DNA from: Desulfurococcales archaeon ex4484_204
GTDB taxonomy: Archaea; Thermoproteota; Thermoprotei_A; Sulfolobales; NBVN01
DNA length: 34,134 bases
Direction: 5' to 3'
Assembly (NCBI GenBank): GCA_002255065.1
Contig: NJEF01000005.1
Span: 1-34,134 of the forward strand
In this document: positions 1 through 34,134 of the stretch, piece by piece
Position numbering within the stretch: the first letter of the stretch is position 1
Layout of the letters: each line of letters begins with the position of its first letter
Notes under the pieces: model-generated
Databases searched by the model: none
Seen by the model: only the letters and a program-made list of their open reading frames with translations
What the model was told of the DNA's origin: nothing
Made by a program: the position numbers and the translations under genes

Positions 1-29
1 TATCCGTACTATTAGTAAGTGGTGATTTA

Positions 30-2274
<2,245 letters not shown>

Positions 2275-2510
2275 AATAGTTTATGAAAGTATGAAGTCGT
2301 TACTCACCTTAATACCTAAGTCAGCAAGTTTCTTAGTGCAGTTCACGCTGTATTTCCACGTTTTATTTATTCGTATCTAGTATACTGTTACTGAATCGCA
2401 TAATGCATAGGGGATTACTGCAGTGATTAAGCCCTAATAAGTGGTCAACTTCATGCATTACCTCCTTCCTAACCCTACTAAGCAGTACATCTCTATTACC
2501 CCCGCTAATC

Positions 2511-3188
2511 ATGAAGTACAGTCTAGGGGTATATACTGAGGCAACCCTAAGTGAGGGAGTAGCTACGAGCCTTGGTCTTACTGCGAGGATTTACTGGTTG
2601 GATGTATTCTATTCCCCTGATACCTTCTTTGAGGAAGAACTCAGGGAATACGCTTACATGGGTGCTACGGAGAAAAACATAGAAAGAGTAGTTAAGGGTA
2701 GATTGTCTAGCAGGCTTCCCGAAGTATTCCTTACGGATAGGCATGACAGGGTATACGGCTTCGGAGCCTACGCATTAAAGAATGAGGCTCTAAAACCGGC
2801 TGTAACGTCTTGGAGAAGCAACGTAAAGGCCAAGCTACCAAAGAATATGAGAAAACATATACTCCTCGAAGCATCACGTGCTAGGGAGTTCCTAGTAGTG
2901 CTTAGTGGTTCGCTTTTATCACCTCTTCTCATATCCAAGCTGGAGAAAATATTCAAGAGAAAGATCCGAAACACGAGGTTCTATAAAGGCACAATTATCA
3001 ACGATACAGTGAGGTACATCGATGAGAAACTAAGAGAAAATACCACCACACCTAGTACACGATATAAGGAAAGTACTCACAGAAGGAAAACTGCCACGGG
3101 GAAGGTGACGAGAAGAAATCATAAAAGCAATGCAGGTATAGATTCTCTTATTTCTTGTTTATTAATAGATTTCACTCTTCTTCCGTAG
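2511..3188 (+). CDS. hypothetical protein (island-borne; Lys/Arg/Thr-rich C-terminal third)
   Basis: This is a 225-aa ORF with no motif I recognise and no obvious TATA box or SD upstream. It may itself be a decaying gene. Confidence 0.3.
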   Translation: MKYSLGVYTEATLSEGVATSLGLTARIYWLDVFYSPDTFFEEELREYAYMGATEKNIERVVKGRLSSRLPEVFLTDRHDRVYGFGAYALKNEALKPAVTSWRSNVKAKLPKNMRKHILLEASRAREFLVVLSGSLLSPLLISKLEKIFKRKIRNTRFYKGTIINDTVRYIDEKLRENTTTPSTRYKESTHRRKTATGKVTRRNHKSNAGIDSLISCLLIDFTLLP

Positions 3189-3237
3189 AGTTTCCTGCTT
3201 TAAAATTGATGTTTATAGAAGGCGGGAGTAGGAGGAG

Positions 3238-3815
3238 ATGAGTGTTCATAGTAATAGTGTGACAGGAATTTATAAATTTGAGCAACTTAGCCAAGCTTCT
3301 AATCTTGTTAGCTCCATTGGAGCCCGACAAGAGGGGTGGGTCTTCAACGATTATACATGTAATATAAATATTAGTATACCGCGATGGTTGTCGAAGTTAT
3401 TGGGGTATGGCGATGAAGGTGTTACTAGGTATATTGTGTTAAAGCTGAGTTTGAGGCCGGATTGGAATTGTTTGGTTTCATTGCCTTGGCGTGTTGTTAG
3501 GTCTCGTTCTGCTCCTTCGCTTGTCCCTGATAATGTATTCGTAAAGTTTATCAAATAAGAGGTTGTGGGTAAGTTTAAGTTTAATCGTTGGTTGGAGGTT
3601 GTTGCTACTCCTCGTGCTGGTAAGAGTGCTGATGTTATTCAAGAGGTTATTCGATATTATTGAGAATGACCTGGCGAATTATACTGTTCTTGTTGTTGCA
3701 CCTAATCAACGTTTAGCTGAAACGTTGTATAGATATGCTATTGGTGCTACTGCACGTTTGTATAGAGAGTTGCGTAGAAACAGAATTAAGATCTCTACAC
3801 CGCCACCGCACGTCC
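3238..3815 (+). pseudogene. Broken P-loop NTPase gene (terminase-large-subunit-like or SF2-helicase-like N-terminus)
   Basis: ORF 3238-3558 continues in the same frame across a TAA (3556-3558) into EVVGKFKFNRWLEVVATPRAGKSADVIQEVIRYY, with Walker A at about 3607-3627. That frame then stops at TGA 3661-3663. The sequence resumes in the +1 frame as ENDLANYTVLVVAPNQRLAETLYRY, which resembles motif Ia. An AGGAGG lies just before ATG 3238. The hydrophobic start of track ORF 3563 (MWVSLSLIVGWRLLLLL) is an out-of-frame reading of this Walker A segment. Confidence 0.45.
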
Positions 3816-4489
3816 CTGGGCACGTTCTAGATAAGGTAGTGTTCTCTATTCAGGACGACATGTATAGGGCTCTGTTCTGTTTAATGCGTATAACAGGTGC
3901 TAGAATAGAAGAAATAGTGTTACTTGGAAGAGAGAATAATAAACGATGAAGATTCGATATACGTTAGATTTGACGTAACCAAGGTATGTCAAGAGAAGTA
4001 CCGCTGAACCGGTCTGGATTTAAACAACACTTGAGAATGTTCCTTACACGGTATTATCACCAACATCCTAAAGCCAGCGATCCTAGTGCCTGGCTCTTCC
4101 CGAGAACTACGGATTTAAGTAGACCTGTGCCCAGGAACTTCATGTATCTAATGTTTAAGAAAGCCGCGAGGAGTCTAGCAAAGTCAGATCCCGAAATTCA
4201 GAAGTACTTAGAGCATATATACCCGCATTAGTTTAGGCATACACGCGCTTATGAATTAGTGTTTCAGAACTAGAATTTTCGGTGGATAGTGTACTACTTT
4301 GGCTAGAGGAAGGTAGATGTGGTGTTACGATACATGCAGGCATTTGAGTTAAAGCAGGTATACAGGATGTTAAATGGTAATGGGAATAGTAATGGAAAGG
4401 TTAAGACCTGTCTTAGGTGCTACGCTCTAATACCAGAAAATGCAAGACTGGTTCACAGGTACTGTAATAGATCAAGACGCAGAAAATAA
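3800..4489 (+). pseudogene. Tyrosine recombinase (integrase) catalytic domain, inactivated by multiple in-frame stop codons
   Basis: A single reading frame gives ALFCLMRITGARIEEIVLL (box I Arg), then EVPLN, then HIYPH*FRHTRAYELV (box II H-x-x-R-H-T), then VVLRYMQ (candidate Tyr nucleophile), ending at TAA 4487-4489. In-frame stops occur at 3947 (TGA), 3965 (TAG), 3971 (TGA), 4229 (TAG), 4271 (TAG) and 4304 (TAG). Confidence 0.7.
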
Positions 4490-4821
4490 ACAAGATCCAT
4501 TTTAATTTTCATAATAAAATAAATGATAAGCATGCCTTAGAAAAACATTAGTTTTTACTTCTCCCCAACCAGTAAAAATTGCTCTTCTCCTCAACCCTAT
4601 CAACAGGTTATGGTCTCACGCATGGGGTGCTGTGATGGTAGGGCTGGAAGCCCAATAGCAAAGATGAGTACGGTGCGATTTAGCATAGGTTTAAAACGTT
4701 GTGTCATTGTTTGTTAATAAATTTGTGTTGCCAGCTCCTAAAAATATTAAACCGATTCTTCCCGTGTCCTTCCGGAGGTTAACGGAATAGGGGTGTAGGT
4801 GGAGAGAACAAACAATTATTT

Positions 4822-4834
4822 GCTAATTATAGAA
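4822..4834 (+). promoter_or_regulatory. Candidate TATA box for the 4851-5756 two-gene unit (leaderless-type spacing)
   Basis: The sequence ctaattatagaa is centred about 24-26 nt upstream of the GTG at 4851. That spacing is typical between an archaeal TATA box and the start of a leaderless transcript. Confidence 0.3.
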
Positions 4835-4850
4835 TACAAAAACTTTAAGA

Positions 4851-5072
4851 GTGAACAAAGAAGGTGTCTTAAAGTTAGGTTTATGCGAGATGATTAAATA
4901 TAGTATAGCAGGAATGGGGATGAGGAGTCCTCTAGACGTGCTTAAAGAAGCCAACAGAAGGAAGAGATCGGCTAAAATAAAGACTCCACTTGTTTTGATA
5001 AGATCTCTTAATAAGGAGAGAAGAAGGATAGTTGCTACCCAAAGAATTCTAGAACGTGTTGTAGGTAGGTGA
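4851..5072 (+). CDS. small, strongly basic hypothetical protein (73 aa), co-oriented 6 nt upstream of the proteasome-like gene
   Basis: The ORF starts at GTG and contains an Arg/Lys-rich segment (EANRRKRSAKIKT...NKERRRIVATQRILERVVGR). It ends 6 nt before ATG 5079, and a GGTGA SD-like motif for the downstream gene lies inside its 3' end. No family was recognised. An internal start (MIKYS) is possible. Confidence 0.4.
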   Translation: MNKEGVLKLGLCEMIKYSIAGMGMRSPLDVLKEANRRKRSAKIKTPLVLIRSLNKERRRIVATQRILERVVGR

Positions 5073-5078
5073 TGTGCA

Positions 5079-5756
5079 ATGACCTTAATAATAGGTATTA
5101 GAAGTAAAGATGGTGTAGTTTTGGGGAGTGATAGAAAGGTTCTTCGAAGTGGCGAAGTTGAGTACTCTAATAAAATTTTCATTGTTAATAATGTTGCCTT
5201 GGCCGTTGAGGGCCTTACAGGGATCAGAGATGATTCTCTCTACTTGCTAAATGCAGAGTTACAGCGTGGGCGAGGGGTAGATACTCTTTATGAGATGAAG
5301 GTTATTGCTGAGGACATTATAGCTGAGCTTACTGAGAGATACAGAGACCGCGTTAGGGAGGAGATGCCTATAGGAGTATTAATGGCTGGAAGGGAGTATC
5401 TCGTTAATGGTAAAGCATTACTATACTATATACACGGTATGGGGTATGGCGAGGCAGTAGACTTTTTATGTACTGGTCATGGAGGTCATTACGCCACCTC
5501 ATTGGCTAAGTTCCTACCCAAGAAAGACCATGATGTTATTGAGAATGCTAAGAGAGTAGCCTTTATAATATCTTGGGTAACTGAAGACGTCGACGTAACT
5601 GTTGGTGGTGATCCAGACGTGGTTATTGTACAAGATAGCGATAAACCAGCTAGTGAACCTATAGAGCAGTTGGATGCAAACTTAGTAAATAACATGAAAA
5701 TTAAGGCTAAGGAAGTTAAGAAGAGGTTTGCCGATATAATCTTTGGTTCAACGTAA
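5079..5756 (+). CDS. Proteasome beta-subunit / HslV-like Ntn-hydrolase, no propeptide (Thr directly after initiator Met)
   Basis: MTLIIGIRSKDGVVLGSDRKV aligns with the mature N-terminus of archaeal beta subunits (TTTVGITLKDAVIMATERRV). NKIFIVNNVALAVEGLTGIRDDSLYLLNAEL aligns with the Lys33 region ([33 protein letters not shown]). IGVLMAG aligns with VQLLVGG. CTGHGGHYATSLA aligns with the GSGS/GSGG motif. DVDVTVGGDPDVVIV aligns with the C-terminal strand. A GGTGA lies 6 nt upstream of the ATG. Confidence 0.8.
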   Translation: MTLIIGIRSKDGVVLGSDRKVLRSGEVEYSNKIFIVNNVALAVEGLTGIRDDSLYLLNAELQRGRGVDTLYEMKVIAEDIIAELTERYRDRVREEMPIGVLMAGREYLVNGKALLYYIHGMGYGEAVDFLCTGHGGHYATSLAKFLPKKDHDVIENAKRVAFIISWVTEDVDVTVGGDPDVVIVQDSDKPASEPIEQLDANLVNNMKIKAKEVKKRFADIIFGST

Positions 5757-6032
5757 TTTAATCAAAGTAAAAGTTTATGTTAAGTTCCAACCGCGAAATC
5801 TCGATGATTCTAGGGAAGTGTTTTATTCCTGAGGGTGATGATATTTTCTTGGTGAACCCCATGTCCGTGCTTGTTCACCAATTCTCCAAATATCTGTCTC
5901 AACTGAATACTTAACTAGCGATTGATTTAGAATGGAGATCCCCGCAGAACACACAGAATACTGCTAATTATCCTCATAAACACCTAATAGCTAATAACCT
6001 CTTAAAGTAATTAGCGAGTTCACCGACCTTCA

Positions 6033-6332
6033 CTAAATAAGGTCTTTACTTTTCCTAGATGAGAGCTCCCTAGCGATTGCCTTAACTATGACACTCTTTT
6101 TTGCATTATCCTCCTCGACCTCAATAACGATGCAGCCCCTGCTTCTATACCAGGTTCTGGGGTATTTCTTATCTTTAACCTCCTCGCATGCTAGCCCTAG
6201 GGAGGTGCATGCTGATACTATGTCTTCGGTGCTGGGTAACGGTATAGCTAGCTCTTTAGGAACCCTCCTGCCATACCTCCTAGGCAGTGTTGAGTCAAAA
6301 TACTCAGGCCAGACGATAATGCGTTTAGCCAA
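6033..6332 (-). CDS. srp19: Signal recognition particle protein SRP19
   Basis: The sequence IIVWPEYFDSTLPRRYGRRVPKELAIPLPSTEDI is the canonical SRP19 N-terminal signature, and the size (99 aa) fits. Confidence 0.9.
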   Translation of the reverse strand: MAKRIIVWPEYFDSTLPRRYGRRVPKELAIPLPSTEDIVSACTSLGLACEEVKDKKYPRTWYRSRGCIVIEVEEDNAKKSVIVKAIARELSSRKSKDLI

Positions 6333-6365
6333 GCATGTACCACCGCTTTAGCGCTAGCTAAGTAG

Positions 6366-6764
6366 CTACTCGCTCTTAGCGGTCTCTATGATGACAGCGT
6401 TTACTACGCCGTCCTGACCCGGCCTAGATGTTACCTTAGCTATACCCGCCTCAGTTCTTATGATAGCACCCTTAGTTATTATCCCTATCCTAGCGTGCTC
6501 CTTGTTATCGGGTGTCTCGACTATTTCTAGAATCCTTTCCCTCTTAGAGACCCCCCTACCGGGGTCCGTAACGTTAGCGAAGGCAACCCTCTTTAACCTT
6601 ACCTTAATACTGCCTCCCCTCACCCTATCGATAACCCTCTTATTAACGTCCGAGAGCATGGTGTTTGTTGGGAACCTCCCTAGCTCATACTTCCTCTTCT
6701 TCCTAGAAGGCCTCTTCCTGCCGCCAGTTATCTTGCGTAGGTCGTTACCTTGATATACGCTCAT
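6366..6764 (-). CDS. rps8e: 30S ribosomal protein S8e
   Basis: MSVYQGNDLRKITGGRKRPSRKKRKYELGRFPT is the S8e signature. I place the start at the second Met of the track ORF (6764). The ORF is open to 6782. Confidence 0.9.
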   Translation of the reverse strand: MSVYQGNDLRKITGGRKRPSRKKRKYELGRFPTNTMLSDVNKRVIDRVRGGSIKVRLKRVAFANVTDPGRGVSKRERILEIVETPDNKEHARIGIITKGAIIRTEAGIAKVTSRPGQDGVVNAVIIETAKSE

Positions 6765-6831
6765 ACGTGAACCCAGGTCCATTCCAATAATATCCTTTAA
6801 AAGCTTTAGTGCCTCCTTCTATGCTGGGAGC

Positions 6832-7674
6832 ATGAAGAAGAGGCTGGGTAACCTATTAATAGCGCTATTTAGACGCTCAGCAGGCCTGATACAGGTAGTA
6901 GCGAAGCCCATATATAAGGTATATGAGGTTTGGTTATGGTCCCAGATATGCGACGGACCTGTGCCGAGACATGTCGCTATAATCCCTGACGGGAACAGGA
7001 GGTGGGCTAGGAGTCTAGGGTTAAACCCCATTATTGGCCATAATGTAGGCTATGAGAAGCTTAAAGAGGTACTCGACTGGCTGTGGGATCTAGGGATAAA
7101 GGTGGTCACGGTGTACGCTATGTCCTACGAAAACTGCACTAAACGCTCAGAGGACGAGGTGAACAACCTATTTCACCTACTCAAGAGGGGCATTGAGGAG
7201 ATTAAAGAGAAGGGTGAGATAGATAAAAGGAGGATTAGGATCAAGTTCTTCGGTAGATTCGAGCTGGTTCCTAAGGACGTCCTCAACATGGTTAAGGAGG
7301 TAGAGGAGTACAGTAGTAAGTACAGCGAGCGCTTCCTCAACATAGCTATATGCTACGGCGGTAGGCAGGACATAATCAACGCGGTGAAGAGAATAGCTAG
7401 GGACATCGCTACTGGTAAGGCATCTGTTAATGATATAGATGAAGGCATATTCAGGAAGTACTTAAGTACCTCCCACTTACTAAGCTCAGGGCTTGAAGAA
7501 CCTGACCTCGTTATAAGGACTTCCGGGGAGCTTAGACTAAGCAACTTCCTGTTGTGGCAGATAGCATACAGCGAGCTATACTTCTGTGACGTGCTATGGC
7601 CTGAATTCAGGAAGATAGATCTGTGGAGAGCTATAAGGTCCTACCAGAAGAGGGAGAGACGCTTTGGAAGGTAG
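6832..7674 (+). CDS. uppS: Undecaprenyl/di-trans,poly-cis-prenyl diphosphate synthase (cis-prenyltransferase)
   Basis: PRHVAIIPDGNRRWA, VTVYAMSYENCTKR, IRTSGELRLSNFLLWQIAYSELYF and the C-terminal RERRFG are hallmark UppS motifs. Confidence 0.9.
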   Translation: MKKRLGNLLIALFRRSAGLIQVVAKPIYKVYEVWLWSQICDGPVPRHVAIIPDGNRRWARSLGLNPIIGHNVGYEKLKEVLDWLWDLGIKVVTVYAMSYENCTKRSEDEVNNLFHLLKRGIEEIKEKGEIDKRRIRIKFFGRFELVPKDVLNMVKEVEEYSSKYSERFLNIAICYGGRQDIINAVKRIARDIATGKASVNDIDEGIFRKYLSTSHLLSSGLEEPDLVIRTSGELRLSNFLLWQIAYSELYFCDVLWPEFRKIDLWRAIRSYQKRERRFGR

Positions 7675-7675
7675 T

Positions 7676-8566
7676 TTACTCAGCCTCCCCATCTGAGTAG
7701 AGAACCTTAAGCTCGTCTAGCGAGAGCCTCATACCCTTCCTAAGCTTATCCTGGGCTATAGCTCTCTTTCTCTCCCTAATCCTCTCCTCCATAGCCTTCC
7801 TCTTACGCAGCCTGACCTCCCTTAACTCCTCCTGAAGGCCCCTCAACCTCTTCAGCAACGCATTGATCTCCTCCGCCACCGATACTAGCTTCTCGGCATT
7901 ACTCCTTATGTCCCTGCTCTTACACTCTATCTCCTTTGATAACCCGTCAGCTACCTCCTTTAACCTACGCATCCTATCCCTAAAGGCACTGATCTTGCTA
8001 CTTACCTCCCCTATCTCCTTGTTAAGGTCGCTGAGCTCTACTAAGTAACTCTTAAGTGATGCTTTAAGCTCCTTAGCCTCCTCCCTAAGCCTCCTCACCT
8101 CAATAGCCCTATCTAAGACCTTCTCCAACCTCGCGATCTCCCTTACCAACCTATTCTCCTCGTCTAGAGGTAAAGACTCAGTTATTATCCTCCACTCAAG
8201 GCTATCTATCCTAGCCTTTATCCTAGCGATAGACGCGGTCCTAATAGATGATAGCTCGTTAATTACCTCCCTCTTAGAAAACAGCTCCCTCTTCACCTCC
8301 CCTATCGACTTAATAACCCCCCTCCTTTTCTGAATAAGCTCATCACGTCTACTCCTTAAGCTGCCCAGCTCCTCCCTAAGCCTCCTTAGCTCAGCCCTTA
8401 CATCCCTTATTTTACCAATTAACTCACTACGCTCTGCCTTAAGCCTCCTAATGCTCTCCACGATTAGCAGGCGCTCTTCCTTCAAATTCTTAAGACGGCT
8501 CCTTAACTCATCGATCTCCCTGAGTATGGAGTCTTCGTCAGCGCTTCCTGACATATACCTACCCAC
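7676..8566 (-). CDS. Archaeal coiled-coil protein (COG1340-like), function unknown
   Basis: The 296-aa sequence is almost entirely heptad-like and rich in Glu, Arg, Lys and Leu (LKEERLLIVESIRRLKAERSELIGKIRDVRAELRRLREEL...). The COG1340 assignment is from memory of that family's composition, not from a search. Confidence 0.6.
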   Translation of the reverse strand: MGRYMSGSADEDSILREIDELRSRLKNLKEERLLIVESIRRLKAERSELIGKIRDVRAELRRLREELGSLRSRRDELIQKRRGVIKSIGEVKRELFSKREVINELSSIRTASIARIKARIDSLEWRIITESLPLDEENRLVREIARLEKVLDRAIEVRRLREEAKELKASLKSYLVELSDLNKEIGEVSSKISAFRDRMRRLKEVADGLSKEIECKSRDIRSNAEKLVSVAEEINALLKRLRGLQEELREVRLRKRKAMEERIRERKRAIAQDKLRKGMRLSLDELKVLYSDGEAE

Positions 8567-8573
8567 ACCTTCC

Positions 8574-9299
8574 TTACTGCCTTATTAAGACCCTAGCATC
8601 AGCTATCTTAGCTCCCTTCCCTACCTCAAACACCATTATCGGGTTTAAATCGACATCGCTTATATCTTCGTGCTCCTCCATAAGCTTGGACAGCTTCCGA
8701 ATTATGTCTACGAGGACGTCCTTATCCCTCGGAGGCATGCCCCTATAACCCTCAAGCACCTTAGCAGCCCTTATCTCAGTGATCATACTCTCAGCATCGT
8801 AGCGCGTTAACGGGGTTATCCTGAAGCTAACATCCTTAAGTACCTCAACGAAGATCCCCCCTAAACCGAAGAGCAACACTGGCCCGAAGGTGGGGTCCCT
8901 GGTAGCACCGACTATTACCTCTAGCGACTGAGGCACCATCTCCTGAACCAAAATGCCAGCAACCTTAGCCTTAGGGGCGTGGAGCTTAACACCCTCCACT
9001 ATCTCGTTATACGCCTTAAGCACCTCCTCCTCACTATTAAGGTTTACCTTAACACCGCCAACATCGCTCTTATGAACTATATCAGGACTCACTATTTTAA
9101 GCACGACAGGGAAGCCAATGGTTTTCGAGTACCTAACAGCTTCCTCAGGACTACGCGCTAAAAACGCCTTAGGAACCGGGAGGTCGTAGACCCCTAATAC
9201 CTCGTAAGCTTCGTGCTCCAGCAGCTTCCTCCTACCTTCACTCCTCGCTACCTCAATGACCTCCTTAACCCTCTTCACACTACCCATATAGGATCCCAA
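8574..9299 (-). CDS. acdB: ADP-forming acetyl-CoA synthetase beta subunit (ATP-grasp domain)
   Basis: LLEHEAYEVLGVYDLPVPK...IGFPVVLKIVSPDIVHKSDVGGVKVNL...EVIVGATRDPTFGPVLLFGLGGIFVEVLKDVSFR...DLNPIMV is the typical AcdB / succinyl-CoA-synthetase-beta-like ATP-grasp pattern, at about the expected 240 aa. Confidence 0.8.
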   Translation of the reverse strand: MGSYMGSVKRVKEVIEVARSEGRRKLLEHEAYEVLGVYDLPVPKAFLARSPEEAVRYSKTIGFPVVLKIVSPDIVHKSDVGGVKVNLNSEEEVLKAYNEIVEGVKLHAPKAKVAGILVQEMVPQSLEVIVGATRDPTFGPVLLFGLGGIFVEVLKDVSFRITPLTRYDAESMITEIRAAKVLEGYRGMPPRDKDVLVDIIRKLSKLMEEHEDISDVDLNPIMVFEVGKGAKIADARVLIRQ

Positions 9300-9335
9300 G
9301 AAATCTTAATACCCTCCCTTTAAAAGTCTGCCCGC

Positions 9336-10163
9336 TTAAAAACCACCGGGCTCCTCAGTAAGAAAGTTCTCACCGCCAGCTACGACACGCTGTATGAGGC
9401 CGTAAAGCCCGTCAATACCTACACGCTCCTTCGCCGAGATAGGGACTGCATCGCTGTATACCTCCCTTAAGGTGTTGCAGATATCAACGCTTACGTCGCT
9501 GTTAATAAACATTGACTTAACCCCTGCCTCCATACAGCTGAACTCATCGCTAAGTATCTTAAAGAGAAAGAGCTCCTCCATGGCAGCCTTGGGGGTGCCA
9601 CGGGTAGGAGCGATACTGATTACTAAATCAATTTTATTAACAGCTATGATCTGGGGGAGCTTAAGCCTGTATAACGTTGATAATGCTAGCAACAGCATGG
9701 AGAACGCTGATGAAGGTGATGAAGCTAGCCTAGCATCAACTAGAAACACAGAAGCAGCTTTATAGCCCCTAACTAACTCACTTACTATTATAGGTCCTAG
9801 CCTCCTAAACGCTATTATCTCTAACTGACCTGGCATATCAACTATAGCGTAGTTAGCTCTAATCTCATCTATCTCCCTTCTAATATCGTTAACGTAGTTA
9901 GCGAGCATGTCAACACTGGCTACTAACGCGCTGTTAGGGCCTAAACCCTTCCTGATCATGAGGTCACGGGCTTTAATGTACCTCCTAACGTCAACGTCAG
10001 GGACGTAGGGAAGGGTTTCAGCAGCAGGATCGAAGTTAACCCTAGCTACACTCATTCCATAGCTCTCAATCCATTCAGCAAGCGAGCTAGTAAGAGTTGA
10101 CTTCCCAGAGCCCGCAGGCCCCACTATTAGCACGTAATACATAGGGACACCTACATTAACCAT
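9336..10163 (-). CDS. GPN-loop GTPase (XAB1/Npa3 family)
   Basis: The P-loop is VLIVGPAGSGKSTL. A GPN motif (RKGLGPNSALV) and an NKID-type motif (IAVNKIDL) are present. The real start may be the second Met (MYYVLIVG, 10142). The track start overlaps the upstream gene by 13 nt. Confidence 0.85.
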   Translation of the reverse strand: MVNVGVPMYYVLIVGPAGSGKSTLTSSLAEWIESYGMSVARVNFDPAAETLPYVPDVDVRRYIKARDLMIRKGLGPNSALVASVDMLANYVNDIRREIDEIRANYAIVDMPGQLEIIAFRRLGPIIVSELVRGYKAASVFLVDARLASSPSSAFSMLLLALSTLYRLKLPQIIAVNKIDLVISIAPTRGTPKAAMEELFLFKILSDEFSCMEAGVKSMFINSDVSVDICNTLREVYSDAVPISAKERVGIDGLYGLIQRVVAGGENFLTEEPGGF

Positions 10164-11239
10164 AGGGAGGCTCTACGTCTCCTTGTAAACTCACCAACTA
10201 TGTTTACCCTGTACCCGCACTTAGGGCATCTATTGCCCTCCGCAAGGTTCCACTCAACTATATCGAAGCCAAACCTCTTAACTAAGGGGTAGCCACATCT
10301 AGGGCAGTACGTATGCTCTAGCTGATGGCCCGGAACGTTACCTAGATAAACATGCTTTAAACCCTCGCCTAGCGCTACCCTAGCTAACCTCTCTAATGTC
10401 TCAACAGGCGTTGCCGGTAGGTCGGTCATTAAGTAGTGAGGATAGAAGCGAAGTACATGAAACGGTGTTTCGGGACCTAAATTCTCAACCACCCATCTAG
10501 CTAGCCTGCGCATATCGTTAGGGTCGTCACCATACCTCGGTACGACGAGGTTTGTTACCTCAATGAATATCCCCTTCCTCTTCATTTCTAGGAGCGTTGT
10601 GAACGTGGGTTCGGGGTCGTGAACACCCATGAACTTCTGGTAGAACCTCTTATTACCAGCACCTTTAAAATCCACGGTCGCTGCATCCATGTATGGGGAG
10701 AGCTCGTCTAGGGCATCACACGTCATGTACCCATTAGTTACCATAGTGTTAAAAAGACCTTCCTTCTTCGCCAGCCTAGCTGTGTCATACATAAACTCAT
10801 AGAATACCGTCGGCTCATTATACGTATAGCTAATACCGTCAGCACCACGCCTCCTCGCTAGATCCACGACCTTTTCCGGCGTGAAGTACTCCCCAAATAC
10901 CTCGTCCCTCCTAGACTGACTTATAGTCCAGTTCTGGCAGAACCTACACATAAAGTTACACCCAGCTGTAGATATGGAGTAAACACTAGTTCCAGGGCGG
11001 AAGTGATACAGCGGCTTCTTTTCTATGGGGTCTAGGTTAGCTGCAGTTAATAAACCGTAAACCAAGGTGTATAAAGTCCCCCCACTGTTGTATCTAACTC
11101 CGCAAGCACCGAAACCCTCGCTAGCTATAGGGCACTTCTTATAGCAGAGGTAGCATTGAACCTTACCCTTATCCATCCTCCTCCAGAACTTCGCGACCCT
11201 CACCCATGGCTTACTGAGATCCGGTTTACGCCTAACCAC
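10151..11239 (-). CDS. amrS: Radical SAM enzyme, AmmeMemoRadiSam-system / PFL-activase-like
   Basis: The N-terminal Cys-rich segment is VQCYLCYKKCPI...GACGVR. The radical SAM cluster is GCNFMCRFCQNW. A C-terminal zinc-ribbon-like pair is CPRCG...CPKCG. The length (362 aa) fits that family. Confidence 0.75.
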   Translation of the reverse strand: MVRRKPDLSKPWVRVAKFWRRMDKGKVQCYLCYKKCPIASEGFGACGVRYNSGGTLYTLVYGLLTAANLDPIEKKPLYHFRPGTSVYSISTAGCNFMCRFCQNWTISQSRRDEVFGEYFTPEKVVDLARRRGADGISYTYNEPTVFYEFMYDTARLAKKEGLFNTMVTNGYMTCDALDELSPYMDAATVDFKGAGNKRFYQKFMGVHDPEPTFTTLLEMKRKGIFIEVTNLVVPRYGDDPNDMRRLARWVVENLGPETPFHVLRFYPHYLMTDLPATPVETLERLARVALGEGLKHVYLGNVPGHQLEHTYCPRCGYPLVKRFGFDIVEWNLAEGNRCPKCGYRVNIVGEFTRRRRASLWLM

Positions 11240-11341
11240 TTTAACACCCCTAGCTCATTACCTCCTCCAGTGGTTATAAAGGGGGTGATTCGTTAAATAG
11301 CTATTTATCTTGGATACCCAATAGGATCTGGTGTAGAGGTA

Positions 11342-12238
11342 ATGTTGATAGTATCGTTACCTGCCTCCTTAGGGCTAGGGGAGGAGCTGTCCCTATTGCT
11401 GAATGTTAAATCGCTAAACGTGGTATCAAAGACGTTCCCCGATGGCGAGTCCTACATTAGGCTCCCTTCAAGCGGTGCTGTACGAGGTGAGGACATCCTG
11501 CTCGTTCAAACAACCTACCCGTTGCAGGATAAGAGGTTAGTAGAGCTACTGTTAGCCATAGATGCTGTAAAGGAGTACGGGGCAAAGGAGATTACCGCAT
11601 TCATACCGTACCTGGCTTACTCCAGGCAGGATAAGGTGTTCCTTGAAGGTGAGGCAGTGAGCATAAGGGCTGTAATGAGGGCTTTGAAGTGTTTAGGCCT
11701 AGGGAGGCTAATTACATTGGATGCCCATAGCGAGAGCGCTTTATCCTTCTTTGATGGTGAAGTATTAAACGTAGACCCGTCCCCTATATTCGCAGATGTT
11801 TTAAGAGGGAGGGTTTCTAAACCCTTAATCATAGCTCCCGATGCTGGGGCACGTAAACGCGCTGCATCACTAAGTAAGGAGCTTGGGGGCGTAGACTTCA
11901 TAGTAATTAAGAAGTTTAGGGATAGGTACAGCGGTAAGATATCGCATGAATTCCTAACCGATATAGATTTAGCGGGTAAAGACGTAGTAGTTGTTGATGA
12001 CATCATAAGCACCGGGGGAACCATAGCTAGCATAGCATCCTATTCAAAGGCTAAGGGGGCTTTAAAGGTCATAGCTGTTGCAAGCCATGGTTTATTTGTT
12101 GGCAACGCGTATGATAGGCTAAGGAGATCGGGCGTTGATGAAATCTACGTTTTAAGAACTGTACCGCCATTGAGCAAGGCAACGTATGTGAGTCCCGCTA
12201 AGCTGGTAGCAGAGCATATTCAAAAGCTTCTCACGTGA
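11342..12238 (+). CDS. prs: Ribose-phosphate pyrophosphokinase (PRPP synthetase)
   Basis: FPDGESYIRL, the IPYLAYSRQDK motif and the PRPP-binding loop VVVVDDIISTGGTI are all present. Confidence 0.9.
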   Translation: MLIVSLPASLGLGEELSLLLNVKSLNVVSKTFPDGESYIRLPSSGAVRGEDILLVQTTYPLQDKRLVELLLAIDAVKEYGAKEITAFIPYLAYSRQDKVFLEGEAVSIRAVMRALKCLGLGRLITLDAHSESALSFFDGEVLNVDPSPIFADVLRGRVSKPLIIAPDAGARKRAASLSKELGGVDFIVIKKFRDRYSGKISHEFLTDIDLAGKDVVVVDDIISTGGTIASIASYSKAKGALKVIAVASHGLFVGNAYDRLRRSGVDEIYVLRTVPPLSKATYVSPAKLVAEHIQKLLT

Positions 12239-12245
12239 GAGGGGC

Positions 12246-13256
12246 ATGAAGCTGTACCTCATGCTATCTGGTGAACATAGAACACTACCACTTTCAGAGG
12301 CCCTAGCTATAGCTAAGGCTGAAGGTATTCCCTTAAAGGTGCTCGTACATCTCGACCAGGTGTTGCTAGTTGATGCGGAACCTACATACCTTAAACTCTT
12401 AAGAGTTAGGGCATCCCTAGTTAAGTACGCAGGTGTTCTAATTGATGTTATTGAGATTGATAGGGGCGGAGATGCTGCTAAGATTGTTAGGGCTGTAAAC
12501 CACCTTAGTGTAAGAGATGTCGTGTTCAAGAGGGTTAAGGAGTACTCCCCACGGCTAAGCTATGAGGACGTGGTTTCATGCGCTAGACGCAGTCTTAGGC
12601 GTTCAGGAAGTGGGGGTGAGGTTATTGACGTAATCCTCACGGAGGGTGTTGCTGTAGTAGGTTTAAGGAGGTTTGAAAGAGACTTAAGCTCTTTTAGGGC
12701 TAGAGACCCGCAAAACAGACCAGTATACAGGCCCGGAACGCTTACCTCGGTCATGTCTAGAGTACTCGTTAATTTGAGCAGGGTAAGCATTTTAAGGGAT
12801 AGCGTATTCCTAGATCCCTTCTGCGGGATCGGGGGTTTACTACTTGAGGCATGCTCTATAGGTGTTAGCAGCTACCTAGGTATCGATATAAACAGCGATT
12901 ATGTTCGTGGAGCGCGAGAGAACTTAACGCATTATGGATGTATACCTAGCGTCGTTTCAGGGGATGCCTGCAGCTTGCCAATAGCGGTAGGGAGAGTTGA
13001 CGCTATTGGGACGGACCCCCCTTACGGGAGGATGACCAGAGTTTCGGGTAGGTCAAGCATAAAGGAATTGATGAAGTCCTTCCTTGTGAGCGCCGGCAAG
13101 GTTTTAAAGAAGAATTCTTATATGGCTTTCGCCCAGCTAAAGGACGCCCTTAGCAGCTATGAGGTAGAGGACCTCGGCTTTAAAGTTATTGAGAAACACA
13201 GGAACTGGGTACATGGCTCGCTAACACGCGATATCTACGTGGTGGTGAAGTCTTGA
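12246..13256 (+). CDS. THUMP-domain RNA (guanine-N2) methyltransferase, archaeal Trm11/Trm14-like
   Basis: The SAM motif I is FLDPFCGIGGLLLEA and the N-methyltransferase motif IV is IGTDPPYGR. The N-terminal part is about 170 aa, compatible with a THUMP-type domain. The 3' end overlaps the RNase Z start as TTGA (13253-13256). Confidence 0.7.
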   Translation: MKLYLMLSGEHRTLPLSEALAIAKAEGIPLKVLVHLDQVLLVDAEPTYLKLLRVRASLVKYAGVLIDVIEIDRGGDAAKIVRAVNHLSVRDVVFKRVKEYSPRLSYEDVVSCARRSLRRSGSGGEVIDVILTEGVAVVGLRRFERDLSSFRARDPQNRPVYRPGTLTSVMSRVLVNLSRVSILRDSVFLDPFCGIGGLLLEACSIGVSSYLGIDINSDYVRGARENLTHYGCIPSVVSGDACSLPIAVGRVDAIGTDPPYGRMTRVSGRSSIKELMKSFLVSAGKVLKKNSYMAFAQLKDALSSYEVEDLGFKVIEKHRNWVHGSLTRDIYVVVKS

Positions 13257-14011
13257 ACCCAATAAAGGTAGTATTCCTTGGAAGTAGGGGGCCGACTGCA
13301 GGAGATGACGACATGCCCGGAGTGTTAATAAGCTATGGGAAGCACCTAGTACTTATTGATGCGAGCGAGGGGATACAAAAGAGGATAGCCATAGCTGGCT
13401 ATAGCATAGTTAAGGTTAGTAAAATACTGATTACCCACCTTCACGGCGACCACATCTTAGGCCTCATACCTCTCCTTCAGTCCATGTCGTTGAGCGGTGT
13501 TAAGGAGGACGTAGATGTGGTAGGCCCGCCGGGAATTTCAAGCTACCTAGATGCTAACTTCAATAAGCTCTTCTTTAAGCCTTCGTTCAACCTGCATGTT
13601 AAGGAGGTACTTAATGAGTGCTTTAAGTTAGCTCACGGCATGACAGCTTACGCGTTCCCCCTAGATCACGGCATACCGACGGTAGCCTTTAACATCAACA
13701 TAAATGGGAAATCAATTGCCTACGTCTCAGATACTAAACCTAGCTACGACTACATGCATTACCTAGAGAGCCCCGACCTCTTAATTCACGACGCTGCATT
13801 CTCAAGCGAGCTAAGGAGCTTAGCTATTAAGTACGGTCACTCAACAGCTAGAGATGCTGCGGAAATCGCTGCTAAATCTAACGCTAAGCTCCTCATACTT
13901 TACCATATATCACCAAGATACAGGAACGTGGATACGCTGTTAAATGAGGCTAGAGCTATCTTTAGGAACACATATGTTGCTGAGAAGTTCCTTAAAGTAC
14001 TTATTAAGTGA
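13253..14011 (+). CDS. rnz: Ribonuclease Z (tRNA 3' endonuclease, metallo-beta-lactamase fold)
   Basis: VVFLGSRG...LIDASEG, the ITHLHGDH zinc motif, and the downstream D/H ligand contexts (VSDT, HDAAF, YGHST, LYHISPRY) are present. The start is TTG, overlapping the upstream stop. Confidence 0.8.
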   Translation: MNPIKVVFLGSRGPTAGDDDMPGVLISYGKHLVLIDASEGIQKRIAIAGYSIVKVSKILITHLHGDHILGLIPLLQSMSLSGVKEDVDVVGPPGISSYLDANFNKLFFKPSFNLHVKEVLNECFKLAHGMTAYAFPLDHGIPTVAFNININGKSIAYVSDTKPSYDYMHYLESPDLLIHDAAFSSELRSLAIKYGHSTARDAAEIAAKSNAKLLILYHISPRYRNVDTLLNEARAIFRNTYVAEKFLKVLIK

Positions 14012-14016
14012 GGACA

Positions 14017-14460
14017 TTACACGCTAGGAATACCTCTCTCCCACAATGGCCTCCCCCTCGACGTTTTAGGGGCGAGCCAGTCGATAATGTCTTTCAGCTT
14101 ACCGCTTACTATAGCTATGGTTATTGGCCCTAGAGGGGACTCATCATCATAGGTAATAAATGATACATGTCCAGCGTAGGCACTCTGCTTGTGGAGCTTT
14201 ATGACTAGCGTGCTCCCCTTAGCTGATGCAAGCATGACCTTTCTAGCAGCATCAAGTATCCTATCATGGCGCAAGACCTCATGAAATCTAGCAAGAGACT
14301 TAATATCTCTGCTCTCACCAACTACTAGCAACTCATTACTAGGGGTCTCAACAACCTTTAGATCCTTGCTATCTATCCCAACGACATTAAGTATAGACCT
14401 CTTAACCTTACTAACGTCTTCAGTGGGCCTTACCTCAGCTTCAACCCTTAGCAAGAACAT
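14017..14460 (-). CDS. UPF0201-family putative RNA-binding protein (COG1931-like)
   Basis: The N-terminus is VEAEVRPTEDVSKVKRSILNV. The gene is about 145 aa and lies immediately downstream of, and overlapping (20 nt), a UPF0200-type P-loop kinase. This is the pairing I recall from Sulfolobus genomes. The assignment rests on memory of the family. Confidence 0.55.
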   Translation of the reverse strand: MFLLRVEAEVRPTEDVSKVKRSILNVVGIDSKDLKVVETPSNELLVVGESRDIKSLARFHEVLRHDRILDAARKVMLASAKGSTLVIKLHKQSAYAGHVSFITYDDESPLGPITIAIVSGKLKDIIDWLAPKTSRGRPLWERGIPSV

Positions 14461-15007
14461 TCCTTACCTCCTCCTTCACCCTCCTCAAGGCTTCACTCTT
14501 TATAGAGCTTAAATCCATGCCTTCATTGACCAGCATTATATCCGCTAAAGCTATTACATTTCCAAGACCTAGCTCCAGCTCCTCCATATCCCTTCGTGCG
14601 AACTCACTCCACGTCTTTGGGTCATCCCTCCTCCCCCTACTTTTTAACCGCCTAAACCTCTCCTTAGGGGATGCATGTACCGCAACTACGATCACCATGG
14701 CATTCCTCCTAAACCTCTCCACTTCATAGATACTCCTAACGCCATCTACAACTACTACGGGGTTAGTAATAGTGTTGAGCCTCCTTAGAACGAGCTCAGC
14801 CACTGCTGCCTTGCCCAGCTCCTTCCTTAACTCCTTAGCGAACTTCATCATAGATCTGAGGTCTAGGGAATATCCCCTAGCTACCGCCTCATCCCTAACC
14901 ACATCGCCCATACTTATTAATGGAGTCCCTAGAGCGCTAGCTATAGCCCTTGAGACCAGGGTTTTACCTGCACCAGGCATCCCTGTAACGCATATCAGGA
15001 CCTTCAC
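14441..15007 (-). CDS. UPF0200-family P-loop nucleotide/nucleoside kinase-like protein (dephospho-CoA-kinase/adenylate-kinase fold)
   Basis: The Walker A motif is VTGMPGAGKT. The short (188 aa) kinase-like architecture includes a lid-like RRLKSRGRRDDP segment. Confidence 0.7.
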   Translation of the reverse strand: MKVLICVTGMPGAGKTLVSRAIASALGTPLISMGDVVRDEAVARGYSLDLRSMMKFAKELRKELGKAAVAELVLRRLNTITNPVVVVDGVRSIYEVERFRRNAMVIVVAVHASPKERFRRLKSRGRRDDPKTWSEFARRDMEELELGLGNVIALADIMLVNEGMDLSSIKSEALRRVKEEVRNVLAKG

Positions 15008-15218
15008 CTAAACCCCTCAATATTATAGTGGTTTAGCTTAAGGAATATTTAAGTATTTTTCCTTTGACTTTTTAATACGTTAAGTATGGGGTACCGGATT
15101 GTAATTCTAGGAGCAATAAGGATCGGTCTGAGCAATCAATCACTAACATCACTAAATGGGTAATACATGTAGCGTATTTAGAGGTCCCTATGTTTTGTGT
15201 TTAGAGTGGTAACAGTAT

Positions 15219-16691
15219 CTACGGTGATCCCGTGCCAGTTATATTTAGGTGTAAATCATGTAAGGGCATTATATACGTCTTTAGAAAGGTCGGGCAGGAC
15301 TGCTTCGGCCTCCCGTAGAGCACCTCGCCTTTACTTACCCCTAATGGGATCACCTTCTTAACTAATTCATCTATGCTCCTAGCTACGAACACTAGCTTCA
15401 CGTGCTTACCCTCTACCCTAGACCTATTACTAAGTAAGGCGTCTGTAGGGGACGTATACCTTACCGGCTTTACTACGTACAGCCGACCATCATCGCCTAC
15501 CCAGGGACCTATAGAGGTGGGTGAATCCACATACTTGTAGATAAAGGCTAGGGAGTTAGGCCCCATATGCGGGTAGGGACCTATGTGTATCCTGCTTACA
15601 GAGGTGTTGCAATTAAGGACGTCGAGGAATATCATAGCAATGGGTCCCTCATTACTCCAAGCTCTAACGTCTATAACCTTGAAATCGCTCTCCTTTAAAA
15701 CATTGACACACTTTCTCCCCACTCTCCTTAACTCCCCCCACAGGACGTCCGGTGCTACACCATGTGCTACGCGATAGACAGCTATAACAGGGCACCTACC
15801 CGACTTTTTAACAGCATTACTCAGTTCGTCACTACTAAAGGCCTCTCTTCGAGGAAAGAAGTAGTCCCTTGAGGGATGCGTAAGGAAGAGCTTAGCTGCA
15901 AGTACTGCTGTCTCGAAGGATTTAAGGGATACCGCCGCCGCAGCATTTCTCCTAAGATCTACGGGGTCTGGGACTACTAAAGGTGTAACTCCGTGTAATT
16001 TATTATCTATCTCAGTGCCGTTAGTATCCTCTATAATGACTAACTGGGGGGGTTTCCAGGAAGCCATACTCTTAATGGAGTTAATAAAGGTGCCATATTT
16101 TATTATGAGAAGTTCGCAGAGGTATCCTGAGAAACCCGAGGTCTTGATCTCAGCTCCGTAAACACCTACCCCTTTAAGGAATTTCTTTAGTAACCTAACC
16201 TCGTCCTTCTGTTCATCCTTAAGCCTACTAACTACGTACTTTGTATGAAATGGAGTCCTATCAACAGCCGTCTTTATATCATTAATGTTAGTAGCCCAGT
16301 ATGCTGGCACTATATCCGCACTATAAATCCTCCACGAAACATTGATGTATGGGTGTGAAGAGTACCGTAACTTAGCATTAAAACCTTTCATCGTAAGAGC
16401 ATTCCTTAGGGGTCTAATAATATTCGTCTTTATCCAGCTATTGGTGATATCATCCTTCTTTACTAGTATAAAAATATCGAGGTCTGTCTCCCCCCCAATA
16501 TTAGTATCCTTAGCTAGGGAGCCCTCGAGTTCAACCATGTATTCGTAGTCTATGCTTAGAGTATTCATAATAATATCCCTGATCCTATTGTACAGTGAAT
16601 ACGCCTCCTGGTTTTCACGCAGTCTAGGTCTTAGCAAGAGCTTTAGCTCCCCAAGCAGTTCGTTCAGCGTGCTTCCACTACTCACACTCAT
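15219..16691 (-). CDS. cca: CCA-adding enzyme (archaeal class I tRNA nucleotidyltransferase)
   Basis: The catalytic motif is LEGSLAKDTNIGGETDLDIFIL. DRTPFHTKYV and GFSGYLCELLIIKYG are also present. These are signatures of archaeal class I CCA enzymes. The start overlaps the thpR stop as ATGA (16688-16691). Confidence 0.9.
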   Translation of the reverse strand: MSVSSGSTLNELLGELKLLLRPRLRENQEAYSLYNRIRDIIMNTLSIDYEYMVELEGSLAKDTNIGGETDLDIFILVKKDDITNSWIKTNIIRPLRNALTMKGFNAKLRYSSHPYINVSWRIYSADIVPAYWATNINDIKTAVDRTPFHTKYVVSRLKDEQKDEVRLLKKFLKGVGVYGAEIKTSGFSGYLCELLIIKYGTFINSIKSMASWKPPQLVIIEDTNGTEIDNKLHGVTPLVVPDPVDLRRNAAAAVSLKSFETAVLAAKLFLTHPSRDYFFPRREAFSSDELSNAVKKSGRCPVIAVYRVAHGVAPDVLWGELRRVGRKCVNVLKESDFKVIDVRAWSNEGPIAMIFLDVLNCNTSVSRIHIGPYPHMGPNSLAFIYKYVDSPTSIGPWVGDDGRLYVVKPVRYTSPTDALLSNRSRVEGKHVKLVFVARSIDELVKKVIPLGVSKGEVLYGRPKQSCPTFLKTYIMPLHDLHLNITGTGSP

Positions 16692-17257
16692 ACCCCTTTA
16701 AGCTTAACGGTGTGAATGTCGATATACTCAGGCCCTTGAGGTTTAAGGATACTTCTCTTAAGAACTACCTTAGTTACCCTGCTCGTACCCACCAGGTCAT
16801 CAGAGTGCGACATTATGAAGTCCCTTAAGCAGCTACCGCTAATCCTTCTCTTAACCCTAGCTATAGTTATGTGAGGGACGAACTCCTGGTGCTCTGGTCT
16901 CTTAATATCTCTTAAACAATCGTCTAGAACCCCTCTCAACGTCTTGAGCTCGCTAGCCCCTCCTTTAACGCCAACCCAAATTACCCTTGGCCTAGATAGG
17001 GAGGGAAACACCCCTACACCTCTTAGCTCCATAGTGAACTGGCTGTACTTAGAACATCTGTCTAGGCAGTTAATTATAGCCGGTACTAAGCTCTCACTAA
17101 CCTCGCCAATAAACCTCAGGGTTAAGTGTATGTTCTCGTCTTCAACGCCCTTTATCTCCCTCTCCTTAGAGCACCCTAGGACTTCATCCCTTAACGCTAT
17201 CACCCTCCTTAACACATCCTCATCCTCTATCTCGATAGCGATGAAGAGCCTCACCAT
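16688..17257 (-). CDS. thpR: RNA 2',3'-cyclic phosphodiesterase (2H family, ThpR/LigT)
   Basis: The N-terminus is RLFIAIEI. The two H-x-T/S-x motifs are HLTLRFIG and HITIAR. The size (189 aa) fits. Confidence 0.85.
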   Translation of the reverse strand: MVRLFIAIEIEDEDVLRRVIALRDEVLGCSKEREIKGVEDENIHLTLRFIGEVSESLVPAIINCLDRCSKYSQFTMELRGVGVFPSLSRPRVIWVGVKGGASELKTLRGVLDDCLRDIKRPEHQEFVPHITIARVKRRISGSCLRDFIMSHSDDLVGTSRVTKVVLKRSILKPQGPEYIDIHTVKLKGV

Positions 17258-17290
17258 ACTAACCCCCGTAAGACTTCCCTGTACCTAAGG

Positions 17291-17311
17291 CTTAAAAACG
17301 TCTTTAAATAC
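17291..17311 (+). promoter_or_regulatory. Candidate TATA elements upstream of tRNA-Pro
   Basis: The sequences cttaaaaacg and tctttaaata lie 13-33 nt upstream of the mature tRNA 5' end (17324). TTTAAATA matches the archaeal TATA consensus. Confidence 0.4.
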
Positions 17312-17323
17312 TTTAAGAAGGTA

Positions 17324-17416
17324 GGGGCCGTCGTCTAGCTTGGCTAGGATGCCAGCCTGGGGTGTAAACCCCGCACAGAGCGCTGGTGGTCCCGGGTTCA
17401 AATCCCGGCGGCCCCA
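17324..17416 (+). tRNA. tRNA-Pro (anticodon GGG) with an 18-nt intron at the canonical 37/38 position; CCA not encoded
   Basis: I folded this by hand. The acceptor stem is GGGGCCG/CGGCCCC with discriminator A. The D arm is GTCT...GGAT. The anticodon stem is CCAGC/GCTGG. The loop is C-T-GGG-G, then the intron tgtaaaccccgcacagag (17363-17380), then C. The T arm is CCGGG-TTCAAAT-CCCGG. The intron's CCCC pairs with the anticodon GGGG, as expected for a bulge-helix-bulge substrate. Confidence 0.9.
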
Positions 17417-17607
17417 CTAACTTCCGTTATCACCCCTAACTTCTTAAGAACCTCAATAGCCCTCCTTACACCATCCTCCACACTCTCGGCGGATACATTA
17501 ACAATGAAGTTAGTACCCTTTAACTTGAATCGAAACCTCCTCTTACCCCCATAGACGTACTCCTCAACGAGTTCAAGCTCTAGCGACTTAGCGCCCACTA
17601 GCTCCAC
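17398..17607 (-). CDS. small hypothetical protein (69 aa)
   Basis: The ORF has balanced composition and a plausible alpha/beta pattern (FRFKLKGTNFIVNVSAESVEDGVRRAIEVLKKLGV). Its last 19 nt are antisense to the tRNA-Pro T-arm and acceptor stem. No family was recognised. Confidence 0.4.
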   Translation of the reverse strand: MELVGAKSLELELVEEYVYGGKRRFRFKLKGTNFIVNVSAESVEDGVRRAIEVLKKLGVITEVSGAAGI

Positions 17608-17788
17608 CGTACTAATTTACTCGCGATAAAGCTTTAAGAGGATACCCCTGAGAGACATGCTGTAGTTGTCCTAGCTACTGCACAGCATTAAGGCATCTTC
17701 CATAACAACGCCCCAAATCATAGGAACGGTTACTGACACCCACATAGATGGATTTAAAAGATCTATAAAGAACGTTTCTAGGGGTAGC

Positions 17789-18025
17789 GTGGGTAGGGCT
17801 GGTAACGAGTTAGAGGAGTTGGAAGTAGCCATACTGAGGTTGCTAGAAACCTTAGAGGTAGGTAGCTTTAAGGATTTAGCGGAGGGGCTTGAGAGAGAAG
17901 GCTACGTTATAAATAGGTTAGTACTTAGAAAGGTTATCTCTGACATGTTAAGAAGTGGTGTAATCGTTAAGGATAAGCATCCGTCTAAACCTAGGTTTAT
18001 CTACAGAGCAGCATCTAAGCCCTAG
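17789..18025 (+). CDS. small winged-helix (wHTH) DNA-binding protein
   Basis: The start is GTG, about 23 nt downstream of ctataaag (leaderless-type spacing). The pattern LEVAILRLLETLEVGSFKDLAEGL...LVLRKVISDMLRSGVIV is typical of ArsR/MarR-like wHTH proteins. The 3' end overlaps the PCNA 3' end by 11 nt (convergent). Confidence 0.5.
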   Translation: MGRAGNELEELEVAILRLLETLEVGSFKDLAEGLEREGYVINRLVLRKVISDMLRSGVIVKDKHPSKPRFIYRAASKP

Positions 18026-18767
18026 GTGCTATCCAAATATTTATTCTCGACCCATCCTCCATGTTCATTGAGATCTTCAGGGGTAGCCCCGAGCCGAACT
18101 CAAGTGTGATGAGGTCAGTTACATCGAATGCTGGAACGACCGCTCTAAGCATATCTACATCGTATTTACTTGAAGCTGTTGACTCCTTAGATTCAAGGCT
18201 ATAGAGGGGTTTATCCATTGTTAAAATTTCCTTAAACATCCTGCCCTCAGATTTCACCGTAGCCTCTATAAAGCCTTCCTTATACGTAAGCTCTAGTTCC
18301 TCACCAATAATCTTCGAATCCCTTATAAGCTTCTTAAGATCCTCACTAGCTATTTGAAGTCTCACCGGTAAGTCTAGCTGAAGAGACTGAATGAGCTCCC
18401 TACCAGCCTCACTCAACTCCACCTCAAAAAATCTCTCAGTGCCCGTCCTCGCATTCACCAACACCACCCTCATAGTCCTTGAACCCTCCTCGTACACCAG
18501 CGTAACGCTATCCCTTTTAGTCGCCCTTCTAGCTACCTTAAGGAACTGATCCCTAGACGCCGTTATGGAGGTTTCAGAGGTGCAGTCAAAGGACTCAAAA
18601 GCGCTCCGCGGCATTACTACCTCTATCAAGATGTTCTTATCGGGACTAAGAGACCTTATTAAGAACTCATCTAAAGAAACCTTAATTGGAACCTCATCAA
18701 GGGGTTTTAAAACACCGAGCATCATCTTCTTGAAAACACTTCCATCAGGATACGTAACCCTGAACAC
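18015..18767 (-). CDS. pcn: DNA polymerase sliding clamp (PCNA)
   Basis: The gene is 250 aa. The N-terminus (VTYPDGSVFKKMMLGVLKPLDEVPIKVSLDEFLIRSLSPDKNILIEVVMPRSAFESFDC) and the two-domain repeat pattern are typical of crenarchaeal PCNA subunits. Confidence 0.85.
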   Translation of the reverse strand: MFRVTYPDGSVFKKMMLGVLKPLDEVPIKVSLDEFLIRSLSPDKNILIEVVMPRSAFESFDCTSETSITASRDQFLKVARRATKRDSVTLVYEEGSRTMRVVLVNARTGTERFFEVELSEAGRELIQSLQLDLPVRLQIASEDLKKLIRDSKIIGEELELTYKEGFIEATVKSEGRMFKEILTMDKPLYSLESKESTASSKYDVDMLRAVVPAFDVTDLITLEFGSGLPLKISMNMEDGSRINIWIAPRA

Positions 18768-18832
18768 TTAAGCCCCCTTATATCTCTTCACTCAGGGGTT
18801 TTTGAGTATTTTAAACATTAATTTAAGCTTAG

Positions 18833-19228
18833 ATGCTTAGTAAAGTAGGGTGCAGGATAGTGACGTTAAAGATAACTAAAGACTTCACGGGGTACATACA
18901 CGTGGAAGGAGATATTGACGTGTTGGTAAGGTTCCTTAAGTGCCTTAGCAAAAGCTTTGGTGAAAGCGATGACATTAGCGACACTTTAAGGATCCTTAAT
19001 AACTTTGACGTGTTTTACTCGATGCTTAAAAGAAAATTTAAAGATTACATAGCACCTAGAAAGAGCGAGCGTGACCTAATCCATGGAAAAGTTGTGGTAG
19101 ATAAGGTAAAGCTTATCAGGAATGCTGAAAGGAGGGCTATCATAGTGCTCGATAAGAGGGTGAGTCAGAGAGCTATAATCAACTTGCTTAAGGAGACGAA
19201 CTTAGAGTTCGTGGCCTCCAATATATGA
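18833..19228 (+). CDS. hypothetical protein (131 aa)
   Basis: The ORF is divergent from PCNA, with an A/T-rich upstream region (tattttaaacattaatttaag). No motif was recognised. Confidence 0.4.
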   Translation: MLSKVGCRIVTLKITKDFTGYIHVEGDIDVLVRFLKCLSKSFGESDDISDTLRILNNFDVFYSMLKRKFKDYIAPRKSERDLIHGKVVVDKVKLIRNAERRAIIVLDKRVSQRAIINLLKETNLEFVASNI

Positions 19229-19229
19229 G

Positions 19230-19517
19230 TCATCTCTTCCTTTTCCTCTTAGACCTCCTCTCCTTAACTCTAGGAAGGCTTCTCAACTTACTTATCTCGG
19301 TACTTGCCTCCTCAACACCTATAGCACCGCTCGCTGCTAGTATGAGGAGGTCGCTAACCTTTAACATAGTCTCAAGCTGACCTACGTTTATTGTAGCTGT
19401 CACAGCCTCCTCAACCTCTGTCGGTATGTACTCCTCCGGTTTCTCCTCAGACTCCTCCTTAACCTCCTCAAGAACCTCCTCAGCTACCTCCTTTTCCTCA
19501 GCTACCTCCTCACGCAA
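19230..19517 (-). CDS. small protein with acidic N-terminus and Arg/Lys C-terminal tail; possible RNA polymerase subunit Rpo13
   Basis: The sequence has an acidic N-terminus (MREEVAEEKEVAEEVLEEVKEESEEKPEE), a helical core (GQLETMLKVSDLL...SGAIGVEEASTEISKL) and a basic tail (KERRSKRKRKR). The layout and the G-x-I-x-V-E/D-E-A core resemble Sulfolobus Rpo13 as I remember it. It lies 12 nt downstream of the membrane HerA-type ATPase on the same strand. Confidence 0.5.
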   Translation of the reverse strand: MREEVAEEKEVAEEVLEEVKEESEEKPEEYIPTEVEEAVTATINVGQLETMLKVSDLLILAASGAIGVEEASTEISKLRSLPRVKERRSKRKRKR

Positions 19518-19529
19518 AAAGATCCCGCC

Positions 19530-21332
19530 TTACACGTAATACCTATTTAAAATATAAGTTTTAATGTGGTAAACAACGTTATTACCTCTAAGCCAGGCCA
19601 GCGCCTCAAAGTTGGGAAGCCTTGGTAGCTCCTCACGGATAAGCCTAAACATGCTTTGCACACCACCAGATACAACCTTAGCTATGTAGGAAGCACCGGT
19701 AGCTTCAGCTAGGGAGAAGGAGATAACTACCTTAGCATTCGTTAAAGCAGAAGTGTCTAGGCGTAAGGGATCCTGCGATATCACGACAACAGCAACACCA
19801 AACTTCCTCCCCTCACACAGCATCCTAGCTAAGGTCGACCTCCTACCCTTACCTAAATACCTATGGGCCTCCTCAACAACTAGTAGTACGGTACCTCCAT
19901 ACCTTTTAACAGCGTAGAAGAGCATTTCAAGGGCTGTCTCAACGTACACCCTAGATAAGGACTCGCTCTCAATAACGCTTAAATCGATTACTGAGACACC
20001 GCTAATGAGGTCTTCAGGCCTCACCCAGTAGGTTACCTCCCTCTTAAACCTAAGCATCCTTATGTATGGAATCAACGATCTATATACGTCCCTAGCGAAC
20101 TCAAGCGAATCCTTAGCCCCCGAACTAGAACCTACTATAGCTTTTGTAAGAGCCTCCTCTAGGCTATCTAACGTTGGGTTATCAACTCTCCTATAAAGCT
20201 CTAGCACTATCTTCTGGAGAGCTGATCTCTGAATGTTACCGAGCCTGAATGACGATGCTATAAGGTCTGCGACTTCCTTAGCCCTAACACTAGGCTCCTT
20301 ATCAAGTCTGTCAAGAATATTCACGGGGTTCTCAACAGGGGTGAAGACCTTAGCCCCGCTAATACCTCTGTACTCACCATGTGTATCGATGATTAGGATA
20401 GCCCCACCTAGCTTCTCAGCGACTTGTTTAACTATAGCCTTACCTAACATGGACTTCCCGCTCCCTGACGCCCCAACAATAACTATGTGGTTGTTCTCAC
20501 CGTGCTTGAAAGGAACCTCTAGGACCTTTCCTGGCGCTTTACGCCACCTGCCTTTACTAAGGACCTTAATAACTCTACCTAACACTACCCCCTCCCCGGC
20601 TGCTACGGGCTCCCCTCCCCTAACGTCTATTAGGGTGAGGGCTAGGGGTAGTGAGAGAGGTATGAATGTTAGCACAGCGGACCACACGTAGACAAGCCCT
20701 GGACTTGATAAAGCTCTATCAGCGTTAGTTAAGGCGATTAAGAAGAAGGTAGCAACTATGGTGAATACGTAGAGGATCGTGGCGGAGTCATTAAGAGGTT
20801 TTACGTTGATTAAGGGTAGCACTACGTGTAGTAGCCCGAGTTTAAGCGTTAATGGGATGCCTAAGTACTTAAGGCCGTAGTACAGCAATGATGTATTTAT
20901 TATAGTAAAGCCCAGCAAGCCTGCTAGGGCTATGAACACGTTGCTACTTAAGCTCCTGTAGCTCTTCCCGATACCACGCGGTATTCTCAGGGACTTAAAG
21001 AATGAGGACCCTATCAGGAACGTTATAGAGTATACTAGGAGGTACAGCGTGAATAGCTCACGGATAAACTCCCTACTCATGCTCCTTGTATCTAGAACGA
21101 CTGCTAGGCTAGCTATGAATATTAGCTCAGCTACGGCGATCCTAATACTACCAGATCTTCCACCCACATACCCAGCAATCCCCACTAAGACGTAAGTGAG
21201 TATGGTGCCGAGAGCTAGCGTTGGTAGGCCTTCATGGGCTAACTGAACTATAAGAATCGCCACTAAGGCGTTAACTACGGTCAGCGCTAACGATACAGCT
21301 AGCTCTCCCTTCTTAGCCGTATCTCCGTACAT
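19530..21332 (-). CDS. Polytopic membrane protein fused to a HerA/FtsK-type (DUF87-like) P-loop ATPase
   Basis: The N-terminal region of about 240 aa has roughly 7-8 hydrophobic helices. It is followed by Walker A (HIVIVGASGSGKS), IIDTHGEY, Walker B (TVLLVVEEAHRYL) and CEGRKFGVAVVVISQDP. These match the HerA/VirB4-type ATPase motif order. Confidence 0.85.
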   Translation of the reverse strand: MYGDTAKKGELAVSLALTVVNALVAILIVQLAHEGLPTLALGTILTYVLVGIAGYVGGRSGSIRIAVAELIFIASLAVVLDTRSMSREFIRELFTLYLLVYSITFLIGSSFFKSLRIPRGIGKSYRSLSSNVFIALAGLLGFTIINTSLLYYGLKYLGIPLTLKLGLLHVVLPLINVKPLNDSATILYVFTIVATFFLIALTNADRALSSPGLVYVWSAVLTFIPLSLPLALTLIDVRGGEPVAAGEGVVLGRVIKVLSKGRWRKAPGKVLEVPFKHGENNHIVIVGASGSGKSMLGKAIVKQVAEKLGGAILIIDTHGEYRGISGAKVFTPVENPVNILDRLDKEPSVRAKEVADLIASSFRLGNIQRSALQKIVLELYRRVDNPTLDSLEEALTKAIVGSSSGAKDSLEFARDVYRSLIPYIRMLRFKREVTYWVRPEDLISGVSVIDLSVIESESLSRVYVETALEMLFYAVKRYGGTVLLVVEEAHRYLGKGRRSTLARMLCEGRKFGVAVVVISQDPLRLDTSALTNAKVVISFSLAEATGASYIAKVVSGGVQSMFRLIREELPRLPNFEALAWLRGNNVVYHIKTYILNRYYV

Positions 21333-21394
21333 TACCTTTCAATATAAAATTACGGTATTAAAGCTGTAAAAATTACTTGTCTTAGTGATACCTG
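21333..21394. promoter_or_regulatory. 62-bp divergent promoter region between the membrane ATPase and the Lhr-type helicase
   Basis: The spacer is A/T-rich, with TATA-like elements on both strands: aatataaaat (21341-21350), gtattaaag (21356-21364) and gtaaaaatta (21366-21375). These lie about 25 nt from the two start codons (ATG 21332 on the minus strand, GTG 21395 on the plus strand). Confidence 0.4.
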
Positions 21395-23143
21395 GTGGGA
21401 AGGGTAAGACGACTTAGTGCTGACGTGGTCGAGATACTGAGGAACTTAGGGTTCAGCACCCTCACCGAGATTCAGAGGAGAGCTATCCCTAAGGTCCTAG
21501 GAGGTCGCCACGTCATAATTATAGCACCCACAGGGAGCGGGAAGACAGAGGCTGCTTTCCTACCTGTAGTTAATGAGATCACCTGTAATAGATTAAAGCC
21601 TATAGCTGCTCTTTACATAACACCTCTAAGAGCTCTTAATAGGGACATATTTAGAAGGCTTAAAGAATTCGCTAGTAAGTTGAATATTCAGGTAGAGGTG
21701 AGGCATGGAGATACCACGCAGAGGAGGCGAAGGCTGATCAGGGAGAAGCCTCCCCACGTCTTAATAACCACCCCTGAAACTCTCTCGCTTATCTTGGTGG
21801 ATAAGGCCCTAAGAACTCACCTTAGAAATGTAAGGTACGTAATTATTGATGAATTCCACGATGTGCTATCTAGTAAGAGGGGCTCACACCTCCTCGCAGA
21901 TCTTGAGAGGCTTAGGAGGGTTGCAAGAAGCTTTCAACGCATAGCCCTCTCAGCAAGCATAGGGGACGTTAACCTAGTTAAGGAGGCCTTAGCACCTTCT
22001 TCAGTAGTTGATGAGGCAGTGCTAAGTACTGTTAGGAAAGCTAACATAGTTGTTAAAGCTCCTGGACTCTATGGAGGTAAGTTTCTTGATAAGGTCGATC
22101 TAATATCGTCCTTAATCAGGGACTACGGTAGTACGATAATATTCACTAATACACGTAACGAGGCAGAATGGCTCGGCTCTAAGATCTTAACAAAGGGTTT
22201 TAACGTCTCCGTACATCATGGAAGCCTCTCAAGAGTTGAGAGAGAGGAGGTTGAAAGGAGGTTGAGAAGTGGGAAGGTAAGTGCTGTTATAGCCACCTCA
22301 AGCCTTGAGTTGGGGATCGATGTAGGTCACGTTAAGGGGGTAATTCAGGTATCGTCGCCTAGACAAGCTATTAAACTCCTTCAGAGGGTTGGTAGGTCGA
22401 TGCATAGAGTTGGACTGGAGGCTAGGGGGGTTATAGTAACTGACCCTATGGTCGACGATATCTTAGAGTCCCTAGTTATCGCGAGAAGGGCTATAAGTGG
22501 GGACCTAGAAGGTCTTACCCCGTACTTGAAGCCTCTTGATGTACTGGCCCACGTAGTTGTGGGCATGGGGTTGGAGGGCGCGTCGTTTAAGGATGTGTAT
22601 GAGACATTAACACGAAGTTACCCCTTTAGGGACCTTAGTGAGGAAGACTTAAGTAAGGTGGTCGAGCTGCTCGTTAAGCTCGGGTATGTAAGGTTTAATA
22701 AGGGCTTAATCTCAACTACGGGGAGGGGAAGGCTTTATTATTTAAGGAGGACAATGATAGTTGACACATCCCGGTACTCCGTAATAGATGCCGTCAGCAG
22801 GACCTACTTAGGTGACTTAGACGAAGAGTTCGTTGCTACATCGCTAAGCGTCGACTCACTCATAGTGCTTGCTGGAAGGGTCTGGAGGGTGCTGAGTATA
22901 GATGGAGATGCCTTTAAGGTGTTCGTTGAGCCCGCCTCTGAGGAGGAGGCGTTCATACCTACATGGCTTGGCGAGACAATACCTGTTGAGTACCTAGTAG
23001 CGAGGGAGGTTTGTGCTTTAAGGAGGTTGATAGCTGAGAACCGTATACCTAACCACTACCTTAAGCTGGTAGAGAGGAACACCTTATCTTACGCGATAGA
23101 TGCCATAAGTAAGCATGTGAAGAAGGGCTTCCATATTCCGTAG
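21395..23143 (+). CDS. Lhr-type SF2 DEAD/DEAH-box helicase, core (RecA1-RecA2-WH-domain 4)
   Basis: The motifs are Q-like (LTEIQRRAIP), motif I (IIAPTGSGKTEAA), Ia (LYITPLRALNRD), II (IIDEFH), III (SAS), V-VI (ATSSLELGIDVG...QRVGRSMH), the WH segment (LDVLAHVVVG) and the domain 4 pattern (GDLDEEFV...LAGRVWRVLSID...IPTWLGE). The start is GTG. Confidence 0.85.
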   Translation: MGRVRRLSADVVEILRNLGFSTLTEIQRRAIPKVLGGRHVIIIAPTGSGKTEAAFLPVVNEITCNRLKPIAALYITPLRALNRDIFRRLKEFASKLNIQVEVRHGDTTQRRRRLIREKPPHVLITTPETLSLILVDKALRTHLRNVRYVIIDEFHDVLSSKRGSHLLADLERLRRVARSFQRIALSASIGDVNLVKEALAPSSVVDEAVLSTVRKANIVVKAPGLYGGKFLDKVDLISSLIRDYGSTIIFTNTRNEAEWLGSKILTKGFNVSVHHGSLSRVEREEVERRLRSGKVSAVIATSSLELGIDVGHVKGVIQVSSPRQAIKLLQRVGRSMHRVGLEARGVIVTDPMVDDILESLVIARRAISGDLEGLTPYLKPLDVLAHVVVGMGLEGASFKDVYETLTRSYPFRDLSEEDLSKVVELLVKLGYVRFNKGLISTTGRGRLYYLRRTMIVDTSRYSVIDAVSRTYLGDLDEEFVATSLSVDSLIVLAGRVWRVLSIDGDAFKVFVEPASEEEAFIPTWLGETIPVEYLVAREVCALRRLIAENRIPNHYLKLVERNTLSYAIDAISKHVKKGFHIP

Positions 23144-23163
23144 ACGTTAATGAATTAGCTAAC

Positions 23164-23931
23164 ATGGTTGTTCAAGTACTTCGCGACCTCACCTCCTCTA
23201 GCAAGGCGGACTTGGTGTTAAGTATTGAGGACTCATTAAAAGGCTCACCGCTGCATGGGTACGTAGCCTATAGGGTTCTAAGCAGGCTAGGAATAATACC
23301 TAAGAACGCGCCCATGAACATTATTAAGACTATCATTAGGAGATATGCTCAGGAAGAGGTCATTCGTAAAGAGATTATAAACGAACTAGTTACTAAGTAC
23401 CTTGACGTAAGCGCCTTACTGAGCTACTTAAGGGGTATCGCCTCAGGTAGGGTGGGGGTTAGGACTATCATTACCTCTACGCCATCACCGCTAGCTGAGG
23501 AGGGCGCTAAGCCTCCTGGGGGCGGGAGGGTAAGGTTTAGTGCCTTACCTAAAAGCGTAATAGCTGCACTTATGAAGAAGAGGCTATACTCAAGGGAGGT
23601 AGATCTCGTGTGTATGGTCTGTAAGCACCTATGGAGGGCTAGGATAGATGAGTTACCGGATAAGGTTAGGTGCCCTAAATGCGTGAGCGCTGGTAGGAAC
23701 TACAGGTTCGTTCTTAATGAAGATGAGAAGGAGATTTTCGAGAAGCTCTTAGATACAGCGAAGCTTACCCTGGTATATGGCAGGAAAGCTATTATAGCCC
23801 TTAACGCACATGGTGTGGGCCCCGCTTCAGCGAAGAGAGTATTGAATATTGAAGATGAGGAGGAGTTCCTCTACACGCTCTATCAGCTTGAGAGACAGTA
23901 CTTAAGGACGAGGAGGTTCTGGAGGGACTGA
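23164..23931 (+). CDS. Lhr-type helicase C-terminal portion (zinc-ribbon-containing), encoded as a separate ORF in another frame
   Basis: This 255-aa ORF follows the helicase core directly and contains a CxxC...CxxC ribbon (CMVCKHLW...RCPKCVS). Its frame is already open from 23113 and overlaps the end of the core ORF. That fits a single frameshift or a natural split. Confidence 0.65.
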   Translation: MVVQVLRDLTSSSKADLVLSIEDSLKGSPLHGYVAYRVLSRLGIIPKNAPMNIIKTIIRRYAQEEVIRKEIINELVTKYLDVSALLSYLRGIASGRVGVRTIITSTPSPLAEEGAKPPGGGRVRFSALPKSVIAALMKKRLYSREVDLVCMVCKHLWRARIDELPDKVRCPKCVSAGRNYRFVLNEDEKEIFEKLLDTAKLTLVYGRKAIIALNAHGVGPASAKRVLNIEDEEEFLYTLYQLERQYLRTRRFWRD

Positions 23932-23986
23932 GTACGCCTGGCTAGCTTTATATAACCTAGTAAACACATTATGACTGGCTGAGGTA

Positions 23987-25357
23987 ATGCCCTGGTCAGT
24001 AATTAACATATTAAGAAAGAACCCCGATTTAATGCGCTGGAACATGCTACGCAGGTTTAAAGACCCGCGCATTGTTGATGAGTTCGTTAGGGCTGACAGG
24101 GAGTGGCGGAGGATACAGAGGGAGCTCAACGAGTTAAGGCATAAGCATAACCTAATTAGTTCGGAGATACCTAGGCTACCGCAGGATCTGAGAAGTAAGA
24201 GGATTAAGGAGGCTAGGGAGCTCCTTGGCATTATTAAAGAGCATGAAAGGAGGTTGAAGGAGGTGGGTAAGTATAGGGATAGGCTGTTAAGTGCGATGCC
24301 GAGCATCCTGCACAAGGAGGTGCCTGTAGGGCCTAACGAGCTATTCAACAGGGTCGTTAGGGTGTGGGGTAGGGCCAGGGTTCAGAGAAGGCATTTAAGA
24401 TTATTCCTATCAGAGACCCTAGCAAAGGGCTTCAGGATGGACTACGAAATAATAGACTACGAAGTCATGGGGCATGCCGATGTTCTTGAGAAGGTGTTAA
24501 AGCTGGGGAACACTTTAAAGGCTGGTAAGGTTTCTGGCTCGAGGTTCTACTACCTCCTCGACGACATCGTTTGGCTGGACTTCGCCCTCCTCATGTACGC
24601 CGTTGACTACCTAACGAGGAAGAGGTTTAGGTTGGTGCTACCGCCTTACATGCTAAAGGGTAAGTACATGGCCGCGGTAGAGGAGCTTGAAGCTTTTAAA
24701 GACGCCCTATATAAGATTGAGGACGAGGACTTATACCTCATAGCAACTGCTGAGCACCCTCTTGCAGCGTTTAGGGCGGATGAGGTGATACCGGAGGAGG
24801 AGCTCCCGCTTCTCTACGTAGGCATTAGCCCCTGCTTTAGGAAGGAGGCTGGTGCTGCTAGTAGGGATATTAAGGGTATTTTCAGGGTTCACCAATTCCA
24901 TAAGGTTGAGCAGTTCGCATTCACGTTGCCCGAGCAGAGCTGGGAGATCTTTAACCAGCTAATAAAGAACGCTGAGGAGCTCTACCGAGGATTAGGCGTG
25001 CCCTACAGGGTTGTCAACATAGCTTCCGGCGAGTTAAACCTGAGGGCTGCCATGAAGTACGACCTAGAGGCTTGGTACCCCGCTCAAGGTAGGTTTAGAG
25101 AGTTAGTTAGCTGTAGCAACGTCCTGGATTGGCAGGCTTACAGACTCAACATTAAGTATTTAAGGAGGAAAGGAATGGTTAGAGACTACATCCACATGCT
25201 TAACTCTACAGCAATAGCTAGCACCAGAACCATAACTGCTCTACTAGAGAACTTCCAAAAACCCGATGGAGCTATCGAGATACCTAAGATTCTGAGGAAG
25301 TATTTAGAGCTGTTTAAGGAGGCACCAAAAGATTACATCCTCCCTAAAAGTAGCTAG
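23987..25357 (+). CDS. serS: Seryl-tRNA synthetase
   Basis: The N-terminal coiled-coil arm is ILRKNPDLM...EWRRIQRELNELRHKHNLISSEI. The class II motifs are YLIATAEHPL, GISPCFRKEAG (motif 2 region), RVHQFHKVE and NSTAIASTRTITALLEN (motif 3). Confidence 0.95.
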   Translation: MPWSVINILRKNPDLMRWNMLRRFKDPRIVDEFVRADREWRRIQRELNELRHKHNLISSEIPRLPQDLRSKRIKEARELLGIIKEHERRLKEVGKYRDRLLSAMPSILHKEVPVGPNELFNRVVRVWGRARVQRRHLRLFLSETLAKGFRMDYEIIDYEVMGHADVLEKVLKLGNTLKAGKVSGSRFYYLLDDIVWLDFALLMYAVDYLTRKRFRLVLPPYMLKGKYMAAVEELEAFKDALYKIEDEDLYLIATAEHPLAAFRADEVIPEEELPLLYVGISPCFRKEAGAASRDIKGIFRVHQFHKVEQFAFTLPEQSWEIFNQLIKNAEELYRGLGVPYRVVNIASGELNLRAAMKYDLEAWYPAQGRFRELVSCSNVLDWQAYRLNIKYLRRKGMVRDYIHMLNSTAIASTRTITALLENFQKPDGAIEIPKILRKYLELFKEAPKDYILPKSS

Positions 25358-25460
25358 AGGAGCTCTAAATACACACTGAACACTAATAGGTTGGATCCGA
25401 GAGGACCCAACGAAACACCGAGTAAGGCCGTACTTAAGCCTTAACGTACTGCAGCTCACC

Positions 25461-25820
25461 CTACAAGGGAAATATAAGCCTCCTTAAGTGATCCCACACA
25501 TTAGGTTTAGGCTTCTCACCTTCAACTTTCACTTCACCACATATGGCCCTAAACATCATTAAGGTTAGCTCATCGCTTACATCGGCCCTAGGTAGGTTTT
25601 TAGCCTTGTGGAGAAGTATGTTTAATTCTTCATCGCTAGCATAATTGAGAGGGATACCTCTAAAACCCCCATTCCTCCATCTCTCGTAGAGATTTTGAAG
25701 GATTTCTTGAACCTCATCATCTGAGTAGAAACTAACCTTCCTCCACGGATCTCTGCTCATGTCTATCAACTCTATTATCTCGTTAATCCTTTTGCTCCTG
25801 GTATCCACGCTTACCGCCAT
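25461..25820 (-). CDS. hypothetical protein (119 aa from the internal Met)
   Basis: I place the start at MAVSVDTRSKR (25820) because a TATA-like element lies about 26 nt upstream on the minus strand. The longer track ORF (to 25913) would run through the divergent promoter and into the neighbouring gene. No family was recognised. Confidence 0.45.
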   Translation of the reverse strand: MAVSVDTRSKRINEIIELIDMSRDPWRKVSFYSDDEVQEILQNLYERWRNGGFRGIPLNYASDEELNILLHKAKNLPRADVSDELTLMMFRAICGEVKVEGEKPKPNVWDHLRRLIFPL

Positions 25821-25861
25821 AATTATATAAGGCTTAAATAAGTTAATATTTATGATGAAGT
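25821..25861. promoter_or_regulatory. 41-bp divergent promoter with back-to-back TATA elements
   Basis: The spacer reads aattatataaggcttaaataagttaatatttatgatgaag. The element ttaaataa is centred about 25 nt upstream of GTG 25862. The element aaatattaac on the minus strand lies about 26 nt upstream of ATG 25820. Both genes therefore appear leaderless. Confidence 0.4.
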
Positions 25862-26554
25862 GTGAGCGTTGATAGGAGGGTATTAACGTTTTTGAGGAAT
25901 AACCCTGGCTCAACCCCTAGGGAGATAGCTGACGCATTAGGGCTCTCAATAAATACCGTTAGGGTCGCTATAGCGAGGCTGAGGGAGGCTGGATTCATTA
26001 TGAGGTCCTCTAGAGGGGGATATGTAGCTAAGGTTGTAGCACCATCATCGCTATTAGAGGAGGGACATCAGTGGGATAGAGGGGCTGAGATATCGGGGAC
26101 CGATACCTTAAGCGAGCTTAGGGAGGAAATAGCTAGTCTTGCTAAGGATGTTAACTATATTAAGAAGAGGTTGGAGAGGATGGAGACCGAGATAAACATA
26201 ATTAAGAAAGCCCTTCAGAGCTCCCTTAAGCAATCAAGGGCAGACTTGTGCAGGACTGCTAGAGAGGAGGATAAACTGCTAGCTGAGCTAAGGTCTAGGA
26301 TGGTGATACCCATCAATGAAGCGAAGCAGTTAACGAGCAAGCCATTGGAGACATATGTTGTTAAGAGAGACTTAGTGCTTGTCTCAAAGTACACAGTTCT
26401 ACGAAGCTTCTATGAGGAGTTTAAGAAGAAGTTCCCAATTAAGTTAAACGAGGTTAAACGCCTCTCCGCTGCTGAGAAGGGGTTGCTGGATGCCATGATC
26501 AAGGACGGAATGGTTTACCTCCATGGAGGTAGGGAGTACAGGCTTATCGAGTAA
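25862..26554 (+). CDS. wHTH transcriptional regulator with central coiled coil and a second C-terminal wHTH-like segment
   Basis: The N-terminus is RRVLTFLRNNPGSTPREIADALGLSINTVRVAIARLREAGFI (HTH plus wing). The central heptad segment is LSELREEIASLAKDVNYIKKRLERMETEINIIKKAL. The C-terminus is LSAAEKGLLDAMIKDGMVYLHGGREYRL. The start is GTG. Confidence 0.6.
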   Translation: MSVDRRVLTFLRNNPGSTPREIADALGLSINTVRVAIARLREAGFIMRSSRGGYVAKVVAPSSLLEEGHQWDRGAEISGTDTLSELREEIASLAKDVNYIKKRLERMETEINIIKKALQSSLKQSRADLCRTAREEDKLLAELRSRMVIPINEAKQLTSKPLETYVVKRDLVLVSKYTVLRSFYEEFKKKFPIKLNEVKRLSAAEKGLLDAMIKDGMVYLHGGREYRLIE

Positions 26555-26582
26555 GACATAGCTAAAACTGATCTTAAATGGG

Positions 26583-27158
26583 TTACGGTCTTACTAAGGA
26601 ACCCTTAACCTCCCTCACAAAATCCCTTTCACTCCTTAGTAAGTTGAGAAGTCTCCTAACGTGTACCTTGCTAAGACCTGTGTTGCTAGATATAGCGTTT
26701 AGCGACCAGTAACTACTGTTAAGGAGGGCTAGCGTTAGTAGCGCTAATGCTAGCTTAGCTCTCTCAGTTCTTGAGGAGAGCCTGGGATACTTACTCATTA
26801 TTTTCAATACTGTTTTAACGTTGCTATCATTGAGCAGCTCTTCATTGAATGGTCTTTTAAGAATCTTAACATGGGGCCCTCCCTTCGTAGCGTATTCCAT
26901 GAATGCTTCATTATCAATAAACACGTTACTTAGCTTCTTAACCCTGCTTAGGAGTTTAAGGTACTTCATTGTTACTGGTTTAGGTTTTAAAGCTCTTGAA
27001 GTCCTCTTAGGGGCTTGAGCGATACTTAAGGTCTCCTGATTTGTTAAACGATCGTAGTAGTAAATCCTATCTACAACGGAACCGCATCTAACACATATAA
27101 CCTCCCCCCTCTCATAGTCCCAGAATAGCTCCCTCGATCTGCAGTACGGGCACAGCAT
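26583..27158 (-). CDS. Truncated TFB (TFIIB) paralogue: N-terminal zinc ribbon plus a single cyclin/HTH-like region
   Basis: MLCPYCRSRELFWDYERGEVICVRCGSVV matches the TFB/TFIIB zinc ribbon (C3, C6, C22, C25). The C-terminal SRTERAKLALALLTLALL...ISSNTGLSKVHVRRLLNLL resembles one cyclin-fold repeat with its HTH. At 191 aa it is well short of the roughly 300 aa of a full TFB. Confidence 0.6.
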   Translation of the reverse strand: MLCPYCRSRELFWDYERGEVICVRCGSVVDRIYYYDRLTNQETLSIAQAPKRTSRALKPKPVTMKYLKLLSRVKKLSNVFIDNEAFMEYATKGGPHVKILKRPFNEELLNDSNVKTVLKIMSKYPRLSSRTERAKLALALLTLALLNSSYWSLNAISSNTGLSKVHVRRLLNLLRSERDFVREVKGSLVRP

Positions 27159-27277
27159 ATTACATCGTAATCCATAGACCAGGTATTATTAGTTATGAAT
27201 TATGAGAACATGTATCCATGGAGCCCCAGACCCTTAGGTGAAACTTTTTTCCCTGGAAGAACTCATTACCAGGGCTA

Positions 27278-28429
27278 GTGTTGAAGCTCGGTTTCCTGGT
27301 AAACCCAATAGCTGGTATGGGGGGCTCAGTAGGGCTTAAGGGCACCGATGGGGAGCTATACTTCCTTGCCTTACAGAGAGGGGCTGCTCCCGTTGCTCCT
27401 AAGAGGGCTAGGAGGTTCTTGAAAAAGCTCTCCGAGCTAGGCTTCAACAGCACTATAGTAGCTGCGAACAACGTAATGGGCTGCAACTACCTTAACAGCT
27501 TTAAAGGTAGCTTAAGGTACTGTTGTGTTGACATCCCCTTAAGCAACATCACCAGTAGGGAGGACACGACTCAGGTAGCGAAGATATTTATGAGAGAGGG
27601 AGTTGACATCATAGCGTTTGTTGGAGGGGATGGCACTGCTAGGGATATATACGATGCAGTAAACTCTGAGGTTCCCTTAATAGGTGTTCCAGCAGGGGTT
27701 AAGATGTACTCAGGTGTGTTCGCTGCATCCCCAGAAGCTGCAGCTCTGGTGATTAAGGACTTCGAAGACCGTTCCGTAGGTCTCGACCTTGTAGAGATAG
27801 CTGACGCTAATGAGGAGTTAATAGCTTTAGGGAGATTATCTATTAGAATTTACGGTTACGTTAAGTCACCCCGTGAAAAAATCTTAACCATTCCCTCAAA
27901 GGATCTTAGCTACTCAAGCGATTACGGTGAGAAGGAGGAGGTAGCCCAATACTTCATCGAGGAGTACATGAGGAGTGACACGCTATATCTACTAGGCCCG
28001 GGAAGTACTGTAAAGGCGATCACAGATCTACTAGGAGTTGAGAAGACCCTACTAGGAGTTGATGCCCTCTACGGGAGGAGGCTAGTAGGTAGGGACCTCG
28101 GCGAGAAGGAAATCATAGACCTCCTCAGCAAGTTTAAGAGAGTGGCTATTGTCGTGACCATTATTGGAGGTCAAGGCTATATCTTCGGGAGGGGGAATCA
28201 GCAATTCACCTCCAGGGTTATTAGGCGGGTTGGAAAGGAAAATATCTTCGTGATATCGCCTAGGAGCAAGATCTATAACCTTAGATACTTACTTATAGAT
28301 ACTGGCGATCCGAAACTCGACATTGAGATGTGCGGTTACTGGAGGGTCATTACAGGCTTTATGGAGGAGAAGGTAATTCTAGTGCTTCCAGCTTGCTGCC
28401 CCGAAGCATTCAAAGACATTAAAAAGTAG
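27278..28429 (+). CDS. ATP-NAD kinase-like protein of the AcoX / COG3199 family
   Basis: The N-terminus is LGFLVNPIAGMGGSVGLKGTDG. The diacylglycerol/NAD-kinase-type motif is FVGGDGTARD. At 383 aa the size fits. The start is GTG. The family assignment is from memory of AcoX-like sequences. Confidence 0.75.
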   Translation: MLKLGFLVNPIAGMGGSVGLKGTDGELYFLALQRGAAPVAPKRARRFLKKLSELGFNSTIVAANNVMGCNYLNSFKGSLRYCCVDIPLSNITSREDTTQVAKIFMREGVDIIAFVGGDGTARDIYDAVNSEVPLIGVPAGVKMYSGVFAASPEAAALVIKDFEDRSVGLDLVEIADANEELIALGRLSIRIYGYVKSPREKILTIPSKDLSYSSDYGEKEEVAQYFIEEYMRSDTLYLLGPGSTVKAITDLLGVEKTLLGVDALYGRRLVGRDLGEKEIIDLLSKFKRVAIVVTIIGGQGYIFGRGNQQFTSRVIRRVGKENIFVISPRSKIYNLRYLLIDTGDPKLDIEMCGYWRVITGFMEEKVILVLPACCPEAFKDIKK

Positions 28430-28434
28430 CTGCA

Positions 28435-29970
28435 TTAACCCTTAAGCAACTTCCTATGCTCCTTTAACCTACCTATATACTTGTAGGTAGGTGCCATAGT
28501 TCGTGGGTGGTTAGCAGGTAGCGGGTCTAGCCTCTTAATAGATGTGTTCTGAGGTGCTCTCCTAAGGGATTCAGGAGCGCTATACGCCTGCCTAACTATG
28601 CCCTTATACGCTTCTACCAGGGAATCTATGTACTCCTTGCTCTCGCTCTCAGTTAGCTCAACCATGTGGGCCTCTGGTACTATTAGGGGGAAGTATATAG
28701 TTGGTGCATGGAACCCCCTATCAAGCAAAGCCTTCGCTATATCCTCAGCTGTGACTCCCGTATCCCTATGAAGCTTATTAAAGCTTAGCACAACCTCATG
28801 CTTCCTCCAGCGATCCCTACCATACACTAGGTCAACACCAGGCAGCTTAGTGACCTCCTTCATAAAGTAGTTAGTGTTAAGGACTGAGATCTCGGCCACC
28901 TCCCTTACCCTAGGGCCTAGGCAGGCTAGGTATATGAAGGACTTAATGATAGGCACTATATTGCCGTAAAACCACGAGACCCTCCCTATGCTTCTCCTAA
29001 CATCGTACTTAAAGTAAAACCTCCTTCCATCGTAATCAACTATGGGAGCAGGTACGTAATCCTTTAAAACACCCTTAGCGCACACAGCACCAGCTCCAGG
29101 GCCTCCCCCACCATGAGGGGCAGCGAAGGTCTTATGTAGGTTAATATGGACTACATCAAAGCCCATGTCCCCCGGCCTAGCTATCCCGAGGATCCCGTTT
29201 AGGTTGGCGCCATCATAGTACAGGAGCCCTCCAGCTTTATGAACAATATCCGATATCTCCAGTATCCTTGATTCAAAGAGCCCTAAGGTGCTGGGGTTTG
29301 TCAGCATGATCCCCGCAGTTCTATTGCTAATAGATGCCCTTAAAGCGTCAACATCCGTATCACCATTAGGATCCGTAGGGATCTTCACCACTTTAAAGCC
29401 AGCCATAACAGCGCTAGCGGGGTTGGAGCCGTGGGCGCTGTCTGGAATCAGCATTTCATTACGATCCAGCTCCCCCCTATCCTCGTGGTACTTCCTAATC
29501 ATTAAAGCACCAGCTAGCTCCCCTGAAGCCCCTGCAGGTGGTTGCAGGGAGCATACATCGGTACCTGTAATTTCTTTAAGCCAGGTCTGCATTAAGTACA
29601 GTATTCTCAGTAAGCCCTGTATGGTGCTCTCATCCTGGTATGGATGTATGAAGCATACGGAGTCCCTTCCAGCTATATCCTCGGACACCTTCGGGTTGTA
29701 CTTCATGGTACATGAGCCAAGGGGTACTGACCCTACATCGATACCGTAGCTCATCTGCGATAGCCTTGTAAAGTGCCTTACGACCTCTACCTCACTTAAA
29801 CTAGGTATTAAAGGGCCTGTCTTCCTTAAGTACTCTCCAGGGATGTCATTGATAGCGTCTAAGAACTCCTGTCTAAATTCATCATCTACTAAAAGTCCCT
29901 GCTTGCTATGCTTACCCACCTCAAATATGAGGGGCTCATCCCATTTAGCCTGCTTATACATCCAACCCAC
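28435..29970 (-). CDS. gcvPB: Glycine dehydrogenase (decarboxylating) subunit 2 (P-protein, C-terminal half)
   Basis: EPLIFE is at the N-terminus. GSCTMKYNPK, QPPAGASGELAG, IPDSAHGSNPAS and the PLP-lysine context NLHKTFAAPHGGGGPG are present. Confidence 0.95.
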   Translation of the reverse strand: MGWMYKQAKWDEPLIFEVGKHSKQGLLVDDEFRQEFLDAINDIPGEYLRKTGPLIPSLSEVEVVRHFTRLSQMSYGIDVGSVPLGSCTMKYNPKVSEDIAGRDSVCFIHPYQDESTIQGLLRILYLMQTWLKEITGTDVCSLQPPAGASGELAGALMIRKYHEDRGELDRNEMLIPDSAHGSNPASAVMAGFKVVKIPTDPNGDTDVDALRASISNRTAGIMLTNPSTLGLFESRILEISDIVHKAGGLLYYDGANLNGILGIARPGDMGFDVVHINLHKTFAAPHGGGGPGAGAVCAKGVLKDYVPAPIVDYDGRRFYFKYDVRRSIGRVSWFYGNIVPIIKSFIYLACLGPRVREVAEISVLNTNYFMKEVTKLPGVDLVYGRDRWRKHEVVLSFNKLHRDTGVTAEDIAKALLDRGFHAPTIYFPLIVPEAHMVELTESESKEYIDSLVEAYKGIVRQAYSAPESLRRAPQNTSIKRLDPLPANHPRTMAPTYKYIGRLKEHRKLLKG

Positions 29971-31372
29971 CCCCCGACGTTATTTCACTTAGTGAGGTAG
30001 CTAGCATGTCTATGTCGCGCCTTGTGTGGAGCTCGGTTACGCATATAAGGCATCCCTCCTTTAACTCTTTATAAAACCTACCTAATGCTGGCCCTATATG
30101 AATACCCATACCTAGTAACTTCTTTATGACATCACTAGCTCTCCTAAACCTCTTAAAACCTATAGGTAGCTCCCTAAAGAATGCCCTGTTGCTGAATAGA
30201 GGCGCTCTAATATCATCAATAGCTGATAGCTTCTTAAGTGCATACCGAGTTCTCCCTAAGATGGCTTGGCCGATCCTCTTAAATCCCTCTGAACCTAAGA
30301 GCGAAGTATATATCGCTGCTGCAATAGCCATTAAGTTAGAGTTCGTGGTTATATTTGATGTAGCTCTCTCCCTCCTTATGTGCTGCTCACGGGTCTGCAG
30401 GATCATCATGTAGCCCAGCTCGTCACCATCGATAGTTGTTGTAGCACCGATGAGCCTGCCGGGAAGCTGTCTCAACATAGCCCTATCCTCCTTAATTCCT
30501 AGTATTCCAGCTGACGGCCCCCCGAAGTTAAGTCCAGCACCAAGGGGTTGAGTATCGCCAACAACTATATCAGCACCCAGCCTCCCCGGGGGCTCTAAAA
30601 CACCTAAGGCTATAGGGTTTGAGAAAACTATCGCTAAAGCACCAGCCCTATGTGCTTCCTCTATTACATCTTTGGTAACGCTTTCAACGATACCAAAGAA
30701 GTTTGGGTACTCAATGTAAACAGCGGCTACATCGCTATTAAGGAGTGATTTAAGCTTATTAAGGCTTACCTCGCCGGTCTCTCTATCGTAACCTACCTCT
30801 ACAGCAGTAGCCCCGGTACCTCTCAACCACGTCTTAATTACCTCCCTTACCTCGGGGTGGGATGTCTTTGATATCAACACCTTCCTCCTACCCCTCTTAA
30901 CCCTTAGAGCCATCCTAACGGCTTCAGCGGCTGCTGTGCTACCGTTGTATAGCGACGCGTTAACCACGTCGACGGCGTAGAGCTCCGCCATTAAGCTCTG
31001 GTACTCGAAGATCGATTGCAGAAGGCCTTGGGCAACCTCTGGCTGGTACGGGGTATATGCGGTATAGAACTCGGCCCTAGATATTAACGCCTTAACTGCT
31101 GCGGGTACGTAGTGGGCGCAGAACCCGCCGCCAATAAATGGTGGCGGGGATTTAAACACCTTATCCCCCGATGTTATTTCCTCAAACTTCCTAACAACTT
31201 CGTACTCCGTTAGGCTGCGATTAAAACCTATGTTAAGGGGTCCCTTAAGTATCAAGCTACGCGGTACGTCGCTGAAAAGCTCCATAATATCTGAGATGCC
31301 TAGATGCTTCATCATCTCCCTCTTAACGTTCAGGGAGGAGTTAGGTATCCATGGATGCGGCATTAGCACCAC
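29954..31372 (-). CDS. gcvPA: Glycine dehydrogenase (decarboxylating) subunit 1 (P-protein, N-terminal half)
   Basis: HPWIPNS...KREMMKHLGISDIMELFSDVP, FIGGGFCAHYVP, AYTPYQPEVAQGLLQSIFEYQS and GFGGPSAG-type motifs are present. The 3' end overlaps gcvPB by 17 nt. The likely start is the second Met (MPHPW). Confidence 0.95.
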   Translation of the reverse strand: MVLMPHPWIPNSSLNVKREMMKHLGISDIMELFSDVPRSLILKGPLNIGFNRSLTEYEVVRKFEEITSGDKVFKSPPPFIGGGFCAHYVPAAVKALISRAEFYTAYTPYQPEVAQGLLQSIFEYQSLMAELYAVDVVNASLYNGSTAAAEAVRMALRVKRGRRKVLISKTSHPEVREVIKTWLRGTGATAVEVGYDRETGEVSLNKLKSLLNSDVAAVYIEYPNFFGIVESVTKDVIEEAHRAGALAIVFSNPIALGVLEPPGRLGADIVVGDTQPLGAGLNFGGPSAGILGIKEDRAMLRQLPGRLIGATTTIDGDELGYMMILQTREQHIRRERATSNITTNSNLMAIAAAIYTSLLGSEGFKRIGQAILGRTRYALKKLSAIDDIRAPLFSNRAFFRELPIGFKRFRRASDVIKKLLGMGIHIGPALGRFYKELKEGCLICVTELHTRRDIDMLATSLSEITSGGGLDV

Positions 31373-31470
31373 TCAAATAAGTTCTAGTAGGCTGGGAATA
31401 AAAGGTAATCATTAATGTAGGGGAATAAACGTTATTATTAAAACCCTAGAACTAACATACCTGGTGGTTA

Positions 31471-32592
31471 ATAACGGCGGCAGAGGTTCCTCTACTAGAC
31501 ATTCAAAGGAAGTATGGAGGTAATGTCGGCATATTTGCAGGCTGGTTAACATCTATGGACTACGGCAACCCGCTGGAAGAACACATTGCGACACGCACTA
31601 ACGTAACGATATTTGACGTATCCCACATGGGTAGGTATGTAATAAGTGGGGGTAAGGTGGTCGAGTTCCTACAGAAGCTAGTTAGTAAGGATATTCTGAA
31701 GGTTAAGCGGGGGAGGATGAGTGGCCCTGTTTTACTGCTTAATGAAGAGGGGGGCATCATAGATGACGTAATGCTGTATAACGTTGGTGAGGAGAGGTGG
31801 TTTGCTGTAGTTAATGCGTCCAATGTTGAGAAGGACCTGAAGTGGATGATTTCCTGGAGGAACAAGCTTGGTTATACAAAGGCGGATGTAAACATAGAGG
31901 ACGTAACTAGGAAGACCGCCCTCATAGCTATTCAAGGCCCTAAATCTCCTGAAATTATGGAGGCTCTCGGCGTTCCAGAGGCTAGAGAGTTAAAGATCCT
32001 TCAGTTCCTAAGCAGTCCATCGGTCCTAGGGAGGGAGGCTGTACTTATAAGTAGGTCTGGGTGGACTGGTGAGGAGGTTAGGTCTTACGGGTTTGAGGTA
32101 TGGAGCGATGTAGAGTTAGGGAGGAGGGTGTTTGAAGAGTCTGTAAAGCTCGGGGCTAAGCCGTCTGGGTTAATAGCTAGAGACTCCTTAAGGCTTGAAA
32201 TGGGCTACCTACTCATAGGTGCTGACATAGGTGAGGACTTTAACCCTATAGAGGCTAGGTACTGGCTCGCCCTAACCCTCGGTAAGGAGGGCTGCATAGG
32301 GTGCGATAAGGTCATGGAGATCTATAGGAGGGGTGTAGACCGTATTAGGGTCGGCATAAGGCTTAAAAAAGGTGTAAGGGCTATTCCAAGACACGGGAGT
32401 AAGATATTGGCTGACGGTCAAGTTGTTGGCGAGGTAACGAGCGGTGTCTTCTCACCATACCTAAATAGGGCTATAGGGATAGGGTATGTTAAGACCTCAC
32501 ACGCTTATATAGGCTTTAACCTAACTATTGTAGTTAGGGGGAAGGAGTATGTTGCAAAAATCGTTGACTTCCCCTTCATAGAGGTGAGGTAA
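31471..32592 (+). CDS. gcvT: Aminomethyltransferase (glycine cleavage T protein); 5' end uncertain because there is no canonical start
   Basis: IFDVSHMG, IAIQGPKS, ISRSGWTGE, DSLRLEMGY and the C-terminal GEVTSGVFSP are GcvT motifs. The first ATG is at 31555, but the conserved N-terminus VPLLDIQRKYGGNVGIFAGW is encoded in frame upstream of it. Between the stop at 31453 and 31555 there is no ATG, GTG or TTG. ATA 31471 is the best-placed candidate. Confidence 0.85.
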   Translation: MTAAEVPLLDIQRKYGGNVGIFAGWLTSMDYGNPLEEHIATRTNVTIFDVSHMGRYVISGGKVVEFLQKLVSKDILKVKRGRMSGPVLLLNEEGGIIDDVMLYNVGEERWFAVVNASNVEKDLKWMISWRNKLGYTKADVNIEDVTRKTALIAIQGPKSPEIMEALGVPEARELKILQFLSSPSVLGREAVLISRSGWTGEEVRSYGFEVWSDVELGRRVFEESVKLGAKPSGLIARDSLRLEMGYLLIGADIGEDFNPIEARYWLALTLGKEGCIGCDKVMEIYRRGVDRIRVGIRLKKGVRAIPRHGSKILADGQVVGEVTSGVFSPYLNRAIGIGYVKTSHAYIGFNLTIVVRGKEYVAKIVDFPFIEVR

Positions 32593-32594
32593 GA

Positions 32595-33020
32595 ATGGGA
32601 GATATAGTTGTGAAGACTAAGTTAGGTGAGTACTTAGTTAAGGACGGACTACTCTACACAAAAACGGATGAGTGGGTTAAGGTTGATGGCAGGAAGGCAG
32701 TGCTCGGTATAACGGACTTCGCCCAGAAGAAGTTAAGGTATATAGTTAGTGTTGAACTACCCGAGGTAGGGAGAGTTGTAAGGGCTAATGAGACTATAGC
32801 TACCTTAGAGTCCGTTAAAACGGTTGCTGATGTATACACACCGGTGAAGGGGAGAGTTGTAAGGGCTAATGAGGACCTCATAGAATCCCCTGATTTAATA
32901 AACAAGGACCCCTACGGTAAGGGCTGGATAGTGGAGCTGGAGCTATTAGGGGAACTAAGGGCTGAGGAGCTACTAACGCCGGAGCAGTATGCTGGGAAGA
33001 TTAGAAGTGAGGAAGCCTAA
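32595..33020 (+). CDS. gcvH: Glycine cleavage system H protein (lipoyl carrier)
   Basis: YTKTDEWV, GITDFAQ, the lipoyl-lysine motif LESVKTVADVYTP, and NKDPYGKGW are present. The start lies 3 nt after the gcvT stop. Confidence 0.95.
   Translation: MGDIVVKTKLGEYLVKDGLLYTKTDEWVKVDGRKAVLGITDFAQKKLRYIVSVELPEVGRVVRANETIATLESVKTVADVYTPVKGRVVRANEDLIESPDLINKDPYGKGWIVELELLGELRAEELLTPEQYAGKIRSEEA
32769..32792 (+). repeat. Copy 1 of a perfect 24-nt direct repeat inside gcvH (gggagagttgtaagggctaatgag, encodes GRVVRANE)
   Basis: I compared this base by base with 32850-32873 and all 24 nt are identical. The offset is 81 nt, so the two copies are in frame. Confidence 0.9.
32850..32873 (+). repeat. Copy 2 of the perfect 24-nt direct repeat inside gcvH
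   Basis: This is identical to 32769-32792. The flanking bases differ on both sides (a/g upstream, a/g downstream). Confidence 0.9.
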
Positions 33021-33091
33021 TTTTTCAGTAGGAGCCCCAAAACCTGCTTAACTTATAACTTCCTAAAGCTATATTACCATAGGCATAGATA

Positions 33092-33547
33092 ATGAGGTAC
33101 CTTAGACTGCCGCCTAAGATAAAGGTTTTAGAGGCGGCTGCGGCAATCGCTGATGGTAGAGTAAAGACTATTAGCGATAAACTGGCTGAGGTAACCTCAT
33201 CTACTGGTGATAAAACGTATAAGGTCTTCGTAGACATTGATAGCAGGGAGGTCTGCAGTACTGATAACGGAACAGTTCTTAGGGGGTATGTAGGCTATCC
33301 CATACTCTCGGTGCTAATGCTTAAGGGGGTTCTCCACTACGATAGAAGAGTGGGTGAAGCCCTTAAGGGGATAAAGTGGAAGGAACTTAACGAGAGATTT
33401 AAGAAGTACAGCATCGTAGAGGAGCACGTAAAGAAGGTTGCCGAGGAGAGAGGTGTTAACCGGCATGAAGTAGATAGTTTTAAGGAGTCGGTCTATAATC
33501 AGGTAAAGAAACTCAAGTTTAAATTCATTAATGTATGCCTAGAGTAG
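33092..33547 (+). CDS. hypothetical protein (151 aa)
   Basis: The ORF has normal composition. The segment YKVFVDIDSREVCSTDNGTVLRGYVGYPILSVLML faintly recalls a degenerate SWIM-like layout, but the Cys/His ligands are missing. No confident family was found. Confidence 0.45.
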   Translation: MRYLRLPPKIKVLEAAAAIADGRVKTISDKLAEVTSSTGDKTYKVFVDIDSREVCSTDNGTVLRGYVGYPILSVLMLKGVLHYDRRVGEALKGIKWKELNERFKKYSIVEEHVKKVAEERGVNRHEVDSFKESVYNQVKKLKFKFINVCLE

Positions 33548-33580
33548 CCACCTAAGCCGACGCAGCTGAGAGGTGACGCG

Positions 33581-33985
33581 GTGATGAGGGGAACACGCAC
33601 GGTAAGGATAAGAAACGGATATAACGTGATCATGAGTCTCTACGCACCGTTTAGGTCCAGGATATACAGGTATAACTCCGAGATCAGGGATAGCGGTTAC
33701 TACCTTAAACCAGTCCACCTAGTCTACAAAAGCATTGGAGGGAGAAGGGTCAAGTACGTATACTTCGGTCGTTACTGGTATAGGGTAGTTCGTAAGGGAG
33801 GTAGCATTAAGTGGATCTATGTAGGTAGAGATAAGCCCGACCCCCACCTCCCAGATCCTCCTTTAAGCCCCTTCGAGGGAATAGGTATTGCCATACTAGG
33901 AGATGATGCTGTAGTCGATGAGAAGACCTACATGGTTCTTAAGAAGATCGCTGACTTGCTCGGCTATAAAGGTAAGCTCCCCTAA
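33581..33985 (+). CDS. hypothetical protein (134 aa) with a Tyr/Arg-rich beta-hairpin-like segment
   Basis: The ORF starts at GTG/ATG and contains RRVKYVYFGRYWYRVVRKGGSIKWIYVGRDKP. No confident family was found. Confidence 0.45.
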   Translation: MMRGTRTVRIRNGYNVIMSLYAPFRSRIYRYNSEIRDSGYYLKPVHLVYKSIGGRRVKYVYFGRYWYRVVRKGGSIKWIYVGRDKPDPHLPDPPLSPFEGIGIAILGDDAVVDEKTYMVLKKIADLLGYKGKLP

Positions 33986-33988
33986 CTC

Positions 33989-34132
33989 CTATGGCCTTAA
34001 GAACTCCGGTCTCTCCCTAGCAACTTCCTTCCTCACCTTATTGATAAACTCCGCTAACTCCTCCTCGCTTGATAACAGTTTAATGAGCTCCCTGCTCAAC
34101 TTCTTAAACGGTGGGCTCGGCCTACTTATCCT
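33989..34132 (-). CDS. 3' end of an unidentified gene running off the window edge
   Basis: My hand translation of the minus strand gives RISRPSPPFKKLSRELIKLLSSEEELAEFINKVRKEVARERPEFLRP followed by a stop (TAG, complement of 33989-33991). The frame is open to the window end. It is too short to identify. Confidence 0.3.
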   Translation of the reverse strand, partial: RISRPSPPFKKLSRELIKLLSSEEELAEFINKVRKEVARERPEFLRP

Positions 34133-34134
34133 AT

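Follow-up and report, generated by a model that had tools for sequence, protein, structure and literature searches.

Organisation of the locus

The window, by which we mean the whole stretch of 34,134 nucleotides analysed here (contig NJEF01000005.1 of Desulfurococcales archaeon ex4484_204), contains a low-GC island at positions 2300–5950, with about 40% GC (40% over 2300–5759) against 46.7–47.7% in its flanks, in agreement with a sequence-only reading of this DNA that had placed the genes of interest on an A+T-rich island. The island sits between a gene for a GltD-like oxidoreductase and the genes for SRP19 and ribosomal protein S8e. On its forward strand lie a decayed gene for a tyrosine recombinase (integrase) at 3563–4489, a gene at 4914–5072 whose product is small, helical and very basic (MGMRSPLDVLKEANRRKRSAKIKTPLVLIRSLNKERRRIVATQRILERVVGR, 52 aa) and, at 5079–5756, a gene for a predicted N-terminal-nucleophile (Ntn) hydrolase of the proteasome fold, whose 225-aa product starts MTLIIGI. 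Signals for the expression of the last two genes can be read from the sequence of the same strand. The TATA-like element AATTATAG noted earlier at leaderless distance from a GTG is indeed found at 4825–4832, some 26 nt before GTG 4851, and is an uncertain candidate for the operon promoter; a second A/T-rich element, TTAAATATA, follows at 4894–4902. A Shine–Dalgarno-like AGGTGA at 5067–5072, 6 nt before the hydrolase ATG, may serve the second gene and overlaps the stop codon of the first, which suggests one bicistronic transcript.

The upstream gene had previously been taken as a 73-aa Arg/Lys-rich frame opening at GTG 4851. That frame exists (4851–5072) and its stop lies 6 nt before the hydrolase ATG, but the conserved core of the protein appears to comprise only 50–52 residues, from ATG 4914 or from the alternative ATG 4920, which gives 50 aa. 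No homologue has anything that corresponds to the 21-codon extension at 4851–4913, nucleotide similarity to a Zestosphaera locus begins at 4914 and related small proteins are 44–65 aa long, so that this segment is probably 5′ UTR and not coding; close relatives start MRSPLDVL or MGMRNPLDVL. The protein has a pI of 12 and a net charge of +12, and carries two tandem [ST]PL[DE]xL[KR]xxN motifs, of which the relative at locus L018 has three. Its family comprises 47 clusters with a median length of 53 aa, all annotated ‘hypothetical’, and no relative was found in Pfam or the PDB, including any HTH or RHH protein.

A divergent proteasome-fold hydrolase

The proteasome fold formerly assigned along the length of the hydrolase is supported by a Pfam match to PF00227 (43.4 bits against a cutoff of 22.4 bits, E 4e-11, residues 4–168), which is present in all full-length homologues, and by an AlphaFold2 model (pLDDT 91.4, pTM 0.89) for which Anbu and 20S beta and alpha subunits are the best Foldseek matches in the PDB (E 1e-13 to 1e-11, TM 0.68–0.79). 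The model is an alpha-beta-beta-alpha sandwich with helices H1 (47–63) and H2 (70–87) and a long C-terminal helix (200–222), and the protein is acidic, with a pI of 5.2 and a net charge of −7. In a profile–profile alignment (hhalign) with the Thermoplasma beta subunit, Thr2 falls on Thr1, Asp18 on Glu17, Lys32 of the NKIF motif on Lys33, Gly48 on Gly47, His134 on Ser129 and Asp172 on Asp166. The Thr1, Asp17 and Lys33 positions, on whose equivalence the sequence-only reading had staked its assignment, do therefore align, with Asp18 and the NKIF lysine where it had placed them, and GHGG stands where proteasome subunits have GSG. Across 24 members of the family no substitution occurs at D18, K32 or G48, and T2 and H134 are nearly invariant; the predicted active site consists of the catalytic Thr2, Asp18 and Lys32, with Gly48 in the oxyanion position. 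By alignment and model, the protein is a divergent proteasome-fold Ntn hydrolase in which all of Thr1/Asp17/Lys33/Gly47 is retained. The substitutions Ser129→His and Ser169→Val are unusual among active proteasome subunits.

The description of this gene as an ‘orphan’ does not hold, given 121 homologue clusters at E ≤ 1e-3, all from metagenomes. With E ≤ 1e-30 as the limit, an exhaustive search of 1.84 billion representatives found 42 homologues, and with E ≤ 1e-10 it found 202; the family is patchy over Archaea and Bacteria, mainly archaeal. That the hydrolase is merely the genome's ordinary 20S beta subunit, encoded by psmB, with a chance open frame upstream, has a negligible probability: all that speaks for it is the proteasome match in Pfam and a weak match to archaeal beta subunits. 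The TIGR03634 model (archaeal 20S beta, psmB), with a cutoff of 224 bits, gives the hydrolase 25.6 bits, solved beta subunits are 13–23% identical to it and synteny differs in every locus compared. No alpha subunit gene adjoins the hydrolase, the family also occurs in bacteria without 20S-type contexts and the upstream frame is kept too widely for chance (in about 95% of related loci, counting separate and fused pairs together). Ordinary psmB identity was rejected on these grounds, and the earlier view of an accessory homologue stands.

Comparison with known proteasome relatives

HslV, which would call for a linked hslU ATPase gene, can be set aside, with no HslV model among the NCBIfam matches at E ≤ 1, no HslV chain among the best 60 PDB profile matches of the hydrolase and no AAA+ gene conserved nearby. 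In structure, Anbu (PDB 5nyg and 5nyw) comes closest (Foldseek E 1.8e-13, TM 0.73–0.78), and both proteins have a Met-Thr start, a long C-terminal helix (H5 in Anbu) and no AAA+ partner. This likeness is structural only, at 13–16% identity and with no Anbu chain among the best 60 profile matches, and membership of Anbu was rejected. Anbu operons contain genes for ATP-grasp, transglutaminase-like and alpha-E proteins, all of which are absent from the hydrolase neighbourhoods, and Anbu, unlike the hydrolase, lacks a propeptide-like partner. BPH (bacterial only, compact, no C-terminal S12/H5, acidic pore loop) does not fit a mainly archaeal family with a helix at 200–222, and the best 60 PDB profile matches include no BPH chain. 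Connectase (DUF2121; methanogens) is monomeric, lacks helices H1 and H2 and has a two-helix insertion between S3 and S4 (PMC8665760); the hydrolase keeps both helices, has no DUF2121 match in Pfam and has an S3/S4 segment 2 residues shorter than that of Thermoplasma beta, which leaves no room for the insertion. Of the families singled out for comparison at the outset, PF00227 is thus matched, and HslV, Anbu, BPH and connectase are not.

The 20S beta subunits made with a cis propeptide, such as the Rhodococcus/actinobacterial ones with their 65-aa propeptide, have the fold and catalytic residues in common with the hydrolase, whose best beta-subunit sequence match is Rhodococcus beta1 (1q5q_H, E 6e-6); the propeptide in fused relatives of the hydrolase is of similar length and also ends in Gly-1|Thr1. 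They differ in that the hydrolase has no linked alpha subunit gene, shows only 14–20% identity and has His for Ser129 and Val for Ser169, and in that the propeptide homologue of the window is a separate gene, unrelated in sequence to known beta propeptides.

Fuchs, Alva and Lupas (2021; Bioinformatics 37:4694, PMC8665760) discovered 22 new proteasome homologues in a survey that found no genomic context for them, and propeptides only in beta subunits and HslV. Compared by description only with WPH (WP_040339656.1) and ACC (WP_161937350.1), the hydrolase resembles both in its Thr1 start without a cis propeptide, in its Thr1/Asp17/Lys33/Gly47 set, in resembling 20S alpha subunits about as closely as beta subunits, in a long C-terminal helix that recalls the coiled coil predicted for WPH and ACC, and in having no AAA+ partner; its occurrence in Bacteria and Archaea, including Crenarchaeota, is as in WPH. 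It may be WPH, ACC or a 23rd group. It differs from these descriptions in its conserved partner gene and in the fused forms with a propeptide of 53–71 aa. The cluster look-up of the hydrolase returned no WP_ accessions, its members being MAG proteins only, and a phrase search found no later literature on WPH.

Linkage of the small gene to the hydrolase

In 58 of 70 non-redundant loci the hydrolase gene is directly preceded by the small gene on its own strand; a further eight have the two fused in frame, and the other four give no strong match. The commonest distance between the two is −4 nt (an ATGA or GTGA overlap), implying translational coupling. In the window the two frames are in phase and are separated by TGA-TGT-GCA, an arrangement that might suggest stop-codon read-through; as a general mechanism this was rejected, because the frame relation varies between loci (the gap modulo 3 is 2 in 37 loci, 0 in 14 and 1 in nine) and an overlap of 4 nt is usual. 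When 621 kb were scanned in all six frames as a control, 88 of 89 matches to the small-protein HMM fell on the hydrolase strand. A mirror-tree comparison of the two proteins gives a correlation of r = 0.84, a value as high being reached in none of 2000 Mantel permutations. By these measures the two genes are co-inherited, and the small gene is also present at loci from Dehalococcoidia, Binataceae, Halobacteria and Methanophagales. The adjacency, the fusions and the mirror-tree correlation lend strong support to the guess, made from the window alone, that the hydrolase may work with the small basic protein.

The small frame is absent in a few lineages (L016, L017 and L057), which indicates that it is not absolutely required, and none was seen in the distant MTCIIG-type branch (P0158), for which a single locus was examined, so that the linkage may not extend beyond the core family. 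No third gene is conserved beside the pair in the neighbourhoods surveyed, and no ATPase either, which extends to the family the earlier remark that the hydrolase has no visible ATPase partner; recurrent neighbours are only sporadic, namely TnpB-like genes (6 loci) and PIN genes (4 loci).

Fused relatives and the propeptide

Sixteen fused homologues of 280–334 aa have the small-protein sequence at the N-terminus, followed by a linker and then by G|TLI. When free small proteins alone went into an HMM, it found the N-terminal extension in 15 of them (E 1.6e-11 to 4.4e-4), the exception being P0116, with only E 0.16. The propeptide of the fused forms is 53–71 aa long, and a model of one such form has helices at 5–14 and 21–45 and then a flexible linker before Thr54. 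A Gly codon precedes the Thr codon in all eight fused loci, and this Gly-1|Thr1 junction appears to be a classical proteasome autoprocessing site. Since the in-frame fusions are always followed by Gly-1|Thr1, the small protein is a homologue of a cis propeptide, here encoded in trans. The window hydrolase itself has no Gly-1 extension and begins Met-Thr; the statement in the sequence-only reading that it has no propeptide is accordingly right in cis only, the upstream frame being homologous to the propeptide that fused relatives carry at their N-terminus.

In a rough NJ tree the main fused clade nests inside the split forms, so that the fused form may be secondary and the ‘propeptide’ then derived. 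Neither the homology nor the functional linkage depends on which of the two arrangements came first, and in either case gene fission or fusion at an autoprocessing site appears to be documented here.

The fusions also bear on two other roles for the small protein. It could regulate by binding nucleic acid, perhaps as autorepressor of its own operon, and have no contact with the enzyme, as its pI of 12, its helical character and its position as first gene of the operon would allow. We regard this as highly improbable: the searches that returned no HTH, RHH or other Pfam or PDB relative speak against it, and so does its N-terminal fusion to an enzyme whose Thr1 amine has to be free, which a purely DNA-binding role can hardly explain. 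Alternatively, the small protein could be a dedicated substrate of the hydrolase, a precursor that is either cut at its repeated PL[DE]xL motifs or ligated in the way that MtrA is by connectase, so as to yield a peptide or a modified product. Its tandem motifs, two in the window and three at L018, could be recognition sites, the two genes are strictly co-inherited and connectase, described as a sequence-specific ligase of proteasome-like fold in PMC7980362 as cited in PMC8665760, illustrates that the fold can adopt such an activity. This too is improbable, because the fused architecture implies cleavage only at Gly-1|Thr1 and not within the motifs, the hydrolase has retained the H1/H2 pair and cannot accommodate the connectase insertion, and genes for export, modification or immunity are absent nearby.

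Mobility of the gene pair

The two genes form a cassette (4914–5759, forward strand), and nowhere else does the DNA of the window resemble the Zestosphaera tikiterensis locus: in blastn the two copies are 78% identical over 847 nt, the match beginning exactly at 4914, and the flanks are unrelated. The cassette proteins are 82% identical at the amino acid level to those of Zestosphaera, compared with only 59% for ribosomal protein S8e and its counterpart in Zestosphaera sp. The two genes thus appear to move as a unit. The integrase pseudogene occupies one reading frame with six in-frame stops, in which RITGARIEE, H*FRHT and VLRY can still be recognised, and gives a weak PF00589 match (E 0.06). 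The low-GC island, this adjoining recombinase remnant, the similarity to Zestosphaera restricted to the cassette and the scattered distribution of the family agree with the horizontal acquisition proposed earlier as probable, and the cassette was probably acquired laterally.

Whether homologues travel with integrases or viruses, as had been asked, receives a divided answer: the window copy does lie beside a dead integrase, but no viral or plasmid carriage was found in IMG/VR, among INPHARED phages or among PLSDB plasmids, and a comparison with PHROGs gave nothing meaningful. A search for att-like direct repeats bounding the island or cassette returned one weak 26-nt pair of 73% identity (4805–4830 and 5946–5971), which is probably due to chance, and no tRNA integration target adjoins the island.

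A mobile pair of this kind invites comparison with toxin–antitoxin and defence modules, in which the hydrolase would be a potentially harmful protease and the small basic protein its labile inhibitor, or antitoxin, and proteolysis would be set free when the inhibitor is lost under stress or infection. The gene order, with a small upstream gene running 4 nt into a larger one, is typical of such systems, the cassette is mobile and patchy across domains, its variable neighbourhoods are rich in PIN, TnpB-like, BrxC/D-like, AAA_15/21 ATPase and PaREP1 genes, and the window copy is in a low-GC island with a dead integrase. Against this, neither protein matches any model of PADLOC-DB v2 at E ≤ 1, no copy of the pair turned up on viral contigs, phages or plasmids, the defence-like neighbours are not conserved, and covalently fused versions exist, which is unusual for such pairs. 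We consider this explanation unlikely; it overlaps with the inhibitory half of the prodomain reading set out below, with a different biological role. Unlikely, too, is the fuller version in which the cassette is a new mobile two-component regulated protease, i.e. a proteasome-fold toxin–antitoxin or defence module, where a labile, titratable prodomain would be the off-switch of an ATPase-independent, self-assembling Ntn protease and repeated fusion and fission of prodomain and enzyme would be a record of the origin of proteasome propeptides.

A proposed detached prodomain

The reading that we prefer, with a probability of roughly 0.6, is that the cassette is a two-gene operon encoding a proteasome-fold hydrolase and the trans-encoded counterpart of its propeptide, a detached prodomain, the two travelling as a unit. 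The role of the small protein would most likely be that of an assembly chaperone and/or a transient inhibitor. The nucleophilic Thr of the hydrolase would be exposed simply by removal of the initiator Met, whereas the fused relatives, with their propeptide in cis, would have to cut at Gly-1|Thr1. The basic protein, of about 50 aa and two helices, may bind the acidic hydrolase non-covalently, their charges being complementary (+12 and −7), and could promote or time assembly of the oligomer, keep the active site covered while the oligomer is still incomplete, or do both. Its release or degradation afterwards would leave a peptidase that acts without an ATPase.

Precedents exist for an N-terminal pro-region that acts when detached. 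The pro-regions of subtilisin and alpha-lytic protease act in this way as folding catalyst and tight temporary inhibitor and are then degraded by the enzyme; the concept matches, but folds and catalytic types are unrelated, and there the trans arrangement is experimental and not, as in the window, naturally a separate gene. Closer to the fold, the yeast beta5 propeptide also reportedly works in trans (Chen and Hochstrasser in 1996). The Rhodococcus beta propeptide, supplied in trans to a propeptide-less beta subunit, speeds assembly of active 20S proteasomes (described in PMC9674962). The propeptide of archaeal 20S proteasomes has no known function (PMC8665760), so that the analogy may not transfer, and the replacement of Ser129 by His and of Ser169 by Val, the lineages without the small frame and the nesting of the fused clade within split forms also count against the prodomain reading.

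Implications

Compared with the survey of Fuchs et al. (2021), what appears to be new is a strictly linked partner gene that is homologous to the cis propeptide of sister lineages, and no literature on a propeptide-in-trans Ntn hydrolase or on a proteasome-like defence system was among the top-ranked results of keyword searches. An uncharacterised proteasome-like family thereby gains its first candidate interaction partner, and an ORF of about 50 aa, often missed or mis-started by gene callers, may be what explains the context of an ‘orphan’ enzyme. The pair would be a natural counterpart of the classical ‘propeptide in trans’ experiments, making the long-debated role of propeptides, as assembly factor, inhibitor or protection of the N-terminus, open to direct test in a simple homo-oligomeric system of two proteins from thermophiles.

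A proteasome-fold hydrolase distinct from psmB

The ORF at 5079-5756 (+), which encodes a 225-residue protein beginning MTLIIGI, had been assigned to the proteasome fold by the sequence-only reading, and this is borne out by a match to the Pfam Proteasome family PF00227 over residues 4-168 (43.4 bits against a cutoff of 22.4), by a confident AlphaFold2 model built from a 24-sequence alignment (pLDDT 91.4, pTM 0.89), and by Foldseek, in which the model retrieved the proteasome fold, with Anbu (5nyg, 5nyw) best (E ~1e-13, TM 0.73-0.78) and 20S beta and alpha subunits also among the best matches. Comparison with the HslV, Anbu, BPH and connectase families had been proposed as well; the likeness to Anbu holds by structure, but no chain of these four families is among the best 60 PDB profile matches, and by sequence profile the 20S alpha and beta subunits are about equally far from the hydrolase. 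That it might be the ordinary psmB of the host was rejected, as it scores only 25.6 bits with the archaeal beta-subunit equivalog model, whose cutoff is 224.

Active-site equivalences were taken from a computed profile-profile alignment to the Thermoplasma beta subunit: Thr2, Asp18, Lys32 (in NKIF), Gly48, His134 (in GHGG), Asp172 and Val175 correspond to Thr1, Glu17, Lys33, Gly47, Ser129, Asp166 and Ser169. A PDB profile search is concordant, placing 1pma_B residues 10-191 on profile positions 3-189, and among 24 family members D18, K32 and G48 are invariant, with T2 and H134 nearly so. Since these three results agree, the residues picked out earlier (Thr after Met1, Asp18, the NKIF lysine and GHGG) were correctly placed, and the catalytic set is intact.

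The protein had been called an orphan, which it is not: a word-indexed search found 121 homologue clusters (45-88% identity), all from MAGs or metagenomes, with names that go no further than 'hypothetical' or '20S proteasome alpha/beta subunit', and when 1.84 billion representatives were searched exhaustively by HMM, 42 scored E <= 1e-30, 202 E <= 1e-10 and 599 E <= 1e-3. This is a genuine family, though a rare one. Carriers among species-representative genomes are archaeal (Pyrodictiaceae, Zestosphaera, other Desulfurococcales, Thermofilaceae, Bathyarchaeia, Nitrososphaerota, Halobacteria and Methanophagales) and bacterial (Dehalococcoidia, Binataceae, Armatimonadetes and a 'delta proteobacterium'). 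Among the 22 new proteasome homologues of Fuchs, Alva and Lupas (2021; PMC8665760) are WPH, which occurs widely across Bacteria and Archaea, resembles alpha as well as beta subunits and is predicted to carry a C-terminal coiled coil, and its archaeal counterpart ACC; compared by description only, both fit the present family. That survey states that it found no genomic context for its homologues, and gives propeptides for beta subunits and HslV alone. A phrase search of the literature found no later paper on WPH. One protein of the same 90% cluster as the window protein (P0139) was called at 344 aa, the hydrolase running on into an extra C-terminal region that resembles, by eye, PaaX/Cas2-like proteins; this is probably a read-through or assembly artefact, and could be a real fusion.

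A co-inherited small gene upstream

Directly upstream of the hydrolase gene, an ORF of 47-73 aa was called in every long contig inspected first, and at two further loci (L009 and L010) it is present in the DNA yet uncalled by gene callers. The translations share the core xPL[DE]VL[KR]EANRR...[ST]PLDxL[RK]xLNxE+RR...ILxR, which holds two tandem PL[DE]xL+xxN motifs. An HMM of the small protein was scanned against all 106 collected loci, and in the 70 non-redundant loci whose sequence extends 200 nt or more beyond the Thr codon on its upstream side the gene is separate, directly upstream and on the same strand in 58, fused in frame to the hydrolase in eight, and without a strong match in four, one of which (L018) has a three-repeat version. 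As a control, 621 kb were searched in all six frames, and 88 of 89 matches lay on the hydrolase strand. Most often the two genes overlap by 4 nt (ATGA/GTGA), an arrangement that implies translational coupling. Distances between small proteins correlate with those between hydrolases (r = 0.84, reached by none of 2000 Mantel permutations); the two genes are a co-inherited pair. The small-protein family comprises 47 clusters of median length 53 aa, all 'hypothetical', and no relatives were found in Pfam or PDB.

At three loci without the small ORF (L016:1230-1300, L017:5860-5930 and L057:150-215) a conserved element of ~60 nt, GGGGATGAGCC...CTGAC...GATGAGGAAGCCGGCATTGAGG, lies just upstream of the hydrolase gene; its box pattern resembles archaeal C/D-box sRNA, and Rfam gave no match.

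In the window an upstream basic ORF of 73 aa had been reported; the ORF is there, but that length is not upheld. The N-termini of close relatives read MRSPLDVL or MGMRNPLDVL, and the Zestosphaera copy is similar in DNA sequence only from 4914 onwards, so the gene would run from 4914 (or 4920) to 5072 and encode 52 or 50 aa. An SD-like AGGTGA (5067-5072) precedes the hydrolase ATG. Both ORFs are in the same reading frame, with only TGA-TGT-GCA between them (5070-5081), as though a fused ancestor had been cleanly split, or as though fusion were one mutation away; the frame relation differs at other loci.

The small protein as a propeptide homologue

Sixteen hydrolase homologues of 280-334 aa are natural fusions, in which a small-protein-like N-terminus is followed by a linker of 8-12 residues and then G/TLIxG (slash before the Thr). 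An HMM built from six free small proteins only detects 15 of the 16 extensions (E 1.6e-11 to 4.4e-4), the last, P0116, reaching only E 0.16. Gly precedes Thr in all 16 fused proteins and at all eight fused loci. The Gly-1/Thr1 bond is the autoprocessing site of proteasome beta, and Ntn hydrolases require a free Thr1 alpha-amine; the fused segment must therefore be cut off for activation and is by definition a propeptide. The profile matches show sequence homology between the small protein and the cis propeptide of its fused relatives. The hydrolase had been described as propeptide-less, which is right in that it starts Met-Thr, but a propeptide homologue is encoded as a separate gene upstream.

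In an AlphaFold2 model of one fusion, P0063 (pLDDT 86), the propeptide segment forms helices 5-14 and 21-45, with a low-confidence linker between the latter and Thr54. More distant relatives have N-terminal extensions of 47-72 aa ending ...LVGKS/TLIIG or ...LTGR/TLVIG, which resemble the ...RILERVVGR-stop-CA-M/TLIIG of the window. On a rough NJ tree there are at least two or three changes between fused and split states, and the main fused clade is nested among split forms.

Genomic setting

An A+T-rich island had been noted, and positions 2300-5759 indeed have 40% GC against 46.7-47.7% on the flanks. The Zestosphaera tikiterensis locus is similar only over the two-gene cassette, 4914-5759 (78% nt across 847 nt), with unrelated flanks; the hydrolases are 82% identical, and the window S8e is only 59% identical to that of another genome, a Zestosphaera sp. 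MAG, its best named relatives being 66-69% identical. The host is a Desulfurococcales-like archaeon that has not been cultured. The Z. tikiterensis NZ3 hydrolase copy, the closest named genomic one, has a 1-nt indel near codon 24-25 (L012:1675-1681), which may mark a pseudogene or stem from misassembly. Upstream of the cassette in the same island lies a tyrosine-recombinase (integrase) pseudogene (3563-4489, +), one continuous frame with six in-frame stops and no frameshift, in which RITGARIEE, H*FRHT and VLRY are recognisable. An imperfect 26-nt direct repeat (73% identity, 4805-4830 and 5946-5971) brackets the cassette; it is the sole candidate boundary repeat found and is probably due to chance. 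Travel with viruses, which had been raised, was not seen: searches of IMG/VR viral contigs, phage genomes and plasmids yielded no homologue.

Elsewhere the window carries housekeeping genes (SRP19, S8e, UppS, CCA-adding enzyme, PCNA, Lhr-type helicase, SerRS, glycine cleavage system). It holds neither a 20S subunit gene nor a recognised proteasomal (PAN/Cdc48-type) ATPase gene, its only P-loop proteins being a HerA-like helicase and a small AAA_17-type kinase-like protein, and across loci no third gene is conserved beside the pair, in keeping with the earlier remark that no ATPase partner is visible. Unconnected with the cassette, the HerA-like (DUF87) ATPase gene (19530-21332, -) is divergent from the adjoining Lhr-type DEAD-box helicase (21395-23931, +), which is split into ORFs of 582 aa and 255 aa, the latter the DEAD_assoc part. 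Rfam places a tRNA (RF00005, 50.5 bits) at 17324-17416 (+), probably intron-bearing given its 93-nt span; ARAGORN called none in the whole window.

A proposed detached prodomain

The earlier interpretation is partly supported, and is sharpened to a propeptide encoded as its own gene. We infer that the small protein serves the hydrolase as a prodomain in detached form: after binding the enzyme it would favour or set the timing of oligomerisation, mask the active site, or both, before being released or degraded. The charges are complementary (small protein pI 12.0, +12; hydrolase pI 5.2, -7). That so basic a protein is a DNA-binding regulator is very improbable; that it is a dedicated substrate of the hydrolase is unlikely, if somewhat less so. 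Neighbourhoods at other loci vary, often with PIN, TnpB-like, BrxC/D-like, AAA_15/21 and PaREP1 genes, and PADLOC gave no match for the cassette proteins; an antitoxin-like inhibitor in a toxin-antitoxin or defence module is the less doubtful of these alternatives, still a minor one, and is partly compatible with a detached prodomain. For the detached prodomain itself there is a precedent in Rhodococcus: when beta is made without its propeptide and the propeptide is added in trans, about 30 s suffice for active 20S to form (PMC9674962). No split propeptide was described in the top-ranked literature of keyword searches or in a 2026 review. The cassette would offer a simple natural system in which propeptide function can be tested, and the small protein is the first candidate partner for an uncharacterised family of proteasome homologues.

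Follow-up and report, generated by a model that had tools for sequence, protein, structure and literature searches.

The question raised by this locus is what a HerA-type ATPase joined to a polytopic membrane domain does beside a divergent Lhr-type helicase and a small charged protein. An initial annotation read the arrangement as a candidate membrane DNA-translocation module, which could be a fused Ced-like importer, an export or segregation device, or a defence module. The window, i.e., the whole stretch of DNA that was analysed, comprises 34,134 nucleotides of Desulfurococcales archaeon ex4484_204 (contig NJEF01000005.1). The following features are discussed.

18015..18767, minus strand: PCNA subunit, conserved downstream neighbour of the cluster (Pfam PCNA_N, synteny)
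18833..19228, plus strand: conserved 131-aa protein, convergent with rpo13 (tblastn, alignment)
19230..19517, minus strand: rpo13 (RNA polymerase subunit 13), 95 aa (profile, hhalign, PF12136, synteny)
19530..21332, minus strand: polytopic-membrane HerA-clade ATPase, 600 aa, ATG start, arCOG00285-type (ORF, Pfam DUF87 3e-14)
19548..20507, minus strand: HerA-type RecA-like ATPase core, residues ~276-595 (alignment, Foldseek, PDB sequence search)
20511..20591, minus strand: beta-hairpin linker, residues 248-274, from the last TM helix to the ATPase core (AlphaFold2 secondary structure)
20613..21332, minus strand: N-terminal membrane domain of the ATPase, residues 1-240, ~8 TM helices (hydropathy scan, AlphaFold2)
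21333..21394, no strand: divergent intergenic region, 62 nt, A/T-rich, common to the ATPase-rpo13 unit and aLhr1
21395..23143, plus strand: aLhr1 N-terminal fragment, 582 aa, with DEAD, Helicase_C and WH_Lhr (Pfam, NCBIfam)
23164..23931, plus strand: aLhr1 C-terminal fragment, 255 aa, with the end of DEAD_assoc (Pfam 6e-7) and a Cys4 zinc ribbon (CMVC...CPKC)

The membrane ATPase and its family

The window gene encodes a genuine, uncharacterised membrane-embedded ATPase that is conserved in Sulfolobales and Desulfurococcales and probably pumps DNA. The motifs HIVIVGASGSGKS, TVLLVVEEAHRYL and CEGRKFGVAVVVISQDP are all present in the ORF 19530-21332(-), as are the four hydrophobic stretches quoted in the initial annotation. 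A Kyte-Doolittle scan gives eight hydrophobic segments from residue 8 to 238, and AlphaFold2 models place 7-8 long helices within residues 8-235, the mean pLDDT being 87 for the full-length ATPase and 81 for the membrane domain modelled alone; both back the polytopic N-terminus of ~7-8 helices proposed initially. In the 51-sequence alignment, P229 is invariant (51/51 relatives), N21 and E69 are common, and E69 is a frequently conserved intramembrane Glu/Arg position, while an obviously basic channel signature is absent. No internal repeat was found in the membrane domain. It matches no Pfam or NCBIfam model, even though the library holds models of CedA and CedE, and its fold resembles no solved structure of the PDB (Foldseek) and no viral one in BFVD; a CedA-CedB-type fusion is rejected on these grounds. 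The lack of similarity of this domain to CedA, CedE or VirB6 also speaks against a role in DNA exchange.

The linker comprises two predicted strands (residues 248-259 and 262-274, AlphaFold2), and its G252 is nearly invariant, being present in 50 of 51 sequences. A full HAS-barrel domain was not found in the ATPase (no PF09378 match). The core contains K293 of Walker A, D316-x-H318-G-E320, E487/E488 of Walker B, R509/K510, and Q520, which are invariant across the 51 sequences except for position 487 (D or E). Judged by this conservation of all catalytic residues, the core is catalytically intact. For this core, Foldseek ranks the DndH C-domain and S. solfataricus HerA 4d2i highest (~5e-13), and a PDB sequence search with the ATPase matches 4d2i at 8e-14. 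Together with DUF87 and the TM helices, these matches bear out the placement as a HerA-clade polytopic-membrane ATPase. Pfam FtsK_SpoIIIE (PF01580) gives no match to the ATPase, and the gamma (sequence-reading) domain is also absent.

Among the PADLOC models, HerA (87 bits), mad8 (72 bits), and DndH (64 bits) match the ATPase domain. The window ATPase scores 60-62 bits with NCBIfam HerA (cut-offs 800-970 bits), 97.7 bits with the CedD model NF053655 (cut-off 600 bits), and 58.5 bits with the CedB model NF041017 (cut-off 700 bits). CedD is the best curated match for all 51 members tested (best E 5e-33), and the CedB model matches 41 of the 51 (best E 1.4e-31). Models of VirB4, TraC, and CD1110-type conjugation ATPases also match members, up to E ~1e-19. 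The suggested relation to Ced ATPases holds in that CedD and CedB are the nearest curated relatives, with scores far below the cut-offs.

The homologue search yields 75 representatives at E <= 1e-30 (50%-identity representatives). About 100 of the best 150 such representatives have the same architecture, defined as an N-terminus with 3-8 predicted TM segments and, after these, a Walker A motif at residue ~200-330. The uniqueness of the ATPase was overstated initially, as its family is widespread, catalogued as arCOG00285, and present in model Sulfolobales. The family is single-copy, vertically inherited, and membrane-embedded in Sulfolobales and Desulfurococcales. Its member in Saccharolobus islandicus M.16.4, M164_1755, is the orthologue of the window ATPase; the syntenic protein has 572 aa and shares 27% identity (E 3e-30). 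M164_1755 is assigned to arCOG00285, annotated as "HerA helicase", and non-essential by Tn-seq (PMC6249222), and it is described in no paper of the searchable literature. The Sulfolobus orthologues SSO0395 and Saci_0815 are assigned by position.

The conserved neighbourhood

The cluster aLhr1 <-> ATPase - rpo13 - (131-aa gene) - PCNA is kept from Desulfurococcales to Sulfolobales on the core chromosome, and the S. islandicus orthologue sits in an aLhr1 <-> ATPase - rpo13 - PCNA1 cluster. The arrangement recurs in ~20 other loci and is thus no chance juxtaposition, with the qualification that locus counts are not independent, many loci coming from related uncultured Desulfurococcales with gene order conserved over >12 kb. 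The aLhr1 gene is upstream of the ATPase in 18 of 21 loci, and this linkage is absent in L028, L029, and L034. Conservation of the ATPase, small protein, and Lhr trio is seen in relatives as distant as Saccharolobus, but its Lhr linkage is frequent and not universal. The N-terminal domain has homologues and a TM prediction, the genes are syntenic in relatives, and the ATPase does not fall into an unrelated known family.

The 131-aa gene lies between rpo13 and PCNA in Desulfurococcales loci and is absent in S. islandicus. Its product has tblastn matches in 16 loci besides the window and no match in Pfam, NCBIfam, or the PDB. The window contains no mre11, rad50, or nurA gene, in line with the reported lack of canonical HerA partners. 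Genes for cedA-like proteins and cedA1 occur within ~0-3 kb of the cluster in L034 and L035; this adjacency concerns only 2 of ~22 loci and is absent from the window and L036.

The 95-aa ORF with an acidic N-terminus and a KRKRKR tail is confirmed at 19230-19517(-), with a TTG start 12 nt past the ATPase stop codon. Its reading as a dedicated partner of the ATPase does not stand, as it is the RNA polymerase subunit Rpo13, whose N-terminus is acidic and disordered, whose core is a helix-turn-helix, and whose C-terminal tail is basic. A profile of syntenic orthologues finds Rpo13 chains as five of seven PDB matches (E <= 10), including the top four, with a best E of 0.025. The small-protein profile aligns to the S. 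shibatae Rpo13 core at E 5e-5 (hhalign), syntenic members match PF12136, and the gene occupies the same position as that of S. islandicus Rpo13, which is experimentally defined (PMC2675907). Co-expression of the ATPase with rpo13 and PCNA is most simply explained by conserved operon structure and not by physical partnership.

The divergent helicase is aLhr1, as defined in PMC8301817, and is implicated in DNA repair and SSB-ssDNA binding (PMC8301817, PMC10003305). The Lhr-type helicase is present as annotated, starting with GTG at 21395, but its gene is split into two ORFs in the window, while L002, a comparison contig 99.97-100% identical to the window, has one intact 931-aa ORF. Relative to L002, the window lacks ~190 nt of aLhr1, and the N-terminal fragment is truncated because of the resulting frameshift; a further 69 nt are missing in frame within the C-terminal fragment. 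The spacer at 21333-21394 is 62 nt and A/T-rich as described, with ~73% A+T against ~54% for the window (own count) and TATA-like runs (by eye only). Equivalent spacers measure 39 nt in S. islandicus and 68 nt in L001.

Possible roles of the ATPase

The best explanation, with a probability of about 0.4, places the ATPase in a third lineage of HerA-type DNA translocases anchored in the membrane, most likely with an accessory part in DNA exchange or repair and possibly as a donor-side pump. By likeness to HerA, FtsK, and CedD, the ATPase would form a hexameric ring, which the very short linker would hold flat against the cytoplasmic membrane face. ATP hydrolysis would then drive DNA along or through a channel whose wall consists of 6 x 8 TM helices. 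Forming a third paralogous line next to CedB and CedD, the ATPase would most likely serve DNA exchange between cells or repair, in an accessory role because the orthologue is non-essential. In S. islandicus, deletion of cedA, cedB, or cedD leaves DNA export unreduced, and the export motor is therefore probably some other protein; in Thermus, DNA donation is driven by HerA-like proteins (PMC11868833). The ATPase is plausibly the constitutively expressed donor-side or auxiliary pump of Sulfolobales. Its gene does not appear in the set of UV/TFB3-regulon genes by which CedD and UpsC were found (PMC11823120), and nothing therefore points to a damage-induced role.

A housekeeping or cell-cycle function agrees just as well with the core-genome context (PCNA, rpo13, and SerRS). 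The main rival, which is doubtful, concerns crenarchaea as organisms without FtsK: a membrane-anchored hexameric dsDNA pump would clear or segregate chromosomal DNA at the Cdv/ESCRT division plane, or resolve trapped DNA. The overall architecture of FtsK and SpoIIIE is similar, with a polytopic N-terminal domain and an FtsK-HerA superfamily motor, and the single-copy, vertically inherited gene lies beside PCNA and rpo13 on the core chromosome in two orders. The cell-cycle repressor aCcr1 has its AGTATTA box in the aLhr1 promoter of S. islandicus LAL14/1, where aLhr1 is down-regulated along with cdvA, escrt-III-2, and segAB (PMC9976892). This box falls within the 39-nt spacer common to aLhr1 and the S. 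islandicus ATPase gene, whereas the window spacer holds just a one-mismatch version of the 7-mer, easily due to chance, and Saci_0814 is listed as non-cyclic. The missing FtsK_SpoIIIE match and gamma domain also argue against this role, the core being of the HerA clade and not the FtsK clade. Non-essentiality of the orthologue is weak evidence against it, because the FtsK motor is likewise dispensable. It is unlikely that the protein is a VirB4-like or other membrane mechano-ATPase, which would extract or insert membrane proteins or pilins, e.g., of the CedA1 type, or move another substrate, with the 8-TM domain as an anchor or substrate platform. In type IV secretion systems, VirB4 energises pilus biogenesis and not DNA passage. 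This function of VirB4 (PMC11868833) is consistent with such a mechano-ATPase, as are the VirB4, TraC, and CD1110-type matches of members, the cedA1 pilin genes close to the cluster in L034 and L035, and the intramembrane E69 in a domain with no obviously basic channel signature. However, in structure and sequence the protein comes closest to DNA-translocating ATPases of the HerA, DndH, and CedD types, the VirB4-type N-terminal domain is absent, and the neighbours aLhr1, PCNA, and Rpo13 are all nucleic-acid proteins.

An improbable alternative is a functional module in which Rpo13, or a free pool of it, is the DNA-binding adaptor of the ATPase and links the membrane pump with RNA polymerase or DNA. 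This would explain the near-invariant adjacency, as rpo13 is directly 3' of the ATPase gene in 21 of 22 loci across Sulfolobales and Desulfurococcales (spacing 0-90 nt), and the pair is kept where both flanks are rearranged (L003-L006, L017, L028, L029, L034). Rpo13 is reported only from these two orders, in which the ATPase family was also found, and its basic tail binds DNA (PMC2675907); both genes are non-essential. Against this, crystal and cryo-EM structures show Rpo13 as a stoichiometric subunit of RNAP, and unrelated housekeeping genes are commonly mixed in operons. That the single polypeptide joins a CedA/VirB6-like channel to a CedB-like motor, or serves as an anti-phage defence module, is highly improbable and already largely refuted, despite the resemblance of the ATPase domain to CedD and CedB and its PADLOC matches. 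The library models of CedA (NF041796) and CedE (NF053657) pick up CedA-like proteins of L034 and L035 but give no match to the TM domain, and the proposed fused importer is not borne out. Foldseek likewise finds no VirB6 fold, for which the PDB contains entries 7o3v/7o41 (cited in PMC11868833), nor any other. Separate CedA, CedB, and CedD occur in S. islandicus besides M164_1755 (PMC11868833). The defence reading has no support, as the gene lies on the syntenic core chromosome with no Sir2, DUF4297, NurA, or Dnd partner and no mobile-element genes nearby.

Comparison with known systems

FtsK and SpoIIIE follow the same design as the window ATPase: their N-terminal membrane domain is polytopic and is fused to a hexameric DNA motor from the superfamily that they share with it. 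In contrast, the window ATPase belongs to another clade with no PF01580 match, lacks the long linker and gamma domain, and has 8 TM helices instead of 4-5. Canonical HerA of S. solfataricus (4d2i) ranks with the best matches of the core in both structure and PDB sequence searches and shares the DxHGEY and EGRKFG-type motifs and DUF87. However, HerA is soluble, and the window ATPase has ~8 TM helices, no HAS-barrel, no herA-mre11-rad50-nurA operon, and NCBIfam HerA scores far below the cut-offs.

CedB (Saci_0748) and VirB4/TraC are membrane-associated members of the FtsK-HerA superfamily that act in DNA transfer, with detectable similarity over the ATPase core. The window ATPase differs in its membrane domain, its lack of the VirB4-type N-terminal domain, and its low CedB score. 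CedD (Saci_0667 / SiRe_1715) translocates DNA in the crenarchaeal Ced import system. Like the window ATPase, it is a HerA-clade ATPase anchored in the membrane and comes from the same archaeal orders; it is also the best-scoring curated family and likewise non-essential and chromosomal. A true CedD (P0142) reaches 610 bits, a level far above that of the window ATPase, and aligns to the family profile by its ATPase part alone; in place of 8 TM helices, it has 2 at the N-terminus, along with a VirB4-like N-terminal domain. CedD is encoded at a separate locus in S. islandicus and S. acidocaldarius (PMC11868833, PMC11823120) and is UV-inducible, for which the window ATPase family gives no indication.

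The arCOG00285 protein M164_1755 differs from the window ATPase by high sequence divergence, and in its locus PCNA1 directly follows rpo13, without the 131-aa convergent gene. It shares with the window the architecture and the neighbours aLhr1, rpo13, and PCNA1.

Architecture of the membrane ATPase and its divergent helicase

The window contains an ORF for a 600-aa protein that includes all the peptides quoted in the initial annotation. The anatomy claimed there, a polytopic ATPase with a small ORF and a spacer, is confirmed at sequence level. The features of the region are as follows.

19530-21332 (-): membrane HerA-type ATPase, 600 aa, ATG start
19230-19517 (-): 95-aa protein with a TTG start 12 nt past the ATPase stop, an acidic N-terminus, and a KRKRKR end
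18833-19228 (+): p131, 131 aa, convergent with the gene for the 95-aa protein
21333-21394: spacer between the ATPase and the Lhr ORF, 62 nt, ~73% A+T
21395-23143 and 23164-23931: Lhr-type helicase in two ORFs, the first starting with GTG at 21395
17789-18025 (+): 78-aa ORF with an 11-nt overlap with the 3' end of the opposite-strand PCNA gene; its position is conserved in three related loci (L013, L015, and L016)
2511-3949: three consecutive ORFs (225, 106, and 128 aa) without a Pfam match, adjoined by a proteasome-subunit gene; they sit at the edge of or inside a stretch (3001-6000) of ~40% G+C, 7-8 points below the rest of the window

The ATPase has eight hydrophobic segments within residues 8-238 (Kyte-Doolittle scan). 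An AlphaFold2 model of the full protein, built on a 51-sequence alignment (mean pLDDT 87.4), contains long helices at residues 8-33, 36-60, 63-81, 87-108, 128-156, 161-176, 182-209, and 211-235, then a beta-hairpin (248-274) and an alpha/beta ATPase core. The DUF87/HerA central domain of Pfam (PF01935) matches at 3e-14, with 54 bits against a cut-off of 23.2 bits. Walker A K293, D316/H318/E320, Walker B E488, R509/K510, Q520, and N532 are invariant across 51 relatives, and the enzyme is thus presumably active. Its P-loop core, arginine finger, and sensor residue are those of the HerA clade of the FtsK-HerA superfamily. The top Foldseek matches of the core are 7es4 (DndH C-domain) and 4d2i (HerA), with E of ~5e-13 and a probability of 1.00. 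Sequence and fold searches of the PDB both rank S. solfataricus HerA (4d2i) and the DndH C-domain first. The ATPase has a HerA fold and is catalytically competent, while its oligomeric state, substrate, and biological role are what we infer.

The membrane portion (residues 1-245) has no match in Pfam (E <= 10) or NCBIfam (E <= 1), and is matched by neither NF041796 (CedA) nor NF053657 (CedE). The CedA, CedE, and CedA1 models used are from the NCBIfam library and detect the CedA-like proteins of two related loci, L034 and L035, at 1e-36 to 1e-51. For an AlphaFold2 model of the membrane domain only (pLDDT 81), the best Foldseek matches in the PDB are GPCRs, with an E of 0.087 and a TM-score of 0.18, which is not meaningful, and the best E in BFVD is 0.74. 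Neither database gave a fold resembling VirB6 or any other solved channel, and no repeat was detectable in an internal-duplication test. P229 is invariant in the 51-sequence alignment, and N21 and E69 are frequent. Since the sequence and fold searches of the membrane domain are negative, the earlier idea of a CedA/VirB6-like channel fused to a motor is not supported.

The helicase comprises DEAD, Helicase_C, WH_Lhr, and Domain 4 (DEAD_assoc) regions and a C-terminal CMVC...CPKC zinc finger, in agreement with the domain definition of aLhr1 (PMC8301817). It is split into two ORFs, with Domain 4 partly deleted, when compared to L002, a 99.97-100% identical contig from the ex4484_204 MAG that has a single intact 931-aa aLhr1 gene. 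Three segments are missing from the window relative to L002.

Segments missing from the window (window position; L002 position; size and site)
~23124-23127; 8020-8205; ~190 nt, causing a frameshift, inside aLhr1
23683/23684; 7391-7459; 69 nt, in frame, inside aLhr1
~15312-15314; 16022-16216; ~198 nt, near the 3' end of the CCA-adding enzyme gene

With the two aLhr1 deletions, a portion of Domain 4 is lost, as is the stretch immediately past the zinc ribbon. The deletion junctions share 3-4 nt only, and flanking repeats were not seen at them. The deletions may represent variants within the population, a pseudogene, or artefacts of assembly.

A conserved cluster with rpo13

Related loci were gathered with a 13-sequence ATPase alignment. 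Fifteen loci from uncultured Desulfurococcales have the order HTH-SerRS-aLhr1, divergent from ATPase-rpo13-(p131, convergent)-PCNA-...-LigT-CCA. SerRS is 70-76% identical across them and the ATPase 27-37%, which indicates that the ATPase evolves fast. The more distant loci L028, L029 (Thermogladius), and L034 keep ATPase-rpo13-p131-PCNA, with aLhr1 missing upstream. In L003-L006 and L017 the ATPase and rpo13 remain paired, with different genes downstream; aLhr1 lies upstream in L003-L006, while L017 has no upstream sequence. Complete genomes of S. islandicus have aLhr1 (912 aa) divergent from a DUF87 ATPase (572 aa), which is followed by rpo13 (0-nt gap) and PCNA1 (4-nt gap). Overall, the gene next downstream of the ATPase is rpo13 in 21 of 22 loci, and aLhr1 lies upstream in 18 of 21; these loci are phylogenetically non-independent. 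The synteny predicted in the initial annotation is thus borne out as far as S. islandicus. To our knowledge, the near-invariable linkage of rpo13 and the ATPase has not been remarked on before.

The protein p131 (~125-131 aa) has the motif NFDEFY...KFKDYIAPP...DRR and in Desulfurococcales is invariably encoded between rpo13 and PCNA, in convergent orientation. It was not found at the same position in S. islandicus, and searches of Pfam, NCBIfam, and PDB sequences gave no match.

Positions of p131 genes
Window: 18833-19228 (+)
L001: 2396-2776
L028: 2845-3234
L029: 8250-8624
L034: 7200-7577
L035: 7121-7504

The 95-aa protein had been described as a small charged partner of the ATPase; it is Rpo13. 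Nearly all related loci have, downstream of the ATPase, an ORF with an acidic N-terminus, helical core, and basic tail, at the position that Rpo13 occupies in S. islandicus. The window protein alone is unmatched by PF12136 (RNA_pol_Rpo13), while the syntenic L028 protein matches it at 7e-8 and the L035 counterpart faintly. Searched against the PDB, a profile of 11 syntenic orthologues gives seven matches, of which five, the top four among them, are Rpo13 chains (best E 0.025). These are 2waq_Q, 2y0s_J, 2wb1_J, 36rp_Y (same sequence in 7ok0), and 3hkz_Y. The helix-turn-helix core aligns to Rpo13 by hhalign at an E of 5e-5. A profile search with the small protein also retrieves PF12136 proteins, including Rpo13 of S. 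islandicus, although the Sulfolobus matches arise partly by construction, as the search profile contained a Sulfolobus fragment. This support is indirect but consistent. Rpo13 has an ordered helix-turn-helix core, flexible N- and C-termini, and a lysine-rich C-terminus near DNA (Korkhin et al. 2009, PMC2675907). Its orthologues in Sulfolobales and Desulfurococcales include SSO0396, Saci_0816, Msed_0052, and Smar_1004, and it is shown as a physical RNA polymerase subunit for the Sulfolobus and Saccharolobus enzymes only (PMC2675907).

A word-index search with the single ATPase query found one true relative, P0002, of 30% identity and the same architecture, and a 51-sequence profile added nothing new to that search. 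An exhaustive HMM profile search gave 75 representatives with E <= 1e-30. Among the best 150, about 100 have 3-8 predicted N-terminal TM segments and then Walker A at residue ~200-330. Their source names, where given, are just "ATP-binding protein" from Desulfurococcaceae or Thermogladius. Another group of representatives, P0058, P0071, and similar proteins, has 520-600 aa, no TM helices, Walker A at residue ~50-95, and a ~200-aa C-terminal extension. On the ATPase portion of this profile, P0058 scores as high as the Sulfolobus orthologue, and P0071 is somewhat lower at 173 bits.

The syntenic S. islandicus ATPase, a polytopic protein, shares 27% identity with the window protein (E 3e-30). On the family profile it reaches 198 bits, in an alignment that takes in part of the TM domain, and CedD (138 bits) and HerA (90-107 bits) score below it. 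The window ATPase falls in arCOG00285 through the orthologue M164_1755 (assignment from PMC6249222), with similarity above that of paralogues and the same neighbours.

Tn-seq results for the cluster in S. islandicus M.16.4 (PMC6249222)
M164_1753: pcna1; essential
M164_1754: rpo13; non-essential
M164_1755: arCOG00285, "HerA helicase / ATPase AAA"; non-essential
M164_1756: Lhr-like helicase; non-essential

SSO0394/Saci_0814/SiRe_1605 is aLhr1 (PMC10003305, PMC8301817). With Rpo13 at SSO0396/Saci_0816, the locus-tag numbering suggests that the ATPase is SSO0395/Saci_0815. The searchable literature has no paper on SSO0395, Saci_0815, SiRe_1604/1606, SiL_1596/1598, or arCOG00285. The feature is real and conserved and not a one-off, and its family is already catalogued yet functionally unstudied.

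Possible functions

In cell division, conjugation, sporulation, and DNA import by archaea, DNA is driven across or along membranes by FtsK/HerA-type motors that are anchored there. Sulfolobales and Desulfurococcales exchange chromosomal DNA with no donor export motor known, and they divide without FtsK. We tentatively read the ATPase as a HerA-type DNA translocase, hexameric and embedded in the membrane, that would serve DNA exchange or repair in an accessory capacity, at a probability of roughly 0.4. Its nearest curated ATPases in NCBIfam by score are CedD, then HerA (62 bits) and CedB (58.5).

In two distant loci, genes for a bona fide CedA1 (129 bits, cut-off 100) and a CedA-like protein adjoin the cluster (L035) or lie ~3 kb off (L034). 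A tblastn search for cedA gave nothing in the window, in L036, or in the remaining loci, and the linkage is a lead and not evidence of a system. The pair consists of an 88-89-aa CedA1 and a long CedA-like protein of 462-482 aa (L035 218-2017, L034 808-2475). It lies beside aLhr1 in L035 and upstream of the ATPase in L034, a locus without aLhr1. Only the first ~190 residues of the long protein are CedA-like; beyond them come a ~270-aa extension and a TM segment at the C-terminus. The ATPase gene is absent from the UV-TFB3 gene list of PMC11823120. In S. islandicus, deletion of cedA, cedB, or cedD leaves DNA export intact, and in Thermus DNA donation relies on HerA-like proteins (PMC11868833). 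A bolder version, which we consider improbable, would make arCOG00285 the donor-side (export) pump, or another missing DNA pump, of the crenarchaeal Ups/Ced exchange of chromosomal DNA. Its expression would be constitutive, from the conserved operon with rpo13 and PCNA, the divergent aLhr1 would help it to unwind and feed DNA, and Rpo13 might moonlight as its DNA-binding adaptor.

An FtsK-like clearance role is unlikely, though the least so of the alternatives. On the cell-cycle side, AGTATTA, the box of the cell-cycle repressor aCcr1, is reported for S. islandicus LAL14/1 in the promoter of aLhr1, a gene down-regulated there together with cdvA and segAB (PMC9976892). The box occurs as its reverse complement, TAATACT, in the 39-nt spacer that separates aLhr1 from the ATPase gene in S. 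islandicus (L030 4243-4281). The window spacer has TAATACC, a 7-mer with one mismatch to that reverse complement, which is not treated as evidence. Neither the Ced link nor the cell-cycle link is decisive for the ATPase. A VirB4-like role on a substrate other than DNA is again improbable, and a functional partnership of the ATPase with Rpo13, its almost constant neighbour, is very doubtful. The defence module proposed initially is rejected, as the PADLOC matches reflect generic ATPase-domain similarity and no partner genes were found nearby. A mobile element was also dismissed: the flanking genes in the window are all housekeeping, and genomes share the gene order of the region.

The protein represents a third conserved, unstudied membrane HerA-type ATPase in Sulfolobales and Desulfurococcales, and the small gene almost invariably linked to it is corrected to rpo13. 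Because the S. islandicus orthologue is non-essential, a deletion strain could be used in existing donor/recipient and cell-cycle assays.

Comparison with known ATPase families

Canonical HerA has a HAS-barrel (PF09378), which is unmatched in the ATPase; the model has the single beta-hairpin (248-274) instead. The genes nurA, mre11, and rad50 were not found within the window, and the ATPase scores 61.9 bits versus a cut-off of 970 on NF040819 and 60.1 versus 800 on NF040937. It differs from FtsK/SpoIIIE in having no PF01580 match (E <= 0.01) and no gamma (winged-helix) domain; its C-terminus extends ~60 residues past the motor core. When compared to VirD4/TraG, the TrwB_AAD_bind match covers only the P-loop (residues 273-321), which is 49 of 387 profile positions and not the full domain. 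The CedB model (NF041017) gives 58.5 bits versus a cut-off of 700.

CedD (NF053655) is the best curated NCBIfam model for the ATPase, at 97.7 bits versus a cut-off of 600 and over residues 281-541 only, while a true CedD used as control, P0142, scores 610 bits. CedD comprises 1-2 TM helices, a VirB4-like N-terminal domain, and the ATPase (PMC11868833). In contrast, the window protein has eight TM helices and no globular N-terminal domain. P0142, which is among the matches of the family profile (138 bits), has two TM helices and aligns over the ATPase part only. This indicates, at the level of sequence, that the ATPase family is a lineage separate from CedD and CedB.
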